A stretch of DNA of 64,000 nt from Octopus vulgaris (lineage: Eukaryota), in assembly GCA_951406725.2 (NCBI GenBank), contig OX597817.1, positions 25,978,001 to 26,042,000 of the forward strand, written 5' to 3'. The notes under the pieces are model-generated. The model searched no databases, had not been told where the DNA came from, and saw only the letters and a program-made list of their open reading frames with translations. This document shows positions 1 to 64,000 of this stretch, piece after piece. Position 1 is the first letter of the stretch, and every line of letters starts with the position of its first letter. A program made the translations under genes and the position numbers.

Positions 1-1404
1 GCCATTCATTTTCACTATTATGTGAAAAATATCTAGCTGGAGGGCAAATACAAGAAATTTTACTTTGCTTCGAAACAGGCATGGGTTGGCAAAAGGAAGG
101 GTCTCTGGCAGTAGAAAATCAGCCTCAGTATACTCTATATGACCCATGAAGAGGAGAATGATAATGGTAATATGTGTGTGTGTGTACGTGCATGAGTGTG
201 TGTGTGTGATGCAAGAAAGAAGGCTCTATCAGTATAGAAATATAATGAATATGGATGATGACAATGTTTAAGGAACAACTGATTGCTTAATGTAAGGTTG
301 TGGAAGATGGAAATTTAGGAAGATATGAGACAAAATGGTGACAACTGATCTCAGAAATCTGAACTTTGTAGATGACATGACAAAAGAACTTGGATGGCAG
401 GTGAGATGCTGTTCTAAAGAACACTCACCTATCTCAGCAAAATTAAGTTCTGGGAGAAATGAATGTGTGTATGTATATTCACATCTGGGTCCTTCACCTA
501 ATTTCCTCCTCAAGGCACCACCACAACCCACCAGATTTTAAACTGCAGCTTTACTTTAATACCAATAATCCTTCTCATTGCTTAGAATCATTTCCCTTGG
601 CATCCACTAGTCATCCTTAAACTGTCCTCTCCACAAACATTTTACATTGATCACCCATTTGTGAGATCAAATTATTTCTTCTCCACCACCAGACATATCA
701 CTTTTTCCATGCACTGAACTTGCTATTTTCTCTCCCCACCCTCTTGCAACAAACCCAACCATGTATCATCTCTCTCTCTCTCTCCCTCCCTCTCTCTCTC
801 TTTCTCATCCTTTCTCTGTCTACTGTATCATCATTATTATTTTGCTGTTCTTAGCTCCCATGCATCAATAGTCACCTCCACTCCTTATCCACCTTTCATT
901 ATATCTACTACCCAACATATATCCTTCATTCATTATACTCATCTCTTCAACCATTCCCCATCTCTCATGCTTCCATGCACTCTTGAAAACTCCACCCGCC
1001 TACAGTCCCAGTTCTTCTGTCTCCACTCACTTTTCTCACCTTGTACCATGAAGGCTCACCAACTCATCTTATCACAGTTTTTAACTATTCCCAGCTCCAT
1101 CCCAGTCGCTCCTTTTTTCTAAATTGTGAATGCCAAGTAGCTCCTCTACAGCAAGAAACCTGTTCTGTTCTGACCTGTTCTCTCATACATCAACCCCTTG
1201 TTTTATCTTCTTGTATAAAGCTTCTTGTATAAAGCCTTGCAACCTCATTAGTGCTGGTGACAGGAAAAGTAAAAACCCAGTGCATGTCAGTGTTAGGAAA
1301 CCATGTTAGCATAGAACATGCATATTAAATGATGTGATGATAATGATAATTGCTGTCTAAATCACTTTTCTTACATTTATACACACCCTCTACCCACACT
1401 GGGA

Positions 1405-1424
1405 CTCTATCTCTCTGGCCATAG

Positions 1425-1487
<63 letters not shown>

Positions 1488-1510
1488 GGGAGAGAGATAA
1501 AGAGATAGAT

Positions 1511-1555
<45 letters not shown>

Positions 1556-1585
1556 GGGAGAGAGATAAAGAGATAGATTGATATA

Positions 1586-1646
<61 letters not shown>

Positions 1647-1672
1647 AGAGGGAGAGAGATAAAGAGAAAGAT

Positions 1673-1718
<46 letters not shown>
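1405..1718. repeat. Compound (TA)n microsatellite with a repeated ~30-bp spacer
   Basis: Four (TA)n tracts separated by three near-identical CAGAGGGAGAGAGATAAAGAGATAGATTGA spacers. Confidence 0.9.
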
Positions 1719-1719
<1 letters not shown>

Positions 1720-2194
1720 CATATATAAATAGGCACACATGCACACAACCAACTATCTACCCTACTTTCCAACACATACACATGCAAATGTATGTATATT
1801 AGTAACTAAAAGTTGTACGGAGTTAAGAACAGTAAATGAAATTATGTGTGCAAGAAAATTGCTGTTGATTATCTTTAAGCACGATACTTATCCTCATCAT
1901 TCAAGAATGATATGAGGAATCTAATCAGTGCAGGAACCAATTTGGATAAAGTCTTAACTAGAGTTAGTTTCTGATAATGACTTTTGCTATTTAAAAATTG
2001 ATATAGCAGAAATATATTCCAGTTTGATAATGTCCACTTAATAATTCTTGAAGAGAAAAATTAGAAAATGATGCTGGTGAGTTGATTACAAGATGTTTTG
2101 TTTTGTTTTGTTTTTTTTTAGAATTCTAGAAGAGACCAGTCAAAAGTTTGGCTTCATGGATTTCAATACCGTCACTAAGTACTTTATATATTTA

Positions 2195-2599
2195 CTAGCA
2201 GTATCGCCCGGCGTTGCTCAGGTTTGAAAGGGAAATAACTATATAAGCATTTTTAGAGAGTTATAGCCAAAAAATAGCAAAAAAATGCATTAAAAATGGA
2301 AAAAAAAATGATTGTAATTTTTTTTTAAATCGTTGACTCATCGTAGACATTTTTAGAGAGTTACTTCCCTTATGTAATAGCGAAAAAAATGCATTAAAAT
2401 CGAAAAAAATGATGGTAAATATTTATTTTAAAATTGTAGACTCATCGTAGACGCGCGCTAATACCCAGAATGGCTCGATATGAATCACGACTATAAGATA
2501 CCCGGTTTGGGTTAAACTGCACCGCAAAATGTGGGAGTAGTTAGGAATCTAAATCGTAGGAGACAGACACTCACACAACTTGACTTTTATATATAAAGA
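2195..2599 (-). mobile_element. Non-autonomous Helitron, complete
   Basis: Minus strand starts TC-TTTATATATAAAA (2599) and ends with a GC hairpin (CCTGAGCAACGCCGGG) then CTAG (2195-2198). Inserted between A and T with no TSD. Confidence 0.85.
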
Positions 2600-2619
2600 T
2601 GCGTCAGTTATACAACTAC

Positions 2620-2935
2620 TGTCTTTTATCTGTTGCTTGCTATAGTCATTGGATTTTGGCCATACTGGGGCACTGCCTTAAAGGGTTGTAGTAGAATGAA
2701 TTGACCCCCAATAGTTAATCTTTTAAGCCTTATACATATTCTGAACTGTTAGTTTAGAGAGATATAAAGAAACTAACACTAGTTGATAAGCATTAGTGAA
2801 GGAAACACACACACATGCGCAAATAGATACATATAAATATATGATAAGGCTTCTTTCAGTTACCATCTATCAAATCCACTCACAAGGCTTTGGTTGGCCC
2901 AAAACTATATTAGAAGACATTTGCCAAAGTTGCAA
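2620..2935 (-). mobile_element. SINE family A, degenerate and 5'-truncated
   Basis: Matches family A body and tail (CAAATCCACTCACAAGGCTTTGG; GGCCATACTGGGGCACTGCC). Confidence 0.75.
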
Positions 2936-2966
2936 CGAGGTTATCTCCCATGTCAGTGTATATATA

Positions 2967-3705
2967 TTGGGTTGGCAACTAAGTTCCTGCCGGTTTTTTT
3001 TTTTAAATTAAAATTTTTTAAAAGGTTTAATAAAAAATAACAACTAATTAATCAATAATGTATTCATCCTTGTTGTTTACTACTTCTTCCCAACGTTCAA
3101 CAAGATTTTCAATACCTCGTTAGTAGAAATCACCTGATTTCGACTCAAAAACTTGATCCAACCAAGATCTCAATTCTGTGACAGTATTGAAAGAAACTCT
3201 GCACAGAGCATCTGAAAGAGATTGAAAAAGGTAGAAATCCCTTGGTGCCAAATCAGGAGAGTACAGCTGGTGTGGCAGCACTTCCCAGCCATGCATATGA
3301 ATAGCTTCCTTGGTCATATTGGCGATATGAGGGTGGGCGTTGTCGTGCAGCAGAAGAACCTCATGTTGCCAATTAGGTCTTTTCTCTGGAATAACCATGT
3401 TGAGTCGTTCCATATGCTGAACATAGAATTCCACGTTGACCGTTTGGTTCCATTTAAGCAATTCATAATGGATAATCCCTTCTCAGTCCCACCATGCACA
3501 ATATCGCTTTACGTAGATGAAGATCTTGTTTCACGTGCGGTGTTGCTTGTTTACCAGGGCTAAGCTATTCTTACACTGTAGAGGCACTATTTTTCGTTGC
3601 CAGTAACAATTCAGTAAAGAAATCGTTGCTTGTGTCCATGAATTGAGCATTGACGAGCAAGAAAACTAGCAGAGATTGTGGCTCGTCGATTTTTGTTGCT
3701 AGAAT
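2967..3705 (-). mobile_element. Mariner (Tc1/mariner, D,D34D) transposon, 5'-truncated
   Basis: TA followed by TIR TTGGGTTGGCAACTAAGT at 2967; transposase remnant on minus strand; second TIR absent. Confidence 0.9.
3048..3700 (-). pseudogene. Mariner transposase pseudogene, C-terminal catalytic half
   Basis: IVTGNEK* (decayed TGDEKW), then HDNAHPH with 34 residues to the last D of YSPDLAPRDFYLF, then FY*RGIENLVERWEEVVNNKDEYIID*. Premature stops and frameshifts present. Confidence 0.9.
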
Positions 3706-4348
3706 AAGAATAAGGAGCAACCTTCACCACTACTTACTCAGTTGCCTAAGTAACAGAAACTGTGTACTACTTCTAAAGATATAAACATAAACTCTCACAC
3801 ATACATATAGTTACAGGCACATATTTAGAAATTTGTCTTGTTAGAGCTACTGTATTCTAGTTTCCTAAATAATGAAGCAATTTTCATGTAAATTTAGATC
3901 CACAGTATTAAAGACAAGTGAGGAACTGACTGAAAATATCAAGAACAAATATCTTAAACATTTCACATTTTGACATGATAGGCTTATCGTGACACTCTCG
4001 AATGATAATTGAACAATACTTGTCATACACACACACAAGCATTAACTGGATTTAAATAGATTTCTTTGTAAAAATCAGCAATTTTAATACGGTGAAATAA
4101 TGGAGCATATACAATATATCGTTTATATTCTTCTTGTGTCATTTTTTGAAGTATGGTCATGCTGGGGCACAACCTTGAAGGATTTAGTTGAACAAATAGA
4201 CCTGTGTACTTATTTTAGTCAAATCTGGTACTTATTCTATCAGAATATTTTATAATTATTTTATAATTTACATAGGTATGCCGGTTCAGGCTTTCTGCTT
4301 GAATCTCAGTTGTGTGGCTTCAGCTCTTTGCAATATGCTAGTAATGTA

Positions 4349-4611
4349 AAATGATAATAAATGCACCCTTTTAAAGCCTCGCCAGGCTCATGGGCCCGGT
4401 TTCTCGGTTTCAATGGCGTATATGTTCCCCATCTGGACAGGACGCCAGTCCATCGCAGCGTTACTCATTTTTGCCTGCTGAGTGGACTGGAGCGATGTGA
4501 AATGAAGTGTTTTGCTCAAGAACACAACGCATCGCCCGGTCCAGGAATCGAAACCACAATCTTACAATCATGATGCTGACACCCTAACCACTGAGCCATG
4601 CGCCTCCATCA
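4349..4611 (-). mobile_element. tRNA-headed SINE family D
   Basis: A box TGGCTCAGTGG and B box GGTTTCGATTCC; 11-bp TSD CTAGTAATGTA (4338-4348, 4612-4622); homologous to copies at 26246 and 55623. Confidence 0.85.
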
Positions 4612-4877
4612 CTAGTAATGTAGTAGCTGAGATATAGGTTAATGGTTTCGTAGGTTGTTTTTATACCTCTGGAGTGTGTGGTCTTCAGATGTTTGTGTGC
4701 TATTTTGTTTACTACCTCTGATTCTAATTTACTAGGCTCTTTACTTCTACTGATGTTCTATGGCCTGTCATTCAAATTAAGGTTGTGGACATGTTGAAAC
4801 ATATCATCTCAGGTCACTTGTAAAGCATCTACAAGGTTTTGGTGTTCTTCTGTTTGTACAGTAAAGGTATGGATTTC

Positions 4878-5205
4878 AGTGGCCACCATGCCGATGGCAT
4901 GTAAAAAACACCATTCAAGCGTGATTGTTGCACGAGGTCGTTGCCAGTGCCGCTGGACTGGCTCCTGTGCAGGTGGCACATGAAAAGCATCATTTGAGTG
5001 TGGCCGTTGCAAGTACCACGTGCGTGGCCCTCGTGCTGGTGGCACGTAAAAGCACCCACTACACTCTCAGAGTGGTTGGCATTAGGAAGGGCATCCAGCT
5101 GTAGAAACTCTGCCAGATCAGATTGGAGCCTGGTGTTGCCATCTGGTTCACCAGACCTCAGTCAAATCGTCCACCCCATGCCAGCATGGAAAGTGGACGT
5201 TAAAC

Positions 5206-5237
<32 letters not shown>
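4878..5237 (+). mobile_element. RTE LINE 3'-end copy (family B), 3 internal repeat units
   Basis: GTGGCACGTAAAAGCACC-type units, TGGCATTAGGAAGGGCATCCAGCTGTAGAAAC block, GGACGTTAAAC(GAT)n tail. Confidence 0.8.
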
Positions 5238-5238
<1 letters not shown>

Positions 5239-5752
5239 ATTGGTGTGTTTTTACTGCAAGCACTGACTGCTCTGTCTGTCCCTCATTGGATGTTGTATGA
5301 TTACTTTCAACATCTGGCTTTACAGTGCAACCTTGCTTTGAATCAGACAATTTCATTAGGTGTATCAATTTACATTTAAGGATTTACATTTGCTCGTTCA
5401 TTTAAATGTTTTAAGGAAAAATATAATTCTAGATGTTTGGAGTTCCACAACTATTCTAATCTTTTTCTTAAAACAGAACTTTCGATAGTCAGATTGTATA
5501 TATTCCTTGTATAAATCTTTGTCAAGATCATTGGTCCATTGTATACAGTGATTGTAGTTATTGATTTACTTGAAGGAAACTTATAACTTTAGCCCTGATA
5601 ATTTTGTCGTTTCACAAATATTTATATTTGTTTTTCAAAATAAACAATGATCTTACAGTTTTATATTTAAGAGATGAGAAATTATGCACATTATTTACAT
5701 TATTTATTTTATTTACATTTGACTGATATTTATCCTCATCTTGTTTGTTATT

Positions 5753-5798
5753 AACACAATGTTTTGGCTGATATACCCTGCAGCCCTCTTCAGGTTTC
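5753..5798 (-). ncRNA. Minimal type I hammerhead motif, decayed
   Basis: Minus strand gaaac CTGAAGA gggctg..cagcc AAAA ca tt gtgtt; GAAA changed to AAAA. Confidence 0.55.
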
Positions 5799-5852
5799 TT
5801 GGGAAAATTTCGAACCTTTGGAATGAGAAGCCAGGTTCGAAATTTCCCCCAA

Positions 5853-5898
5853 GACACCTGATGAAGGCTGGAGGGTATATCAGCTGAAATGTTGAGTT
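5853..5898 (+). ncRNA. Minimal type I hammerhead ribozyme motif, Penelope-type
   Basis: gacac CTGATGA a ggctg-gagggtatat-cagct GAAA tg tt gagtt; intact core boxes and helix II, with point changes in helices I and III. Confidence 0.7.
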
Positions 5899-5995
5899 AA
5901 CAACAAACAAGATGAGAATGTAAATAATATCAATAATGTAAATATCTTTAAAAGTTTCAATAAAGTTTTGTTAGAATTAAATTTGTGTGTGTGTG

Positions 5996-6065
5996 TACAT
6001 ATACATACATACATACATACATACATACATACATACATACATACATACATACATACATACATACA

Positions 6066-6095
<30 letters not shown>
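5996..6095. repeat. (TACA)n microsatellite
   Basis: Directly visible tetranucleotide array. Confidence 0.95.
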
Positions 6096-6096
<1 letters not shown>

Positions 6097-6097
6097 G

Positions 6098-6260
6098 TAC
6101 GTCCATACACAATGGGTTTCCACACAGTTTCTGTCAGACAAATTCACTCACCAGGCATTGGTCAGCCTAGCTCTAATGTAGAAGACACTTACCCAAGATG
6201 TCATACAGTGGGACTGAACCCAAATCTGTATAGTTGCAAAGCAAACTTCTTAACCACACT
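6098..6260 (-). mobile_element. SINE family A, degenerate 5' half
   Basis: GAAGACACTTACCCAAG and AGTGGGACTGAACC motifs. Confidence 0.7.
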
Positions 6261-7495
6261 AACACCAAAATCTCTTCCTTAAATTCTACATTTGAGTGTA
6301 TGGTGATCTAGATTCAGTTTTTGACCATTGCTTTAATATTTCATGTTTGTTTGGGTCCAATGAAAGTTGCTACCAATTTTGTAAGATGATTTCAAATTTT
6401 GCACCATAAAATTTTGTTTAATTTTAAAATACTTAAAAGAAATGTAACAAACTCCATTGCATATTTGATCGTTATCGGTAATGATAATTACAATCAAAAT
6501 GAGAACTAGATCTTCTAATATTGCATATTCATATTTCAATCTATTTTTCTTCCTGTATTCCTTTATTAAATACATGTATACTCATTTACCACACACATAC
6601 AAAGGGGAAAAAACTTAATTATCAACTTCCCATATTCTACTTCGACCTCAAGAAAAACAATTGAATTCACAGCTTGACACTTGCAGTTAAAAGACTCATT
6701 TTATTGATATACATTCTCTTTTATCTTAGCCTTGAGGGCTTTCCCTTTGTAAGCTAATCCAAGAAGCACATTGATAATTCCATTTAACTGAATTTAATTA
6801 CTGAAGAGAGAGACTAAAATAAAAATCAGGTTTCAAGTTTTACGTTATCAGTTTTAATTAAAGATTAAATTAATTTCATTCTGGTTCTTAAGATCATTTC
6901 TCGTTTTGCTTAAAATTTTACCGAATGCTTGTTAGAAAACAGAATTGAATAAAACATTTGCAGAAAATAGAATTATTTTTGCTTCATAATTTATAAGTGA
7001 AATTTTCTGAGCTGGAAATGAAATAAAACAATACTGATATTCACCATAATTTGATTCCTTCCAGATACCATTTATTCATTTATTTATTTATTTTATCTAT
7101 TTATTTATTTATTCATTCACTTATGTGTAACTATTTTAAAAAGTGTTTATATATTCATTTTAGATATAATATTTGTATTTTTTAACATTTATCTATAAAT
7201 GTTTTGTATTTATTTATTCATTGCTGGTTTTGTATCGAGACTATATATTTCACAGATTTCTGAAACAAGTGTCAACTTAGCTAAAATTGCATTTATAAAT
7301 TCAATATGCAATCTAACAACTTGCTAATGTTTGAGAAAAATGATAAACAATGTAAATTAAATATTCAGAGAAACCTCTTTGCTTAGTTAAATACAGAGAA
7401 TCAGTAGAAAGTAATTTATTCAATTTAATATATATTTTATTCAATATACAGAATTGAACTGATGTCTTAACAAAACAGTCAATCTCCCTATAACA

Positions 7496-7519
7496 GTGAT
7501 GGTGTTGGTGGTGGTGATG

Positions 7520-7572
<53 letters not shown>

Positions 7573-7588
7573 GGTGGTGGTGGTGGTG

Positions 7589-7622
<34 letters not shown>

Positions 7623-7670
7623 CAGCAGTAGTAGTAGTAGTAGTAGTAGTAGTAGCAGCAGCAGCAGCAG
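7496..7670. repeat. Compound (GGT)/(AGT)/(AGC) trinucleotide microsatellite
   Basis: Directly visible. Confidence 0.95.
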
Positions 7671-8321
7671 CTGTCCTTTGTTTTTTTTGAAGCAAATATT
7701 TTTATATAAATTGATTGATTATACAGGATTCATACTTCAAATGTTTTTGTTGCTTAATTCTAAGTCTGAGTTTGACTGTGAACACCAGTTTTTTTCCTTT
7801 AAAAATTATTCAATATAAGCCTTCTTTTCTTAGGTTCATTAAGTGGTGAATTGAAGTAAATCTAATTGCTATTTCTAGCAGATTGAGTAACTGCATTAAA
7901 GGCTCTTTTGACAGCTCTCCCTGATTTGACCTATTTGGCAATGGAACCATGTTACTGCTTACTCAAAATGAGAGAAATGTTGTATGTAACTGGCCAATAT
8001 GGAATAGATTGAATAACATAGTATCTTATTTATTATTGGAGATGAACACCAATTTCTTCATGTAATCAGCTTCAAAAATTGTTAAGATATTAAGATATTT
8101 TCTTAAAATAAAACCAATGGTAGCCTTATACACAAATGTGTGTGTGTGTGAAAAGGTTGAATTATATTTCATCATTTATTTTGGATGGTTCCAAAGAGCA
8201 ATTTCTAACAAAGATTCTTCATATTTAGCTGGTGTATTACTGGTGTAAAATTTATGAAAAATATGAAATTATTACATGTATATGGTGTGTTATGAGAATT
8301 TATGGAAAAGTAGCCCATAGA

Positions 8322-8907
8322 ATCTCAACAAATATGTTAAAACTGGAGAAGGGAAGAAGTTAAAATTTGAAAGAATTTTAATACAAGCATCTGATCATTT
8401 CAAACAATGATATTAACATGTATATAACATGGTAGAATAATTAAAATTAATTTGATTGATTTAAACTAATTATATATCACTGATCTCCTCAGTGCAAGAA
8501 GTATACAACAATAGTTATTATTATTATTACAGAAGACTTGATAAAGGAGAAAGCAGATAGCAAATTCGGATGTATTTACACAAAATGAGAAAAATGTTAT
8601 ATGATATGTGATATTGTCTATGTATATTCAAATTTGTTTTCTGCTATCTCCTTCATCAAGTCTTCTGTAATAATAATAACTACTGTTGTCTACTTCTTGC
8701 ATTGAAGAGAACAGTGATATGTAATTAATTTAAATTAATTATAGGCATAGGTGTGGCTGTGTGGTAAGTAGCTTGCTTACCAACTACGTGGTTCTGGGTT
8801 CAGTCCCACTGCGTGGCACCTTGGGCAAGTGTTTTTTTACCATAGTCTCGGGCTGACCAAAGCCTTGTGGGTGGATTTGGTAGATGGAAACTGAAAGAAG
8901 CCTGTCG

Positions 8908-8940
<33 letters not shown>

Positions 8941-9270
8941 ATATGTGTTTGTCCCCCCAACATCACTTGACAACCGATGCTGGTGGGTTTACATCCCTGT
9001 AACTTAGCAGTTCGGCAAAAGAGACCGATAGAATAAGTACTAGGCAAAGAATAAGTCCTGGGGTCGATTTGTTCGACTAAAGGCGGTGCTCCAGCATGGC
9101 CACAGTCAAATGACTGAAACAAGTAAAAGAATAAAAGAATAATCTCATTAATTTTAATTATTCTACATGGTACTTACATGTTAATATCACTGTTTAAAAC
9201 GATCGTATGCATGTATCAAAATTCTTTCAAATTTTATCATCTCTTTTCCATTTTTAGAATTTTTGTTGAG

Positions 9271-9272
<2 letters not shown>
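8322..9272. mobile_element. Long foldback/MITE whose right arm is interrupted by a SINE
   Basis: 8322-8580 is the reverse complement of 8615-8740 plus 9141-9272 (e.g. TTACAGAAGACTTGAT / ATCAAGTCTTCTGTAA; CTCAACAAA / TTTGTTGAG). Confidence 0.75.
8743..9140 (+). mobile_element. SINE family A, full length
   Basis: A box TGGCTGTGTGG, B box GGTTCAGTCCC, internal TA/TG microsatellite, tail GGCGGTGCTCCAGCATGGCC..GACTGAAAC and short AAAAGA repeats. Confidence 0.9.
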
Positions 9273-9308
<36 letters not shown>

Positions 9309-9575
9309 TGTATGTATGAATGTGTGTGTGTGAGTATTTGGACTGCTAAACTAATTAATCATTGTCATCATCATCCTAATATTCATTTGTCTATTATATT
9401 GACACAGGTTGAACAAGTCTGCAATTCAGGAAATTGCTATACAAAGGAACAAGTATATAACACCTCAACAGTGACTGTTTAATGATGCCGTACTCTTCTT
9501 TTCCAAAGTATTTTTACTGTTGTCGAGTGTATATTTCTGCTTTGCTACTTTATAGCATAATTACATTTTATTTTA

Positions 9576-9745
9576 TGCAGGTGTGACTGTATGGTAAGAA
9601 GTTTGCTTCCAAACCACATGGTCTTCAGTTCAGTTCCATTGCACTGTACTGTGATCCTATGCTTTCTACAATAGCTTCAGGCTGACCAAAGTCTTGTGAG
9701 GTGAATCGATTTAGTAGATGGAAATTTAAAGAAACTTGTCATATA
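9576..9745 (+). mobile_element. SINE family A, degenerate 5' half
   Basis: Head and body similar to the 8743 copy. Confidence 0.65.
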
Positions 9746-9771
9746 TATATGTGCATGTGTGTGTATACATA

Positions 9772-9994
9772 CAGTAATTCTTCAACTATCGTGGGTGTTA
9801 GGTTATGATCCAAAACTCCCTGCAATTGATGAAAATTCACGAAATAGAAACAGTAATGTGCTGTATATTTTTTTATTATTTTTATAATTTATATATATTT
9901 ATTTTATCATAAATGCAAAACAACACCATGGAGGACTCAACGTAACCTTAAATCATAAACTGCGATAGGCAAACCGCGATATGGCAAAGGATTC
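9772..9994. mobile_element. pogo/Tigger-like MITE, degenerate
   Basis: TA then CAGTAATTCTTCAACTATCG at left; CGCGATATGGCAAAGGATT at right, cut by a family B insertion. Confidence 0.5.
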
Positions 9995-10572
9995 ATCATC
10001 ATCATCATCATTTAGCGTCCGTTCTCCATGCTAGCATGGGTTGGACGGTTCAACTGGGGTCTGTGAAGCTGGAAGGCTTCATCAGGCCCAGTCAGATCTG
10101 GCAGTGTTTCTACGGCTGGATGCCCTTCCTAACGCCAACCACTCCGTGAGTGTAGTGGGTGCTTTTTACGTGCCACCTGCACAGGTGCCAGACAGAGCTG
10201 GCAAACGGCCACGAACGGATGGTGCTTTTATGTGTCACCGGCACGGGGCCAGGCGAGGCTGGCAACGGACACGAACGGATGGTGCTTTTACGTGCCACCA
10301 ACACGGGGGCCAGACAGAGCTGGCAAACGGCCACGAAACGGATGGTGCTTTTACGTGTCACCGGCACGGGGGCTAGGCGAGGCTGGCAACGGGCACGAAC
10401 GGATGGTGCTTTTACATGCCACCGACACGGGGGCCAGACAGGGCTGGCAAACGGCCACGAACGGATGGTGCTTTTACGTGTCACCGGCACGGGGGCCAGG
10501 CGAGGCTGGCAACGGACACGAATGGATGGTGCTTTTACATGTCACTGACATGGGGGCCAGACAGGGCTGGCA
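9994..10572 (-). mobile_element. RTE LINE 3'-end copy (family B) with about 7 tandem ~60-bp units
   Basis: (CAT)n tail, conserved block, then alternating 60-bp units each containing GGTGCTTTTACGTG(C/T)CACC. Confidence 0.85.
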
Positions 10573-10573
10573 A

Positions 10574-10604
<31 letters not shown>

Positions 10605-10631
10605 CTGTGTCTGTGTGTATGTGTATATATA

Positions 10632-10666
<35 letters not shown>

Positions 10667-10681
10667 GTGTGTGTGTGTGTG

Positions 10682-10750
<69 letters not shown>

Positions 10751-10831
10751 GTGTGTGTGAGACTATCTCCTTGGCTTCATTTAACAGTTGTAAATGAATA
10801 ACACCATCATGCAAGCAATGTCTGTCATTTC

Positions 10832-11048
10832 AAGGCGGCAGGCTGGCAGAAGCATTAGCATGCTGGGTAAAATGCTTAGTGGTATTTTGTCTGCCTCTAT
10901 GTCCTGAGTTCAAATTCCATCAAAGTCGACTTTGCCTTACATCCTTTCGGGGCCGATACATTAAGTACCAGTTGTGCGTACTGGAGTCGATCTAATTGAC
11001 TGGTCCCCTCCCCCAAAATTTCAGGCCTTGTGCCTAGAGTAGAAACGA
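10832..11048 (+). mobile_element. SINE family E (CORE-like)
   Basis: tRNA-like head then GTCGACTTTGCCTTACATCCTTTCGGG..TAAGTACCAG; imperfect TSD AATGTCnnTCATTTC. Confidence 0.8.
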
Positions 11049-13243
11049 ATGTCCATCATTTCGAATCTTACGTGAAAACATATTTGGCCATGGGATATAT
11101 TATCTTACTTGGAAATAAGTAAAGATCAGAAAATCTGCCTCAAAAAATTCCATTCAATCCATGCAAGGTTGGCAAAGTGGATGTTAAATAATGATAATGA
11201 TGACGATGATGTTTTTTAACTCTAGGTCAGATCGCAAGCGACAGAGTTGTTTGAGTATCAAGACAAAAGGGAAATACATTGCAGTATTCTGGTTTCTTGC
11301 TTTTTAAGTTCAAATCCTACTGAGACCAACTTTACTTTTCATTTTTTCATTGCCAATATATAAATACTAGTCAGGGATGATGATCTGGTGGTACATCATG
11401 TCGTATTTCTTTTGGCTATTTGCCTCCTGAGCTGAATTGAAATCCAGCCTAAGCCTCCTTTGATAGTAGACTTAATCTTTTACCTAGTTTAACACAGCTA
11501 CTTGGTCTTTGGATACCTTTCGTGGAGTCCACCCTGTTGAAAGCTTCTGAGCCAGAATTCTGATTTCAGAAAACTTTTCTCTCTCTTTTCTTTCCACCTG
11601 TCTTGGAGGCCCTATGAATGGTCAAGGATACTGCCAGTCTTCCTGAAAAAATGATAAAGTGAAGGTCAGTCCTGGCAAATAAAGACTTACTGTTTAAATC
11701 GCCCCAGCTATAAACACCCCCCCTTCTCTTTAGGAATTACATGTCTAGTGCTATGTTATGCAATGCTTTTCCCATGTTTGAAGTGAGGGTGTAATTTAAA
11801 GGAGATATGGTTGATATTTCTAGCAGGTTAAACAACCATGGTGAGATTCCCTCATTGTCTCATTTGTAGTAGAAGTGTGTGATAGCATCACTGTCACAAA
11901 TGTCTGGCTGTGCTGAACAAATTACTGTCATTTAACTGCTCAACATCATCTGGTTATGGTTACATGATGTGTCGCCAGAAAACCAAATAAGTAGAGAAGC
12001 TTATCTTGACTGCAATGAATTGTAAATAAGCTATTTACAAGCAATAGATAGATAAATTACATATACCATTATTTCCTGATTAGTGAAGCTGTGTAATAAC
12101 TGATTAGTGGAAACTATCAACGTTTGCCTCTGAGAGTTGGTGTTAGAGACCTTGGTTCATAGAATTGCTACTGGAACTTACATAAATGATGTGCTGTATA
12201 ATATGATAAAATGAGAAGAAACAAGAAATTGACTACTGACGTAATCATCATCATCATCATCATCATCATTGTTTAACGTCCGCTTTCCATGCTAGCATGG
12301 GTTGGACGGGTAATGTAATTTAGAATTTTGTAGAGATGAGTGAATTATGCAGTTCAGGTTTTTAATGTTCATCGAATGCTCTGCTGAATCACCAGCATGT
12401 TTGGTTACTGAAACTTTTATCATAGGGTATATTTTGTAAGATGCATAGAGTATAACTAACATTCCATTCACCTTGTCTATCTTTTATTTCAAGAATACAT
12501 GCAAGCTTGACATTGAGAACAGGCAAAGATTGAGAAAATATTTCAAAGAATATCAAAACGTTTTAGTTACACATTATACAATAGGTAGGTAGTAGCAATA
12601 GAAAAAACTATTGAACAGTAGGAAGCTAATAACGTAGACTAGTGGGAAAATATAATTTGTTGATATATACTTGATATATACTTATATATTTTATGTTTAG
12701 ACATGTTTTTATGCTTTGTTACAAAAAATTCTTCACTTCTAGGATAAGTAGGACACTACTACAAATATGGACATAAGCCTACTTAGTTCATTTTCAAAAA
12801 CCACTTTTTGAACAATTCTTTGAAAAGCAAATTTTCATTTTTTTAATGAAAGTAAATTGAAGAATAAAACTTAGTAGAAATCCTCAGAAGAGTCAAATAT
12901 AGTAAATTTAAATATGTTTTAAGCATATAAAAATATGATTTTATATCGTGAATTAATCATACTTCAAATTGAAAGGATAGACGTATATAAAGTTCTGTGT
13001 TATTAATCATTGTTTTTCTTTAAACATTTTGTGTCATTCATGGAGGAAAAATAATACAGAAAAATGCTTGAAGTAAGAATAAAATCAAAGATGTATAAAA
13101 TTTTGATATATTACAAGCAAAAACGAAAAAAACATACAAATGATAATGCAATTGTTATATTCTACTGCTTGTATACGTTAGTAAATAATGATAAACAAAT
13201 GGAAGACAAGTGGTAAAGCATTGGACAATCATCATATTTTTAT

Positions 13244-13670
13244 AGGCGCAGGAGTGGCTGTGTGGTAAGTAGCTTACTAACCAACCACATGGTTCCGGGT
13301 TCAGTCCCACTGCGTGGCATCTTGGGCAAGTGTCTTCTGCTATAGCCCCGGGCCGACCAATGCCTTGTGAGTGGATTTGGTAGACGGAAACTGAAAGAAG
13401 CCTGTCATATATATGTATATATATATGTATATGTATGTATGTGTATGTGTTTGTGTGCGTGTGTTTGTTCCCCTAGCATTGCTTGACAACTGATGCTGGT
13501 GTGTTTACATCCCCATCACTTAGCAGTTCAGCAAAAGAGACCCATAGAATAAGTACTGGGCTTACAAAGAATAAGTCCCGGGGTCGATTTGCTCGACTAA
13601 AGGCGGTGCTCCAGCATGGCCGCTGTCAAATGACTGAAACATGTAAAAGAGTAAAAGAGTAAAGAGTAAA
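13244..13670 (+). mobile_element. SINE family A, full length
   Basis: All family A blocks present. Confidence 0.9.
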
Positions 13671-13839
13671 CATAAATATATGCGGTTTAATTTTATGCAT
13701 AATATATTGGTGATTCTTTTTTCTGTGTTGGATCAACTTCTTACCATTTATATTTGGTAATACTTTTGGTTATGTGTTTGATGGTTTCTTTAAATAAGTT
13801 ATTTCCTTTAAATATTTATTTTTATTTTTTTGAAAGTCA

Positions 13840-14251
13840 TACTCTTTACTCTCTCTTTTACTCTTTTACTTGTTTCAGTCATTTGACTGTGGCCACGCTG
13901 GAGCACCACCTTTAGTCGAGCAAATCGACCCCAGGACTTATTCTTTTGTAAGCCCAGTACTTATTCTATCAGTCTCTTTTGCCGAACCGCTAAGTAATGG
14001 GGACATTACCACACCAGCTTCGGTTGTCAAGCAATGCTAGGGGGACAAACACAGACACACAAACACACACACATATATATATGTATACGACAGACTTCTT
14101 TCAGTTTCTGTCTACCAAATCCACTCACAAGGCTTTGGTCGGCCTGAGGCTATAGTAGAAGACACTTGCCCAAGGTGCCACGCAGTGGGACTGAACCTGG
14201 AACCATGTGGTTGGTAAACAAGTTACTTACCACACAGCCACTCCAGCACCT
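13840..14251 (-). mobile_element. SINE family A, full length
   Basis: All family A blocks present, inverted relative to the 13244 copy. Confidence 0.9.
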
Positions 14252-14532
14252 ATAGTTATAAAATTGATATTACAACTCCAATCTTGTCAATTAAATTAAT
14301 GATTATGAATGTTTGAAAGGAAATTGTTTAAAAGATTTCTAAGTTTTGATCTGAAATCCATGTTCTGAGTTCTAATGTACCTGATGTCAGCTGTGCCTTT
14401 CATCTTTACAGGACCAATATAATAATGTACTGGTCAGTACTTTGGTTGACATAACTAAAAAAAAACCCACCCCACCCAGCTTAATTTGCTAGCCTGGTAC
14501 CAACACTTGAAACTAATAACATCATCATCATC

Positions 14533-15000
14533 AGTTTTTCTCTGTTTGGTGGCTATGGCGAAAGACATTGTGTTGTGGATGAGATTGAAAGGGTTGAAGA
14601 CAGGTACCTTCCTCTTCTGCCAAGGCCACATTGATTTTTCCAGGTTCCACCTGAGGAGGAAAGTGAAGCTGGAGAGGGAGGTGCAGTCACCCATTAAGTT
14701 TGTTGAAAGGTGGGTGAATGGGGCAAGAATAGCTCGTGTGAATGGGCCTACTCTAAGTGTGTACTTTTAGGCTGGATGGAATGAGGAGGAGAAGGGTGCC
14801 TACCTGAGATTCCTTTGGCATTAAGGGGTCCAAAGTGTGTGAGCTTCCTTTGGTCACCTCTCAGTGGCACTCACCACTATTGGGGAAGTACATTGTTGGC
14901 TTAATTTCCTTGTTAATTGTGTTTTGTTTGCTGCTTGCTGCCCCTCATCTTTGTATCATCGTTTATGTTTTGTGTTCGGCCCGGTGGTCAATAAAGAAAG
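14533..15000 (+). mobile_element. L1/Tx1-like LINE 3' end (ORF2 C-terminus and 3' UTR)
   Basis: VFLCLVAMAKDIVLWMRLKG..FHLRRKVKLERE..KFVERW resembles Tx1 ORF2 C-termini; AATAAA just before the (TTA)n array. Confidence 0.6.
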
Positions 15001-15125
15001 TATTATTATTATTATCATTATTATTATTATTATTATTGTTATTATTATTACTTTATCATCATCATCATCATCATCATTATTATTATTATCAGTATTATTA
15101 TTATTACTATTATTATTATTATTAC

Positions 15126-15167
<42 letters not shown>

Positions 15168-15183
15168 TATTATTATTATTATT
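15000..15183. repeat. (TTA)n/(TCA)n microsatellite array
   Basis: Directly visible. Confidence 0.95.
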
Positions 15184-15737
15184 GAGTGAGAGAGCAGTTC
15201 ATGCCATCAAAGTGACACTGGGGTAAAATATACGAAGCCCAATATACCCATCATGACTACCCGTCTGATAAAGGTACACCAGGCACATGCATCACAACCA
15301 TATGTGCGCGACATGGTGATCTCATATCAAGATAAACAGCACATGACCTTGCAGGTGGGGCCCAGTTAGAATTTTCTTCATTTTGAGTAGCCCATCCTGC
15401 TCAAACGGTCCCTGAATAAGGGTTGTTTAAGGATGTTGAAAGAACCACCCATGTTTCCAGAGGTGAACTATTCAAACCCCAAAGAATCCCTCTCAACACA
15501 TGGCTATGATGCTCCCCCACTACTTCTGCTCGGGATCAGAGATGCACATATCGTCAGCCACTAAGGGACATGCTCAACTGGTTAAGGTCAAACAACTGAC
15601 AAGCAAATCTGTGGTATTGAGCAGAATATTTGCTGTAGCCCATCTTTTATACCAAGACAAAACAATGTACATGATAACACTTCCAATCAGTTAAGATCAG
15701 AAGCCATGAGAGCCACTGCCTGGTACTGCATCAGGGC

Positions 15738-15741
<4 letters not shown>
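15184..15741 (-). mobile_element. 558-bp non-coding element embedded in (TAA)n (copy 1; strand given relative to copy 2)
   Basis: Near-identical reverse complement of 33609-34166 with the same termini; (TTA)n on both sides. Confidence 0.85.
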
Positions 15742-15771
<30 letters not shown>

Positions 15772-16100
15772 TTAATTATTACTGCCTATGTGTTTTATTT
15801 ACTTATTTTATGGTGAAATCCATAGTAATAAGGGTTGTTGGTTATGGATGTAGATGCAAGCCTTAATCCCTTCTTAGACAAATTATTTCCCAGGATGTGT
15901 TTTATTCTTTTTCATTTTCATAAGTTTCAGCCCTAATGCTGTGGCCATACTGGGGCACCACCAATGAAAATTTATTTTCTCATGCTAGGAGAATTTTTTT
16001 ATTTTTGTAATTAAACCGAATGGTTTGTTTATTTCTGTAAACATTCTACTATTCAATGTTTCATGACTTTTTATAAATATATGATAAACAATAGCGGTGA

Positions 16101-16168
16101 AATGGCGGTGCCCCAGCATGGCCACAGCTCATGAGCTGAAACTGGAATCAATCAATCAATCAATCAAT
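16101..16168 (+). mobile_element. Extreme 3' end of a CR1-group LINE with (AATC)n tail
   Basis: GGCGGTGCCCCAGCATGGCCACAGCTCATGAGCTGAAAC matches the 3' UTR of the LINE at 51167-51205. Confidence 0.65.
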
Positions 16169-16607
16169 AGACAGATTAAGCAATAACAAATCTCCAAACG
16201 AGATGTAAACAGTAACCGCTCAACAACGTAAAGTACACTAGCCATCTCAATGTGGCTAGCCACTAACGGTGGGTGTTACTGAAGCTTTTAGCCCCAGGAG
16301 ATCATTGTCTCCAGCTGGCTTTAGACACATTTTCTGTGCTCTTATAGACAGATTGTTTTAGATAAATATGAGATATATATATAGATATATATATATATAT
16401 ATCATATATATATCTAAAACACATATAATTACAAAAAAAAGCTACAGAAAAGTTTTAAAAAAATACAAAAAGATAAACATAATTTATTTGCTAGAAAAAG
16501 ACATTTATATGACATGATAATCTTGGAAACATATTGCTACACATTGGGGAACACTACAAATCGAGCATATGTGTCATGATTCTTTATGAATTTTTCTACC
16601 ATTTTCT

Positions 16608-17017
16608 TTCTTTCTTTTACTTGTTTCAGTCATTTGACTGCGGCCATGCTGGAGCACCGCCTTTAATCGAGCAACTCGACCCCGGAACTTATTCTTTTGT
16701 AAGCCCAGTACTTATTCTATCGGTCTCTTTTGCCGAACCGCTAAGTGACGGGGACGTAAACACACCAGCATCGATTGTCAAGCAATGCTAGTGGGACAAA
16801 CACACACACACATACACACACACGCATATATATATATATATATATACATATATACGACGGGCTTCTTTCAGTTTCCATCTACCAAATCCACTCACAAGGC
16901 TTTGGTCGGCCCGGAGCTATAGTAGAAGACACTTGCCCAAGGTGCGACACAGTGGGACTGAACCCGGAACTATGTGGCTGGTAAGCAAGCTACTTACCAC
17001 ACAGCCACTCCTGCGCC
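16608..17017 (-). mobile_element. SINE family A, full length
   Basis: All family A blocks present. Confidence 0.9.
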
Positions 17018-17315
17018 TGTCTTGTTTTATTGCAGAACCTTATGCATTTTCTTGTTGGATATTTCTCCTCAGTAATGAGAATGGCTACAAGATACCCAGA
17101 TGCAAACCTAGTAAAATTAAGGGATGTTGAGTGTCTTCCAGCATTTGGATGTGGAATATGTGGAGGGTACTAGGTAATTGCTTACTTAATCAATTAGGTC
17201 AATAATGCAAACAGATTCTGCATTCCTGATGTCTTTGTCTTCTTGGCATTATCATTAGCTGGCAGAGATATTTTATAAAGGATGCATGAATTCTATTGTG
17301 CATACTTCATCATAT

Positions 17316-17724
17316 AGGCGCAGGAGTGGCTTTGTGGTAAGTAGTTTGCTTACCAACCACATGGCTCTGGGTTCAGTCCCACTGCATGGCACCGTGGGCA
17401 GGTGTCTTTTACTATAGCCTCGGGCCAACCAAAGCCTTGTGAGTGGATTTGGTAGACGGAAACTGAAAGAAGCCTGTAGTATGTGTATATATGTGTGTAT
17501 ATGTGTATGTGTGTGTGTATGTGTGTGTATGTTTGTCCCCCCAGCATTGCTTGACGACCAATGCTGGTGTGTTTACATCCCTGTAACTTAGTGGTTTGGC
17601 AAAAGAGACCGATAGAATAAGTACTAGGCTTACAAAGAGTAAGTCCTGGGGTTGATTTGCTCGACTAAAGGTGGTGCTTCAGCATGGTCGCAGTCAAATG
17701 ACTGAAACAAGTAAAAGAAAAAAG
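17316..17724 (+). mobile_element. SINE family A, full length
   Basis: All family A blocks present. Confidence 0.9.
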
Positions 17725-18499
17725 CATATGATAGGTCATATAGAACTTTCTTCTCCTTTTCTAGGTATTGGGTTGGGTAATCACCAAGATGCTGATTGAC
17801 CTTTTTATTGTGAGTTGTAGTTGTAAATAGCCTCTGATATCTTTCACAAGTATAAAAGAAACCTCTAGTGAAATATTAAAAGAACATTAGATAAACCCCT
17901 AATGATATTCAAGGATAGACTCAGTGAAGATCAGTTGCTACAAACTCAATCACAGTCCAACTTCCTGCCATAAAGTGATGACAAAACTAATAGAAATTAA
18001 GTTAAGATGGTGCACCAGTATGACCACAGTCTTTTGATTGAAACCATTTAAAGAGTAAAAGAGAGTGAACTGTAGACACTTTTTTAAACTTTCCATTTTA
18101 GGACCCAAACTTTTCCTATCTAAGAGCCACAATTTTCATCCCTTTTCAGCTTTTCTTTTGTCTGTCTTTCTTTTCTGTTTTGGTTAATATCGTCATACAC
18201 ATCAGTATAATTCTGGATAAGTATATCAGTTAGTCGTAGACTAGTGTAAAATTATCACTATTGAGATAGTAGACTTGTGGCAGCAAAGATTTAATGTGTG
18301 TCATAATTACTGGAAAGTATATTGGAAAGTCACAAAATTTCTCTAGGTTTGTCTATTTTCCTACATATATAACAACTTCCAAAGCACACCTTGATTCAGA
18401 TTCATGGAACATGAAATCAATTGCAGCATGGAAGGTGTTTATAAGCCATTTAAGAAACACACGAAAACTGTTAGATTCACTTCAACATTTAAATTTAAT

Positions 18500-18548
18500 T
18501 TGTCAAAATATTTTCGTCACTTTGAGACTGAGACCTGTTCACTGACAA
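18500..18548 (-). ncRNA. Hammerhead-like motif, G3:C8 core variant
   Basis: Minus strand ttgtca GTGAACA g GTCtC-agtctcaaa-GTGAC GAAA atat t t tgacaa. Confidence 0.55.
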
Positions 18549-18569
18549 AATTCCATGCTGCACAGAATT

Positions 18570-18618
18570 TTGTCAGTGAACAGGTCGCAGTCTCAAAATG
18601 ATGAAAATATTTTGACAA
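18570..18618 (+). ncRNA. Hammerhead-like motif, G3:C8 core variant
   Basis: ttgtca GTGAACA g GTCGC-agtctcaaa-ATGAT GAAA atat t t tgacaa; 6-bp helix I, palindromic helix III, weakened helix II. Confidence 0.5.
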
Positions 18619-20254
18619 ATTAAATTTAAATGTTGAAGTGAATCTAACAGTTTTTGTGTGTTTCTTAAATGGCTTATAAACACCTTCTGCGCTGTAATTG
18701 ATTTCGTTCCAGCACATGATCTCAAAACAGATCACTTGCTATGCAAGTACATCTCCGGAACATGAAATATTTTACCCCAAATTTACTGCGTTTGAGAGGA
18801 ATCTATTAAACACACCAATCTTATCATTATACAATATAAGGCTTTTGTTAACACTAACATTCCTTTTTTGAAGTCTATGGACTGTGGAAATTTTGCTAGC
18901 AAATGAGAGTATTTCATATATGATATTTAGTTTGGCATGGAGATGGGGAATGAATATACTGCTTAATTTTTCTATACTCGTTGTGTGACATCGTTTTTCT
19001 AAAACCAAAGTAACTGAAACATAGTATACTTTGACCAATGGATATCTTCTTCCTTCTGATAAACTGACTAGGCTTTAAAGCATTTTCAGTGGAAAAATAA
19101 AAATAAAAATACAATTCAGCAGGTGTGACAGGTGTCTAATTACATGCTGGATTTTGTCCAGCAAATCTGTCTATTTACCTGCAAACTGAATCAATCAAAG
19201 TTTTATGAAACACCCATGATAAGAATTCAAGGAGAGCCATTGCAATGATGTTGCCATCAATCTTTATTCTTGGTGTTGCTGTGCATGGAAACCTTGGAAG
19301 AAGATGAGAGTTGTCTTCAGCAGATAAGTTAATATGACTCTGTTGCTTACTGCTATTGGAATTCTCCATATCAGTGTCACATCAGCAGAGAAGGCATTGC
19401 TCACTGAAGATATGTCATCATTAGAGTTTTCTACCATGGCAAAAGATATTTCATTCACTGGATACTTATCTTTGTTATTTTGTCAAACAAAACAACGAAC
19501 AACAAATCCAGAGAACGAGTTATATAATCGTGTCTGCTCTCCCTTCAAGGGCTGAGTAGAAACTGATTAGGAGCTCCATCCGTGCCCATCACTCTTGGCT
19601 ACCAAATATACAAGGTTCATGAAAGAAACAACTCATTTATGTGTCAGAGTGAGCCAGCAAGGTTGAAAAACCAAATGATATCACATTATCTCTCCATTTT
19701 TGTAACATATATACTTTTACAAGATATCATACCTTTCCCCACCAAAATTCGACTACCTTAAAATAACCATCGGAAAAGTTTAAGGTGAATACTTCATTGC
19801 TGTATCTTTATAAGGGAAGATTCTGAAGTACTAAACGAAAGTGGCCTAGTTTGTATCCCTATGAACAAATCCAATCATCGGAGCAGTGAGTGCAAGGGAA
19901 GTATGTGTAAAGAAATAAATAAACTAAAGAATGAAAAATAAATATAAAATAAAATAAAAGATGTTCACATTATGTATCCACTTCCATCTGATGCACCAAC
20001 TGACTTCATTTAGGGTTGATAATAACAGTGAATTTTTTTTTTTTTTTAATGTAGGATATGAATAATTGGTTAAATAAGTATATAAATAAGAAAATTATGA
20101 AATGAAATAGAAACAAATTAACACTTTATACAATAACCTGAAATGTTAACATCGTCATCACCATTGTCATCATCAGCATCATTATCATTTCATATAGCTT
20201 AGTAATTTTATGTAACGTTTATATTGTTAATGGTCTTTGATAATAACAACAGCA

Positions 20255-20273
20255 ACTATCATCATCATCATAG

Positions 20274-20319
<46 letters not shown>

Positions 20320-20375
20320 TATCGTCATCGTTGTCATCATCATCGTCATCATTATCAACACCATCATTTTCATTA
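20255..20375. repeat. (CAT)n microsatellite
   Basis: Directly visible. Confidence 0.9.
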
Positions 20376-20640
20376 TACTATCGTTATAACAAACATTATT
20401 ATTATTGCTGTTGTCATCTTCATTCTCATCCTCTTCCTAATCATTAGTACTTAGTCATCCCCAAAATATGTACTCAATGACTGAGATCAATTATATTTGA
20501 AAACAAAAAAAAAAGAGAAACATATAGAAGATCAAAAAAAGGATTGATAAAAAAGAATAAAAACAACTACAAGACTAAACTTGATACAAAACATATTAAA
20601 TAAAAAAGCAAATAGGTTAATTGATAAGGGGCAGATCCGT

Positions 20641-20732
20641 TCAAAACATTGTCACAGTTTTGTCTGCAATGGCTGTATTATGCTTAAAAAGGCCAGAAAG
20701 ATCTTTGTGTAGCGGAGCTCTAGTGAGAGAAG
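20641..20732 (-). CDS. Candidate terminal coding exon of an unidentified gene
   Basis: Acceptor TTTCTTTTGCTAAACACAG, then phase-1 frame xSLTRAPLHKDLSGLFKHNTAIADKTVTMF*; unique sequence; no homology recognised. Confidence 0.25.
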
Positions 20733-20914
20733 CTGTGTTTAGCAAAAGAAATTTTAATTTATCTTTTTGCTTTTGCTTCGTCCTATATATAATCCAGTTC
20801 ATGATTATATTCAAAAAGATAAAAGAGACTTATTTTTAAGAATTTCAAATAGTTTTCATTCATAGATAACAACCAAGAAATCTCACTTAATTACGGTATC
20901 CATCCTATATTTAC

Positions 20915-20975
20915 CTCCATCACAATTATCATAGCTATCACAGCTATCCGACAATGTTGCTTTTTCTTCAAACAG
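20915..20975 (-). CDS. Candidate internal exon, phase-compatible with 20641-20732
   Basis: TTACTCACTTTCAG | LFEEKATLSDSCDSYDNCDG | GTAAAT; the acceptor pyrimidine tract is short. Confidence 0.2.
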
Positions 20976-21085
20976 CTGAAAGTGAGTAACCCTCCTTTAT
21001 GCTGCACCAGGAATCTAATGCTGCATTAGCTTTGTTAATTCTTTGATTTCATGTTGAGTTTCTCTGCCAATAACATTCTTGCATT

Positions 21086-21444
21086 TCAATGATCTTGGTC
21101 ATTGCCAGCGCCACCTCGACTGGCTTCTGTGCCGGTGGCACACAAAAAAGCACCATCCGAACATGGCCGATGCCAGCGCCGTCTTGGCTGGCTTCCATGC
21201 CGGCGGCACGTTAAAAGCACCAACTGATCATGGCCGATGTCGGACTCCCATGGCACCTGTGCAGGTGGCACGTAAAAAGCACCCACTACACTCGCGGAGT
21301 GGTTGGCGTTAGGAAGGGCATCCAGCTGTAGAAACTCTGCCAGATCAGACTGGAGCCTGGTGCAGCCCCTGGCTTCCCAGACCCCAGTCAAACCGTCCAA
21401 CCCGTGCTAGTGCGGAAAACGGACATTTAACGATGATGATGATG
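21086..21444 (+). mobile_element. RTE LINE 3'-end copy (family B)
   Basis: Three repeat units, conserved block, (GAT)n tail. Confidence 0.85.
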
Positions 21445-21771
21445 TTCATCTTTGAGGATGTGCAAGTCTTCATAATATAGTATCTGATATGGGCTGGTGT
21501 TCAACTCAAGAGCAGTGACCAGATAAGATGAATAACAATGTTTCTACATCTATATAATGTTAGATAAAGGAGTGAAACACACATAAAAGAGATAAATCAT
21601 ATTGTTAAAAATATGGAAATATAAAATTAAGTACACTACAAAATAGTAATAATTGAAAGCTGCATTATTCATGTCTTTTCATACAGTATCCAGAGTTGGA
21701 TTCAGGAAAGTGAACTCCACAGATTGAATTCACAGTCTCAGCTTACTTGGAGGTCATATCTTGCACAACAG

Positions 21772-21856
21772 TACTTACTTAAGCCCTTCGTTCCCTATGG
21801 AGCATAAGTCGTTGACAACTTTTCTCCACTATTCTTGATTCTGAGCTGTCTTTTCC
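21772..21856 (-). mobile_element. RTE LINE extreme 3' end, second family
   Basis: EKTAQNQE*WRKVVNDLCSIGNEGLK* followed by a short (TAAG)n tail. Confidence 0.55.
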
Positions 21857-21954
21857 TTGAATTGTTAACAAAAAGTTTCCTTTTTCTGTCATTTGGCCTC
21901 TTTATTTTTAATTCCATATGGGAGGTATAGTTATTAACATAATATATATATATA

Positions 21955-22085
21955 CCATAATATATATCTGGAAGATCCTAGAAGGACTTGTCCCAAACTT
22001 TGGCATCGAGAGTTACACAAATGCTAGAACTGGGCGCCACTGCATGGTGCCAAGAACTCCAAATTTGCCATCAAGATGTAGGACA
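21955..22085 (+). mobile_element. CR1-group LINE ORF2 fragment
   Basis: IIYIWKILEGLVPNFGIESYTNARTGRHCMVP, homologous to 50790-50920. Confidence 0.75.
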
Positions 22086-22483
22086 ATTATTGTAGAAGAT
22101 TATTGTAGGAAAATTATTGTAGAAGATTTTCTATGGTTGGATGCACTTCCTGTTGCCAACCCAAATCTATTTCCAAGCAGGGTATTTTTATTCCTAATCC
22201 TTCAAATTCAAACTGCACAATGTCTGAGGATGTTTCTATGTAAAACTGCAAAGAAAAAATGAATGACATTACTTGTACGACAATAATGTTTGTTCCCAGG
22301 ATGATGTCAAGACAAGGTGATATAAACACCATCTCAAACACACACACACATGCATGCAGTGAGCTTCTTTCAGTTTCGTCTACTAAATCCACACTCAAGT
22401 CTTACATTATTGAAAAACCAGGTATACACCCCACCTGGATCAATTATTTACTTCAGTATATATATATTATTGTTTTCCATCCC

Positions 22484-22829
22484 ATCATCATCATTGTTTA
22501 ACGTCCGTTTTCCATGCTAGCATGGGTTGGACGGTTCGACCGGGGTCTGGGAAGCCAGGAGGCTGCGCCAGGCTCCAGTCTGATCTGGCAGTGTTTCTAC
22601 AGCTGTATTATTTACTTCAGTATATATATTATTGTTTTCCATCCCATCATCATCATCGTTTAACGTCCGTTTTCCATGCTAGCATGGGTTGGACGGTTCG
22701 ACCGGGGTCTGGGAAGCCAGGAGGCTGCACCAGGCTCCAGTCTGATCTGGCAGTGTTTCTATAGCTGGATGCCCTTCCTAACGCCAACCACCCTGTGAGT
22801 GTAGTGGGTGCTTTTTTTTACATGCCACC
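22484..22829 (-). mobile_element. RTE LINE 3'-end copy (family B) with a locally duplicated end
   Basis: Family B tail block present twice (22484-22605 and 22645-22829). Confidence 0.85.
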
Positions 22830-24309
22830 CTCATGGGTCAAATTGTAAAATAGTGCTTGGTATTATCTAAACTCAAACTGCACATGTCTAAAAGTAAACA
22901 TAAATTATGATGAATTTAGTTATGGTGTTCTACTGTTTCTGCCTCTTCACTTGTTATTTTATTTACAATATCAAATTAATTGAAATTAATTTGATGAAAG
23001 TTGTGTGCTAATCGGTTTGATCAAGAATCAAGTTTTCACTAATTTCAGATTAACAAACTGTTTCTTCATCAATAAAATGTCTTCCAGCAAAATCTTTCAT
23101 CATCTTTGGTGTTGGTCTCCTCACTCTTGCTATCATTGTCATTATCATTACAGTTGCACTACTATTGTTATTTTCGGTATCGTTTCAGGGCATTGTTATC
23201 ATCCACAATCATTATTATATTCAAACTGATGATAATGATGATGATGATCAAGATGATGATGATGATGATGATGATAGTGATCACAGAATGGATAATACTG
23301 ATAAGGATGATGATGATAATGATGATGATGTTGATATGATGAAGAGGAAGCTAGTGGTGCTGGTGAAAATGAAGAGGTTGATAATGGGAGATAATCATCA
23401 TCATTGCAACTGATAAGTATCATGGCAATCATTATCGTCGTCATCGTTATCATCATCAACGACAAGTCATTCTGTATTTATGTATTCCTGCATTTATTAC
23501 TCGACTCCCTTTTCCTCTACAAACCTGTGAAAGTTATTGCCATATTTATTACTATTGATATTACCACCTCCAGCCCACCACTTCTTACTCCTCCTCTTTC
23601 TCCCCTGACTAACATTGCTGTTTTCAGAGTTATCATTACCACCATCATCATCGCAGTAAGTACCACTACCACTATCATAGCCCCTCACCTACAGAACCAT
23701 CTTCAAAGCTCTCATTACCACTGCTATTATCCAAATGAACATCACCACCACCACCACCAATACCATCATCATTGATACCATCGTCCTATCTTCTTTCTCA
23801 CTAGTAGCATCATTTTCACTGTCACCATGCCACCATCACCACCACAAACACATCACCTCCACATTCTTCCTTCATCAACAGCACCAACACCAAAGACATC
23901 ATCATCACTCACACTAACACCAATATCATCCCTCATCAATGACATCCACCTGCATTTTGTTTTGATGCAATGATGAAGATCAACTTGGGCAACAACAGCA
24001 GCTATAGAATCAGATTATCCAGCATCATCAGTGGTTATTTATTAACTATATATTTTTCAAATTTTATATTCTCTTTTGGTAAATGATAACATCATTGGCC
24101 ATAAATTCAATGAATGCAATCACTTGTTCACTGTATTTACATTACCAAGAGCAATAACGATGTATCTGTGTAACTCAGGCACAACAAATAGCACACAAGG
24201 TACTTTTGTTCATCAGTGCAAGATATCTACATCTTCTATAAGAAGAGGATACATCACATAATATAGTTATACTCACATTAATTTGTTTGATACAGTCACA
24301 GCTAGAATT

Positions 24310-24346
<37 letters not shown>

Positions 24347-24514
24347 CCATCATTTAGCATCTGTTTTTCATGCTGGCATGGGTTGGACAGTTTGACAGTA
24401 GTTGACCAGCCAGAGAACTGCCAAGGCTCCAGCTGTCTGTTTGGGCATGGTTTTTACAGCACGATGCCCTTCCTAACACCGGATGTGCTAGGTGCTTTTA
24501 TATGGCACCTGCAC
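24310..24514 (-). mobile_element. Family B 3'-end copy, degenerate
   Basis: (CAT)n, CATGCTGGCATGGGTTGGAC, GATGCCCTTCCTAAC. Confidence 0.7.
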
Positions 24515-24924
24515 AATTGCTTTAGATAATAGATGTCCATATGTGTAATAATGCTGCTGCTACACAGAAATACATCCTAGGCTAGCTTCAAAAGAACATT
24601 TGCTCACTGGGAAGAATCCACTTGCCTTATACCACTGACCCATAGAAGCACTGTTCTTTTTTTAACTTTATCTCTTCTAGCAAAAGTAACATCAGTTTTT
24701 TGAAAATAGTAAATTCCAGACAATGTACACTCTGGCCCACAAGTTTCTCCTGCCTTCCTTTCTTCTTTATTTCTTGAATCCCTACTTAGTAACCCTATAC
24801 ACACATTCATTCCTCATTAGAGATGCAATCACAGGAGCCTCCCTTACTGCCTACATCAATAAAACTACATAACATCAAAGCATCCATACCCCAATCTTGG
24901 AGAGAATAAAAGATTACTTGCAAT

Positions 24925-25036
24925 CTTTTCTACTCTAGGTACAAGGCCCAAAATTTTTGGGAAGGTGGCCAGTTGATTAGATCGACCACAGTACACAACT
25001 GGTACTTAATTTATCAACCCCAAAAGGATGAAAGGT
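24925..25036 (-). mobile_element. SINE family E, 3' fragment
   Basis: CTGGTACTTAATTTATCAACCCCAAAAGGATGAAAGG. Confidence 0.7.
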
Positions 25037-25420
25037 ATTTATCAAAGGAGGAGAGGCAATACAAGAAATATTTCATCAGAGCTCAAATTCCACTGAGGTC
25101 ATCTATGCCTTTCATCCAATAATACAGTACTTATACCACGTCCTTGCATTGTTGTTTTATCTTGGTTGTTCTTGTTTGGATTGACTATTTATATATATAT
25201 ATATATATTAGACAGAATGAAGTTTGGCTTTGTTATCTAATTCTATATAATATATATATATGTGCATGCTAATACAAGACCCACATTAGACTCTTCACCT
25301 GTATCATTATCGAACCAAGAGTTTAACTACAGTCTGTCCATAGCACTTACTTAGCATTACCTGACACTCTTTGAGTCTTCTAGATACCAATACCTCTCAT
25401 ACCCTCTCTCTCTCTCTCTC

Positions 25421-25487
<67 letters not shown>

Positions 25488-25491
<4 letters not shown>

Positions 25492-25813
25492 CATAAATGA
25501 GGGCAAAGGAAAAAAATTCTAATGCCAAATATGCCGAAAAATTGGACATATTGTCCATTAACCATATAATTTTTTCACAATACGCATGTTACTCAAAAAA
25601 AGGTTGATTGTGCGTATTGTGAAAAAATTATATGGTTAACGGACAATATGTCCAATTTTTCAGCATATTTGGCATTAGAATTTGTTTCCTTTGCCCTCAT
25701 TTATGAATTGTTTATAAATTTAACGGTTAAAGGTATTTTTTAATATGCTGGCCATTGATAAAATTTTTTTCGAGATAAGAATTTTTTTCGAAAAGAATTT
25801 TATCCTCACATTT
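25488..25813. mobile_element. Foldback element in (TA)n with an extended right arm
   Basis: ~100-bp near-perfect inverted repeat 25488-25709; a single-arm homolog lies at 50372-50552. Confidence 0.75.
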
Positions 25814-26245
25814 GATATATATATATATATGTATATGTGTGTGTCATAATTCTTTCCAATTTCCATCTACCAAATCCACTCACAACACTTTGGTTAACTT
25901 TGGGCTGTATTAGAAGACACTTGCTCCAGTGAGCTGAATCTTGAGTCACTTAGTATGCCTTCTCCTTCTGTCAGAAGTTAGCCATCAATAATTTCTCCAT
26001 AGATCTCCTGAAGCAGAAATCTTAACCATCAAATATTGAAACACCAGGTAATAGTATAACCATCAAACTGAATATTTTGTTTTTTAACTTTGACTGTTTT
26101 GGTTTTAAAGAAAATTTAAATATACTCTTAGACATACATACATCATATATATGTGATACCATTAAATTCCTGCCTTGTGTTGTACTCTTCTTTAAATCAT
26201 AGCTACTGGCTCAAAGTTAGGCTGTGGGTCACTGGGTCTCTCCCT

Positions 26246-26749
26246 GTGGAGGTGTGTAGCTTAGTGGTTAGGGTGTCAGCACCATGATTGTAAGATTGTA
26301 ATTTCGATTCCTGGATCGGGCGACACGTTGTATTCTTGAGCAAAATACTTCATTTCACATTGCTCCAGTTAAATTAGCTGGAAAAAATGAGTAATGCTGC
26401 GATGGACTAGCGTCCCATCCAGCTGGGGAACTCATACGCCATAGGAACCGGGAAACCGGGCCCATGAGCCTTGCTAGGCTTTAAAAGGGTGCATTTATTT
26501 GGAGGCACATGTACTAGTGGTTAGAGCAGCAGACTCGCAGTCGAGGGATCGCGGTTTTGAATCTCAGACCGGGCGATGTGTGTGTTTATGAGTGAAACAC
26601 CTAAGCTCCATGCGGCTCCAGCAGAAGGTAATGGCGAACTTCTGCCGAATCTTTCACCACAACTTTCTCTCACTCTTTCCTCCTGTATCTTGCAGCTCAA
26701 GGAAACCGGGAAACTGGCCCTAATGTGCCAGGAATGGCTTGAGAAGGAA
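26246..26749 (+). mobile_element. Dimeric SINE insertion (family D followed by family C) within one TSD
   Basis: D at 26246-26499 and C at 26500-26749; 12-bp direct repeat GGGTCTCTCCCT at 26234-26245 and 26750-26761. Confidence 0.8.
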
Positions 26750-26843
26750 GGGTCTCTCCCTACTGGACAGTGGCTACCACAGCTCCAGGCCCCATTGTGA
26801 ACTTGGATCCGAGTAGCTTATCACTTGGAGCACTCATCCTGCA

Positions 26844-27054
26844 TACTCTTTTACTCTTTTACTCTTTTACTTGTTTCAGTCATTTGACTGTGGCCTTGCT
26901 GGAGCACCGCCTTTAGTTGAGCAAATTGACCCTGGGACTTATTCTTTGTAAGCCCAGTACTTATTCTATCGGTCTCTTTTGCCAAACCGCTAAGTGACGG
27001 GGACATAAACACACCAGCATCAGTTGTCAAGCAATGCTGGGGGGACAAACACAG

Positions 27055-27085
<31 letters not shown>

Positions 27086-27257
27086 CATATATACGACAGG
27101 CTTCTTTCAGTTTCCGTCTACCAAATCCACTCACAAGGCATCGGTCGGCCCAGGTCTATAGCAGAAGATACTTGCCCAAGATGCCACGCAGTGGGACTGA
27201 ACCCGGAACCATGTGGTTGGTTAGCAAGCTACTTACCACACAGCCACTCCTGCGCCT
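26844..27257 (-). mobile_element. SINE family A, full length
   Basis: All family A blocks present. Confidence 0.9.
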
Positions 27258-28034
27258 ATATTAGTTTAGGTTACCCATGAGCTAAACTTCTCTTCTTCTG
27301 TATGTACATACATAAAAGTATGTGCGTGTGTGTATGTATGCAAACATTTATATATACATGTACATGTGTATGTGTTTATTTTTCTGTCAGTATATATGCT
27401 TGTGTGTATGTGTATGTCTGTGTGTGTGTGTGTGTGTATATATATGTGTGTATGTGTGTGAAGGAAAGAGTTTGATAGACAGAGAGAGAGAAAGACAGAC
27501 AGATGAAGAGAGATATCTATATCTAGCTAACAGCAAAATTTGCTCTTACTTTTTGATTAGTGTCAGGGAGGTCATCAAGCTATAAAACGAAATTCCTCCA
27601 TTATACAAGAATTCATACTCATACGCACAGGCACGTGCATGCATATGCACACATTCATACACGTACATAGTAAAAGGGAACTGGACAAGTTAGAATAGTT
27701 GTGAGACAAAACAAAACAAACAATAGACTGGTCATATAATCAAAAGAACAAGTCACTTGTAATTGATGAGAAATAATACTGCACAAGTTTTGATGGAGCA
27801 ATTGACCAAAATAAACGACAGTAAGTAAAGTTACTACTGCACACAGGCAAAGTTTATTAGCTATAATAAACCAACCACTAAGTTAATGTCAAGAAAAACT
27901 GAAGAAATATAATGGTCTACAATATAGATTATGCTGAATATGGTGTAGATGTTTTTGAAAGGATGCCATTAAATTTCTACCTTTTGTTGTCATAAAGCAA
28001 TGAATTACAGAGAAAGAATTCTGCGAATAATTAC

Positions 28035-28077
28035 CATTTATAAGAATCCATGGCAAGTGGTAGCATAAAATATGATC
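28035..28077 (-). CDS. Candidate 43-nt exon of an unidentified gene
   Basis: Long pyrimidine tract ending TTCTGTCCAG and donor ATG|GTAATT; two open frames (DHILCYHLPWILIN or SYFMLPLAMDSYK). Confidence 0.25.
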
Positions 28078-28291
28078 CTGGACAGAATGTAAGAAGATAG
28101 GGAAAAAACGTAAAAAGTGAGTTATATATAGTATATAACAAAAGAAAAAAATAAATAAGTGGGTAAAAGAAGAGAAACACAAAAAGTAATGCTGTAAATA
28201 TCAAATTGGTCACTTTATCGACTGAAAGCAGTGAGCAGAACTAAACTATTTAATATATAGCTACTCAGCTAAATAGTAATTACATGATATC

Positions 28292-28362
<71 letters not shown>

Positions 28363-28615
28363 CCAAGAATTTACTACCAAGAATTCACAAGGACCTCGAA
28401 CCCACAAGAGTAAACAAGAGAGACAGAGCCAGGCAGAAACAAGGAAAATGCCACTTATATTTGAACATTATGCAAATATTCTTTTAAAAAAACTTTTCTT
28501 TTAAATTTTCTAAATTTAATTATTTAATTGTTACAGTTGAAAAAGTCTCAATGACTGAAACTGGTACTGAAATGTTTTTTATAAAATTATTTTAGCATTT
28601 TCTATCTTGACTTTT

Positions 28616-28651
<36 letters not shown>

Positions 28652-28653
<2 letters not shown>

Positions 28654-28813
28654 ACGGGCTTCTCTCAGTTTCTGTTTAACAAGTCCACTCACAAGGCTTT
28701 GATCGGTCTGAGGCTATAGTAAAAGACACTTGCCCAAGGTGCCACACAATGGGACTGAACCTGGAACCATGTGGTTGGGAAGCAAGCTTCTTACCACACA
28801 GCCCCTCTGGTGC
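28652..28813 (-). mobile_element. SINE family A, 5' half
   Basis: Head and body up to the internal (TA)n. Confidence 0.8.
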
Positions 28814-29711
28814 ATACATACATATATATATATATATATGTATATACCCCCACACACACATACATACATATATATATATATTTATATTATATAGAGGGCA
28901 TTATTACACATAAATGCCACACGTTAGGAGGGACTTTCAAAGTCATTACTACCAAAAATAAACGAATCGTACCGAATGCAGCTCTCGAAGCAAGACATTT
29001 AAAAACAGAATTTAGTTCCAGATTACCTGTGATTTCGCAATTATATACTATGTGTGTGTGTGAGTGTGTGCATCTATGTGTAGAGTAACCACTTTTGGCA
29101 TTTCAGTTTTGAATAGAGCTGATGAGGTTATGTTGGAAGATGCTTTACATATTGTGTTTTCACTTTAACTTAGTAGCTAAACCATAGCTGTGTTTTATGA
29201 TATACATGCTTCTGTAAAGAAATGCATATTTCAACAGGGACATAGATTTGGAATAAAGATACACACACAAACACACGCATTTCATACTCACTTACTAAGG
29301 CAGGTACACTAGCATGTGAGTGCTGCATTATGTGACAGTGAATTATTGATTTTTATTGCTAATAGTTAAGAAATATAGAGAAACTAAAACCCTCCACCAG
29401 TGAATCTTTGCTCAAAATAAATGGTAAGAAGATTCAGAGAAATGAAGTCTGGCTTTAACAGCTAAAAAAAAATATTTCATTTTCATCAGCAAATCAACCA
29501 TGCCAAGTTTATTATCTTACAAATTAGTACTTTTTATTTATATATTCAGATAAAAATTTCTCCCAACAAAATGCATACGATTTGGTAAGTTACATTCTTA
29601 CTCATGAATTCAAAACTTGGTAAATTTTTAAAAACCGCATTGCAAACTATATTCACATAAGATGCAAAACTGCTAAAAATAATTCTTGAAAATGATTTTG
29701 GGAAATAATCA

Positions 29712-29921
29712 TATTTCAAATTTTAGCACAAGGCCAGGCTTTTTGGGGAAGAGATTAAATTTATTGCACCGTGTTAAACTGGTACTTGTTTTATAGACTC
29801 TAAAATAATGTAAGGAAAAGTCAGTCTCGGCAGAATTTGGACTCAAAATATACAGACAGATGAAGTGTGGCCAAACATTTTACCTAGCATACTAACAATT
29901 CTGCCATTATTTCACTGCCTT
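29712..29921 (-). mobile_element. SINE family E, degenerate
   Basis: Family E blocks; probable TSD AAATAATCATA. Confidence 0.65.
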
Positions 29922-29933
29922 AAATAATCATAA

Positions 29934-30284
29934 TCTATATATATAAAGCTGAAGTTGTCTGTATGTGACAGGTTTGGTTGCCTTCAACTAACACTATCTC
30001 CTCTGAGACCCTGCGGTGCAAGTTGACCAAAATTGAGAGTATGATAGAATCGGTCCATGTTAACACCAAAAATTATTTACATCAAAAAGGTGCTTTTTTT
30101 CTAATGAAAGTCCCTATTTTTTACGATTTTTTGACGTCTGTGTCGCTATTTTTCGGTGTATTTCAACCAGAAAGATGTTCACTTAAAGAGAATAACAAGC
30201 TACATGATGCAAAATTTTTACTTTTCAAAAATTCCAATTCTAAAGGGTCAAAACAAACACGGCACCACTGGGTGATACTGTTAG
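29934..30284 (+). mobile_element. Non-autonomous Helitron
   Basis: A|TCTATATATATAAAG start; end GGGTGATACTG-TTAG|T, a decayed version of the GGGCGATACTG-CTAG end of the 2195 element. Confidence 0.75.
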
Positions 30285-30498
30285 TATAATAATGATTGAA
30301 AGTGTTTGCTATTTTCCACTTCAAACATTAAGACACGAGACACTACAAAATTACCATCAAATAAATCAATCAAGTTTATTAATCATTGATTTATTCACTC
30401 ATGTCTACAGTGGCAAGTAACAGGATGTTTACGTCTTCCTGAGGAAGTCTTGTTAACTGAAATATACCCAGAGTCGTCTCCCATACTTGCTGAAAGGA

Positions 30499-30901
30499 TT
30501 TACTCTTTTACTTGTTTCAGTCATTTGACTGTGGCCATGCTGGAGCACTGCCTTTTTTTAGTCGAGCAAAGCGACCCCAGGACTTATTCTTTGGAAGCCT
30601 AGTACTTATTCTATCGGTCTCTTAGCTGAACTGCTAAGTTACGGGGACGTAAACACACCAGAATTGGTTGTCAAGCAATGTTGGGGGGAGGACAAACACA
30701 GACACACATACACATATATATATATACACATATATACGATGGGCTTCTTTCAGTTTCTGTCTACCAAATCCACTCACAAGGCATTGATTGGCCCAAGGCT
30801 ATAGTAGAAGACCTAATGCCTAATGTGCCATGCAGTGGGACTGAACCTGGAACCATGTCATTCGTAGGCAAGCTACTTGCCACACAGCCACTTCTACGCC
30901 T
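30499..30901 (-). mobile_element. SINE family A, full length
   Basis: All family A blocks present. Confidence 0.9.
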
Positions 30902-31000
30902 ATGAAGCCATATTAGTCATTGAGCTAATACCTTTCCCTCACTGAATAAATATTTCTATTTAGATCCTTGGTATTTACTATACTGAATATATTGATTTCA

Positions 31001-31190
31001 TATTTTGGCACAAGGCCAACAATTTGGAGGAAGAGCATAAATTGATTACATTGACCCCAGAATTCCACTGGTGTTTATTTTATTGAACCTGAAAGGATAA
31101 AAGACAAAGTCAGCTTCAGCAGAGTTTGAAGTGAATTCTTAAGGACAGATGAAATACGACCATGCATTTTACTAATAATTCTGCCAGCTT
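31001..31190 (-). mobile_element. SINE family E, degenerate
   Basis: GGCACAAGGCC..GACCCCAG..GAAAGGATAAAAG. Confidence 0.6.
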
Positions 31191-31240
31191 GCAAACTTCA
31201 CTATATTGAATGTAATAAGAGCATCTTATCTTACAAAAAA

Positions 31241-31551
31241 GTGGAGGTACATGGCCTAGTGGTTAGAGCAGCGGACTCATGGTCAAGGGATCATGGGTTC
31301 AAATCTCAGACTGGGTGATGTGTGTGTTTATGAGCGAAACATCTAATCCCCATGTGGCTCCGACAGAAGAGGATGGCGAACTTCTGCTGACTCTTTTGCC
31401 ACATCTTTCTCTCACTCTTTCCTCCTGCATCTTGCAGCTCACCTGCAACAGAATGGCGTCCCGTCCAGGTGGGAAAGGAACCTATATGCCAAGGAAACTG
31501 GGAAACCAGCCCTTATGAGCCAGGTATGGCTCAAGAAGGAACAAAACAAAA
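31241..31551 (+). mobile_element. tRNA-headed SINE family C
   Basis: TGGCCTAGTGGTTAGAGCAGCGGAC head and GGTTCAAATCTC B box; probable TSD CTTACAAA. Confidence 0.8.
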
Positions 31552-32040
31552 CCTTACAAAGAATAAACTAGCCAGCTGACAAAATTTCAGTAAGAATGGC
31601 AAACACTGCGGTTAATTATGGCTAAACAGGTTTACTTTTGTTGTTCATGGAGCAGATAAATCTGTCAGACAATATAATGTGTATTGAAATTAATGCATTG
31701 AAATAACAAACAAATATAATTTCCAAGACCTTATGCTGAAATCTAAATGAATTCTGGTTGATGATAACTAGGAAACAAAAGTATTTCTGTGTAATTTTTA
31801 ATGCTCCTGACAGAACCTGTAACTATGAGTTGAAGAATTACTAAATAAAATGGGAGTAAAGTGCCATGTATATAAAAAGGGGAATGACATTGATGGTGAG
31901 GAACAATATCAAGATCTTGTAGAATTTTTAACATTCAACCAGGGCCAAATATTAACAAAGCAAAATAGTACACAGACAACAGAAACATTAATGATGAGTA
32001 TGATGATGATGATGATGATGATTATGATGATGTTCTGTTT

Positions 32041-32570
32041 GTGGCACATAAAAGGCACTATTCGAGTGTGATCGTTACCAGCATTGCCTTACTGGCACTT
32101 GTGCCCGTACAAGTAGGGTGCCAAGAGCACCATCCAAGTGTGATCGTTGCCAGAGCAGCTAACTGGCTTCCGTGCCGGTGGCACGTAAAAGGGCGCCATT
32201 TGAGTGTGATCGTTGCCAGAGCGGCTAACTGGCTTCCATGCCGGTGGCACGTAAAAGGTCACCATTCGAGTGTGATCGTTACCAGCATCACCTTACTGGC
32301 ACCTGTGCTGGTGGTATGTGTAAAAAGATTCGAGCGAGGTCATTGACAAGACCACCTGACTGGCCTCCATGCTGGTGGCACGTAAAAAAGCACCCACCAC
32401 ACTCTTGGAGTGGTTGGCATTAGGAAGGGCATCCATCTGTAGAAACTCTGCCAGATGAAGATTGGAGCTTGGTGCAGCCATCTGGTTCGCCAGCCCTCAG
32501 TCAAAATCGTCCAACCCATGCTAGCATGGAAAGAGGACGTTAAACGATGATGATGATGATGATGATGATG
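32041..32570 (+). mobile_element. RTE LINE 3'-end copy (family B), about 6 units
   Basis: Tandem units, conserved block, (GAT)n tail. Confidence 0.85.
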
Positions 32571-33023
32571 TTGGTGGTGTTGGTTGTGGTGGTAGTTGTG
32601 GTGGTGAGGATAGTGATGAAGATGACAGGGAACGGTAAAGGATGGATAGTAGACGGATTCAAATAGCCTTATTCATCATCTTGTTGGTGAACAGTTGTGA
32701 TGGTGCTTATCAAAGCTTGATAACGATGATTATTAGCATCAACGTCATTCACGTCAGCAGCAGCAGCAGCAGCATTTTTGTTCTAATAATAATGATTACA
32801 AATGATAAGAATGCCTTGAGACAAAGGTAAAAATAATAGCAATGATGCAGCGATAATGACAAAGACAATAATCAAACAGAAGAATGGGAAAGATATGCTT
32901 GATTAAAGAGACGGCCGGCCAAGAAACAGAAAACATCACTGTGAAGTATAAAGTCGAAACAAATTACCAAATACAATAAATTCAAAAGTAACATGAACAT
33001 AATCAGAGAACTATAAAAACAGA

Positions 33024-33057
<34 letters not shown>

Positions 33058-33081
33058 GTAATAGTAATAGTAATAATAATG

Positions 33082-33129
<48 letters not shown>

Positions 33130-33384
33130 TTCAGACAAATACATAACAAAAACACCAGGACTTACAAACACATATAACATACAGAAAATTGCACTACTAG
33201 GCACTGCCCACATCCTACCAGAACACTTTCCATACAATAACCATCAGAGCATCACAACAAATCACAGCACATACCCAAGGCAATGCGCTCGGTAGTAATG
33301 AAAGCACGCTATAAAAATAAAAATAAAACTACTGAATAATAATAATAATAATGATGATGATAATAATAATAGTAATAGTAATAG

Positions 33385-33421
<37 letters not shown>

Positions 33422-33448
33422 GTACTACTACTACTACTACTACTACTA

Positions 33449-33491
<43 letters not shown>

Positions 33492-33574
33492 TTAATAATA
33501 ATAATAATAATATTAATGATAATAATAATATTATTAATAATATTAATAATAATAATAATAATAATATTGATAAT

Positions 33575-33607
<33 letters not shown>

Positions 33608-33608
33608 T
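33024..33608. repeat. Large (TAA)n microsatellite array containing a LINE fragment
   Basis: Directly visible. Confidence 0.95.
33129..33335 (+). mobile_element. Dong/R4-clade LINE 3' end inserted in (TAA)n
   Basis: YNIQKIALLGTAHIL, the typical R4/Dong C-terminal motif, plus a short 3' UTR; flanked by (AAT)n. Confidence 0.75.
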
Positions 33609-34166
33609 AAATGCCCTGATGCAGTACCAGGCAGTGGCTCTCATGGCTTCTGATCTTAACTGATTGGAAGTGTTATCATGTACATTGTTTTGTCTTGGTA
33701 TAAAAGATGGGCTACAGCAAATATTCTGCTCAATACCACAGATTTGCTTGTCAGTTGTTTGACCTTAACCAGTTGAGCATGTCCCTTAGTGGCTGATGAT
33801 ATGTGCATCTCTGATCACGAGCAGAAGTAGTGGGGGAGCATCATAGCCATGTGTTGAGAGGGATTCTTTGGGGTTTGAATAATTCACCTCTGGAAACATG
33901 GGTGGTTCTTTCAACATCTTTAAACAACCCTTATTCAGGGACCTTTTGAGTGGGATGGGCTACTCAACCTGAAGAAAATTCTAACTGGGCCCCACCTGCA
34001 AGGTCATGTGCTGTTTATCTTGATATGAGATCACCATGTCACGCACATATGGTTGTGATGCATGTGCCTGGTGTACCCTTATCAGATGGGTAGTCATGAT
34101 GGGTATACTGGGCTTCGTATATTTTACCCCAGTGTCACTTTGATGGCATGCTCTGCTCGCTCACTC
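33609..34166 (+). mobile_element. 558-bp non-coding element embedded in (TAA)n (copy 2)
   Basis: Near-identical to the reverse complement of 15184-15741. Confidence 0.85.
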
Positions 34167-34522
34167 AATAATAATAATAATAATATTAATGTTAACAATA
34201 ATGATAGTAATAATAATAATGAAACAATGATTTGAAGATGTTATGTAGTTCCTAACACAATGAGCCATGAGTTGCCGTTTCTTCCTTATGCATAGTCAGG
34301 CAGTCTTGAAGCCCTAGTAAAAAAAAAAAAAGAATTGGTTTTTTGGTTCTACTTTTCGTTTTTGAATTAAGAATGAAAACAAAAATAAACTAAAATAAAA
34401 ATAAAGGTGACTGACTTGACTCCAGTACATTACCTTTACTTATGATGTTGATCTTAGTGAAATATAAAAATGCAAAGTAAAACCTTATATATAGTATTTC
34501 AACTTACAAAGCTATTAGATGA

Positions 34523-34905
34523 ATGACTGGCATCCGTGCTAGTAGGGTGCAAAGAGCACCATCCGAGCATGATCGTTGCCAGAGCAGCCAACTGGCTTCC
34601 ATGCCAGGGACACGTAAAAAGGTACCATTCAAGCATGATCGTTACCAACGTCACCTTACTGACACATGTGCCGGTGGCAGGTGTAAAAGATTTGAGCACG
34701 GTCATTGCCAGTGCCGCCTGACTGGCCCCATGCTAGTGGCATGTAAAAAGCACCCACTACACTCTCGGAATGGTTGGCATTAGAAAGGGCATCCAACTGT
34801 AGAAACTCTGCCAGATCAAGATTGGAGCCTGGTGCAGCCGTCTGGTTCGCCAGCCCTCTGTCAAAATTGTCCAACCCATGCTAGCATGGAAAGTGGATAT
34901 TAAAC

Positions 34906-34946
<41 letters not shown>
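34523..34946 (+). mobile_element. RTE LINE 3'-end copy (family B)
   Basis: Four units, conserved block, (GAT)n tail. Confidence 0.85.
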
Positions 34947-34947
<1 letters not shown>

Positions 34948-35219
34948 ATGAGAGAATATCACCAAATATTTTTGTGTGACACCATTTCTACGACTCACAT
35001 CCCCACCTACATACTAAGGATTTCTGCTAAGCCACGAAGCCATAAATCTGGTGGGAAATTACAGCAGACTGAATAAATCTTTGTATTTGACTGACATTTT
35101 GCTTTACAAATCTGATAAAGATGAAGGGTAAAGTTAATCTTAGTAGGAACTGAAATTAGGTTGCCAAAGGATGTAGTTAATTACAATGATCTTCTAATGA
35201 ATCTGCTAACCGAAACGAC

Positions 35220-35888
35220 AAGCACCACTAACACCACCAACTCCACCACCACCACTAGCACCACCAGCACCACTAGCATCACAAACACCTCAAGCTCCAC
35301 TAGCACCACCAACACCCCCATCACCACCAGCAACACTAGCACCACTAGCACCACCAACATCACAAGCACCACTAGCCCCACCTGCACCACTAGCACCACC
35401 AGCTCCACCACCACCACTAGCACCACCAGTACCACTAGCATCACAAACACCTCAAGCTCCACTAGCACCACCAACACCCCCATCACCACCAGTAACACTA
35501 ACACCACTAGCACCACCAACATCACAAGCACCACTAGCCCCACCTGCACCACTAGCACCACCAGCTCCACCACCACCACTAGCACCACCAGTACCACTAG
35601 CATCACAAACACCTCAAGCTCCACTAGCACCACCAACACCCCCATCACCACCAGTAACACTAACACCACTAGCACCACCAACATCACAAACACCACTAGC
35701 CCCACCTGCACCACTAGCACCACCAGCTCCACCACCACCACTAGCACCACCAGTACCACTAGCATCACAAACACCTCAAGCTCCACTAGCACCACCAACA
35801 CCCCCACATCACCACCAGTAACACTAACACCACTAGCACCACCAACATCACAAACACCACTAGCCCCACAAGCACCACTAGCACTACT
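35220..35888. repeat. 162-bp minisatellite, about 4 copies, built from ACC/ACT/AGC triplets
   Basis: Marker CCTGC at 35381, 35543 and 35705 gives a period of 162. Confidence 0.9.
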
Positions 35889-35892
35889 ATTG

Positions 35893-36410
35893 ATTTCAAA
35901 TTTTGGCACAAGGCCAGCCATTCTGTGGGTGGGTATAAGTCTATCACCTCAACCTCAGCGCTCGATTGGTACTTATTTTATTGACCCTGCAAGGATCAAA
36001 GGTAAAGCATTTCAGTAGAATTTGAACTCAAAATTTAAAGATGAATAAGACACCACTAAGCATTTTGCCTGGCATGCTAACGGTGCTGCCAACTCAACAT
36101 CTTAAATCTTCAGTAAATAAATATTACAAGGCATTTAGTGAGGCTTTCTTTATTTTTCTTTACTCTTTTGAAGCCACTCTAATAATGGCTTCAAATGTTG
36201 GCACAAGGCCAGCAATTACCTATTTCTTTATTACCCACAAGGGGCTAAACATAGAGGGGACAAACAAGGACAGACATAGGTATTAAGTCAATTACATCGA
36301 CCCCAGTGCGGAACTGGTACTTAATTTATCGACCCCGAAAGGATGAAAGGCAAAGTCAACCTTGGTGGAATTAGAACTCACAACGTAACGACAGACGAAA
36401 TACCTATTTC
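35893..36410 (-). mobile_element. Cluster of SINE family E copies and fragments
   Basis: Two family E bodies (35893-36095 and 36188-36410). Confidence 0.7.
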
Positions 36411-36689
36411 TTTCTCTGTCAAATCTGTCTCTGTCAAACTCTCAACTTTGAATAGTTTGAAATATTTTCAAGAGAAAGTTTACGATTCTGGTTGTGGATA
36501 AAGAAGACTGTGGGAACAAATTTGGCAATTTTTGGCAAAATATGTACCCTTTTACCAAAAGTTAGTGAAATATTTAAAATGTTTACAGTTGGATAGATAG
36601 ACAAATATAACAAAATAATTTGATAAAAAATGTGAATTTTTAATTATTTTCTGAGATTTTATAAAAAACAACAAAAATATTTTTTAATT

Positions 36690-36920
36690 TTGCCTGGCAT
36701 GCTAAGGGGCTAAGCACAGAGAGGACAAACAAGAACAGACAAACCGATTAAGTCGATTATATCGACCCCAGTGCGTAACTGGTACTTATTTAATCGACCT
36801 CGAAAGGATGAAAGGCAAAGTCAACCTCGGCGGAATTTGAACTCAGAACGCAACGGCAGACGAAATACCGCTAAGCATTTCATCCGGCATGCTAACGTTT
36901 CTGCAAGCTCGCAGCCAGCA
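36690..36920 (-). mobile_element. SINE family E
   Basis: GAAAGGATGAAAGGCAAAGTCAACCTCGGCGGAATTTGAACTCAGAACG. Confidence 0.85.
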
Positions 36921-36939
36921 ATTACCTTGACACCATTGC

Positions 36940-37240
36940 TCTTCTACTATAGCCTCAAGCTGACCAAAGCCTTGTGAGTTGATTTGGTAGACAGAAACTG
37001 AAAGAAGCCCATCATATATGTGTATATGTATATATATGTGCATGCGTGTGTATATGTTTGTGTGTCTGTGTTTGTGTCCCCAACATCGCTTGACAACCGA
37101 TGCTGGTGTGTTTATATCCCTGTAACTTAGTGGTTCAGCAAAAGACACCAATAGAATAACAACTAGGCTTACAAAAAATAAGTCCTGGGGTTGATTTGTT
37201 TGATTTAAAGGCAGTGCTCCGGCATGGCCACAGTCAAATG
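36940..37240 (+). mobile_element. SINE family A, 5'-truncated
   Basis: Family A body and tail. Confidence 0.85.
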
Positions 37241-38250
37241 CTGGTGTGTTGGGTTCATTTTTAGTATTCTCGTTTGTGAAAGCAGTCGTGTTTATTTCAG
37301 ATATTCTCATTTTATAAAAATCATCTCCAGCTAATCATTGAGAGGATGTTGATGGTGTCTTGATGAAGGTTTGCACTCCCTGAATGCTCTTGTTATTATC
37401 ATCATCATCATCATTATTATTATTATTATAAATTATTATTATTATTATTTCATACGTTGAAACAAAGTCTCAAATTGTGGGGGAATTAGTATTGTTGATT
37501 ATATCGACTCCAGTACTTAACTAGTACTTAATATATTTTTGAAAAGGAATATATATATATATAAGAAGTGGTGACACACTTCATATAGTTCTTAAGATTA
37601 TTAACGAAGTAAATAAAAGAGTTTCTTTTATGGTTAGACGTGAGCTTGTATTAGAAATAGTCACATCACATATATATTTTCCTCTGTCCCAAATTACTAT
37701 TTACTAAAGTATCAAAGCAATCGGTTGGCTTAAGTAGCTAGCTTTGGCATCAAACTCCATGAAAATTGAAGAAATTACTGAAAAATAGTAATTTACAAAA
37801 CAAGAAAGTGATATTGTGTAGGAATGTGTGTATGTGTGTGCACATGCGTGTTTATGTGTGTGTGTGTATGTGTATGTTTGTGTGTGCATGTGTCTAGGCA
37901 CAATGTACATATAGGTGATTCTGCATAAGCTTATATACGTCTAGGGACATATAATAAAACATATAAAAATATTATATATATATGCATATATACGTAATGT
38001 ATATATAAAATATTATATATATATGCATATATATGTAATGCATATATATACATATATATGTATATAGATGTGTGTGTATTTATTATATATTATATATATA
38101 TGCATATACACGTAATGTTTATATATACACCTATATGTATATAGATGTGTGTGTATTTATTATATATTATATATATATGCATATATATGTAATGTATATA
38201 TATATACATCTATATGTATATAGATGTGTGTGTATTTATATTCAGAGTTA

Positions 38251-38288
<38 letters not shown>

Positions 38289-38711
38289 AATACACACAAA
38301 GACATATATACATATATATACATATTATATGCACACATATATGTATATATGTATATATATTTATACAGTCATCCTTTTAAAGTTTGTTTTTATGTATAGT
38401 AAACATGCACTGAATATAGGACTCAATGCTGACTATAGAGTCAAAATAACATATATCAATAGTGACTGTTTACTTCAAAGTTTTGCTGCTATTACTTCAA
38501 AGTAAACAAACACTACTGATAGTAAACAATGCACACACATACATATTTATATACACATATGCATACATATTTATCTAAGCATAAGTACTTATATTAGTTA
38601 GATATCTATGTGTATTGAGGGAATAAGAAAGAGAGACGATAAGCAAGAGAGAGTAAGAGAGAGAGAGAGGAAAAGAAAGAGAGAAAGCAAGAGAGAAAGG
38701 GAGTGAAAGAA

Positions 38712-38757
<46 letters not shown>

Positions 38758-39546
38758 ATATAATATGAATTTATGACTTTAGAATTTTCTATATACCAAT
38801 AAAATATTACAAAATGATATTTAGTATGATAGATATACAAAAAAGAATACAGAAAAACTTAAATCCACCAGAACACATACACATACCCTATAGACACACA
38901 CACACACTCACACACACACAAAGAGATGAACATATCCATCAATGTATCTTGTTTAAATCTAAAAGTAGATTGACTGTGGATAAGAGATAAACATCACAAA
39001 GTGAAATAGTTCAATTTCAATAGAATTTTACTAGTATTTATCAAATTAGTAATACTTTCATATTCCTTGAGGGATAATTTACTAAAATTGACTTATCATG
39101 TAATCTTTTATACATTACATAAATATTCTATTCTATAAACCATTCTTATAATTTTTTTCTTTCATTATTAGTATTTTTTTGTGGTGGGGTGGTGAAGCTT
39201 CTCTTCTTTTTACATTTTTTTGTTATATTGAAATCATATAACATGAAATGTTTACAAGCATTTGATGGCCTTTTTGTTAAATTGAATTATGAGCTAAGTA
39301 GTGAAAGCACTGGAGTATTGACTACAAAGTTATGAGTTCAAAATTGGCTGCTTTCTACACCTATCACACAACAGCCATAGCATGTAAATTTTTTTATGCT
39401 TCTGTTGATGTCTCGGAGCGGAAGATTGCTCAGGAATGCCTTCTGTAAGAAGAACAAATAGTTAAAATGGTAGTTAACATATTTAATCTAGTGAAATCAA
39501 TATTTTTTAACTAATTAAATTTACACCCATACTGATGAGGAATATA

Positions 39547-40060
39547 TGGCTGTGTGGTGAGATGTTTGCTTCCCAATCATGTGGTTGCAGGTTCAATCCC
39601 ACTGAATGGCATCTTGGGCAAGTGTCTTCAAATATAGCCCCAGGCCAACTAAATCTTTATGAGTGGACTTGGCAGACGGAAGCTGAAAGAAATCTATGAT
39701 AAATAAATAAATAAATAAATAAATGTATGTATGTATGTATGTATGTATGTATGTATGTATGTATGTATGTATGTATGTATGTATGTATGTATGTATGTAT
39801 GTATGTATGTATGTATGTATGTGAGTGTGTATGTGCATGCATGCATATGTGCAAGCAAGTATGTGTGTGTCTTTGTGTTTATTCACCACCATCATTTGGC
39901 AACTGGTGTTGGTTTCTCTGCATCCTATAACTTGGTGGTATGGCAAAACAGTACCAATCTTAATAGCATAAGCACTAGGTTGATTCATTCAACTAAAATT
40001 TCTTGAACAAGGTGCTCCAGCATGGCTACAGTCTGATTACTGAAGCAAATAAAAGATAAA
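39547..40060 (+). mobile_element. SINE family A, degenerate, with expanded (ATAA)n(ATGT)n interior
   Basis: Head, body and tail recognisable. Confidence 0.75.
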
Positions 40061-40497
40061 CAATTGAAAAGAAAGAGAAAGGTGTTAACTACAATAATTA
40101 AATTAACTAAAGATTCCATAGGGTATAGGTTGTTACTGGGTAATTAACAATCTCTTTGCTTCAGTTCTTTGACTGTTGCACATGTTTTAATTTTACATAG
40201 TGGCATAAATAAAGGTGTCATCCAGAGTCATCCAGCTTTAACATTATGGTAAAAAGTTACATTGCTATTTAGCCCCAGGTCAATACAGATAAAGCAGGTA
40301 TATCAAATGTGTTTTAGCAGTAAACATCTGATCTTTTAGATCATCAGAGACTATATTACCAGTTGCATCCTTCTTTATTTATGACTCTAAAGTAAACATT
40401 TGAAGAGATTCAGCTGCTATTTTGAGTGGGCCAAGCAACATTGTAGCTATTTTATTATTAGCTTCTATGATTATAATATATGAAATTCTTTTTCTAA

Positions 40498-40897
40498 CAC
40501 AGGAGTGGCTGTGTGGTAAGTAGCTTGCTTACCAGCCACATGATTCCGGGTTCAGTCCCGCTGCATGGCACCTTGGGCAAGTATCTTCTACTATAGCCTC
40601 GGGCCAACCAAAGCCCTGTGAGTGGATTTTGGTAGATGGAAACCGAAAGAAGCCTGTCGTACATATGTATATATATATATGTATGTGTGTGTTTATATGT
40701 TAGTGTTTGTTACCACAAACATCGCTTGACAACCAATGGTGGTGTGTTTACGTCCCCGTAACATAGTGGTTCAGCAAAAGAGACCAATAGAATAAGTACT
40801 AGGCTTACAAAGAATAAGTCCTGGGGTCGATTTGCTCGACTAAAGGCGGTGCTCCAGCATGGCCACAGTCAAATGACTGAAACAAGTAAAAGAGTAA
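40498..40897 (+). mobile_element. SINE family A, full length
   Basis: All family A blocks present. Confidence 0.9.
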
Positions 40898-41270
40898 TAC
40901 TCTCTGAGTCACTCTCAATTTGGCAATACTTAAAAATTGATAAGCTAAACTATTTTTTTAAATTCTTTTATTACTTCTCCTCTTTAATCAGAGTATGTTT
41001 TACTTGAATGAACAAATTATATGGGATATAGCTAATTAATTAATTATTTCTGAAAGATGCTAATCCATCTTTTCTCTATTAAAAATTGGTAAGATAGTAT
41101 AAAAAATTATTTTGAGCAGGTTTAATTACAAATATATTAAAGGACCTACTTTGGTATAAATATTCAATTTGAATCAGAGAGGGTGTTTCACTGTTAACTG
41201 TAAAATTAGACTTACACACACTTATGTGTGTGCATATCTATGTATACATATATGTAGGTATGTATATTAT

Positions 41271-41500
41271 GTTAGTTAGTTAGTTAGTTACTTTTTTGGC
41301 TCAAAAAGCAAAAGGCAAGGCCATGTAGGGGGACATGGAGTTATGTACAGGGTGGTGTTCATGTAAAGAGTTCAGGCCACTTGAGGTCAAGGGAGACTTT
41401 GAACAAAGCGGTCGTCGGCATCTTCACCATCTCGTCTGGCAGTTTGTTCCACGGATCCGCAACCCGGACGGAGAAAGCCCCTCTCCTTCGATTGAGATGA
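41271..41500 (-). mobile_element. CR1 LINE 3' end with (TAAC)n tail
   Basis: HLNRRRGAFSVRVADPWNKLPDEMV..FKVSLDLKWPELFT*. Confidence 0.8.
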
Positions 41501-42022
41501 CATCAATACATAAGTATGTATGTATGTAGACATATAGATATGTATAAATTGTGGAAGGATCATGACGACCACGTGACAAAAAGTGGACTGATGCATTTTA
41601 ATAAAATAAAGAAACATTGAGAACTGTTGGCAGTTGACAGTCAGTAGTTGGCAGTGGTAGTTGACAGCATTGATCATTCATATTGGATTACTGAGGTATG
41701 CATGTATCTCACCATGCATACCTCAGAGCTTAGTGAAATACGAAGATTACTCTGTTCGTGTAGTCTCACCACTGATCCTCAATAATCCAAGTTTAACACT
41801 GATCAGGACTCAAATTCTTTAGAACCACAAACTACAGTTTCTATTCCTTCAAAATAATCTGGTTTAGTCGTCTTCTCCAGGCCATCAGTGAGTGCACTAA
41901 TGACAGTAATGAACTAGTCAGTTGTGAACACCATCCAGCAGGATGTTGCAAACTCACCAGTCATGTTGGTGATAGAGATAAGCTGCTTGTACAAAGGGCA
42001 AAGATGTGACTGACATGGGTTG

Positions 42023-42434
42023 CTCTTTTACTCTTTTACTTGTTTCAGTCATTTGACTGTGGCCATGCTGGAGCACCGCCTTTAGTTGAGCAAATCGACC
42101 CCAGGACTTATTCTTTGGAAGCCCAGTACTTATTCTATTGGCCTCTTTTGCTGAACCACTAAGTTACGGGGATGTAAACACACCACCATCGGTTGTCAAG
42201 TAATGTTGTGGGGGACAAACACAGACACACAAACATATACGCACACATACATATATATACATATACATAAATACGACGGGCTTCTTTCAGTTTCTGTCTA
42301 CCAAATCCACTCACAAGGCTTTGATCGGTCCGAGACTATAGTAGAACACACTTGCCCAAGGTGCCATGCAGTAGGACTGAACCTGGAACCATGTGATTCG
42401 TAAGCAAGCTACTTACCACACAGCCACTCCTGCG
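42023..42434 (-). mobile_element. SINE family A, full length
   Basis: All family A blocks present. Confidence 0.9.
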
Positions 42435-42751
42435 ATCTGAGCCTACCAGTGATTCCTTTTTTAGAGAGCTAATCTCTGGAAAAAATCCACTGGAGCTCTT
42501 CTTCATGCAAAGAGATCCAACAATTTCCTAATGTTTTCAGGCTAACAACAGACTCACTGTTAGGATTGTTGCAGTATCACAGCATCTGCAGCAATGGAAC
42601 ATTACCACCACTTCCTTAAGTATACTACATGAAAAGCGTTGTATAGGGGAAAGAAGTCCTGGAAATTCTGGTTGTCTGTGAGGCAGCCGTATTCAATTGT
42701 AGCAGAGCATATGAATGTTTGAAATTGAAGAACAAGTAACAGTACTGATAA

Positions 42752-43024
42752 CGGGAAGCTTTATGAAAATAGACAAAAGACGAAGGCAGGTTTACGGAAA
42801 TAAACAAAAGACGAAGGCAGGTGGAATACAAACAAATAATTGTATTAGTATGGTGCTCAGGAAATATAAATAAAACAAGTCTTTAACGTTTCGAGCCTAC
42901 GCTCTTCAACAGAAAGATACACAGAGAAAAAAAAACACAGAAAGAAGGAGAGAAAAAAATGAGAGAAAAAAATAGGAGAGAAAAAAAAGGAGAGAAAAAA
43001 TATGCATGCAGAGGCTAGCGAATC
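42752..43024 (-). mobile_element. 273-bp hammerhead-bearing insertion (Penelope-like) with 14-bp TSD
   Basis: AACAGTACTGATAA at 42738-42751 and 43025-43038; internal hammerhead-like motif. Confidence 0.7.
42882..42915 (-). ncRNA. Minimal hammerhead-like motif (A6U deviation)
   Basis: ttt CTGTTGA a GAGC-gtag-GCTC GAAA cg tt aaa. Confidence 0.5.
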
Positions 43025-43134
43025 AACAGTACTGATAAATTACTAAGCACCAAATATGCTTGAATTCTCGGCTATGATTTTCCTAATTAACAATACCATT
43101 CCACGGATGCCTCTGTCAATCTCCTATATATTTC

Positions 43135-43367
43135 TGTCTTTTATCTTTTACTTGTTTCAGTCATTAGATTAAGCCATGCTGGAGCACTACTTTGAAAACT
43201 TTTTTAGCTTGATGAATCGACGCCAGGAATTATGTTTTAAGCCTAGCACTTATTCTATTGGTTCCTTTTGCTGAACTGATAAGTTATGGGGATATAAACA
43301 CAAGCAGTAGTGGGGACAACACAGACCCCCCCCACACACACACACACGTGCGCATGTATGCACACGA

Positions 43368-43410
<43 letters not shown>

Positions 43411-43567
43411 GCTTCTTTGAGTTTCTGTCTACCAAATCCAGTTGTCACAATGCTTTGTTTGGCCTGAGGCTATAGTAGAAGATGCCTGCTCAAGGTGCCT
43501 TGCAGTGGGACTGAACCTAGAACCATGTAGCTAGGAGGCAAGATTCTTACCACACAGCCACTCCTGC
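43135..43567 (-). mobile_element. SINE family A, degenerate
   Basis: Head, body and tail recognisable. Confidence 0.8.
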
Positions 43568-44429
43568 ATTCTACACAGGTATTTTTTATCAATATCCTAT
43601 TTTAAAAAAAGGGAAAACAGGATATCAGTGGTGATGAGCATGCTTTTCTATAAATTAGTATAAAAAGGTTACTAATGAGAAGTCAAGTGGTAACAGTCAG
43701 GTATATATAGTCTGTTTGTAGTTTACTTGTGAATAATTGATCATCTATATTTATGACCTGACCTAGCTTAACGTACACAATAACAACACCAAGAATAATC
43801 AATAGTGTAGTAAACTAATTCTGATATTCAAAAGTCTTTGGAAGAGATTTTGAGAGAAAGAATATTCAAAGAATGAATAAATTAATAATGAATTATCTTT
43901 CTTCATTTCTTTATTTAGTGTTTTAGATTTAAATTTAATTAATTTTAACCAATGCTAATTTATAATTATTTTCGATTCAGATGTTATTAGCATGATAAAA
44001 AGAAAATGTTAATTTTAATACCTTTTTAAAATTCTTCTGAAAAATTTTCATAAATTTCATATAATTCCTAATAATTTCATTATTCCCTTTCAAAAAGTAT
44101 TACCTGTCAATGAAATCATTTAGATTGTGTAAAAGTTTTAATTCTATTTCTGAACAATGTTTATTTTTAAATTTGTGTTATTTTCTTATTCTTGTTTTCT
44201 ATTTTTCTTTGCTTCTTTATTTACTGTTTCTCTTTATAATCTTACCTTTATCTGAAATGCAATTGAATATTTTAAATGATAATATGACTTTCTGGAATTT
44301 TCTTCAGTATCAATATATGAACAGATATGTTAGGAGTAAAGATTTACATTATATAGCTGAAGCATATATATAATATATTTTATATATATATATATTGGAA
44401 GGTTTGGAGATGATGTACAGGTATTTTAT

Positions 44430-44745
44430 GGCACTCCGTTGGTTATGATGCCAAGGGCCCAGTTGATTCAATCACCAGAACAGCCTGCTCAGGAAATTAA
44501 CATGGTGCAGCTGGCTGAGCACTCCACAGACATGTGTACCCTTAATGTAGTTCTCAGGGAGATTCAGCATGATACAGAATGTGACAAGGCTGAAATACAA
44601 GTACTACTCATTTTTGATAGCTGAGTGTATTGGAGCAACATGAAATAAAGTGTCTTGCTCAAGGACAAAATGAGTTGCTGTGGATTGAACTCACAATCTT
44701 ACGATTGTGAGCTGAATGCCCTAACCACTAAGCCACGCACCTTCA
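44430..44745 (-). mobile_element. tRNA-headed SINE related to family D, with a different 3' half
   Basis: TGGCTTAGTGGTTAGG head and CTTGAGCAAGACACTTTATTTCA block; 3' half also present at 56530-56625. Confidence 0.7.
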
Positions 44746-44749
44746 CATA

Positions 44750-44792
<43 letters not shown>

Positions 44793-45559
44793 TGAATGAA
44801 CAATGACAAAATTATAACCAAATCATGGAAGCATATGGTTTATACCCTTAGACTGATCTTCATGGGTTTATTTGAGAGTATTTCTGTCTTAAGGTTTAGT
44901 ACTTAAAATGTATAACCAACATTCAAAAGATGATATAGAATCATTGTGGTAGATAAGGCCAAGTGAATTCTTAGCTAATTATTTCAGATACATCAATAGC
45001 AAATTCTTGACAGGATAGATGGCTATACTTGATTTACAAAGATGCCCTGTTTCACATCTTTCTAACTATGATATGCATGTTTCAGGTATAAAACTCATTG
45101 AGGACAAACAAACCAACAGAGAAAGTGACTTTATTTATTCATTTATCTATTACAAAATTGTATTTATTCAGAGCAAAATTTGCTTGATCAGCGAGAGACA
45201 GAAGTCAAATCTTTGTTAAATGATGTATTGCCATCTAAAAACAGGATGGATACCTTAAATACACTGACTGAAAATAAACTGGGATCATGATGGCTGGAAT
45301 GCCCTTGATTCTGCACTAAAAGAAATGAAGTGAGGGCTACAAAACAACCACTCATTATATACAACTTGGAAATTGTCGACTGGTTCTTTAACACTTATTA
45401 ATATATATATAAGCCCAAGAAACATATAAACTATTTTACTTAGTACTAACAATAAAAGAAAAGCCTCAGGCACCAATGATTATATATTGTCAAAACCTAC
45501 TCGATATTAAGACTTTAAAGAATAAATTTCATATGATTCTAAACTGCACAAATTACATA

Positions 45560-46055
45560 TCATCATCATCATAATCATCATCGTCGTCGTTTAACGTCCA
45601 CTTTCCATGCTAGCATGGGTTGGACTATTTGACAGAGGACTGGTGACTCAGATGGCTGCACCAGGTTCCATTCTGATCTGGCAGAGTTTCTACAGCTGGA
45701 TGCTCTTTCTAATGCCAACCACTCTGAGAGTGTAGTGGGTGCTTTTACATGCCACCGGCACAAGGGCCTGTCAGGCGGTGCTGGAAACGGCCATGCTCAA
45801 ATGGTGCTTTTTATGTGCCACCTGCACAGGAGCCATTCCAGCAGCACTGGCAATGACTTTGTTCAAATGTTTTTTCACATGCCATCAGCACAATTGCCAG
45901 TAAGGCAACACGGGTAACAATCACACTCGAATGGTGCTTTTTGTGTGCCACCGGCGTGGAAGCCAGTTTGTTGCCCTGGCCACTATTATGCTTGGATGGT
46001 GCCCTTAGCACTCCACTAGCATGGATGCCAGTCATCGAATTTGATTTCGATTTCG
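45560..46055 (-). mobile_element. RTE LINE 3'-end copy (family B)
   Basis: (CAT)n tail, conserved block, about 5 units. Confidence 0.85.
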
Positions 46056-46834
46056 ATATTAATCCATTACTTTAAATTTCATAGTAACAAGAGAAGTCAA
46101 GAAATGGATTTAATTCAAGAAAATATTTCCAACCAAATAAAATCCTTAATAAATGCTTTAATTAGCATGGTACTTAAAGCTACAGAATAGGTATCATATA
46201 ATCTATGCATATACATTCAATGCTCTTCTTAGTGAAACTACTTAGAAATTATAACATGATTACATAACCATGTATATATAAAGGAAATTCATTTTTGCTT
46301 TGTTATTGAAACAGCATTAAAGAAGTTATTATGTAATGTAGTTGCTGGAAGTAAGTAGGAGGAAGCTATATATATATCTTTCAAGTGTATATGAAACCAT
46401 AAATATAAATCACAGAATGGTTACAATGCTCTGTACTGTTAATTAAACCTTAAGAAAATGTATGCACAAGGGCATACATGTGTGTGTATTACAAAGTAAG
46501 GCTTGTCAAATCGTATGTCTTACTTTCATGTTACTGAATATTTAAATGATTGAAGTAAGAGAAGAATTATTAGAATATATAAGCGCAAATTTTACAAACA
46601 CATTGAAATAACATGAATCAACAACACATCAACATTTGATTGACTGCTAAGACCCTTTTTCCTGAACATTTCTGCTGAAATACATTGTCTGTGTTTTATT
46701 AGGAAGCTTTGAATGTAATGAAGAATTTAGTAAAATAACTGTAATTATTAATCTGGAGTTTGGAATGCAAATTAACATAAAATATGGGTGAATGGGAAGT
46801 TTTAATTAAGATCACTATAAAGTAAAGACTTTTA

Positions 46835-47000
46835 ACATTTTCTCACGCTGAGAGTTGCTGAAGCATGGAACAAACTGCCGGCATCAGTTGTTAGTTGTCG
46901 GAGCACTGCATCCTTCAAAACCTCCATGCTTTCTGAGATTCGCCAACACAAGTTGTGGTGCGCCTGAGCACTGTATACAATAATTTCATTATTATTATTA
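46835..47000 (+). mobile_element. CR1 LINE 3' fragment
   Basis: HFLTLRVAEAWNKLPASVVSCRSTASFK with a short (ATT)n tail. Confidence 0.7.
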
Positions 47001-47076
47001 TATTATGGAACCGAAGGTGTTTTCAGGTGGATTGGCATTAAAAGGAATGCATCACACATACATCTTTTAAATTCTC

Positions 47077-47296
47077 GGCAGAATCGTTAGCACGTCGGGT
47101 GAAATGCTTAGCAGTATTTCGGCTGCCGTTACGTTCTGAGTTCAAATTCTGCCGAGGTCGACTTTGCCTTTCATCCTTTCGGTGGGTCGATAAATTAAGT
47201 ACCAGTTATGCACTAGGGTCGATATAACTGACTTAAGCCCTTTGTCTGTCTTTGTTTGTCCCCTCTATGTTTAGCCCCCTGTGGACAATAAAGAAA
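47077..47296 (+). mobile_element. SINE family E
   Basis: GAGTTCAAATTCTGCCGAGGTCGACTTTGCCTTTCATCCTTTCGG..GTCGATAAATTAAGTACCAG. Confidence 0.85.
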
Positions 47297-50051
47297 TTAA
47301 AAAAAATTATCATGTGTAAACATGCTATTTTCATACATTTACAAGAAAATATCTATGATGTCTTCATATCTTCACTACAATGGATATAAAATGCACACAA
47401 AAAAATAGCTTTTCTATTAGCGAAGACTGTTGATGAATAAATGGCTCGAAAATATGGTTGTATAAGTTTAAAACATTCATGTATCCATCAACACTTGACT
47501 TAACCGATACTTTCTTTTTTTGTAGATATTTTATGTACATGATAATGGAAACATTTAAGCATCACATATTTTTGTTCATAAATATATGAAAATATTACCT
47601 GTTCGGCAAATGACATTGGAATAGATGAAATTGCATAATATTTTAAAATAGTTTTGGCATCCACTCCAGTCTTGATGTATTATTAACTATTTTTATTTCG
47701 TTGAGTAGCAGATATTTTTAATGATATATTGCAATGTGGCTTCTTTGCTTCAATCACTTGAATGTGAAATTTAAAGTTGTAATTCAATGTGAAATTTGGA
47801 GTTGTAATTCAAGAAACTTTAGCTTTTAATGATATATATGTATATTCCATTTTATATATTAAGTATATTTTATCCTTTTAGGCACAAACTTTAACAAATT
47901 CTTAAATACTGTCCACAGACTGAATAATGAGATTTGATATTGGAAGAGCTACCTTAGGAATTTTCTGGAAAGAATATTCTAACACCATCCAAAAAAAAAA
48001 AAAAAGCTCATTAAATGTTTATGTAACAAAGTCCAGGATAATGAGATGGGAGATATCTCCTTGCTACAGTAAATACAGATATCACTGAGGAAAATAAGTT
48101 TGCTTTAAAATATTATAAATGCCTCAACAGAACAAAGTAATAAAACTAAGTAAGTGTAATTTAAACTTATCTGCAGGAAAAGTTTGAAAGATATTTATAA
48201 TTACATGCATATTACATATATCTTAATATATAAAACTGATATATGTTTAAAGTAGCAGGCATTAGTTGTCTCTTGGGTAGCTGAAAATTTCATAGGGAAA
48301 CACGTTACCAAAACATGTGATAGTACGATATGTGACTTTTTTTGCTACAACCTAAAATCCATTGTTTACACACTCATGAGAATAGCACGTTTTCACATAC
48401 AAATTTGATAGATGTTTGTGTGATGCATTTCTTTTAATATCAATCCACCTGAAAACACACTTGGTCCCATAATAAAAGCCCTTACACACAGACATACGTG
48501 TGCATGATATACAAAAGAGAGGGAGAGAGATTTTGAGTTTAGTTAGCATAAACCCAGTGAGGCCACAGTTTTAAATAGGGCTGGTTATCACTTGATGTTG
48601 TTTAATGTTCATCCTTTTTATCCAGTTTGACTTACAATATGGAACCAATACTTCGATAATAGCTAGTAGTTTTACTCAACTAGTTCTTTATTCAGAACAC
48701 CAGTGTTGCATGCATTTGGTTTGAGTACATGCTGCTGACAAAGTCCAACAAAGCAGAAACACACATCTAGCTTTCTCACTAGCCACTATTGGATGATTTT
48801 AATCAGTTACTGATATAGTTTTGTGATTTTTCAATGCAGCACATACATAAGAAATATTTTATCCAGGCAAATACCACAGTAAATTTGCTTTTTCACAATG
48901 TATTTACATTAAGTCTGTTGCACATATATATACCCATGTACATGTGTATCAAAATATGAGAAATTTTCATATTTAGCCACATATCTTACGTATGTTTCAT
49001 TACCAAGAAAATTTCATAATCAAAATGAGTTGTCAAATCTTCAGAGATATGTATCTTTTAGACACAACATTAGTGGATTGTTGACAAAAGAAGGATCATA
49101 GAAGATATTGACTAATATCAATAAAGCTATTGATTAATACTTTTGTGTGAAATGTATATAAGAAAGTGTAATTAAAAAACTTATGTACAACCTCTTATGT
49201 TCTGTTTCGTTTTTTACATGTACTCTTTGATACAGCCAAGTAAAATAACACAAATACATTAACATGAGCAAGAATATAAATGGAGTTCTAAATACTGCCT
49301 ATTTGTTGTGTAATTCAAGTTTATATGTGTATTGCATATATGAATATAAGCATATATGTGTGTGTGTGTGTTTGTATACATACATATACGAATATGCATT
49401 TATGTACACACACACATATATGCACGCACACATACATGTATATACATACGCACTTAAACTTATTTAGCATATTGTAAATTATTTATAGATAGATATTTAT
49501 GCACAAATATAGATTACTGGTATTGTTTTTCTTTACATTCAGTCATCAAACTCGTACAAAACAGATACTCACACACACACACACACGTATAAGAGGAGAG
49601 TGCATGACTGAAACAGACAATCAGGCAGATAGATATAGGGACAGAGAGATAAATAGACAGATAATAAATATTAGATTCATCATTAAGAAAAACGCAAAAA
49701 AAAAAAAGTTTCTGTAATGAATCTATGAATGAATTCACATTGAGTAATTACATGACGAACTACATGCTTAGAAATGAATTATGGGATTGCAATACATTTG
49801 CAAAATAAGGCATTCTTATGGATGTTAACATTCATAATTTATGTAAAGCAAAATAAAAAGAACAGCAGCTTTTCATAATATTTTCGTTTAATGATGCCGA
49901 AAAGAAAAAAGAAACGGATATTTTTTTCCCTGTCTTTCTTGCTGGAAACATTTATTAGCAATGTAATTGGTATGTTAACATATATAGTAAATCAAGATGT
50001 CAGAGAAATATTACAAATGAATTAACCATTGCTCTCTCTCTATATATATCT

Positions 50052-50094
<43 letters not shown>

Positions 50095-50134
50095 CCTCTC
50101 CCTGTCTCTCTCTCAGTATATATATATATATATA

Positions 50135-50356
50135 AAGTTAATCCAAACATGAGAACACAAAAAGAAAATACAACAACGCGAGGATGTGGAACAAGTATGT
50201 TGTTATTGGACACTCAGGAAAGGAAAGAAAGAAGGAGGATTTAACGTTTCGAACACAGTTCTTTGTCAGAAACATAGGAAAAGGAAAGATCTAAGAATGG
50301 GAAGACGGGAGAAAAAAAAATCGCCAATGATACACACTCGGTCACATATTGAATGA
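50135..50356 (-). mobile_element. Penelope-like fragment between (TA)n tracts, with a decayed hammerhead at 50240-50272
   Basis: ttt CTGACAA a GAAC-tgt-GTTC GAAA cg tt aaa; same architecture as the 42882 motif. Confidence 0.6.
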
Positions 50357-50371
50357 TATATATATATATAT

Positions 50372-50552
50372 GTAATTTACAAATTATAATGGTTATTGAC
50401 AATTTTTGTCTTTTTTTTCGGCATATTTGGCATTAGAATTTTTCTTTTGCCCTTATTTTGTAAATTATTTATGAATTTAACCTTTAAAGGTATATTTTGA
50501 TATGCAGGCCATTGATAAAAAATTTTTTCCGAAAAAAATTTCATCCTACATT
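50372..50552. mobile_element. Single-arm homolog of the 25488 foldback element
   Basis: Shared GCATATTTGGCATTAGAATTT..GGCCATTGATAAAA. Confidence 0.7.
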
Positions 50553-50567
50553 AGTTATATATATATA

Positions 50568-51209
50568 TCATGAGTGATGATACCTCTTTCCAAGTGCACA
50601 TTACCAGGATGGCGACAAAGTGCAGACGACTGGCTGGGTGGATCCTAAGAACATTCAGAACCAGAGATAAGGAAACCATGATGGTCCTCTGGCGGACATT
50701 CATCCTCAGCCGCCTGGATTACTGCTCACAGCTATGGTCACCCACAAGTGTAAAATTAACAGCAGACCTTGAAGCAATCCAGAGATTGCAGTAATATATG
50801 TCTGGAAGATCCAGGAAGGAATTGTGCCAAATTTTGGCATTGTAAGCTACACCAATGCTAGAACGGAACAACACTGCATAGTGCCAAAGATCCCAGCAAT
50901 GCCATCATGCTTCAGGACCAGCTTCTGCAACAGCCTGGGTTTCAAGGGCCCACAGCTTTTTAATATTCTCCCAAAGAGTCTGAGGAACTTGCACAAAGTA
51001 GATGTAGCGGTTTTTAAATCAAAGCTGGACATCTTCCTGTCAAGAGGCCCAGATGAACTTACTTCATGGCAAGAGGTACAAATGAGAGTAGCTATGTCAA
51101 ACTCCATTCTTCACCAGGTGCCACATATTAGATGAGGTTTGTTGTAATAACAGTGTAGCACAAAACGGCGGTGCATCAGCATGGCTGCAATTCTGAGCTG
51201 AAACTAGAA

Positions 51210-51210
<1 letters not shown>
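50568..51210 (+). mobile_element. CR1-group LINE 3' portion (ORF2 C-terminus with apparent internal deletion, plus 3' UTR)
   Basis: ILRTFRTRDKETMMVLWRTFILSRLDYCSQLWSP..LEAIQR and GPQLFNILP..FKSKLDIFL; 3' UTR GGCGGTGCATCAGCATGGCTGC..GAGCTGAAAC. Confidence 0.85.
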
Positions 51211-51240
<30 letters not shown>

Positions 51241-51900
51241 TGACTACAGAAACTAAGAAAAATTGGTCACCTTAGAAATGGTGTAAACAATTTATTAGCA
51301 GTGTAAATACACCTACATAAGTGTATAAGGTTCTTAACTGAATTTAAATATGACTATAATAAAAAAAAAATATCCATACCAACAAATCATAGATATAAAT
51401 TTCTATATGGATATATACTATATAATATGCTTAATAACTATGTAGTTAGTCTTGCTAGTTTCCACAGTTTTATTAGAAATATCTTTTTGTTTGATTGTCT
51501 GCTTTCATATCTCAGAAACCTCTAATATGTTGTCAAAGATTAATGAGTACGATGGAAAATTGGTTGTTACTTATTCGGCAAAGTTTTTTTTTTTTCTACT
51601 TATTTATAAAGAAAATCTCAGTAAAAGATGAAAGTAGTAACTCTACTGACAAGCAGTGTTAATTGCCACATCAATATGGCTGATTGATGTTACTACCATT
51701 TTAACCCCAAGCAGACCTTCCACTAGCTGTTTATATCTGCACCCTGCACCCTGTATCTATTGCAAGCAGGAGAGCGAACCCTTACAATCCTCTAGCAGAT
51801 GAGAGGATCCTGAAACCAAATCGGTTTCGGACTATTTGTGCCTATCTTCAGTTGGGAAGACCCCACCACCAGAGATATAGCAGGAGTCCATGCTCGCAAT

Positions 51901-51957
<57 letters not shown>

Positions 51958-52180
51958 GTTTAACGTCCACTTTCAATGCTAGCATGGGTTGGACGATTCT
52001 GACTGAGGGCTGGTGAACCAGATGGCTGCACCAGGCTCCAATCTTGATTTGGCAGTTTCTACAGCCGGATGCCCTTCCTAACGCCAACCACTCCAAGAGT
52101 GTAGTGGGTGCTTTTTACGTGCCACCGGCACGGAGGGGGGGAAGTCAGGCGGTACTGGCAACAACCTCGCTCGCTCGAAT
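51901..52180 (-). mobile_element. RTE LINE 3'-end copy (family B)
   Basis: (CAT)n tail, conserved block, one perfect unit at 52107-52132. Confidence 0.85.
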
Positions 52181-52303
52181 CAGAAATATATAGAAAACAA
52201 ATCGACCATCAGTCACTGAGCTTTCAACAAGCAAAGTAACTAGTTAGAAAATCTTAATAAGAGATGAAAATGTTAACTACGTAATGTTAATAATCTAGTA
52301 ATG

Positions 52304-52440
52304 TTAATCACCACATCAATATCGCTGCCCTGCTTGCAATATAAACAGGGTGCAGGTTACACTTATAGCCAGTTGGCGGAATATCTGACTGGGGTTAAAA
52401 TGGTAGTAACTGCAAACATCCATACTGATGTGGTGATTAA
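52304..52440. mobile_element. Small MITE with ~19-bp TIRs; inverted partial copy at 51659-51777
   Basis: TTAATCACCACATCAATAT ... ATACTGATGTGGTGATTAA. Confidence 0.65.
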
Positions 52441-52753
52441 AATTACTTATTTATTTATTCATTTTCAGAAAGTTACTTTGATATTAGACATATGAGATAA
52501 AGCCCCTAAATGTGAATAACTTGATGGCTGTCTGTCATAAATGAATAATCTAAATAATTATAATGCTAAGTTCAATTCCAGTGGTGAGTAGAATGCCTAT
52601 TGCTTAAGCCTCTTCCTCTTCAACTAAGAGTGGAATAAAGTGAAGGTGCTGGTGGCAAAAGACACTATTAACCAATCTTATAATGTCTTTATCAATACAT
52701 AAATTTGATCTACTCAAAATATTATATGTTGGGTAAAAACAAAATTAATAGAT

Positions 52754-53125
52754 AGGCGCAGGAGTGGCTGTGTGGTAAGTAGCTTGCTAACCAACCACAT
52801 GGTTCCGGGTTCAGTCCCACTGCGTGGCATCTCGGGCAAGTGTCTTCTGCTATAGCCCCGGGCCGACCAATGCCTTGTGAGTGGATTTGGTAGACGGAAA
52901 CTGAAAGAAGCCTGTCATATATATGTATATATATGTGTGTGTGTTTGTCCCCCTAGCATTGCTTGACAACCGATGCTGGTGTGTTTACGTCACCGTCACT
53001 TAGCGGTTCGGCAAAAGAGATCGATAGAATAAGTCCCGGGGTTGATTTGCTCGACTAAAGGCGGTGCTCCAGCATGGCCGCAGTCAAATGACTGAAAAAA
53101 GTAAAAGAGTAAAAGAGTAAAAGAG
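52754..53125 (+). mobile_element. SINE family A, near full length
   Basis: Family A blocks with a small internal deletion. Confidence 0.9.
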
Positions 53126-53150
53126 ATATAAATATATAATTAAATATCAA

Positions 53151-53634
53151 CATCACCATCATCATCATCGTTTAACATTTGCTTTCCTTGCTGGCATGGG
53201 TTGGATGATTTGACTGAAGACTGGTGAACCAGATGGCTGCACCAGCCTCCAATCTGATCTGGCAGAGTTCCTACAGCTGGATGCCCTTCCTAATGCCAAC
53301 TACTCAGAGTGTAGTGGGTGCTTTTATTTTCCACCGGTTCGAGGGCCAGTCAGGTGGTACTGGCAACTGCCATGCTCAAATGGTGCTTTTTACGTGCCAC
53401 CTGCACAGGAGCGAGTCCAGTGGCACTGGCAACAAACCTTGCTCAAATGTTTTTTTCTCGTGCCACCAACACAAGTGTCAGTAAGTCGATGCTGGTGCTT
53501 TTTACATGCCACCGGCATGGAAGCCATTCAGCTGCTCTGGCAACGATCACGCTTGGATGGTGCTCTTTGCATCCCACTAGCACAGATGCCAGTCATCGAA
53601 TTTGATTTCGATTTCCTCAATATTTGCTCGCAAT

Positions 53635-53690
<56 letters not shown>

Positions 53691-53800
53691 TTGATTTCGA
53701 TTTCGATTGCCTCAATAGGTCTTCACAAGCAGAGTTTAGTGTCCAATGAAGGAAAGGTATGCATAAGTGGGCTGGTTACACCCTTGGCATAGGCCATGAG
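53151..53800 (-). mobile_element. RTE LINE 3'-end copy (family B), long and interrupted
   Basis: Tail, conserved block, about 5 units; continues past a (CAT)n insert at 53615-53690. Confidence 0.8.
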
Positions 53801-54047
53801 GTTACTTGCTTTTCTTTATTTTGATGGACAACATAGTTGTTGAAGAGTGATTGACATCAGAAGTTCTAAATTCTCTAAAACAAAATATATTTGACAATAA
53901 CTGGTACCAAGGAATTTAATGAATTATTTAAATATATAAAACATTTTTTATTGTAATTATTTTTTTTTTCAAAGAAACAAACCAATACCATAAACTGAAA
54001 AATGATGATGACAATGATGATTATGATGAAATAATACTAAAAATGAA

Positions 54048-54095
<48 letters not shown>

Positions 54096-54114
54096 GATAA
54101 TAATAATGATGATG

Positions 54115-54163
<49 letters not shown>

Positions 54164-54200
54164 TGATGATGATGATGATGATGATGATAATAATGATAAT
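54048..54200. repeat. Compound (ACT)/(AAT)/(GAT) microsatellite
   Basis: Directly visible. Confidence 0.95.
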
Positions 54201-54647
54201 AGAGATAATAGAAAAAGAGATAAAACAAGAAAAAGAGGGACATTCCAAATGTTTGTTATTCTTAACGTATTTCCATTGGCTCACTGAAGTGAAAAAAAAT
54301 TTTTGTCATTTTTTGTTGCTTTATTTAAAGATTGATAAGATATCCAGCAAATAATTCCAACAAATATTTGATTTTTATCTGAAAAGGAAAAAAACAAAAA
54401 CAAAAGAAAAATATTGCTATTCATGAATACACCTAAGAGTCCCTCCATTGTGACAACTTTACATTGTCAAAGACACAAATAAAGGGGAAAAAAATGGTTT
54501 CTGTTGCCATTTAAAAAAAAATTTTGCATCTCATAAAATAACAAATGGAAACAATTTGCAGTCAGGACAAAGGTTTACACCTCTATGACAAGATTCGTTA
54601 GCTTTACTGCAGATATTTATCATCAAATTCATTTTAATGTTATGAAT

Positions 54648-55044
54648 AGGCATAGAAGTGGCTGTGTAGTAAGTAGCTTGCTTACCAACTGTATGATTCC
54701 AGGTTCAGTCCCACTGCATGGCACCTTGGGCAAGTGTCTTCTACTGCGGCCTCAGGCCGACCAAAGCCTTGTGAGTGGATTTGGTAGACGGAAACTGAAA
54801 GAAGCCCATCATATATATGTATGTGTGTGTGTGTGTTTGTGTGTCTGTGTTTGTCCCCCCACCACCAACATCGCTTGACAACCGGTACTGGTGTGTTTAC
54901 ATCCCTGTAACTTAGTGGTCCAACAAAAGAGATCGATAAAATAAGTACTAGGCTTACAAAGAATAAGTCCTGGGGTCAGTTTGCTCAACTAAAGGCGGTG
55001 CTCCAGCATGGCCACAGTCAAATGACTGAAACAAGTAGAAGAAT
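54648..55044 (+). mobile_element. SINE family A, full length
   Basis: All family A blocks present. Confidence 0.9.
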
Positions 55045-55622
55045 ATGAAAAAAATTACAGATCAACAGAAATGATGGGGCTTTAAAATAATTATCCTATG
55101 ATAAATTTGATATACCCAATACCATTGTTACTTTAAATCCTGTCTCACTTTTGCTAGTTTGAAATCAGATGAACTGGCAATGAGTCCAATTTTATCTGCT
55201 GCCCTGCCTGAGTGTTCAAGAGTTTTTCATCTTAACATTGAGTTCTCTGATAGGATTCCATCCCAATGAATGTTATCTTGGCAAAAGGGCTTCACACTAT
55301 AGCTTCAGATTGACAAAAAACATTGTAAGTTAAACTGGCCAGACAGAAACTGTATCAAAACGTGTTGGATTGACTGTACCAGTAATTAAACAAGCTAGCT
55401 ATGTCACACACTCAGCATATGGATTATTTTAAGGAAAGGGACTCTTTAGGATTACTCAGTCTCTTATGCACTAACACAATGAGCAGTAATTAGTTTCATT
55501 AGACAAAATGGAATACTTACAATTGAGACTGACAGGGGATAAAATTGCTTTTACTGTTTCATAGAAATGTATGTATTTCTCCAGATGTGAAACAACATTA
55601 TTATGCTTGCTTGAATATAATA

Positions 55623-55890
55623 GTGGAGGCACATGGCTTAGTGGTTAGGGTGTCAGCACCATGATCATAAGATTGTGGTTTCGATTCCTGGACCAGGCAA
55701 CGCGTTGTGTTCTTGAGAAAAACACTTCATTTCACGTTGCTCCAGTCCATTCAGCTGGCAAAAATGAGTAACAGTGTGATGGACTGGCGTCCCATCCAGC
55801 TGGGGAGCACATACGCCATAGAAACCGGGTAACCAGGCCCATGAGCCTGGCTAGGCTTTAAAAAAGTGCATGTATTTATTTTTTTTATTT
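55623..55890 (+). mobile_element. SINE family D
   Basis: Homologous to the 4349 copy; 12-bp TSD TTGAATATAATA. Confidence 0.85.
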
Positions 55891-56329
55891 TTGAATATAA
55901 TAATATATCATTTTAACATAGTTCCGAAGTTCTGCTAAGCCAAAATTTACAGCAAAATCTGGAACTCAGGTAACTTTAGCGGAGTTCACACAACTGCATG
56001 ATTTCAGACCCAAATTTTCTTTATCTTTAATGTTGGAGGTGAGAAGGTAGGGCAGTACAGAAGATCGTAGCAGACTCTCCAATTCTGATATGGTTGGTAC
56101 TCTGAGTATCTCTAAGTTTACTAACTGCAGGAAGAATTTTGGCGAGCATCAACATTAAGAGCATTGATATTCTAAAGCAAAATAACTTTTAAAAAGTGAT
56201 TAGTTCTGGCCCTAGTAGATATGGAGAGGGTACACAGTGGATGAAGATAAGAAGAAAAAATTGGTGTATCATTTAAATCTGGGTATAAACAAAATGTAAT
56301 TACTCAAGGCATAAAATCAGTAGCCATGG

Positions 56330-56530
56330 TTGTGACCCCCTTCGGTCATGAATGATCATGTGATTGCACCTAGAAAGTTACCCTCCGAGGCACATGTCTG
56401 GGCAACGTTGTTTATGGAAGACCAACAGTCACCCATGCATATCAGCCTCCCCTCTCCATGCCACCGATGTTATCCAAGGGAAAGGCAAAGGCTGATTACA
56501 GCTTGGCACCAGTGACGTCGCAGCTCATTT
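56330..56530. mobile_element. Probable RTE-related interspersed repeat fragment
   Basis: GCCTCCCCTCTCCATGCCACCGATGTTATCCAAGGG..CAGCTTGGCACCAGTGACGTCGCAG resembles RTE 5'-region sequence (from memory, unverified). Confidence 0.4.
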
Positions 56531-58257
56531 ATTAACATGCAAGTGGCTGAGCACTCTACAGACACATTTACCCTTAATGTAGTTCTTGGGGAGATTCAGC
56601 GTGATACAGAGTGCGACAAGGCTGGCCAAGAGTGTGACAAAGTAGCCATGGTAGTAGCTTTATAAAATACACCGAGGAAAGAAAATCCGTGATAAATACA
56701 TGTATATCACAACCTTCATGCCCTCCATCCTCAAAGTAAACACAAAAATGTTGATTAGCGACTAACAGATACAAATCAAATAATAAATACCAATTTATCA
56801 CATTGTGAATGAGTTAATATAATACTGATTGATTCATTGATAATGTTACACTCATATTTGATACTTAGTTATGAAAGTCAGACCACCTGTATGCTTGATA
56901 ACTTCGATGTATATTATGCTATGCATTATACATAACCTGTCAGTATTAAAGATGTAAATTCTAATTGTCTCATAAATATTAGAAGACTATCTTGGCATTC
57001 CGATTAGATTTCATTGTGATATTTGTACTCGATCTTCTCACCCTTTGATGAGAATGTAATGCCAGACAGATGTGCACACGCACACATTATATTCATATTA
57101 TATATGTGCATGTATATATATATAAACGTGTGTGTGTAACTAAGGTGATGTTTACATCTGTTCCAGGAGAGATGCAAGTGAAACCAATTAACAGTAGATG
57201 CATTTGTGTAGCTTAGCATCTCTGTATCCAAAGATTCTGAAATAAATTTAAGGAATTAGAAGGCTTCAAGCTCCATTTGAATTTCTGGAGAATCAAGTCT
57301 GGTCAGACAGGGACGTGAAACTGTTCACCAAAGTTTGCACCTGAGATGTCATTTTTAAACAAATCCCTCTGGTAGGCATTTGAGATGTGTAGTCTGCATC
57401 AATAGTAAGTAAAAACACCAGAAGTTGTCAGAGCATATATTAAACATCAGTTAGATATTTTTAATGCATGAAAAGGAAATGGTAGAAGAAGCAAGCTATC
57501 TAAATATAAAAATTCATCTCATCAAGTAACATATGCAATAGGTTGGTCATGTCACCCATCTTGATGATATCAGCCCTTTGGAGTTTTTATGTTACTGAGA
57601 ATTAATTCTTGATAAGTGTCCCCAGCACAAGTCCTTGAACACTAGCAGTCTTCATTGGGAATAACTTGCACAGGAAACACTTGAATAGCGATCTATGGCT
57701 AAGAAGAATAATCTATAGGTTGAGAAATTTCTAATTGCCCATCAAATGGTGAAATGTAATGCTTGAAAAGTGCAAGATGTTGAAGTTCTACTTGATAAAG
57801 GATTCAAAGATAATCATGATTGCACAGTTCTCAATTGCTTTACAATTTTAAAAGCAGGTTATGTCATCCATGTAAAGTCACATACCAGGAGATCAACACA
57901 GGATACTTATACACATATAACTTTATCAGCTGCAACGGAGCATTGCTGTCCTTTGTGTTTAAAGGTGTGATCATCTTCAACTGGGCTGAAAATTACAAGG
58001 GTGAAGCTGTTGTCGGTATGATTCTTGATTAAGTTAAGTGCTACATTTGTTGCAAAAAGTTTCAAACGCGGAGGCAGGTAATTATATGAAGGTTAATGTC
58101 AGGAAATGACATTAAGCTTGTTAGTGATAGATGACTATGATGAGATGGTAGTTATGCTGAAAATTAAGTTGATGACCACTATAAGTGCGTGTGTGTGTGT
58201 GTGTGCTTGCGTGTTTTCCTGTGTGTATGTACCTGTTTTTGTTTTTTTTGTTTTTGT

Positions 58258-58468
58258 TTTTCCAGTTTCAGCTCTTGAGCTGTGGCCATGCTGGGGCACC
58301 GCCATTGTGGTGAAAGAGTACAGCAGGGATCACCACCCCCTGCCGGAGCCTCGTAGAGCTTTTAGGTGTTTTCGCTCAATAAACACACACAACGCCCGGT
58401 CTGAGAATCGAAACCGCGATCCTGCGACCGCGAGTCCGCTGCCCTAACCACTAGGCCATTGCGCCTCT
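58258..58468 (-). mobile_element. SINE family C head joined to a CR1-group LINE 3' tail
   Basis: TGGCCTAGTGGTTAGGGCAGCGGACTCGCGG head; ends GGCGGTGCCCCAGCATGGCCACAGCTCAAGAGCTGAAAC. Confidence 0.75.
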
Positions 58469-58622
58469 ACATGTGTGTACATGTATGAAATGACATTTGC
58501 CATAGTACTATCACTTAAAATCTTGTTGCAACTTTGGAATGCAAAGCTTACTTCTTGCTGAATTCCATGTTACGATTTGAGATATATTCTGCAAAATTTA
58601 TGTAAATACAGAAACAGAGATA

Positions 58623-58883
58623 TACTCTTTTACTCTTTTGCTCTTTTACTTGTTTCAGTCATTTGACTGTGGCCATGCTGGAGCACCACCTTTTAGTCGA
58701 GCAAATCGACCCCAGGACTTATTCTTTGTAAGCCTTGTACTTATTCTATTGGTCTCTTTTGCCAAACCACTAAGTTACGGGGATGTAAACACACCAGCAT
58801 CGGTTGTCAAGTGATGTTGGGGGGACAAACACAGACACACAAACATATACACACACATACATACATACATACATACATACATT

Positions 58884-58929
<46 letters not shown>

Positions 58930-59091
58930 ATGGGCTTTTTTCAGTTTCTGTCTACCAAATCCACTCATATGGTTTTGGTCAGCCCGAGGCTATAGTAGAA
59001 GACACTCGCTCAAGGTGCCATGCAGTGGGACTTAACCCAGAACCATGTGGTTGGTAAGCAAGCTACTTACCACACAGCCACTCCTATGCCT
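58623..59091 (-). mobile_element. SINE family A, full length
   Basis: All family A blocks present. Confidence 0.9.
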
Positions 59092-59138
59092 ATGACTATG
59101 TATATAGATGAAAATAATGTATAAATAGAGATAGTACA

Positions 59139-59460
59139 ATAGAAAGAACCTGTGGAAAAGATAGAATCAAGAAGATATGGGATGAGGTGGTGAAGCATGA
59201 TCTTTGAATGTTGGGCCTCACGGAAGCAATGGCAAGTGACTAAGAACTTTGGAAATATGCCATGCAGGAGAAAACTCGTCAAGCTATGTGAAATCGTAGT
59301 CTTCACAGATGCCAGTGCTGCTTAATTGGTATGTAAAACGCACCCTTCGAATGTTGGGCTATATGCTGTGATTGAGATCTGTCAAACCAAGTGAAATCAT
59401 AGTTGGGGTCAATGCCAGTGCCATGAGACTGGCACACATGCCGGTCACATGTAAAAAGCG
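59139..59460 (+). mobile_element. RTE LINE ORF end running into family B-type repeat units
   Basis: TCGKDRIKKIWDEVVKHDL*MLGLTEAMASD*ELWKYAMQEKTRQAM* (decayed GRPxxxW..D..W RTE C-terminus), followed by CATGCCGGTCACATGTAAAAAGC. Confidence 0.7.
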
Positions 59461-59469
59461 CTGTTCTTC

Positions 59470-59745
59470 ACCAACTATTCTGCCTATATGTTTGTGAACA
59501 CCTTTCAATTCAATATATGCCAGAAACGTCTGCAAACCTAATGGAGGCCTCAAAAGACATTTGAAGATCCACAAAAACCAGAATTTAACTGCAACTCTTG
59601 GTGGTCCAAATCAGATATGCAATCTATGTGGGTGTCTTTTCAAAACATTGTCTGGTTTAAAAAGTCTCATCAGATGCCATGATGGTGCTATGGTGCAGGT
59701 ACAGGAGGCGGTCAAAAACTGCACAAGGAGTACACAACCACCATG
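59470..59745 (+). mobile_element. RTE-type LINE 3' end with two decayed C2H2 zinc fingers and an (ATGT)n tail
   Basis: VCKPNGGLKRHLKIH and CNLCGCLFKTLSGLKSLIRCH immediately before a tetranucleotide tail. Confidence 0.6.
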
Positions 59746-59975
59746 TATGTATGTATGTATGTATGTATGTATGTATGTATGTATGAATGTGTGTATGTAT
59801 GAATGTGTGTATGTGTGTATGTGTGTATGTATGCATGTATGCATGTATGTATGTATGTATGAATGTGTGTATGTATGAATGTGTGTATGTGTGTATGTGT
59901 GTATGTATGTATGTATGTATGTATGTATGTATGTATGTATGTATGTATGAATGTGTGTATGAATGCATGTGTGTA
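59743..59975. repeat. (ATGT)n microsatellite
   Basis: Directly visible. Confidence 0.95.
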
Positions 59976-60248
59976 TGCACATGTCTTTGTGTGTGGGGTG
60001 GTGTGTCTGTGTGCGTGCATGTGTGTGCACACTTGCATGAATGTATATATATACAAATAGCTTTGAATGAAGAGGCACAATGAGGTCCTGAAAACTGGAC
60101 ATCAAACAAACTCTTCTTATGTCAATGAATCAGATGTGCTGTTTGCTAATAAGCATTCATGGGGTCAGGTGTTGTAAGTTTAAAGGTGAAACATACAATA
60201 GTAATTAACATATTCACATTCAAATTTACTGTAATATATTAAGAAGGA

Positions 60249-60432
60249 ATCATCATCATCATCATCATCATCATCACTATCATTTAACATTTGTTGTTCA
60301 TGCTGGCATGGGTTGGATGCAGCTGAAGAGCTGCACCAGACTCCAGCCTGGTTTGGCATGGTTTCTATGGCTGGATGCCCTTCCTAACACCAACCACATT
60401 ACAGAGTGTGCTGGGTGTTTTTACATGGCACC
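60249..60432 (-). mobile_element. Family B 3'-end copy, degenerate
   Basis: (CAT)n and GCTGGATGCCCTTCCTAACACCAACC. Confidence 0.75.
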
Positions 60433-60460
60433 ACAATAAACATTATTGTTTCATTATCAA

Positions 60461-60670
60461 AGGCACTGAGCTGGCAAACTTATTACCATGCTGGACAAAA
60501 TGCTTATCGGTATTTCACCTGTCGCTATTTTCTGAGTTCAAATTCCACTGAGGTCAACTTTGCCTTTCGTCCTTCCCGGGTCAATAAATTAAGTACCAGT
60601 GAAACACTGGGGTTGATTTTATTAACTAGTCCCCTCCTCAACAATTTCAGGTCTTGTGCATGTAGAGATG
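60461..60670 (+). mobile_element. SINE family E with 19-bp TSD
   Basis: ATTATTGTTTCATTATCAA at 60442-60460 and 60671-60689. Confidence 0.85.
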
Positions 60671-61312
60671 ATTATTGTTTCATTATCAATATTTTATGCA
60701 CACATGATAACATCACACTTCATTTCTGTTGCTCCATTCCACTATGGTCTAAAAATGGTTAGTCCTGCTATGGACTATCACCCCAGTGAAGGTGAGTTTT
60801 GGTCTGTCTGTCTAACCATTGGGGTAGCAGAATTCAAAGTATAGAGCAATCTGTGAAAGAACATTGTGGCCAGTAGTATATAACAACATTTGACAGTCTG
60901 GATAATACAGTAATACATATCCATACGTTAGTGTGTATGTGCTTATATGTCAATATCAGATGTCATACACATCATATGCTAGTTGTAACCCAGTATGACC
61001 TTCATATATTCAGTATCATTTATTTGCAATCTTCAATGGAAATATATCTAGGTGTAGGAAAATAGTATCTTGCTTGGAAACATGAAGGATATCAACCAGA
61101 AGCACATCTGTTTATAGATCTGCCTCAACAAATTTTGTGTTACCCATGTAAACATGAAAATGTAGATGTTAAAATAATGGCAATTAAAATGAGGACGATA
61201 ATGGTAATGCTAGTAATGGTGGTGGTGATGATGATGATGATAATGATGGTGACAATGGTCACAGTGATGATGAAGAAGGAATATATCTTTATATACATAC
61301 ATGCATACATAC

Positions 61313-61357
<45 letters not shown>

Positions 61358-61542
61358 CATGTATGTACACATATATTTATTCTGTATGTATATATATATA
61401 TATATATGTGTATGGTTCTTGGGATTTTAGAAGGTTTCTACTGAATTAGCAATGTCATCATTGAAATGGAAAATTGATAACTTGCAAAATATTCAGTTTT
61501 CCTGACTTTTCCATTAGCTATTGCATTTTGTTGCATGTAAAA

Positions 61543-61591
<49 letters not shown>

Positions 61592-62380
61592 GTATGTATA
61601 TATAATGTTGTTGACAGGGCTATTAGAGAAAAGAAACAGGTTTGGAAGGACTGGAAGAATGGTGGTAGCAGGGAATTGTATCAGACTGCCAGATATAACT
61701 AAACATGTTCACTCAAATGTGCTGGTCTTTTTAGGTGCAAAAATATACTGTCACGTGACACTAACACATGAACGTAGCGGGGGGATGAAAGCGTACAAAA
61801 GGTTATGAACTTAATCAAGTGTTCATTCTCTATAAACACTTGACAGAAAACTTTCAAAGCATTGATTGTTTGGACAAGTTCAGTCATTTACAACGCCAAA
61901 CATTGTCACTTGATACTAACATAAGAATGTAGCAGGGAACCTACTAAGATTTCTAAGACCAGTTATATAACTATCCTCTACCAATCAAATCCTATACGAA
62001 ACATATACTTATTTGAGCCATGAACTCCCTATAAAAATAGGACAACTTCAAACACTAGGCAGAAGCAAGACAGCTGTGACATAAGCCACGTCTTTCTACT
62101 TGAACTTTTTGAAAATCAATGTAGACTGTGAAACCGGTTAAAGCTTTAAATATATTAATAAAAAATATTTTAACTATTCTCAGTGCATTTTCAACTTATA
62201 TTTTCCCTATATTTCCACCCGTGTGGAATAAAATCACTTTGTTTTCTCTATATATATACACATGCAGATATGCATACTTCGTTTTTTGTCTGGTTTGCTA
62301 GATTGTTTATGTGAATTCGTGTGTATTGAAGCAAATTGTATTGTGTCTGAGAAGTGTCATATTGTCTTAATGCTCTATTA

Positions 62381-62599
62381 CAATGCTTTTCAAACTTTTT
62401 GCTGAAGCGGAACCCCAAGGAAACGTTCCACTGGCTCGAGGAACCCCTGTGCAATAATTTAATTGTCTTATGCACACATATCTGCACAGGAGAATTAAAA
62501 ATTACTGTCGATTTTAGTATTTTTGTAACTTCTTGCAGAACCCCTGGACTGTGCTGGCGGAAACCTAAGGTTCCGCGGAACCCTGGTTGGAAACCACTG
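62381..62599. mobile_element. hAT-superfamily MITE
   Basis: TIRs CAATGCTTTTCAAAC / GTTGGAAACCACTG; perfect 8-bp TSD CTCTATTA; subterminal GGAACCC repeats. Confidence 0.9.
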
Positions 62600-63110
62600 C
62601 TCTATTATCTAACACACCGGTTCAGTTTCCACTCATTTGTTATTTATATTTTTCTTCCGAAATTTTCGTTGCTTTTGCACCCTTGTCAAGGGATGGTGAC
62701 TCTGACCATTACTGGAGCCGCATTTTTTGTTTGTGCGCATGTATGTCTGTATATGCATAAATGTATGTGTGTATGTAGCTATGTAGCTATGTATGTATGT
62801 ATTCTGCACATTTATGCATTCATATGTACAAGTTTGTGTGTTTGTATGTATGTGTGTCTGTATTTGTGTGTGTACCTCTGTCTCCTTGTGTGTGCGTCTG
62901 AGTGTGTCTATGTGTATGGGTTTGTGTGACTATGTATGTGCGTCTGTTATGCATGGATATATATCTCCATATGTGTGTGTGGAGTCTGTGTGTGCATCAC
63001 CTTTTGTGCAAGTGTGCTCGTGTGTGTGTGCATGCTTCACTGTCTGTATTACCTATGTACCTACTTATCTATGTATCTATCTGTTTACTTACATAATATA
63101 TATATATATA

Positions 63111-63600
63111 CTAGCATTAAAGACCCGTCGTTGCCGGGTCAAAGTGCTACTGCATGTATATATGTGTATATATATGTGTACATATTATATGTACATCTAT
63201 ATACATACATCTACACATAAAATACAAAATACGAAGTTATATCTTGATATCGCTAGTGATAACAATACTCAAAATATATAACAGACTGGAATTGTTAGCC
63301 CGTCTCTTGTAATTTCGATCAATTGTATCTTGTCATCCTTCTTGTATAGAAGTGTGGCTACAATCCAGCCTACCTCTACTTCTGGGGTGGGGGTGGGGCA
63401 TTTTTAATTTTTATCCGGGACGTCCTACGTCCCAGATATAAAGGTAAAAATAAAATATTTCCACTTTGCAAGTTCGAGTTGAGTACTACCTTGCACGCTC
63501 CGTTGACTCGAACCTTGCTTCTAATCAGTGGTAAATTTACCGCCTCTGATTAGATACCTTTCATAGTCGCACCAAGACACTTTTCGAAGGTGCTTTCCTC
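63111..63600 (-). mobile_element. Helitron 3' end, different family; 5' boundary not found
   Basis: CTAG at 63111-63114 beside (TA)n and hairpin GACCCG-tcgttgc-CGGGTC at 63122-63140. Confidence 0.6.
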
Positions 63601-64000
63601 CATGTTGTTTTATTATTACCCACAAGGGGCGAACATAGATGGGACAATACAATCTGATGATGGGGTCAGACACACAAATGGGTTTTTACAATAAATCGAA
63701 TTTTAAAATTTTCATGAATTACAATAAATGAACAGAAATCGAATGATGGGACAGACCGGAAGACATTACGGGTGGAGTGGGTGCGGGTTTAGCTCGGACC
63801 CCACGAGCCCCGCCTCCCCACTGATACTTTTGGTTGCGCTTGGTATTATATTTATGTTGTATCTTTCACTCGCAACTTTCGTGCTACATCCTTCCATCGT
63901 TCTTCATACACTCTCCTAGTCAGGCATATTCTCTCCAGCCCTATCTTCCTTTTCAGGTGAAAGATGTAATAATTCATCAAACCAGGGCCGGAGATGAACT

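Follow-up and report, generated by a model that had tools for sequence, protein, structure and literature searches.

The feature analysed here is a decayed head-to-head pair of short retrocopies derived from the pLTR end of a Penelope-like retrotransposon (PLE), whose family motif, in its intact form, belongs to the minimal type-I hammerheads, has G3:C8 as a derived core pair and is predicted still to self-cleave slowly. We place the probability of this reading as a whole at roughly three in four. The feature lies within a 64,000-nucleotide stretch of Octopus vulgaris DNA, referred to here as the window. That the wider family, designated A, is a hammerhead homolog with a fixed G3:C8 core is close to certain. 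Hammerhead positions follow the standard numbering scheme. Textbooks treat C3-G8 as the mark of hammerhead activity, and laboratories routinely use its reversal as a rescue control. The 2'-OH of residue 8 acts as the general acid.

The window copy, reported as a fold-back in an earlier note on this DNA, comprises two inverted arms of 146 nt each (18413-18558 and 18560-18705) with 93% complementarity, and the right arm extends about 60 nt further than the left at its outer end. The 12-bp direct repeat also reported there is an exact 12-nt match (Table 1), although the true duplication is 8-12 bp long since 4-5 nt at both ends are shared with element-like sequence. Rereading both arms recovers in each the order UUUGUCA, GUGAACA, an extra G, a 5-bp helix II, GAAA, the AUAUU of the proposed mini helix III, U17 and UGACAAA towards the outer end. 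Helix I, previously given as 6 bp, spans 7 bp (UUUGUCA/UGACAAA). The ancestral helix II proposed earlier, GUCGC/GYGAC, agrees with the family state of GUCGC/GCGAC but is damaged in both window arms. The right arm reads GUCGC/AUGAU, with two wobbles, one mismatch and C11.1U, and the left arm has a single U-U mismatch.

Table 1. Coordinates of the fold-back and its component features within the window.
Feature	Position	Strand	Details
Left target-site duplication	18406..18417	+	Boundary blurred by microhomology with the left arm 3' end; junction comparison
Left arm (short retrocopy that begins close to the inferred start site and stops at the short 3' end, around ORF codon 10)	18418..18558	-	
Left-arm hammerhead motif	18499..18549	-	Core GUGAACA 18542-18536; predicted cut between 18506 and 18505
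Right arm (retrocopy that begins close to the start site and stops at the long 3' end, codon 30)	18560..18756	+	With ~60-nt tail
Right-arm hammerhead motif	18569..18619	+	Helix I 18569-75/18613-19; predicted cut after 18612
Right-arm core GUGAACA	18576-82	+	Extra G 18583; helix II 18584-88/18598-602 (decayed)
Right-arm GAAA	18603-06	+	AUAUU-U17 18607-12
Parent PLE ORF, first 30 codons	18669..18758	+	Two stops in window copy; frame continues into RT/GIY-YIG in L273 and L254
Right target-site duplication	18757..18768	+	First 4 nt shared with the family 3' end

The window copy is a decayed member of an older subfamily and, with helix II decayed and the motif buried in a 146-bp hairpin, is a dead fossil. 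When the arms are folded whole, helices I and II form in neither (pair probabilities of at most 0.02), and the helix I probability is 0 in the fold of the entire fold-back. Isolated window motifs of 49-61 nt have ordinary stability (z 0.0 to 0.3) and the first 75 nt of an intact parent reach z -1.4, with 26 of 300 shuffles equally stable, so folding energy alone provides no evidence. The intact leader adopts the hammerhead shape in a 300-nt context, with probabilities of 1.0 for helix II and 0.7-1.0 for helix I. At the family level the motif carries the minimal type-I set (U4, G5, A6, A9, G12, A13, A14, A15.1-U16.1 and H17), with G3/C8 in family A in place of C3/G8. Helices I-III with compensatory changes, G10.1-C11.1 and the extra nucleotide after position 9 are likewise present in the family, and incomplete as a set in the window right arm. 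The Rfam hammerhead search gives 0 hits on the window at gathering score; for two intact loci at E<=1, the best 150 of 170 rows include no hammerhead. Standard models thus miss this core, in keeping with the earlier expectation for CUGANGA-based searches. A second large inverted pair in the window (16608-17723) is built from a different repeat, which we take to be an octopus SINE.

The genome searched covers 2.8 Gb in 227 contigs, and a protein assigned to Octopus vulgaris by NCBI matches it at 100% across residues 8-803. A DNA search there with the arm yielded 3,222 candidates, 40 of them scored. A core pattern with positions 3, 7 and 8 free has 5,988 genome matches compared with 1 for its reversed control, and duplications of at least 10 nt flank 11 of 30 loci compared with 4 of 870 cross-locus controls. 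Together these exclude chance at the family level. G3:C8 is found in 93 of the 100 core-pattern matches listed, the remaining 7 being single changes (counted by eye). A pattern for the 3' part that is blind to the core has 6,477 matches and 0 in its control. From the 100 of these that were listed, 90 loci gave 86 distinct arms, among which the core is readable in 44 and is G3:C8 in 42. Four subfamilies, diverging from their own consensus by 7.8, 2.9, 2.3 and 1.3% (151 arms), vary in loop II (5 of 9 positions) and in the leader or ORF (six positions), with helix and core positions invariant, about 14 of the latter being forced by the search regex. Family-wide conservation of GUGAACA and GAAA, which the earlier note had put forward for checking, thus holds. 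Double changes at 3 and 8 within family A are mostly non-complementary and occur in more decayed copies, and no C3-G8 copy with a family-A loop was present among 58 matches. Contigs of presumed-RNA runs contain the arm in three organisms. The rows listed include no core variant at 5% or above, and contigs of this kind are blind to ends and strand.

The fold-back was traced to its parent through an inverted arm pair 2.5 kb apart, which encloses a GIY-YIG reading frame. At 29 of 30 loci picked by the endonuclease protein, the arm lies in sense 0.9-1.2 kb past the stop codon, bearing out both the Penelope-type origin and the linked RT/GIY-YIG ORF that the earlier note had proposed looking for. 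Cores are readable at 28 of these 30 loci and all 28 are GUGAACA. Locus L215 holds a 1025-aa open frame (2971-6045, minus) with a C-terminal GIY-YIG domain (PF01541, residues 880-970, 25.6 bits against a cut-off of 22.6). Pfam RVT_1 gives no score on this ORF, and the RT call comes from motifs read by eye and from homologs, of which there are 154, including two named RT-domain proteins. The first 30 residues of the ORF are encoded in the final 90 nt of the arm; a public protein opens with these residues and from there matches the L215 frame at 84% identity. L273 is a partial tandem consisting of a truncated pLTR, the ORF (one stop, one frameshift), a UTR and a pLTR with tail. The core lies directly upstream of the ORF in L254, as does the window's own subfamily in L255. 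Given the shared 30-residue ORF start, the L273 tandem and the order in L255, the arm represents the pLTR end, together with the tail, of an autonomous PLE. The mobile family with a non-canonical core inferred in the earlier note is thus not a separate small one.

The parent order is an ORF encoding RT and, at its C-terminus, GIY-YIG, then about 1 kb of 3' UTR rich in microsatellites, followed by the hammerhead, a leader of 56 nt and the start of the ORF. Each arm contains the inferred start site, the hammerhead motif, the 56-nt leader and the first 10 or 30 ORF codons. The RT/GIY-YIG ORF, partial tandems giving pLTRs (L273, L275 and sister family C), inverted 5'-truncated copies and an optional tail are features of an EN+ PLE. 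Endonuclease regions of 13 copies are 99.7-100% identical, which indicates that the G3:C8 lineage was copied recently. Two other candidate parents were rejected. The top GIY-YIG matches belong to Neptune-like families with no relation to the arm (a single incidental arm in 30 loci), and a same-strand arm pair 3.45 kb apart is a local duplication without an ORF.

The parent also decides against a MITE or fold-back DNA transposon whose hammerhead-like sequence arose by chance, a reading to which the long inverted repeat and flanking duplication would otherwise lend themselves. Since an RT/GIY-YIG element has the arm as its end, this is ruled out and retains a negligible probability. Moreover, 41 of the 86 arms have no inverted partner (45 have one), arm lengths vary, and so do the duplications, from 10 to 14 nt.

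Arm 3' ends fall at two sites, short in 44 of 86 and long in 42 of 86, about 30 and 90 nt into the ORF respectively. At the other end, 33 of 86 arms begin at 0 to +4, about 20 nt upstream of helix I, and none of the 86 begins at +60 to +62, the predicted cut being at +61. Reverse transcriptases can copy a cap as G. Among 29 short copies that start at +1, 19 have G as the preceding base, a position occupied by C in the parent (p ~2e-8 at 18% G), and we read this G as a copied cap, some instances also fitting the inverted partner or the duplication. With no ends at the cut and a G read as cap, the short copies appear to come from uncut RNA, and we hold that the retrocopy ends are not products of cleavage. 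An alternative to cap copying would be splicing onto an acceptor-like site at +2. L273 (7296-7325) has branch-point-like and splice-acceptor-like sequence ending at +2, at the inferred leader start, after the microsatellite-filled 3' UTR, and this sequence has 445 exact genome matches. An intron in the pLTR or 5' UTR is a further trait of EN+ PLEs; no spliced junction was seen in contigs.

These ends also bear on whether the arm might be a non-LTR retrozyme or a SINE-like non-autonomous unit replicating via circular RNA. The unit is short (~210 nt), very abundant and hammerhead-bearing, and a pLTR origin has been proposed for retrozymes (bioRxiv 10.64898/2026.07.22.740005). However, it is collinear with the parent leader and ORF start, and its ends are the inferred start and two intra-ORF sites rather than the cut. 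The head-to-tail junction has 0 matches, a weak argument because the pattern was strict. The retrozyme reading is largely refuted and we consider it very improbable.

For the PLE retrocopy pair that we favour, an anole PLE offers a template, in which nicking of both target strands is followed by extension from internal start sites (PMC11167929). By analogy, a capped octopus transcript would begin at the inferred start about 20 nt upstream of helix I, the element protein would nick both target strands 8-14 nt apart and reverse transcription would be primed internally at the two 3' sites. Two cDNAs reaching the cap could then join head to head via the central TGCA, which would give the inverted repeat, the one-sided tail and the surrounding duplication.

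G3:C8 is the derived state of a true hammerhead homolog, since the hammerheads found in the same position in the sister PLE and outgroups have compensated helices and carry C3-G8 or U3-A8. Family C shares 55% amino acid identity with A in RT and endonuclease and is its sister with support of 99/99, in a tree comprising unnamed relatives and one Neptune-like element of the octopus genome. It is full length and carries a hammerhead in the corresponding position, with C3-G8, with C9 and with compensation in the pairs of each of the three helices (29 of 30 loci). Among relatives from metagenomes (30-51% identity), L366, L372 and L368 have C3-G8 and L367 has U3-A8, all of them with the extra G. The hammerhead is readable in four of the nine metagenome loci (three by script, L368 by eye), is unclear in L369, and four loci end before the 3' region. 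The older family B has the same helices and is 59% identical to A across 113 nt downstream, and U17 is found in families B and C also. The 3:8 pair is Watson-Crick-capable as G:C in family A and as C:G and U:A in homologous families.

The helix covariation anticipated earlier is evident across related families. In an alignment of nine family representatives, in which L366 is misaligned in helix I, both sides change in 10 of 11 pairs and 92% of cells are paired, a share matched by 0 of 500 shuffles and compared with 25-50% in slid controls. The 9/9 Watson-Crick score at 3:8 in this alignment is partly by choice, as three family-B rows were picked with a Watson-Crick 3:8. In a further search, 73 of the 100 matches listed (of 210) are non-family-A (counted by eye). 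Their 3:8 pairs are 9 C:G, 10 U:A, 32 U.G, 14 C.A, 6 A.G and 2 other, so that 19 of the 73 are Watson-Crick and 22 mismatched. Non-Watson-Crick cores at 3:8 seem to outnumber what decay alone would explain. A complementary double change at 3:8 can also arise by drift, 3 of 9 double changes being Watson-Crick. Family B (L081-L110), a set of older sister subfamilies, has many U3.G8 and C3.A8 cores, and this suggests that its source elements had an imperfect 3:8 pair.

Such cores raise the question of whether the family A motif is instead a hammerhead descendant with no useful cleavage rate, its fold kept as a structural element of the 5' leader for protein binding or translation control and G3:C8 tolerated as drift. 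The absence of 5' ends at the cut (0/86), the relatives with U.G, C.A, A9C and U15.1-A16.1 cores, and an anole PLE in which cleavage is dispensable for in vitro insertion and no reads end at the site (PMC11167929) are all consistent with this. Retention of G5, A6, G12-A14, U16.1 and a cleavable N17 is harder to reconcile with it. Furthermore, six families (A, C, L366, L367, L368 and L372; young or single ORF-linked copies) all have a Watson-Crick 3:8 pair, in three identities, and this pair matters to the active conformation, not to secondary structure. We therefore regard a purely structural role as unlikely, if far from negligible. The missing ends and odd cores do not single out G3:C8, because the anole PLE, with a canonical core, shows the same lack of ends, and its cleavage is protein-dependent and dispensable in vitro (PMC11167929).

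We favour a catalytic hammerhead, and the intact family A motif is predicted, on balance, to show measurable site-specific cleavage, which is likely to be slow. In published studies, a C3G/G8C double mutant partly rescues a protein-requiring PLE hammerhead (PMC11167929), a swapped 3:8 pair likewise gives partial rescue (PMC8495972), and G3-C8 has higher activity when residue 17 is G rather than C (PMC3884650; data not shown there). G3:C8 would thus retain the tertiary Watson-Crick pair that positions the 2'-OH of residue 8 (PMC11167929, PMC8495972), and U17 would avert the G3-C17 ground-state trap suggested by PMC3884650. As the AAUAUU duplex alone is worth only -0.2 kcal/mol, cleavage would need a dimer through this palindrome or help from the element protein. 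The likeliest use of cleavage would be to cut tandem read-through RNA to unit length for re-ligation; that it is needed in vivo is doubtful.

A natural G3:C8 core appears to be unreported, whereas PLE hammerheads, tails and inverted copies are already known. A survey by Lunse and colleagues reportedly contains many PLE-linked hammerhead variants and is where an earlier case would most likely appear. In the literature searched, which did not extend to this main PLE-hammerhead survey (Lunse et al. 2017) or to subscription-only work on the 3:8 pair, G3:C8 hammerheads were only engineered ones and no octopus hammerhead was found. Natural U3-A8 hammerheads have been reported (PMC3088659, PMC4209133), and the available text on natural core variants also describes compensatory 3:8 change in nature, with U3-A8 the sole natural covariant named (Perreault et al. 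2011, PMC3088659). Known PLE pLTR hammerheads share with the octopus family the pLTR position, an extra nucleotide between 9 and 10.1, G10.1-C11.1, a palindromic mini helix III, a U-rich 5' flank and copies that are mostly solitary or on opposite strands. They differ in having C3-G8 (sole natural variant U3-A8, in Schistosoma) and H as the extra nucleotide of the consensus; the octopus family has G there and a helix I of 7 bp.

A close likeness is also seen to Poseidon PAc of Anolis (Frangieh et al. 2024, PMC11167929), where the hammerhead also adjoins the ORF start, two internal 3' ends define a tail, targets are AT-rich and no ends lie at the cut site. The engineered C3G/G8C double mutant of PAc is the natural core of the octopus family. 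In octopus the hammerhead lies 56 nt before the ATG and the 3' ends fall near +30 and +90, with a tail of about 60 nt, compared with 3' ends from +111 in PAc; unlike PAc, the octopus parent possesses a CxxC linker, and its RT motifs A and B are spaced much further apart. Nematis/Neptune-type PLEs with a C-terminal endonuclease (Craig et al. 2021, PMC8557442) share the C-terminal GIY-YIG with CCHH, partial tandems, inverted 5' copies and (TA)n targets. The octopus CX2-5CxxC linker has short spacing like the Nematis rows in Fig. S2 of that paper (by eye). The octopus parent differs in having DKS for DKG and in the stretch from RT motif A to motif B, which spans about 128 residues compared with about 65 in the canonical rows (PMC8557442).

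Our results describe a natural family fixed for G3:C8, traced by protein phylogeny to C3-G8 relatives and still copying. Surveys based on CUGANGA miss thousands of motifs in this one genome and, if our reading is true, some PLEs reported to lack hammerheads may carry swapped cores. The family also offers a ready experiment on what core change genomic hammerheads tolerate, and on whether PLE hammerheads are selected for cleavage. We tentatively propose, at slightly less than even odds, that the octopus PLE carries the first natural and, as predicted, catalytically working G3:C8 hammerhead. It would have been reached by a double transversion past an inactive intermediate at the general-acid residue, in a U17 background free of the G3-C17 trap. 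The clade would then form a mutational series of C3-G8, U3-A8, G3-C8, A9C and U15.1-A16.1, and CUGANGA descriptors would undercount PLE ribozymes.

Several observations on these loci stand apart from the main argument. Family C (L223-L252; L227 = G000:C5:115840523-115845895) is very young, with a 1309-aa ORF and copies that are 99% identical, and A9C is present in 29 of 30 loci of this youngest, intact sister family. C9 also occurs in the metagenome relative L367, together with U3-A8. In L368 (4965-5019) U15.1-A16.1 replaces A-U and the palindrome is UAGCUA. At L020 (1501-1701), A>G and T>C variants at 5-25% occur in contigs of three presumed-RNA runs and are nearly absent from one other run. 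This excess is possibly A-to-I editing of the double-stranded RNA of the fold-back, but the organisms differ and a same-organism DNA comparison was uninformative. L215 and the homologs compared with it have some 60 more residues between RT motifs A and B than canonical PLEs (~128), and the extra residues sit at the position of the insertion-in-fingers domain. In the Neptune-like PLEs (L111:906-4587, L038, L040, L041, L044, L049 and L055) an upstream ORF overlaps a 781-aa RT/GIY-YIG frame, and one subfamily has a U3-A8 hammerhead about 500 nt past the stop.
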